Origin: Chamaesiphon sp.
GTDB lineage: Bacteria; Cyanobacteriota; Cyanobacteriia; Cyanobacteriales; Chamaesiphonaceae
DNA: 13,883 nt
Assembly: GCA_965246715.1 (NCBI GenBank)
Contig: CBDFFH010000004.1
Coordinates: forward strand, 1 to 13,883
Direction of reading: 5' to 3'
The stretch's first letter is position 1. Every line of letters begins with the position of its first letter. The position numbers and the translations under genes were made by a program. The notes below the pieces were generated by a model that did not search any database, had not been told where the DNA came from, and saw only the letters and a list, made by a program, of their open reading frames with translations. This document shows, one piece after another, positions 1 through 13,883 of this stretch.

Positions 1-1202
1 TAGATCTTCGGCTGTCAGCCACCAATCGACGGAATGGTTCGCCATAGTCGTAAATGCTGCTTTGTTTTGGAAGGAAAGCCCAGCAATATTGGGCGATTCG
101 GCGGCAATCATCTCGCCATTTACCTTGCCCAAAAGCTGGACGTGACCCATCGGGTAGTTGAAATCTGGCTCACCCCAATAGAAATCATTAATTGCCATTG
201 TCTTCTGAAATACCGTTGGATTTTCTTTCAAACTCAGGCCGATAATGGCTCCATTTTGATGCTTCATTAGATTTCGCCCCACCAAATCCGAACTATTAGC
301 CAATCCATTCAGGTGCTTTTCATTTGCAGAGCGGAGCAGCAAGGCGGCGGAATTAATCGCACCACAGGCAACCACGACAATATCTCCCGAAAATCGGTGC
401 ATTTCGCCATCAATTTCAGCCACTACTGCCGTCACCTCGCGACCAGAAGCACTAGTCAGCAACCGTTCCACCTTGGCTTCAGTAATTAAAGTAACATTAT
501 CGAATTGCTCCGCCGGACGGATGCAAGTCACATCGGCATCGCCCTTGGCATCCACCAGACAGGGAAATCCATCACAGGTATTACAGCGAATACACTCACT
601 CAACCGCCGATCGACTTCATTGAGTTTAATCGCCATCGGCATGTAAAACGGGTGTAAACCCTTACCTTTTAACGCATCATTAATTTCCTGAATGCGCGGT
701 GCGTGCCCAATGGCGGGAAAGGGATAGGCTCCGCTGGCGGGTGGTTCGGTGGGATCGATCCCATGTTGCCCGTGGACTCCGTAAAGTTGCTCGGCTTGAG
801 TGTAATAGGGTTCAAAATCTTGGTATTTGAGTTGCCAGGATGGTGAGATGCCGCCTTTGTGAACGACTCGATCGAAATCTCGTTGGCGAAGCCTCTCCCC
901 CTGGAGAATCGCGCCACCGGAAGAGGGCACCACCGTAGACTTTGGTATTGCCGCCGACACAGTACCCTACGCCGGGATGCAGTTCGTGTCCTTTCGGGTC
1001 GTACCAAACTTCCTTGGTATGGTAGCGGTCTTTTTGAACGACTTGTATGTATGGTGTCCCAGTTGGCTTTCTCTCTGGGTAGAAAGGAACCACGCTCTAG
1101 AATGAGGATTTTCTTACCCGTGGGTGCGAGGTGGTAGGCACGGGTGCCGCCACCTGCACCCGTGCCGATGATGATGAGGTCGTAATGAGTAGTGGTTGTC
1201 AT
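1..1202 (-). pseudogene. GMC (glucose-methanol-choline) oxidoreductase, frameshifted; 3' end runs off the window
   Basis: N-terminal FAD motif YDLIIIGTGAGGG...ILILERG. Continues in a second frame (IQVVQKDRYHTKEVWYD...VGGNTKVYGGALFRWR), then a third frame open to base 1 (DFDRVVHKGGISPSW...CIRCNTCDGFPC...VVVACGAINSAALLLRS...GLANSSDLVGRNLMKH). Shifts are explained by a 4-nt duplication (GTATGTAT, 1045-1052) and a 25-nt insertion (883-907). Confidence 0.9.
883..907. mobile_element. 25-nt small dispersed repeat (SDR5-like), copy A, inserted in CG^ATCG inside the GMC gene
   Basis: CG[TTGGCGAAGCCTCTCCCCCTGGAGA]ATCG. Removing it restores TCGATCGC and the reading FRWRDRDFDRV. Related copies at 13163 and 13532. 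Confidence 0.85.
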
Positions 1203-1248
1203 GGTTGTCTCCGGGGGATTGTGTGGAGTTTTAATTGCTTCGCAGCTA

Positions 1249-2379
1249 TACTTTAAACGGTCATAACCTGAGCTTTGTCAAAATGCTGAAAGCGGAGTGT
1301 GAGCAAGGAATCAAGCTCTTTTTTATGTTGCAGATGAGCATCATTTAGACATTCAGAGATGGCTGATGAGAACTGAGTAAAATCCTCATAATACTTGCCA
1401 TATAAACATTTCTTTTTAACAAACTTCCAGAGCCTTTCAATCAAATTTAGATTGGGCGAATAAGTCGGCAAGTATAGTAATTCTATTTCCAAGGATTTAG
1501 CTAAATCTTGGACAACTCGACATTTTTGGTATCGAGCATTGTCTAAAACCAGAGTAATGGGAATGCTCAGTCCTAGGTCAGCTAATTTTTGCAGAAGTTC
1601 ACAAATCTGAATAGCAGTGATATAGCTGTCATTAGTAACCAAAATAACTTCATGAGTAATGGCATTTAATGCTCCCAGCACATTGAACCGTTTTCTCCCT
1701 GAAGGTGACTTAATAAACAGCCGTTGAAAACACCAAATCATCCCCAAAAAAGCTCCCATGACAAAGTGAGCCGCATCCACGAAGAAAACCGCTCTTTTTC
1801 CTTGTCTTGCCTCTTCTAACCTGGGTTCTAGCTTATTTATTTTATATTCTTCCTGTTCATCGGGATCTGCTTTAGAAGGAATAGCCCCAACTTTCAAACA
1901 TCGCATCCCTATTGATTTCAGGAATTTTTGGATCTGGGTTGGACTGCGTTTAATTCCGGTAAGATTTTCAATCTGATTTACAGCTTCATTTATGGTAGCT
2001 GGAGGATTCAATTTCAAATACTCTTTGATAGTTGTCTGATGTAATTTTAATTCACTTTTGGGTTGATAAAAGTTAATTTCTTTGAGTTTTTCTATACCAC
2101 CAGCCTGATATTGTTGACAATATTTTCTCAATGTATTAGGTGAAATGTTTGCTAGCCTACAAATCATATTTAAAGGTAAGTTTTGACTTTTAAGCCATAA
2201 TACTTCCATCTTCAACTGGACCCTGGGATGAGGATGGTGAAATCTTTCATAATTTAATATTTCTCGATCTTCTTCCGTAAAGTTTAGATTGCTCATCCCT
2301 CAAGCTCCACTTTTTCCTTGACTTTACTAGACTATCATCTCTTCGATCGCCGATGCTCAAGTTATGCCCGTGTAAAGTA
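1249..2379 (-). mobile_element. IS630-family insertion sequence, 1131 bp
   Basis: Terminal inverted repeats TACTTTAAACGGTCATAACCTGAGC and (reverse complement) TACTTTACACGGGCATAACTTGAGC. TA duplicated at 1247-1248 and 2380-2381; empty site reconstructs to cTAg. AT-rich relative to flanks. Confidence 0.93.
1253..2296 (-). CDS. IS630-family transposase (HTH + DDE), single intact ORF, 347 aa
   Basis: Motifs VFFVDAAHF, TLVLDNARYQ, LYLPTYSPNLNLIERLWKFVK; N-terminal HTH; stop codon lies within the terminal repeat. Confidence 0.95.
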   Translation of the reverse strand: MSNLNFTEEDREILNYERFHHPHPRVQLKMEVLWLKSQNLPLNMICRLANISPNTLRKYCQQYQAGGIEKLKEINFYQPKSELKLHQTTIKEYLKLNPPATINEAVNQIENLTGIKRSPTQIQKFLKSIGMRCLKVGAIPSKADPDEQEEYKINKLEPRLEEARQGKRAVFFVDAAHFVMGAFLGMIWCFQRLFIKSPSGRKRFNVLGALNAITHEVILVTNDSYITAIQICELLQKLADLGLSIPITLVLDNARYQKCRVVQDLAKSLEIELLYLPTYSPNLNLIERLWKFVKKKCLYGKYYEDFTQFSSAISECLNDAHLQHKKELDSLLTLRFQHFDKAQVMTV

Positions 2380-2417
2380 TAGTATGTCGATCTCCCGATC
2401 GGGCACCCGTCCAAAAT

Positions 2418-2472
2418 CCCCTCCAAGGAGGGGTTCCCGATAGGGCGTGGGTGAGGGGCTGGGGGTGGGTTC
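2418..2472. repeat. GC-rich REP-like intergenic palindromic repeat
   Basis: CCCCTCC-AA-GGAGGGG hairpin followed by GTGGGTGAGGGGCTGGGGGTGGG, similar to the repeat at 4724-4796; lies just downstream of the DoxX gene. Confidence 0.6.
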
Positions 2473-2503
2473 TAGGGGCTACGCTACAGGATTTCACAAC
2501 TAT

Positions 2504-3022
2504 CTAGCTTTCCTGAAATTCGTCATCGGTAGTGGTAAGTTCGTATTCTGCCGATCGCGCTCGGCGGCGACTCATTTTCTGGGCATAAGCATCGTAGGCA
2601 ATGCACATCCAGATGAGAGTAATAAAAAGGATGTTTTTGTTAAAGCTTTCAGCGGCATTGGGGAACAGGCTACCAGCAGGGATAATGCCGAATGCTAGCA
2701 CGATGCTGAAGGTCATTAACATTAGTAGCAAACCCGTCCATTTGACCCATAAATTCAGGGCAAATAAGGCTCCCAACACAATTTCAGCAAGTGGTAATAA
2801 CCAGGCATAGGGAATGGCAATAATTCCTGGCAACGGGCCAACTCCTTCCCAGCCCCTGGGGAATGGCCCCCATAACTGAAGTTTTTGGGTGAGAACTGTT
2901 TGATAAAATCCATTTTTAATGCTGAAGTTGAGGTAGTTGGAAATACCAGAAAGAAAGAAAAAGATGCCGAGGGTAACGCGATTGACGGTAACGGCGGTGT
3001 TGAGATTAAATAGAGATTTCAT
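2504..3022 (-). CDS. DoxX-family membrane protein (ATG 3022 preferred; ORF track start 3040)
   Basis: About four hydrophobic helices; DoxX-like pattern RVTLGIFFFLSG...PYAWLLPLAEIVLGALFALNLWVKWTGLL...KNILFI. Confidence 0.8.
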   Translation of the reverse strand: MKSLFNLNTAVTVNRVTLGIFFFLSGISNYLNFSIKNGFYQTVLTQKLQLWGPFPRGWEGVGPLPGIIAIPYAWLLPLAEIVLGALFALNLWVKWTGLLLMLMTFSIVLAFGIIPAGSLFPNAAESFNKNILFITLIWMCIAYDAYAQKMSRRRARSAEYELTTTDDEFQES

Positions 3023-3065
3023 GGTGGTATCATCCTGCAAAAATAAAATGATTTTGGATTTTGGG

Positions 3066-4499
3066 TTATTTGGTAGGAACTTGCTGATTTGGAGCCATCC
3101 GATCGAGTAATGTCGGCATTCCCGTCGAATTCATCTGCTGTTGAAACTGCGTCGGTTGCGCGGCACGCCATACTAGTGGGGTCGCAATTAGGAGACTAGT
3201 CGCGATCGTCGCCATGCCAGACAGCAACGGGGTTTGACCCAGTCGTTTGGCTCGAATGGGGCGATGACGCTGGAAGATTTCATCAGTCAGCCAATCAGCA
3301 GTCACCTTGACGTTATGCCGCAGATTTGGCAGTAACTCTAGATAAGTCCCCGTGCGAATCAGATGTCCTGGTTGACCCTCGATCTTCAACTTGTCGAACA
3401 GGTTGGCAACACCATCATTCAGCCCCAATTTCATTAAAGTGCCGCGCAGATGAACGTTAGCTGGGAGTAAGGCATTGCCCTCTTCCAGCTCCAGCAAATT
3501 TTGAGCGATCGCTTTGCCTTGTTGATAGGCTACTTGGGCGGTAGATGGTTGAGGATCGGTATCGCTAGTGGCACAATCTCCAGCGGCAAATACCTCTGGA
3601 AAGTCGGGCAATTGCAACGTCGGCTTGACGAGCAATCTTCCTCGGCGTTGGCGATGTTCTGGTTTAACTGGTAACTCCATCAGCAAGGGATTTGGCGCGG
3701 TGCCAGCCGTCCAGGCGATCGTGCCAGCTTTAAGGGAATGCCTGCGTTCGCCTTTGGTGAATTCCACCGCATCGGGATGAATGGCGGTGACAGCGGCATC
3801 AAATAGTAATTCCACCCCGCGCTGACGCAGCGATCTCTCGGCACTGCACCGCAAGCGGCTATTGACATCGCCTTTGAGCAGTTCGCGGCTGCGGTTAATC
3901 AGCACCACCCGCACTTCATCAATATCGCCACCCAAATCTTCGTACCACAGGGGCAGTAAATCGCCCAGGGTCAGGGCTAGTTCGATCCCCGCAGGCCCCG
4001 CCCCGATAATTGCGACCGTTAGCAATGGGCAGCGTTCTTTGGGATCTGGAGTTTGAGCCGCCCTCCGTAATTGAGCCTGCAATCGATCGCGTAAGGCGAT
4101 CGCCTCGGCTCCAGAAGTTAGCGGTAGTGCATATTCTGCCGCACCAGGCGTATCAAAGTAGGTGGTCTTGCTGCCCAATGCCAGCACCAAGTTACCGTAA
4201 GCATAATCTCGTCCAGAAGTCAGCAAAACCCGCTTATGGTGCAGATCGATCGCCTGAACGGTATCTTGGACAAATTTAACCCCCGATCCGGCTAGTAGGT
4301 CGATATAGCGGGGATAAACTTGTTTTGCGTGCAGTTCGCCACTGAGCAATTCATAGAGGAGTGGCTTGAAACTAAATCGATCGACACGATCGATTAACAC
4401 AATCGGGTGTTGGTAGTTCTGGTGGCTCAGATGCAGGGCGGTAAATAACCCTACGAAGCCACCTCCCAAAATGATGGTTGGATTGGATGTTTGGTGCAT
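3066..4499 (-). CDS. Type II NADH dehydrogenase-like NAD(P)/FAD-dependent oxidoreductase with hydrophobic C-terminal extension
   Basis: IILGGGFVGL, FKPLLYEL, LVLALGS, AIIGAGPAGIELA, WTAG, VFAAGDCA, TAQVAYQQG. C-terminal hydrophobic stretch LLSGMATIATSLLIATPLVW. Confidence 0.9.
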   Translation of the reverse strand: MHQTSNPTIILGGGFVGLFTALHLSHQNYQHPIVLIDRVDRFSFKPLLYELLSGELHAKQVYPRYIDLLAGSGVKFVQDTVQAIDLHHKRVLLTSGRDYAYGNLVLALGSKTTYFDTPGAAEYALPLTSGAEAIALRDRLQAQLRRAAQTPDPKERCPLLTVAIIGAGPAGIELALTLGDLLPLWYEDLGGDIDEVRVVLINRSRELLKGDVNSRLRCSAERSLRQRGVELLFDAAVTAIHPDAVEFTKGERRHSLKAGTIAWTAGTAPNPLLMELPVKPEHRQRRGRLLVKPTLQLPDFPEVFAAGDCATSDTDPQPSTAQVAYQQGKAIAQNLLELEEGNALLPANVHLRGTLMKLGLNDGVANLFDKLKIEGQPGHLIRTGTYLELLPNLRHNVKVTADWLTDEIFQRHRPIRAKRLGQTPLLSGMATIATSLLIATPLVWRAAQPTQFQQQMNSTGMPTLLDRMAPNQQVPTK

Positions 4500-4590
4500 A
4501 AGTCGATCGGTAACAACAGCATTTAAACCTGCTCTTAGTATCGATCGGGCATCTTGACGGTGAATGATTTTACGCTAAACATTTGCTGAG

Positions 4591-4618
4591 AAAATCGATG
4601 GAATCTGCGATCGATTTT
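4591..4618. promoter_or_regulatory. Inverted repeat in the divergent ndh/DMT intergenic region, possible operator
   Basis: AAAATCGAT-N10-ATCGATTTT, within a larger imperfect IR (TGAGAAAATCGATG / CATCGGTTTCTCA). Confidence 0.3.
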
Positions 4619-4723
4619 TCATCGGTTTCTCACGGAAAACTCAGATTGTTTGTTTATGATTACTGTGGATAATAAATACCAAATCCGCTTTACCCAGACT
4701 TCTTTTGCTAGCGAAATCTCGTC

Positions 4724-4796
4724 GCCCTCACCCTGCCCTCACCTGCGGCTCTGGCTCCCCTCTCCCAAGATTGGGAGAGGGGTTGGGGGTGAGGGC
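4724..4796. repeat. REP-like GC-rich palindromic repeat
   Basis: Outer arms GCCCTCACCC / GGGTGAGGGC; perfect inner 12-bp stem CCCCTCTCCCAA-GA-TTGGGAGAGGGG (4757-4782); left arm tandemly duplicated. Confidence 0.8.
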
Positions 4797-4856
4797 AAGA
4801 TTAGTAGGTTATACCAAATCGCGAATATTTCTCTCCCCCTCCACCCCACACTCCCC

Positions 4857-5909
4857 ATGCCCACTTTCCCCCAACAACTAACAAAAATCACCAACCGCAT
4901 TCCTGGACAAATCTACCTCTGGCTGGCTGTGCCAATCTTCGGTGCTTCTAGTGCCGTCACCCGCAAGATTACCGAGATTGGTGCTGAGAATTTCGTGGGT
5001 GGACACAACCCGATCTCACTGTGTAACGTGTTGTTTGTGGGGAATCTCTGTGCGTTATTGGTACTATGCGCGATTCATAGACAGCAGTGGCATCGCAACA
5101 CCTTGCGGCAAATATCCCGACGGGAGTGGTTCGGGTTGGTAGTTGTCGCGATTTTGGCGGGCGCATTGGCTCCAGGCTTAATCTTTCAAGCACTTGCTGT
5201 AACTCCGGTCACAAATGTGCTGCTGGTGAGTCGATTAGAACCACCGTTAACGATCGCTTTATCAATTTGGCTATTGCGCGAGCGAGTCAACCGCTGGGAA
5301 TTTATGGGGGCGATCGTCGCCTTTATTGGCGTTACTCTGACCATTGTGCTGCAACCTGCTAGGGCAACTACGATGTCAGCAACCGGATTTCAATTTGGGC
5401 TGGGTGAAGTGCTGACCGGATTAGGTGCGATCGCCGTAGCTATTGCCACAATTGTTGGTAAAAAGTGGTTGTCTGAAGTGCCATTAGGCATCTATAACAT
5501 CATGCGGACGGGGTTAGGCACGATCGTCTTTTTTTTCGTGGCATTGGGACTATATGGACGCGCTCATTTTGCGGAGGTACTCTCCCCGTTTTTGTGGCAG
5601 TGGATGCTGTTGTACGGCACAATTATTGTTGTTGTGGGGCAATCGTTTTGGAATGCTGGTCTTCGCACCTCATCGATCGCGACCGCAACTATTATTGGTT
5701 CCTTTACGCCGATTATCGGGATTTTAGCCGCCTATTTTATTTTAGGGGAAGTGCCAACATCAGCCCAATACATTGGGGGAAGTGTAATTTTGCTGAGTCT
5801 ATTTTTAAGTCAAGTGGGAATTAGTAATCGCACAGATTGCCGTAAAATAGTCAATTCTGTGGGTGTGGAACAATCGATCGAATCCAGAATGGGATTCAAA
5901 GGGTTTTAG
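4857..5909 (+). CDS. EamA/DMT-family transporter (~350 aa)
   Basis: About ten TM helices in two repeats; LLVSRLEPPLTIALSIWLLRERV and FTPIIGILAAYFILGEVPT are EamA-like. ATG 4857 chosen because the upstream extension reads through a REP-like repeat. Confidence 0.88.
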   Translation: MPTFPQQLTKITNRIPGQIYLWLAVPIFGASSAVTRKITEIGAENFVGGHNPISLCNVLFVGNLCALLVLCAIHRQQWHRNTLRQISRREWFGLVVVAILAGALAPGLIFQALAVTPVTNVLLVSRLEPPLTIALSIWLLRERVNRWEFMGAIVAFIGVTLTIVLQPARATTMSATGFQFGLGEVLTGLGAIAVAIATIVGKKWLSEVPLGIYNIMRTGLGTIVFFFVALGLYGRAHFAEVLSPFLWQWMLLYGTIIVVVGQSFWNAGLRTSSIATATIIGSFTPIIGILAAYFILGEVPTSAQYIGGSVILLSLFLSQVGISNRTDCRKIVNSVGVEQSIESRMGFKGF

Positions 5910-8686
5910 CAAGGATTAAGAATTACAAGCAAAGCTTTATTTGTTAGCAAGAAAAATAGAAAATTGAGGTTACTATCGAATTTCTTGACCGATCGATTGT
6001 TATGATTGCCGTTCTTGGTTATCAAGCTATTGAAAAACTCTACGAAAGCTCTCGATCGCTGATTTATCGAGCGCGGCGCAGTGTCGATCTCACTCCTGTC
6101 ATCCTGAAAATGTTGAGACAGGAGTATCCATCACCCCAAGCGATTGCCAGGTTTGAGATGGAATACGATATCCTGCGGAGCTTGAATTTGGCTGGTGTTG
6201 TTACCGCTTATGGGTTGGAAACTTTTCAACAGAGCTACTTCATCGTGCTGGAAGATTTTGGTGGAAAATCTTTGCGATCGTGGTTATCCGATCGAACTTT
6301 TAACCTAGCAGAATTTCTCCAATTCCCAGTCCGCTGTCGGATTTGGTGATGAAGTTGTTGGCAAAAAATGCCGAAGATCGCTATCAAACTACTTTGGGTA
6401 TTCAAGCAGATTTGCAAGCCTGTCTCAGCCAACTTCAGCAAACCCAAGCGATTACCGATTTTGCGATCGGTCGTGGGGATATTTCTAGTACTTTACAAAT
6501 TCCCCAAAAACTGTATGGCAGAGAACAGGAAGTACAGCAATTATTAGCTGCGCTGGAGCGAGTTGGTAGTGAAGATTGTCAGAGCGAACTGATGTTAATG
6601 TCTGGCTATTCGGGGATTGGTAAAACTACATTAGTCCGAGAATTATATCAACCAATTACGCGCCAACGTGGATATCTTATTACGGGTAAGTTCGAGCAAT
6701 TGCAACGCAATCTGCCTTATTCGGCAGTAATTCAGGCATTTCGATCGCTGATTAAACAACTATTAACTGAAACCTCAGCCCAACTCGAGCAGTGGCGATC
6801 GCGATTGTTAGCAGCTTTAGGTGACAATGCGAGGGTGGCGATCGATATTATTCCCGATCTGGAATTGTTAATTGGCGAACAACCAAAAGCGATCGATTTA
6901 CCACCTGCGGAATTGCAAAACCGATTTCATATGGTGTTAGAAAAGTTTATTGGGGTATTTACTCAATCTGTTGTCACTGACGATCTGCAAACCATTTATC
7001 CGCTGGTAATTTTTCTAGACGATTTGCAATGGGCAGATCGAGCATCCTTGCAATTAATTCAACAATGGCTAACCGGATTTAACGATCGACATTTGTTGGT
7101 AATTGGGGCTTATCGAGATAATGAGGTCGATGCTACCCATCCATTAATGCGATCGATCTCGGAAATTCAGCGTTCTGGTGGGACGGTGCATCAAATTGAA
7201 TTACCACCGTTAGGATTGGCGGATCTGCATTGTCTCGTTCGAGATACGTTCCATTGCGATTCCGAATTATCTTTGGCTTTAGCCCGATTGACACTAGAAA
7301 AAACCAATGGTAATCCATTTTTTATCAATGAATTTTTGAGATATTTGAATCGAGAAGGAGCGATCGAATTCGATCTCGATCGAGGTAAATGGCAGTGGGA
7401 TTTAGAGCAGATTCAGACAGCGCGACTATCCGATAACGTTGTGGAATTGGTGACAATGCGACTGCAACATCTACCGATCGAGACTCAACGAATTCTTTCT
7501 TTAGCAGCTTGTATCGGCAGTCAATTTAATCTCATAACTCTAGCAGTCGTTCGCGATATTCTAACTCAAAATGATTCTGAATCTCTCTCGGAAACCGTCG
7601 ATACTTTACACATTGCTGCCCAAGAAAACTTAATTACACCCCTCAGCGATGACTATAAATATCTTAATACCAATACTCGATTAGCCGATCTAAATTTTGA
7701 TGTTAGTTATCAGTTTTTACACGATCGCATTCAACAAGCTGCTTATGGTTTAATTTCAAGCGATCGACAAGTTGAATATCATTTGGAAATCGGGCGATAT
7801 TTACAACGATCGACTCCTATAGGACAGTTAGAAGATCGAATTTTCGATATTATCGACCATCTCAATCTCGGTGCAAATTTGATTGCAGATCGGTCTCAAA
7901 AGCATGAGTTGGCGCAACTAAATTTAATCGCAGGTCGCAAAGCAAAACTAGCAATCGCTTACGAACCTGCGGTCAGATATCTCACCACAGGATTACAACT
8001 TTTGACAGAATCTAGTGAGCATCTCAAGAATACGATTCCGGCATTATTAGAAGGCGTTAAAAGCGGATTAGAAACAGGTTCGCTCGAATATGCTGGCTAC
8101 AATGCTTTGTATTTTTGCGACCACCTATTCTTTACTAGCGAACCGTTAGCCGTCGTTTTAGAACAGCAGACTCAGCAACTATAATCGATGCGAAAGCTCA
8201 GACAAGATGTGCATATTTCTTACCTGAAAATTTGGCGAATTCTGCTGTTAAAGTTACTCGAAGCACCGCAAACTGACTGGCAATTTTGCGACGAGATTTT
8301 AAATGAAACTGAATTACTCAATTGGTCGATCGCTGCCGACAAGCAAATGTTTGTATTTGCGGCTTATTTAAGTCGATCGATCTGGTTTTATACGATCCAA
8401 GATTATCAACAATCGATCTATTGTGCCCGATTAGCCACAGAATATCAGAGTGGTGTGGTGGGGTTGGTGATGGATGCCGAGCATACATTCTATTATGCAT
8501 TGGCTCTGTCAGCTTATCTATCTGAAAACCCACAAATCGAGCAGTCACAATCTTTAGCAGCGATCGCCAAACATCAAGAAAAACTCCGCCAGTGGTCGAT
8601 TCATGCACCGATGAATTATCTCCATAAATTTCATTTAGTAAAAGCAGAACATTACCGAGTTTTGGGTCGAGATCTAGCAGCCGCCG

Positions 8687-11098
8687 ATGCTTACGATCGA
8701 GCGAGCGATCGATCTGGCTCAAGCACATGAATATCTCCACGAAGAAGCCCTCGCCAACGAACTCGCAGGCAGATTTTATTTGGCTAAAAGCAAACCCAAA
8801 ATCGCTCGCGCCTATTTATTAGATGCACGATATATTTATCTTCGTTGGGGTGCAACTGCAAAAATTAACGATCTCGCTCGACGTTACCCACAATTCTTAG
8901 ATCGTTTACCAGAAAGAATCGCAACTGTTACTAATAGCCAACCTTCCACTTCTACCACCAGCAGTAATGAAACATCCACCCTCGATCTGGCAGCTTTAAT
9001 GAAAGCATCTCAAGCACTTTATGGCGAAATTGTGCTAGATAAATTGTTGAGAAAATTGATGACAATCCTGATGGAAAACTCTGGCGCACAACGCGGCTGC
9101 TTGCTGATCGATCGCCATGATAAGATCCATATTGCAGCAACCGCTGATGTCGAGCAAAGCGGTGAATCGGTGTTACTTACAATTATACTCGACAGCGAAA
9201 CAGCCCAAGATCGAATTGCACTGTCGATCGTCAACTATGTAGCACGAACTCAATCAAATATCGTCATCGATCGAGCCACCCAAGATTTACAGTTTAACCA
9301 AGATCCCTATATTCAAAAACATCAACCCAAATCCATTCTTTGTACCCCCTTAATTTACCAAGGTAAACGATTTGGGATTCTGTATCTAGAAAACAACTTA
9401 ACCCCCGCTGCTTTTACCCCAGAACGATTAGAAATATTGCAATTTCTCTCCACCCAAGCCGCAATTTCCCTCGACAATGCTCAACTCTATCATCAACTAG
9501 AACTACGAGTCCAAGAACGTACCCTAGAACTCACCCAGACAAACGATCGACTTCAAACTGAAATCTTAGAACGCCAACGCTCCGAACAAACCCTCCGGCT
9601 GATTGTGGAGGGCACAGCGGCAGTTACCGGAGCAGACTTCTTTCGATCGCTAGTTCAGACTCTAGCCCAAGCTCTCGGCGTGCGTTACGCCTTCATCAGC
9701 GAGTGCTTAGATGCCCTACCCACCCGCGTTCGCAGCTTTGCCTTTTGGCAGGGAACTGATTTTGGCGAGGAGTTCGAGTACGATTTAGCTGGCACACCTT
9801 GCGAACGAGCGATCGAAAGTGGCGGCTTCAAGTGTTTCCCCGCCCAGATCCAGAGCTTGTTTCCCGCAGAAAAAGCGGAATTTGAGGCAATGGAGGCACA
9901 AAGCTACGCCGGAATTGCCTTACTCAGTTCGACTGGCAACCTCTTGGGGCATTTAGCCATATTAGACGACAAACCGATCGAACTGGAATCCCGGATTCAG
10001 GCAATTCTAGAGATTTTCGCCGCCGCCGAAATGGAACGCCAGCAAGCCGAAGATGCCCTGCGAGTTTCCGAAACCAAATTCGCCACCGCCTTTCGCTCCT
10101 CCCCCGATGCCATCACTATTAGCACCCTCGACGATGGTTGTTACGTCGAAGTCAACGAGAGTTGCTTACAGATGTTGGGCTATCGCCGCGAAGAAATCCT
10201 CGGACGCAGTGCCCTAGAGCTAGGAATTTGGGCACATCCACTCGATCGAGAACACATCAAACAACAGTTACAATCCCAAGGCACAGTCACCAATCGCGAG
10301 ATCGAATTGCGCCGCAAATCGGGTGAGATTTTCCCCGCCCTCTTCTCCGCCGAAGCCATCCAACTAGAAGATGAACCCTGCATCTTATCCATAGCCGCTG
10401 ACATTACCCTCCTCAAACAAGCCGAAAAAGCCTTAGCCAGACTAGCCGAAATTGGCGAACTAGCCGCCACGATCGTCCACGAAGTCCGCAATCCCTTAAC
10501 CACAATTTTAATGGGTTTAAATGCCTTTAAAAAGCTCCAACTAGCCGATCGATTTCAAGAGTATCTAAACTTATCCTTAGACGAAGCCGATCGATTGCAA
10601 CGCTTACTCAGCCAAATCTTACTCTATTCCAAACCCCAAACACTCGATCGATCTCAACTAGAACTCAACACCTTCATCGCCGAAACAGTCAATACCTTAC
10701 AAACCATCCCTGCCGCTTCAGGCAAACATCTAAACTTTACACCCCTTCCCGAACCCATCAATGTTTTCGCAGATAAAGATAAGTTAAAACAAGTAATCAT
10801 TAATTTAGTCACCAATGCCTGCGAAGCCGTAGATCCAGGTGAAGTCATTACTATTAACATTCAAGCAAGTGAGAATCAACGAGTTTGCATTCAAATTCAC
10901 AATGGCGGTACGCCGATTCCTGCCGATGTTTTACCACAGTTAACTAAGCCGTTTTTTACCACTAAAGCAAGTGGTACGGGGTTGGGACTCGCGATCGTTA
11001 AACGGATTGTGGAAGCTCATGGTGGTGAGTTTAGTATTGAGTCGGGGGAGGGAATTGGATCGATCGTTACAGTGAAACTTCCGTTGGTGTTATTCTAG
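8687..11098 (+). CDS. Open distal fragment: GAF-GAF-PAS-HisKA-HATPase; independent expression unproven
   Basis: 803 open codons with H, N (QVIINLVTNACEA), F (PFFTTK) and G2 boxes. The 8687 ATG is in this frame only because of the frameshift; an in-frame ATG at 8999 (MKASQ) sits at the start of the first GAF. Confidence 0.45.
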   Translation: MLTIERAIDLAQAHEYLHEEALANELAGRFYLAKSKPKIARAYLLDARYIYLRWGATAKINDLARRYPQFLDRLPERIATVTNSQPSTSTTSSNETSTLDLAALMKASQALYGEIVLDKLLRKLMTILMENSGAQRGCLLIDRHDKIHIAATADVEQSGESVLLTIILDSETAQDRIALSIVNYVARTQSNIVIDRATQDLQFNQDPYIQKHQPKSILCTPLIYQGKRFGILYLENNLTPAAFTPERLEILQFLSTQAAISLDNAQLYHQLELRVQERTLELTQTNDRLQTEILERQRSEQTLRLIVEGTAAVTGADFFRSLVQTLAQALGVRYAFISECLDALPTRVRSFAFWQGTDFGEEFEYDLAGTPCERAIESGGFKCFPAQIQSLFPAEKAEFEAMEAQSYAGIALLSSTGNLLGHLAILDDKPIELESRIQAILEIFAAAEMERQQAEDALRVSETKFATAFRSSPDAITISTLDDGCYVEVNESCLQMLGYRREEILGRSALELGIWAHPLDREHIKQQLQSQGTVTNREIELRRKSGEIFPALFSAEAIQLEDEPCILSIAADITLLKQAEKALARLAEIGELAATIVHEVRNPLTTILMGLNAFKKLQLADRFQEYLNLSLDEADRLQRLLSQILLYSKPQTLDRSQLELNTFIAETVNTLQTIPAASGKHLNFTPLPEPINVFADKDKLKQVIINLVTNACEAVDPGEVITINIQASENQRVCIQIHNGGTPIPADVLPQLTKPFFTTKASGTGLGLAIVKRIVEAHGGEFSIESGEGIGSIVTVKLPLVLF
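10991..11098 (+). repeat. Kinase 3'-end repeat, copy 1 (resident gene end)
   Basis: GCGATCGTTAAACGGATTGTGGAAGCTCATGGTGG... recurs at 12591 and 13581. Confidence 0.95.
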
Positions 11099-11192
11099 AG
11101 CGATCTATGCAGAAAGTTTCCTTGTCATAAATATTTAAACTACTCTTTGGGTATATTAAATAATAAATCTGTGCTAATGAAGGATATAGCAT

Positions 11193-12167
11193 ATGAAGAT
11201 TACTGCTGACGAGTTTTTTAGTCGCTACGCTGATGGAGAGCGAGATTTTTTCGGAATAAAACTTGTTAATGCTGATTTGAGCAGAGCAAATTGGGCAGAT
11301 CCCAATCCAGTTGGACAAACCATTACTGGTAGCGTCTTAGGCGAAGGTGATTTTAGCGGTACGGACTTTAGAGCGAATGATATGCGAGGCTGTAATTTTA
11401 GTGGTTCTAAGCTAATTGGTTGCCGATTTGACAGAGCTGACTTGACTGGGGGGTGCTTCGATCGTGCAGATTTGACTAACGCTTCTTTTGTTGGAGCTAA
11501 CCTTTCTCGCGCAGAAATGATTGAAGCGAATATTACTGGCGCAGATTTTACAGGAACCGATCTGACTGGTGTAACATTGCCCTCATCTGAAATCAGTGAT
11601 GTTGTTTGGGATGAAAGTGATGCGGTTAAAAGCTGGGTAATTCAAACAATTCAGTACTACCGAAAAATCGACTTTTTCACCCAATACATTGCGTTATCAG
11701 ATGAAGAACTCACAAATACAGTAAAGCATTTGTGTCGGAAAGAAGCACATATTACAGGCGGAAACTTTGATGCTAGAGGTGATTGGGAGGTGATTCGCTA
11801 CGATCGACAGCGAATTATCGAGAAATCCCTTGATGGAATGTACGGCGACGATCCTGGCGAGTACAATTTTGAGGCTTCTCTTGAGACTCTACAAGCGTGG
11901 ATAAATATTTCTCGTGGTACGTTTCAGCCTGAGAATATCAGAAATGTTGACGAGTACTTGGTGGAATTTACACTCAACGACTCTTTTTATACACTGAACC
12001 CTTGGGAAGATCCAAATCAACTTGCTCCACAAATCAATTCTCTAATTGCACAAACAGGTTATCAGTTTGAAGTTTGGAATCTCTATCCAGATTGTTTGAT
12101 TACTGTTCTCACAAGCGAAGAAAAACAGAGGCTCCAATCTGAAAAAAATTGGACTTTTTCAGACTAA
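11193..12167 (+). CDS. Pentapeptide-repeat protein with uncharacterised C-terminal domain
   Basis: Typical cyanobacterial cap (EFFSRYADGERDF), A(D/N)(L/F)xx repeats over about residues 25-130, then a ~190-aa non-repetitive domain; AAGGA upstream of the ATG. Confidence 0.88.
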   Translation: MKITADEFFSRYADGERDFFGIKLVNADLSRANWADPNPVGQTITGSVLGEGDFSGTDFRANDMRGCNFSGSKLIGCRFDRADLTGGCFDRADLTNASFVGANLSRAEMIEANITGADFTGTDLTGVTLPSSEISDVVWDESDAVKSWVIQTIQYYRKIDFFTQYIALSDEELTNTVKHLCRKEAHITGGNFDARGDWEVIRYDRQRIIEKSLDGMYGDDPGEYNFEASLETLQAWINISRGTFQPENIRNVDEYLVEFTLNDSFYTLNPWEDPNQLAPQINSLIAQTGYQFEVWNLYPDCLITVLTSEEKQRLQSEKNWTFSD

Positions 12168-12270
12168 GATATGTAAAGAAGTATTGAATATCGAGTAAAG
12201 TGGGGTGAAGGAGTACTCACTATCTAGGTTTTGTATAATCATAATATTTCGATGCTTATGTAGATCTACT

Positions 12271-12492
12271 TAACCTCAGTTCGGGGTAAGGATATACAAA
12301 CTCAATGATTTCTTGCTCCGCACCAGCACCGCCCTCAAATGAATTTGGGGCTAATAGAAAAAGTCTATTTCAATGGACTCTCTGAAAATCTGGCAGTTCT
12401 CTTTAGAGAACTTTTGCTATTAGCCCGAACTTATAGTTCAGGGCGGTGCAAGAACGGAGCAGATCGATTGTTCCGTTCTCGCACTCAGGTTA
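12271..12492. repeat. Nested palindromic MITE/REPIN-like element (~220 bp)
   Basis: Outer arms TAACCTCAGTTCG / CGCACTCAGGTTA. Inner pairs TGCTCCG/CGGAGCA, GCACCGCCCT/AGGGCGGTGC, GGGCTAATAG/CTATTAGCCC. Internal hairpin AGTTCTCT-TT-AGAGAACT. Confidence 0.75.
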
Positions 12493-12590
12493 CTTACTGA
12501 TTCGGCAGGTTTTGCTTTCTGTAATAATCTCGATCACTCTCGATCTCGTAATTCCACATTGACTCGATCGATTATCCTGACTTGGAATTC

Positions 12591-12683
12591 GCGATCGTCA
12601 AACGGATTGTGGAAGCTCATGGTGGAGAGGGGATTGGCTCGATCTCTAAAGTACAACTGCCAATCGAAGTTATCTCAATCTAG
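12591..12683 (+). pseudogene. Orphan histidine kinase 3' end, copy 2
   Basis: Translates AIVKRIVEAHGGEGIGSISKVQLPIEVISI*; 21-nt internal deletion between GAG triplets relative to copies 1 and 3. Confidence 0.9.
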
Positions 12684-12688
12684 AATAA

Positions 12689-12898
12689 CTACGCAGCTTC
12701 GATATATTCACAAATAGTCGTCGGTTCTGGAATGAGTAAACCTTCTAATTGCAAACCTTCGAGATGAAATGAGATTGCGGATTGGATTTGTGCTGATACT
12801 TCTTCAATAGTTGAACCCGTAGCAATACAGCCAGGTAGATCTGGTACATAAGCCGAATAATTTGTTGGTGTTTTTTCAATAATTGTCGCGTAACGCAT
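12689..12898 (-). CDS. hicB: HicB-family antitoxin (short form, no DNA-binding domain)
   Basis: YATIIEK...YSAYVPDLPGCIATGSTIEE...AISFHLEGL...IPEP; start overlaps the hicA stop (TAATG). Confidence 0.93.
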   Translation of the reverse strand: MRYATIIEKTPTNYSAYVPDLPGCIATGSTIEEVSAQIQSAISFHLEGLQLEGLLIPEPTTICEYIEAA

Positions 12899-13152
12899 TA
12901 ATTTGATTCCTCTGAATTGTCTTCTGCTGTAATTTCTGGTTCCGAGTCAGTTTCTTCGACTTTATTACCTTTGAGTTGTGCCTGTTTTAAAATGCTATTT
13001 GCTGTCCCACTGCCTAGATCGTCCGATAGTTTACCTGCAATTGTCACCAAGCCAGATTTAATCGGATGTTTGTACTGTCGATGACTTCCACGAGTCCGTA
13101 CTAAATACCAACCATCATTTTCAACGATCGAGATTGCTTCTTTAACCTTCAT
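12898..13152 (-). CDS. hicA: HicA-family mRNA interferase toxin with acidic C-terminal tail
   Basis: MKVKE...DGWYLVRTRGSHRQYKHP...GLVTIAG...GTANSILKQA; conserved GSH motif. Confidence 0.93.
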   Translation of the reverse strand: MKVKEAISIVENDGWYLVRTRGSHRQYKHPIKSGLVTIAGKLSDDLGSGTANSILKQAQLKGNKVEETDSEPEITAEDNSEESN

Positions 13153-13162
13153 GTGGCACTCG

Positions 13163-13186
13163 TTGGCGTAGCCTCCGCTTTGCGGA
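13163..13186. mobile_element. 24-nt small dispersed repeat, copy B, in CG^ATCG, 10 bp upstream of the hicA start
   Basis: CG[TTGGCGTAGCCTCCGCTTTGCGGA]ATCG; same architecture as copy A with a compensated second stem. Confidence 0.85.
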
Positions 13187-13204
13187 ATCGATTAACTAGT
13201 TTTT

Positions 13205-13378
13205 TTACTTTTGCTTAATACGGTGCAACTTTTGCTGCCGAATTAGTTCATCAAATTTAGCTATTACTTCTTCCATTTGCAGATCGACTTCCTCAAAACT
13301 TAATCGAGCTTGTCGTAAATTATCGAGCAGTCGGCGATCCACCGATGGATCTGGCATTGTAGGTTGCTTTTTCAGCAT
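13205..13378 (-). CDS. Small hypothetical helical protein, 57 aa (not in ORF track)
   Basis: MLKKQPTMPDPSVDRRLLDNLRQARLSFEEVDLQMEEVIAKFDELIRQQKLHRIKQK*; amphipathic/coiled-coil pattern; co-oriented directly upstream of hicA. Confidence 0.55.
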   Translation of the reverse strand: MLKKQPTMPDPSVDRRLLDNLRQARLSFEEVDLQMEEVIAKFDELIRQQKLHRIKQK

Positions 13379-13473
13379 AAGTTAAACTCTTGAATAATTT
13401 CTTGGTTACTCCGGTTTAAAGCTGGAATTTTTTGTTCTGTACTTTGGGCTGTTTCTAAGCTTAGTGTTGCCAT
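13372..13473 (-). CDS. Possible 33-aa ORF overlapping the 57-aa ORF start, or the 5' part of one frameshifted gene
   Basis: MATLSLETAQSTEQKIPALNRSNQEIIQEFNLC*; stop overlaps the next start (ATGCTGA); -10-like TATGAT/TAGAAT shortly upstream. Confidence 0.3.
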   Translation of the reverse strand: MATLSLETAQSTEQKIPALNRSNQEIIQEFNLC

Positions 13474-13531
13474 GCACGATCAGTCATTCCTATTCTATCA
13501 TACCTGAAATTGATGCGGATTCTCAGACTTG

Positions 13532-13556
13532 TTGGCAGAGTATCTCCTTCAGGAGA
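13532..13556. mobile_element. 25-nt small dispersed repeat, degenerate copy C
   Basis: TG[TTGGCAGAGTATCTCCTTCAGGAGA]ATCG; the homologous empty site GACTCGATCGATTATCCTGA is at 12561-12580. Confidence 0.75.
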
Positions 13557-13580
13557 ATCGATTCTCCTGAACTACAATTT

Positions 13581-13721
13581 GCGATCGTTAAACGAATTGT
13601 GGAAGCTCATGGTGGGGAGTTTAGGATTGAGTCGGGGGAGGGGATTGGCTCGATCGTCAAGGTGAAAATCCCGATCGAGTTGGCAGAACTGACACTACGC
13701 GATCGAAATAGCTTGTTCTAG
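13581..13721 (+). pseudogene. Orphan histidine kinase 3' end, copy 3
   Basis: Translates AIVKRIVEAHGGEFRIESGEGIGSIVKVKIPIELAELTLRDRNSLF*; differences from copy 1 in the shared core are largely synonymous. Confidence 0.92.
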
Positions 13722-13723
13722 TT

Positions 13724-13841
13724 GGGAGCATCCCACTTTTTAAAATTCTCAAAGAGAAAATAGGCACGATCGCTGAATAGCCTGATTACTGGTTCTTGAT
13801 ACTTTATTCTACAAACAATTAATAAAAAGTGGGATGCTCCC
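13724..13841. mobile_element. 118-bp MITE with perfect 19-bp TIRs and 9-bp target-site duplication
   Basis: GGGAGCATCCCACTTTTTA (13724-13742) / TAAAAAGTGGGATGCTCCC (13823-13841), flanked by GTTCTAGTT at 13715-13723 and 13842-13850; no coding capacity. Confidence 0.93.
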
Positions 13842-13883
13842 GTTCTAGTTCCAGTATTGAGATGGCGATATAATGTATATATC

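Follow-up and report, generated by a model that had tools for sequence, protein, structure and literature searches.

The window, a stretch of 13,883 nt from Chamaesiphon sp., represented an entire contig that stops 160 nt past the last of the repeats described below. The host gene is an open frame of 803 codons (8687..11098, + strand) with a GAF-GAF-PAS-HisKA-HATPase architecture. A Ser/Thr kinase-AAA-GAF-PAS-histidine kinase fusion has been broken up here, and this frame is its last part; the others lie at 6002-6349, 6343-8184, and 8188-8730. The 3' end of this kinase was present three times in direct orientation, with starts at 10991, 12591, and 13581 (spacing of 1600 and 990 nt), as an earlier note on this DNA had described. 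Copy 1 (10991..11098, +) is the in-frame end of the kinase (A-I-V-K-R ... L-P-L-V-L-F-stop), and its ending was common to several orthologues. Copy 2 (12591..12683, +) and copy 3 (13581..13721, +) are displaced ends that correspond to approximately the last 35 codons; copy 2 carries a 21-nt in-frame deletion, and an SDR5-like insertion near 13679-13703 extends the tail of copy 3. In searches against the genome, copy 3 matched copy 1 at 87% identity over 101 nt (E 6e-29) and copy 2 matched it at 92% over 48 nt (E 1e-12). The repeats span 72-101 nt, and the inserts between them 1.5 and 0.9 kb. Each copy was also thought to end in its own TCTAG stop with a different tail. The tails do differ, but the stop of copy 2 is supplied by the downstream flank of hicB, into which the copy passes from 12666, and the tail of copy 3 is partly the SDR5-like insertion. 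All three copies start at GCGATCGT, previously called a HIP1-type site; it holds the HIP1 core CGATCG, but HIP1 itself is GCGATCGC. Contigs of the public run X1, which may be the source sample, covered 10283-11417, 12420-12890, and 13164-13750 with zero differences.

The DNA between the copies encodes unrelated cargo, in agreement with the earlier description; Pfam identified a pentapeptide protein, a HicB-like protein, and HicA. The first cargo is a pentapeptide-repeat protein of 324 aa (11193..12167, +), whose homologue in genome G019 (71%) was found in a different context without a kinase end. It is followed by a MITE-like repeat of about 230 bp (12267..12498) with many copies in the genome and the genus. 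The second cargo includes a hicB-like antitoxin of 69 aa (12689..12898, -; PF15919), a hicA toxin of 84 aa (12898..13152, -; PF07927), and an ORF of 57 aa (13205..13378, -) that gave no match in Pfam and NCBIfam. This ORF is the second member of a small two-gene unit widespread in the genus; the first member persists as a remnant (13379..13517, -), approximately 240 nt shorter than in loci L132 and L133. The hicAB pair and the sequence from 12666 were 92% like the hicAB locus L127, where no kinase end lies alongside. An SDR5-like short dispersed repeat lies at 13158..13192 and is found in many copies across the genus. A flank of about 29 nt is common to the regions upstream of copies 2 and 3 (12561..12589, +, including a CGATCG, and 13525..13580, +); before copy 3 it is split by another SDR5-like repeat (13530-13556), which makes a perfect 24-bp palindrome at 13548-13571. 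The score of this shared flank was reached by 3 of 20000 random 45-mers, and by 7 of 5000 of those containing ATCGAT. A 118-bp MITE (13724..13841) has inserted at the stop of copy 3; its terminal inverted repeats measure 19 bp, and the 9-bp target GTTCTAGTT is duplicated on its two sides (13715-13723 and 13842-13850). Both MITEs are likely later insertions. No mobility gene was detected in the window cargo by Pfam and NCBIfam.

Displaced kinase ends also occurred at 6 of 16 kinase loci of relatives within the genus Chamaesiphon, and the first cargo was of 13 different kinds among 17 kinase loci. All eight genus matches that began at query position 83 or beyond were located downstream of a full kinase and in the same orientation. 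In L044 and L040, a TfoX-VOC-TetR-GNAT block comes after a displaced end; in L034 it comes directly after the intact kinase (92% over 1433 nt). Similarly, TetR-GNAT is preceded by a displaced end in L001, but by an intact kinase at L037 (91%) and L046 (78%), and NADAR occupies an internal position in L037 and the first position in L043 (92%). An empty site in a related genome was present for these sister arrays (L044 vs. L034, L001 vs. L037); an empty allele of the window's own modules was not found among 27 genus genomes. These filled and empty pairs, the mostly synonymous differences between ends, and the lack of an integrase in the modules support the proposal that modules of gene end plus cargo were gained and stacked.

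The same gene-end scar was found at about 40 genes of the genome, including gltB, acnB, sulfite reductase, polA, and comEC, and toxin-antitoxin cargo was frequent. Copies of 3' ends lay downstream of 29 genes and upstream of 11 (p=0.006), whereas copies of 5' ends lay upstream in 16 cases and downstream in 2 (p=0.001), so that both kinds of scar were on the outer side of the cargo; internal pieces showed no such preference (15 vs. 11, p=0.56). Displaced lengths ranged from 53 to 1372 nt genome-wide. The set of 40 cases derives from a heuristic scan of ORFs of at least 150 codons, from which 7 of 47 rows (transposase genes, repeats, or an IS-split piece) were dropped by hand, and it may include paralogue fragments. 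Because about 40 genes carry the same scar, the kinase is no special target, and the window locus is one ordinary member of this class rather than a dedicated system.

The differences between ends fell mostly at third codon positions, as the earlier note had stated. Relative to copy 1, the window copies had 17/5/3 changes at third/first/second positions (p=0.0004 against one third). Displaced ends compared with their own gene had 64/21/14, and intact ends among themselves had a similar pattern (1748/534/312). Private changes were distributed as 2/4/4 in displaced copies and 13/3/5 in intact ends (Fisher p=0.054), a pattern expected of ends that had been coding at another place and then decayed after displacement. 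The silent-site bias points to an end supplied by a donor, although later allele replacement could also yield synonymous differences. As no fresh insertion with a matched empty allele of the same species was found, the donor origin of the new end is something we infer.

The stack was probably built when DNA from relatives integrated by homology on one arm only and was joined illegitimately within the gene end, with subsequent shuffling between the repeats. DNA of a relative carrying a kinase end and new cargo would be taken up, presumably by natural transformation (the genome contains comEC and dprA), and would pair on one side with the resident kinase through RecA-mediated homology. On the other side, a short microhomology would provide the join within the resident 3' end, which would move the previous end downstream together with its cargo, and recombination between the repeats may later have shuffled and collapsed the modules. 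The substrate could be linear, as in homology-facilitated illegitimate recombination (HFIR), or re-circularised and integrated by a single crossover; the end products would be alike. A homologous anchor and variable joins were observed, and a comparison with native donor flanks, feasible at few junctions, showed short overlaps only. The upstream flank common to copies 2 and 3, together with their P-I-E ending, makes it probable that the hicAB block inserted at an end that was already displaced and not at the intact gene. In Escherichia coli, single crossovers of re-circularised linear DNA are described as producing gene-end duplications of 109-950 bp (PMC3240628), and displacement arrays have been ascribed to HFIR (PMC5361080). 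On the other hand, HFIR is called rare and is described chiefly with deletion in the accounts given by these sources (PMC5361080, PMC3240628), which counts against the proposed mechanism, as do the clustering of gltB breakpoints and the tandem copies with almost no gap that are described below.

The alternative that retains most support, although we regard it as unlikely, is a true target duplication, in which the recipient's own end is copied during break repair or tandem duplication as cargo enters, and the copies diverge later by drift or allele replacement. This model is discussed for restriction-modification genes, and its end product agrees with that described in PMC2853133. An H-G-G ending was exclusive to the three window copies among 26 ends compared, the end nearest to copy 1 was copy 3, and the ends of L001 and L037 were nearest to their own displaced copies (90 and 92%, respectively). 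Furthermore, tandem copies with gaps of 0, 1, and 2 nt were present among the 40 cases, which means that plain tandem duplication does occur in this genome. However, the third-position share of displaced ends (64/99) exceeded the approximately 45% that we estimate for neutral drift of one copy from the start (p=7e-5), the displaced ends of L040 and L044 resembled their own gene less (82-84%) than they did other loci (86-87%), and most of the cargo is not a nuclease.

A second alternative, close to the model of the earlier note, is that joining requires the methylated HIP1 core, with cargo circles excised between two CGATCG sites and re-entering at one. Of the 40 breakpoints, taken on the gene side, 9 had a CGATCG no more than 8 nt away, against 3.0 expected (p=0.002). 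At gltB, six copies behind at least four cargos begin 215-229 nt before the stop, a clustering tighter than random joins predict, and this recurrent breakpoint site is CGATCG in 10 of 16 non-junction copies. Most kinase copies begin no more than 13 nt from the motif, HIP1-linked excision and site-specific recombination have been cited (PMC4390886, PMC13756078), and methylated HIP1 is reported to raise transformation (10.1101/2024.09.10.611283). Three displaced copies have an SDR5-like repeat between GCG and ATC, which is the insertion position given in a review (PMC4390886). Nevertheless, the fixed crossover at a HIP1 site that had been envisaged did not hold. Displaced kinase ends start at about -33, -13, -12, -12, -8, -6/-3, and +33 nt from the ATCGT core, one internal kinase piece stems from about 190 nt upstream, and the L052 displaced copy lacks the motif. 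Genome-wide, 31 of the 40 breakpoints had no CGATCG within 8 nt, and full HIP1 was present at none (0.3 expected). The enrichment faded when the two kinases were removed (7/38, p=0.02) or only cargo of at least 300 nt was considered (p=0.06), and was not significant with a 12-nt window (p=0.10). The core is common in any case (one per 221 nt), and later deletions between CGATCG sites would be expected to leave the same signal. A required CGATCG join is therefore improbable; we infer instead that CGATCG is a preferred join. That the methylated core serves in Chamaesiphon-like cyanobacteria as a preferred join, letting DNA with one-sided homology enter ordinary gene ends, is a tentative reading that we put forward with considerable doubt.

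A further alternative is that the array is a relic of islands inserted by an integrase, or of integron cassettes, that targeted the 3' end of the kinase and whose integrase has disappeared or acts in trans. This would account for the geometry of a regenerated target and a displaced fragment (PMC4383910), and the genome has 23 tyrosine-recombinase matches. None of these is on the window contig, so the earlier statement that the window lacks an integrase is upheld, and no integrase was found among the cargo proteins scanned from kinase loci. The sole integrase match among 68 cargo ORFs at 17 fetched loci of genome G000 was an N-terminal fragment of an integron integrase, accompanied by one good attC, inside the acnB array. 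A recombinase at G000:C5:335357 lies beyond conserved response-regulator genes and outside the repeat-bounded segment of L001. A heuristic scan that finds three attC sites in each of the controls L185 and L186 found none in window positions 11000-13883, and weak candidates numbered 2 in 53.6 kb of kinase loci compared with 7 in 150 kb of random genome. The description of the array as integron-like thus fails on the visible contig, with neither an integrase beside the array nor attC between modules. Breakpoints were scattered, the targets numbered about 40 and included 5' ends, and an integrase-driven origin is largely refuted for the window locus, where starts from -33 to +33 and the piece at about -190 define no exact shared crossover; we consider this explanation very unlikely.

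Even less credible is the erosion of full-length tandem kinase paralogues between which cargo was inserted independently. Several kinase paralogues exist, the kinase is decaying at its own 5' side, and L037 contains an internal N-box fragment. However, two full tandem copies were found at 0 of 18 genus loci and at 0 of 66 further loci with at least 1.5 kb downstream, 8 of 9 fragments consisted of only the last 60-130 nt of the kinase, and housekeeping genes (polA, sulfite reductase) bear the same scars. An assembly artefact can be practically dismissed despite the short contig, because the copies differ by 13-18%, the X1 contigs bridged all three junctions unchanged, runs from another study contained at about 90-95% identity the kinase end with the pentapeptide gene (X3) or with hicAB (X4), and similar arrays occur in the near-complete genome G020 (three contigs).

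The array is a variant of "insertion with long target duplication". That class is described as cargo of less than 20 kb between direct repeats of more than 30 bp, without a mobility gene and with an empty site in relatives; it occurs mostly in naturally competent species, and one case is from Microcystis (88/88 nt; PMC2853133). The window repeats, inserts, and lack of a mobility gene correspond to this description. In contrast to the restriction-modification cargo and near-identical repeats given there, the cargo here is mixed (toxin-antitoxin pairs, regulators, enzymes, and some restriction-modification genes), the repeats are coding gene ends that differ by 8-18%, mostly at silent sites, the modules stack, and the pattern was seen at some 40 loci of a single genome, with a 3'/5' mirror polarity. 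Restriction-modification cargo was present at the sister loci L038, L110, and L037 and absent from the window; the array therefore works like this class, yet is no member as PMC2853133 defines it. Vibrio T6SS effector-immunity arrays and Rhs/CDI orphan modules likewise have a conserved upstream anchor gene and no integrase known from the account in PMC5361080, and new modules displace old 3' ends and downstream genes. In those arrays, the exchanged 3' end is itself the functional cargo, a toxin tip accompanied by an immunity gene, whereas here the gene end is functionally constant, a mere handle for unrelated cargo. Integration of re-circularised DNA in E. coli shares the duplicated target gene end around the insert and the variable breakpoints, but PMC3240628, as far as it bears on this, deals with laboratory conjugation and identical homology and not with cyanobacteria or diverged donors. 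Integrase-driven islands (PMC4383910) and integrons also combine a regenerated gene with displaced fragments and collect toxin-antitoxin genes, but here no integrase, fixed crossover, or attC was found. The CGATCG core at several junctions resembles HIP1-associated recombination (PMC4390886, PMC13756078, 10.1101/2024.09.10.611283), although the GCGATCGC octamer was at none of the 40 breakpoints and most breakpoints lacked even the core.

One-arm integration at gene ends would offer an integrase-free route by which toxin-antitoxin, restriction, and stress genes accumulate in stacks behind ordinary genes. Its signature is simple and applicable to any genome: a 3' end copied downstream, or a 5' end copied upstream, provides a countable record of gains. 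The modest CGATCG signal makes the long-standing question of the role of HIP1 testable. If CGATCG were indeed a preferred join, any gene end would be a potential site for integrase-free cassette stacking, and the long-unexplained HIP1 would have a function in acquiring genes, recorded in scars that can be counted.

The GAF-GAF-PAS-HisKA-HATPase frame of 803 codons (8687-11098) forms the terminal part of a Ser/Thr kinase-AAA-histidine kinase fusion that is now broken, and its final ~35 codons are repeated at 12591 (copy 2) and 13581 (copy 3), downstream of the in-frame end that starts at 10991 (copy 1). The interval between copies 1 and 2 contained a pentapeptide gene and a MITE, and that between copies 2 and 3 contained hicB-hicA followed by a decayed small gene pair; the three direct repeats with unrelated cargo between them that the earlier note described are thus borne out. 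The start site, which had been taken as HIP1-type (HIP1 is a cyanobacterial octamer repeat with the core CGATCG), is corrected here to the motif GCGATCGT. The copies had also been credited with their own stops and different tails. The tails do differ, but as junction and decay products rather than as alternative kinase endings, because the stop of copy 2 is supplied by the hicB flank (comparison with locus L127, 92%), the tail of copy 3 was extended when a short repeat inserted there, and the copy 3 stop is occupied by a MITE flanked by a 9-bp target duplication. Copy 2 carries a 21-nt deletion. Copies 2 and 3 have in common an upstream flank of ~29 nt, which holds another CGATCG, and a P-I-E ending; therefore, the hicAB block probably duplicated an end that was already displaced. 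In sequencing runs from another study, the kinase end was joined to the pentapeptide gene, and the kinase end with hicAB was also present, there without the 21-nt deletion (X4).

Upstream of this frame, the kinase domains are broken (6002-8730): the Ser/Thr kinase is truncated, the AAA domain runs into a stop, and the frame changes at about 8700-8730; positions 8000-9583 were matched unchanged by contigs of the public run X1. Kinase forms of 410, 530, 700, and 1022 codons occur in relatives. The window, a complete contig of 13,883 bp, also contained an IS630-family element (1246-2382), which is bounded by terminal inverted repeats of 28 bp and encodes an intact transposase of 347 aa. The small two-gene pair (13205-13517; also loci L131, L132, and L133) encodes helical-looking products of ~112 and 57-71 aa, occurs in varied settings in the majority of the genus's genomes, and gave zero NCBIfam matches; it is possibly an unnamed toxin-antitoxin-like module.

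Within the genus, 18 loci of the kinase family from 11 genomes were examined, 16 of them with at least 1.5 kb downstream. Displaced pieces, eight of them 3' ends and the ninth an internal N-box fragment, were found in six of these 16; L040 and L044 represent one common event, and L034 retained a collapsed relic. Comparison of the cargo across relatives, as the earlier note had proposed, revealed 13 kinds of first cargo in 17 loci (e.g., MOSC, TetR-GNAT, TfoX-VOC, NADAR, a HaeII restriction system, and DUF433-DUF5615). In three filled/empty pairs, cargo that directly follows the gene in one genome follows a displaced end in the other, which supports the proposed serial stacking of modules of kinase end and cargo, but a fixed crossover is not supported, as the starts of displaced ends are scattered from ~33 nt upstream to 33 nt downstream of the ATCGT core. 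Displaced ends differ from the resident gene at 64 third, 21 first, and 14 second positions, as intact ends do from one another, and changes private to displaced copies number 2, 4, and 4. Three displaced ends carry a short dispersed repeat (SDR5-like) inserted between GCG and ATC, a position rule cited for SDR5 in PMC4390886, and the start therefore appears sharper than it really is. Outside the genus, 62 loci (cyanobacterial or unassigned) had at least 1.5 kb downstream, and no displaced kinase end was detected in them (42 of 64 parts scanned, 80 of 127 loci kept). The two positives among 66 loci examined were both in records titled Chamaesiphon and both repeating arrays already counted, and one of four metagenome loci (L052) had a displaced kinase end, starting ~18 nt before the core, with CGATCG absent. 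The convergent response regulator showed no displaced ends in 17 loci, and kinase relatives were not found in viral contigs, so phage carriage is without support.

The kinases of L002 and L045 have bodies identical over 410 nt and differ over a short stretch close to the stop, in which L002 equals its paralogue L001 from the same genome; this tract is likely a gene conversion between paralogue ends. Sliding third-position identity was too noisy for a call on a paralogue-conversion tract upstream of the breakpoint. Downstream of the kinase in L044 and L046, pieces of cargo genes recur farther on (153 nt at 82% and 119 nt at 85%), and the cargo itself may thus serve as the next anchor.

Self-comparison of genome G000 (4126 ORFs of at least 150 codons) yielded 361 gene-repeat pairs, or 96 after the removal of high-copy repeats and paralogues. 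Copies of 3' ends were located downstream for 29 genes and upstream for 11 (p = 0.006), copies of 5' ends were upstream in 16 cases vs. 2 the other way (p = 0.001), and internal pieces were distributed 15 vs. 11. A set of 40 cases, left after manual exclusion of 7 of 47 rows (transposase genes, repeats, and an IS-split piece), ranged from 53 to 1372 nt and from 68 to 100% identity, with 495, 185, and 117 differences at third, first, and second codon positions in the ungapped cases. Sulfite reductase, polA, and comEC were among the host genes, and two further hosts are presumably gltB and acnB. The glutamate-synthase-like gltB (G000:C2:213435-233888; L146) is followed by four displaced 3' copies over 16 kb, which start 215, 1810, 216, and 957 nt ahead of the stop codon and are separated by toxin-antitoxin pairs and further cargo. 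Displaced gltB ends also occur in the relatives G008, G015, G018, G010, and G006, as well as in another genus (G124) and another family (G039) by an insensitive search that scored four candidates per genome. The aconitase-like acnB (G000:C51:1-18997; L147) has three displaced ends of 1.0-1.3 kb, in an array with an integrase N-terminus (367-858), a GNAT gene (2166-2495), an attC-like site (2510), toxin-antitoxin pairs, a methylase, and an HNH gene. Mirror cases, with displaced 5' ends upstream of the intact gene, were found at polA (G000:C13:7649-8820) and comEC (G000:C12:155185-157272). The polA cargo resembles the small gene pair found decayed in the window. Furthermore, cargo-free tandem copies of gene ends with zero gap (80-155 nt, 85-91% identical) were present at G000:C55:185398-186621, C46:108879-109720, and C15:352131-354232.

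We consider one-arm integration, followed by shuffling between repeats, to be the probable origin of these scars. Incoming DNA would be anchored in the gene by homology and would supply the donor form of the gene end together with cargo, and its other side would be joined inside the resident gene end, stranding the old end on the far side. The polarity of the scars, 3' downstream and 5' upstream, is a prediction of this mechanism. The DNA could be linear, through homology-facilitated illegitimate recombination as proposed for Vibrio arrays in PMC5361080, or a circle, a route that produced gene-end duplications of 109-950 bp in Escherichia coli according to PMC3240628; both would give an identical end product. 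The genome contained comEC and dprA. Later recombination between repeats would add, exchange, and collapse modules; the occurrence of a given cargo at more than one rank and after more than one paralogue is consistent with this.

True target duplication, in which the gene end is duplicated upon insertion, is unlikely.

Recombination that requires CGATCG is a doubtful explanation. The crossover at a HIP1 site in the earlier note is not supported, with the full octamer at 0 of 40 breakpoints. CGATCG lay within 8 nt on the gene side of nine of the 40 (3.0 expected, p = 0.002). This became 7 of 38 when two kinases were left out (p = 0.02) and 5 of 29 for cargo of at least 300 nt (p = 0.06), and the excess fades in a 12-nt window (p = 0.10, kinases excluded); the control words AATT and CCAG had no excess at breakpoints. 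In gltB, the starts of six copies, which lie behind at least four cargos, all fall inside a 14-nt span, and the recurrent site is CGATCG in 10 of 16 non-junction copies. CGATCG, which occurs once per 221 nt in the host genome, may be favoured as a join, or as an endpoint of later deletions, and is not required. That the HIP1 core is a preferred join for one-arm integration itself is a tentative suggestion.

Integrase or integron remnants are a very improbable origin, and the integron-like system of the earlier note is abandoned. Strict and relaxed attC scans, the latter with positive controls, found zero sites in the window, and the tests applied identify the array as neither an integron nor an integrase island. 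PIN, MazF, ParE, Fic, methylase, and transposase genes were frequent among 68 cargo ORFs from 17 fetched loci, and the sole integrase match was the N-terminal fragment in the acnB array, beside a good attC, which we take for the remains of an integron that travelled as cargo. The GTTAAAC of copies 1 and 3 was rejected as an integron core, since copy 2 and most relatives have GTCAAAC. A 24-bp palindrome before copy 3, considered as an att arm, is explained by an SDR5-like insertion, and this insertion is also present at G000:C27. The flank common to copies 2 and 3, considered as a mobile end, was not found complete anywhere else in G000 or among the fetched loci; its single 19-nt match, in L034, is possibly due to chance. 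Rfam gave no match at E ≤ 0.5 in 10900-13883, and promoter and terminator scans resembled shuffled sequence (8 vs. 6.4 and 4 vs. 2.3, respectively).

Eroded paralogues are scarcely credible as a source of the copies. An assembly artefact can practically be dismissed, as all three junctions were bridged with zero differences by contigs of X1, possibly the sample from which the genome derives.

In its outcome, the array corresponds to the class "insertion with long target duplication" of PMC2853133, which includes one Microcystis case; however, the RM cargo that defines the class is not what was found in the window, and the repeats here are diverged and coding. PMC7336809 presents a Synechocystis plasmid on which a 5' fragment of acnB is duplicated next to a toxin-antitoxin pair. 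The literature searched (mostly open-access) yielded no account of displaced gene ends across a cyanobacterial genome, nor of CGATCG at joins of this kind. The array is a real and well-supported case of cargo stacked behind a gene end without an integrase, and it belongs to a genome-wide class.
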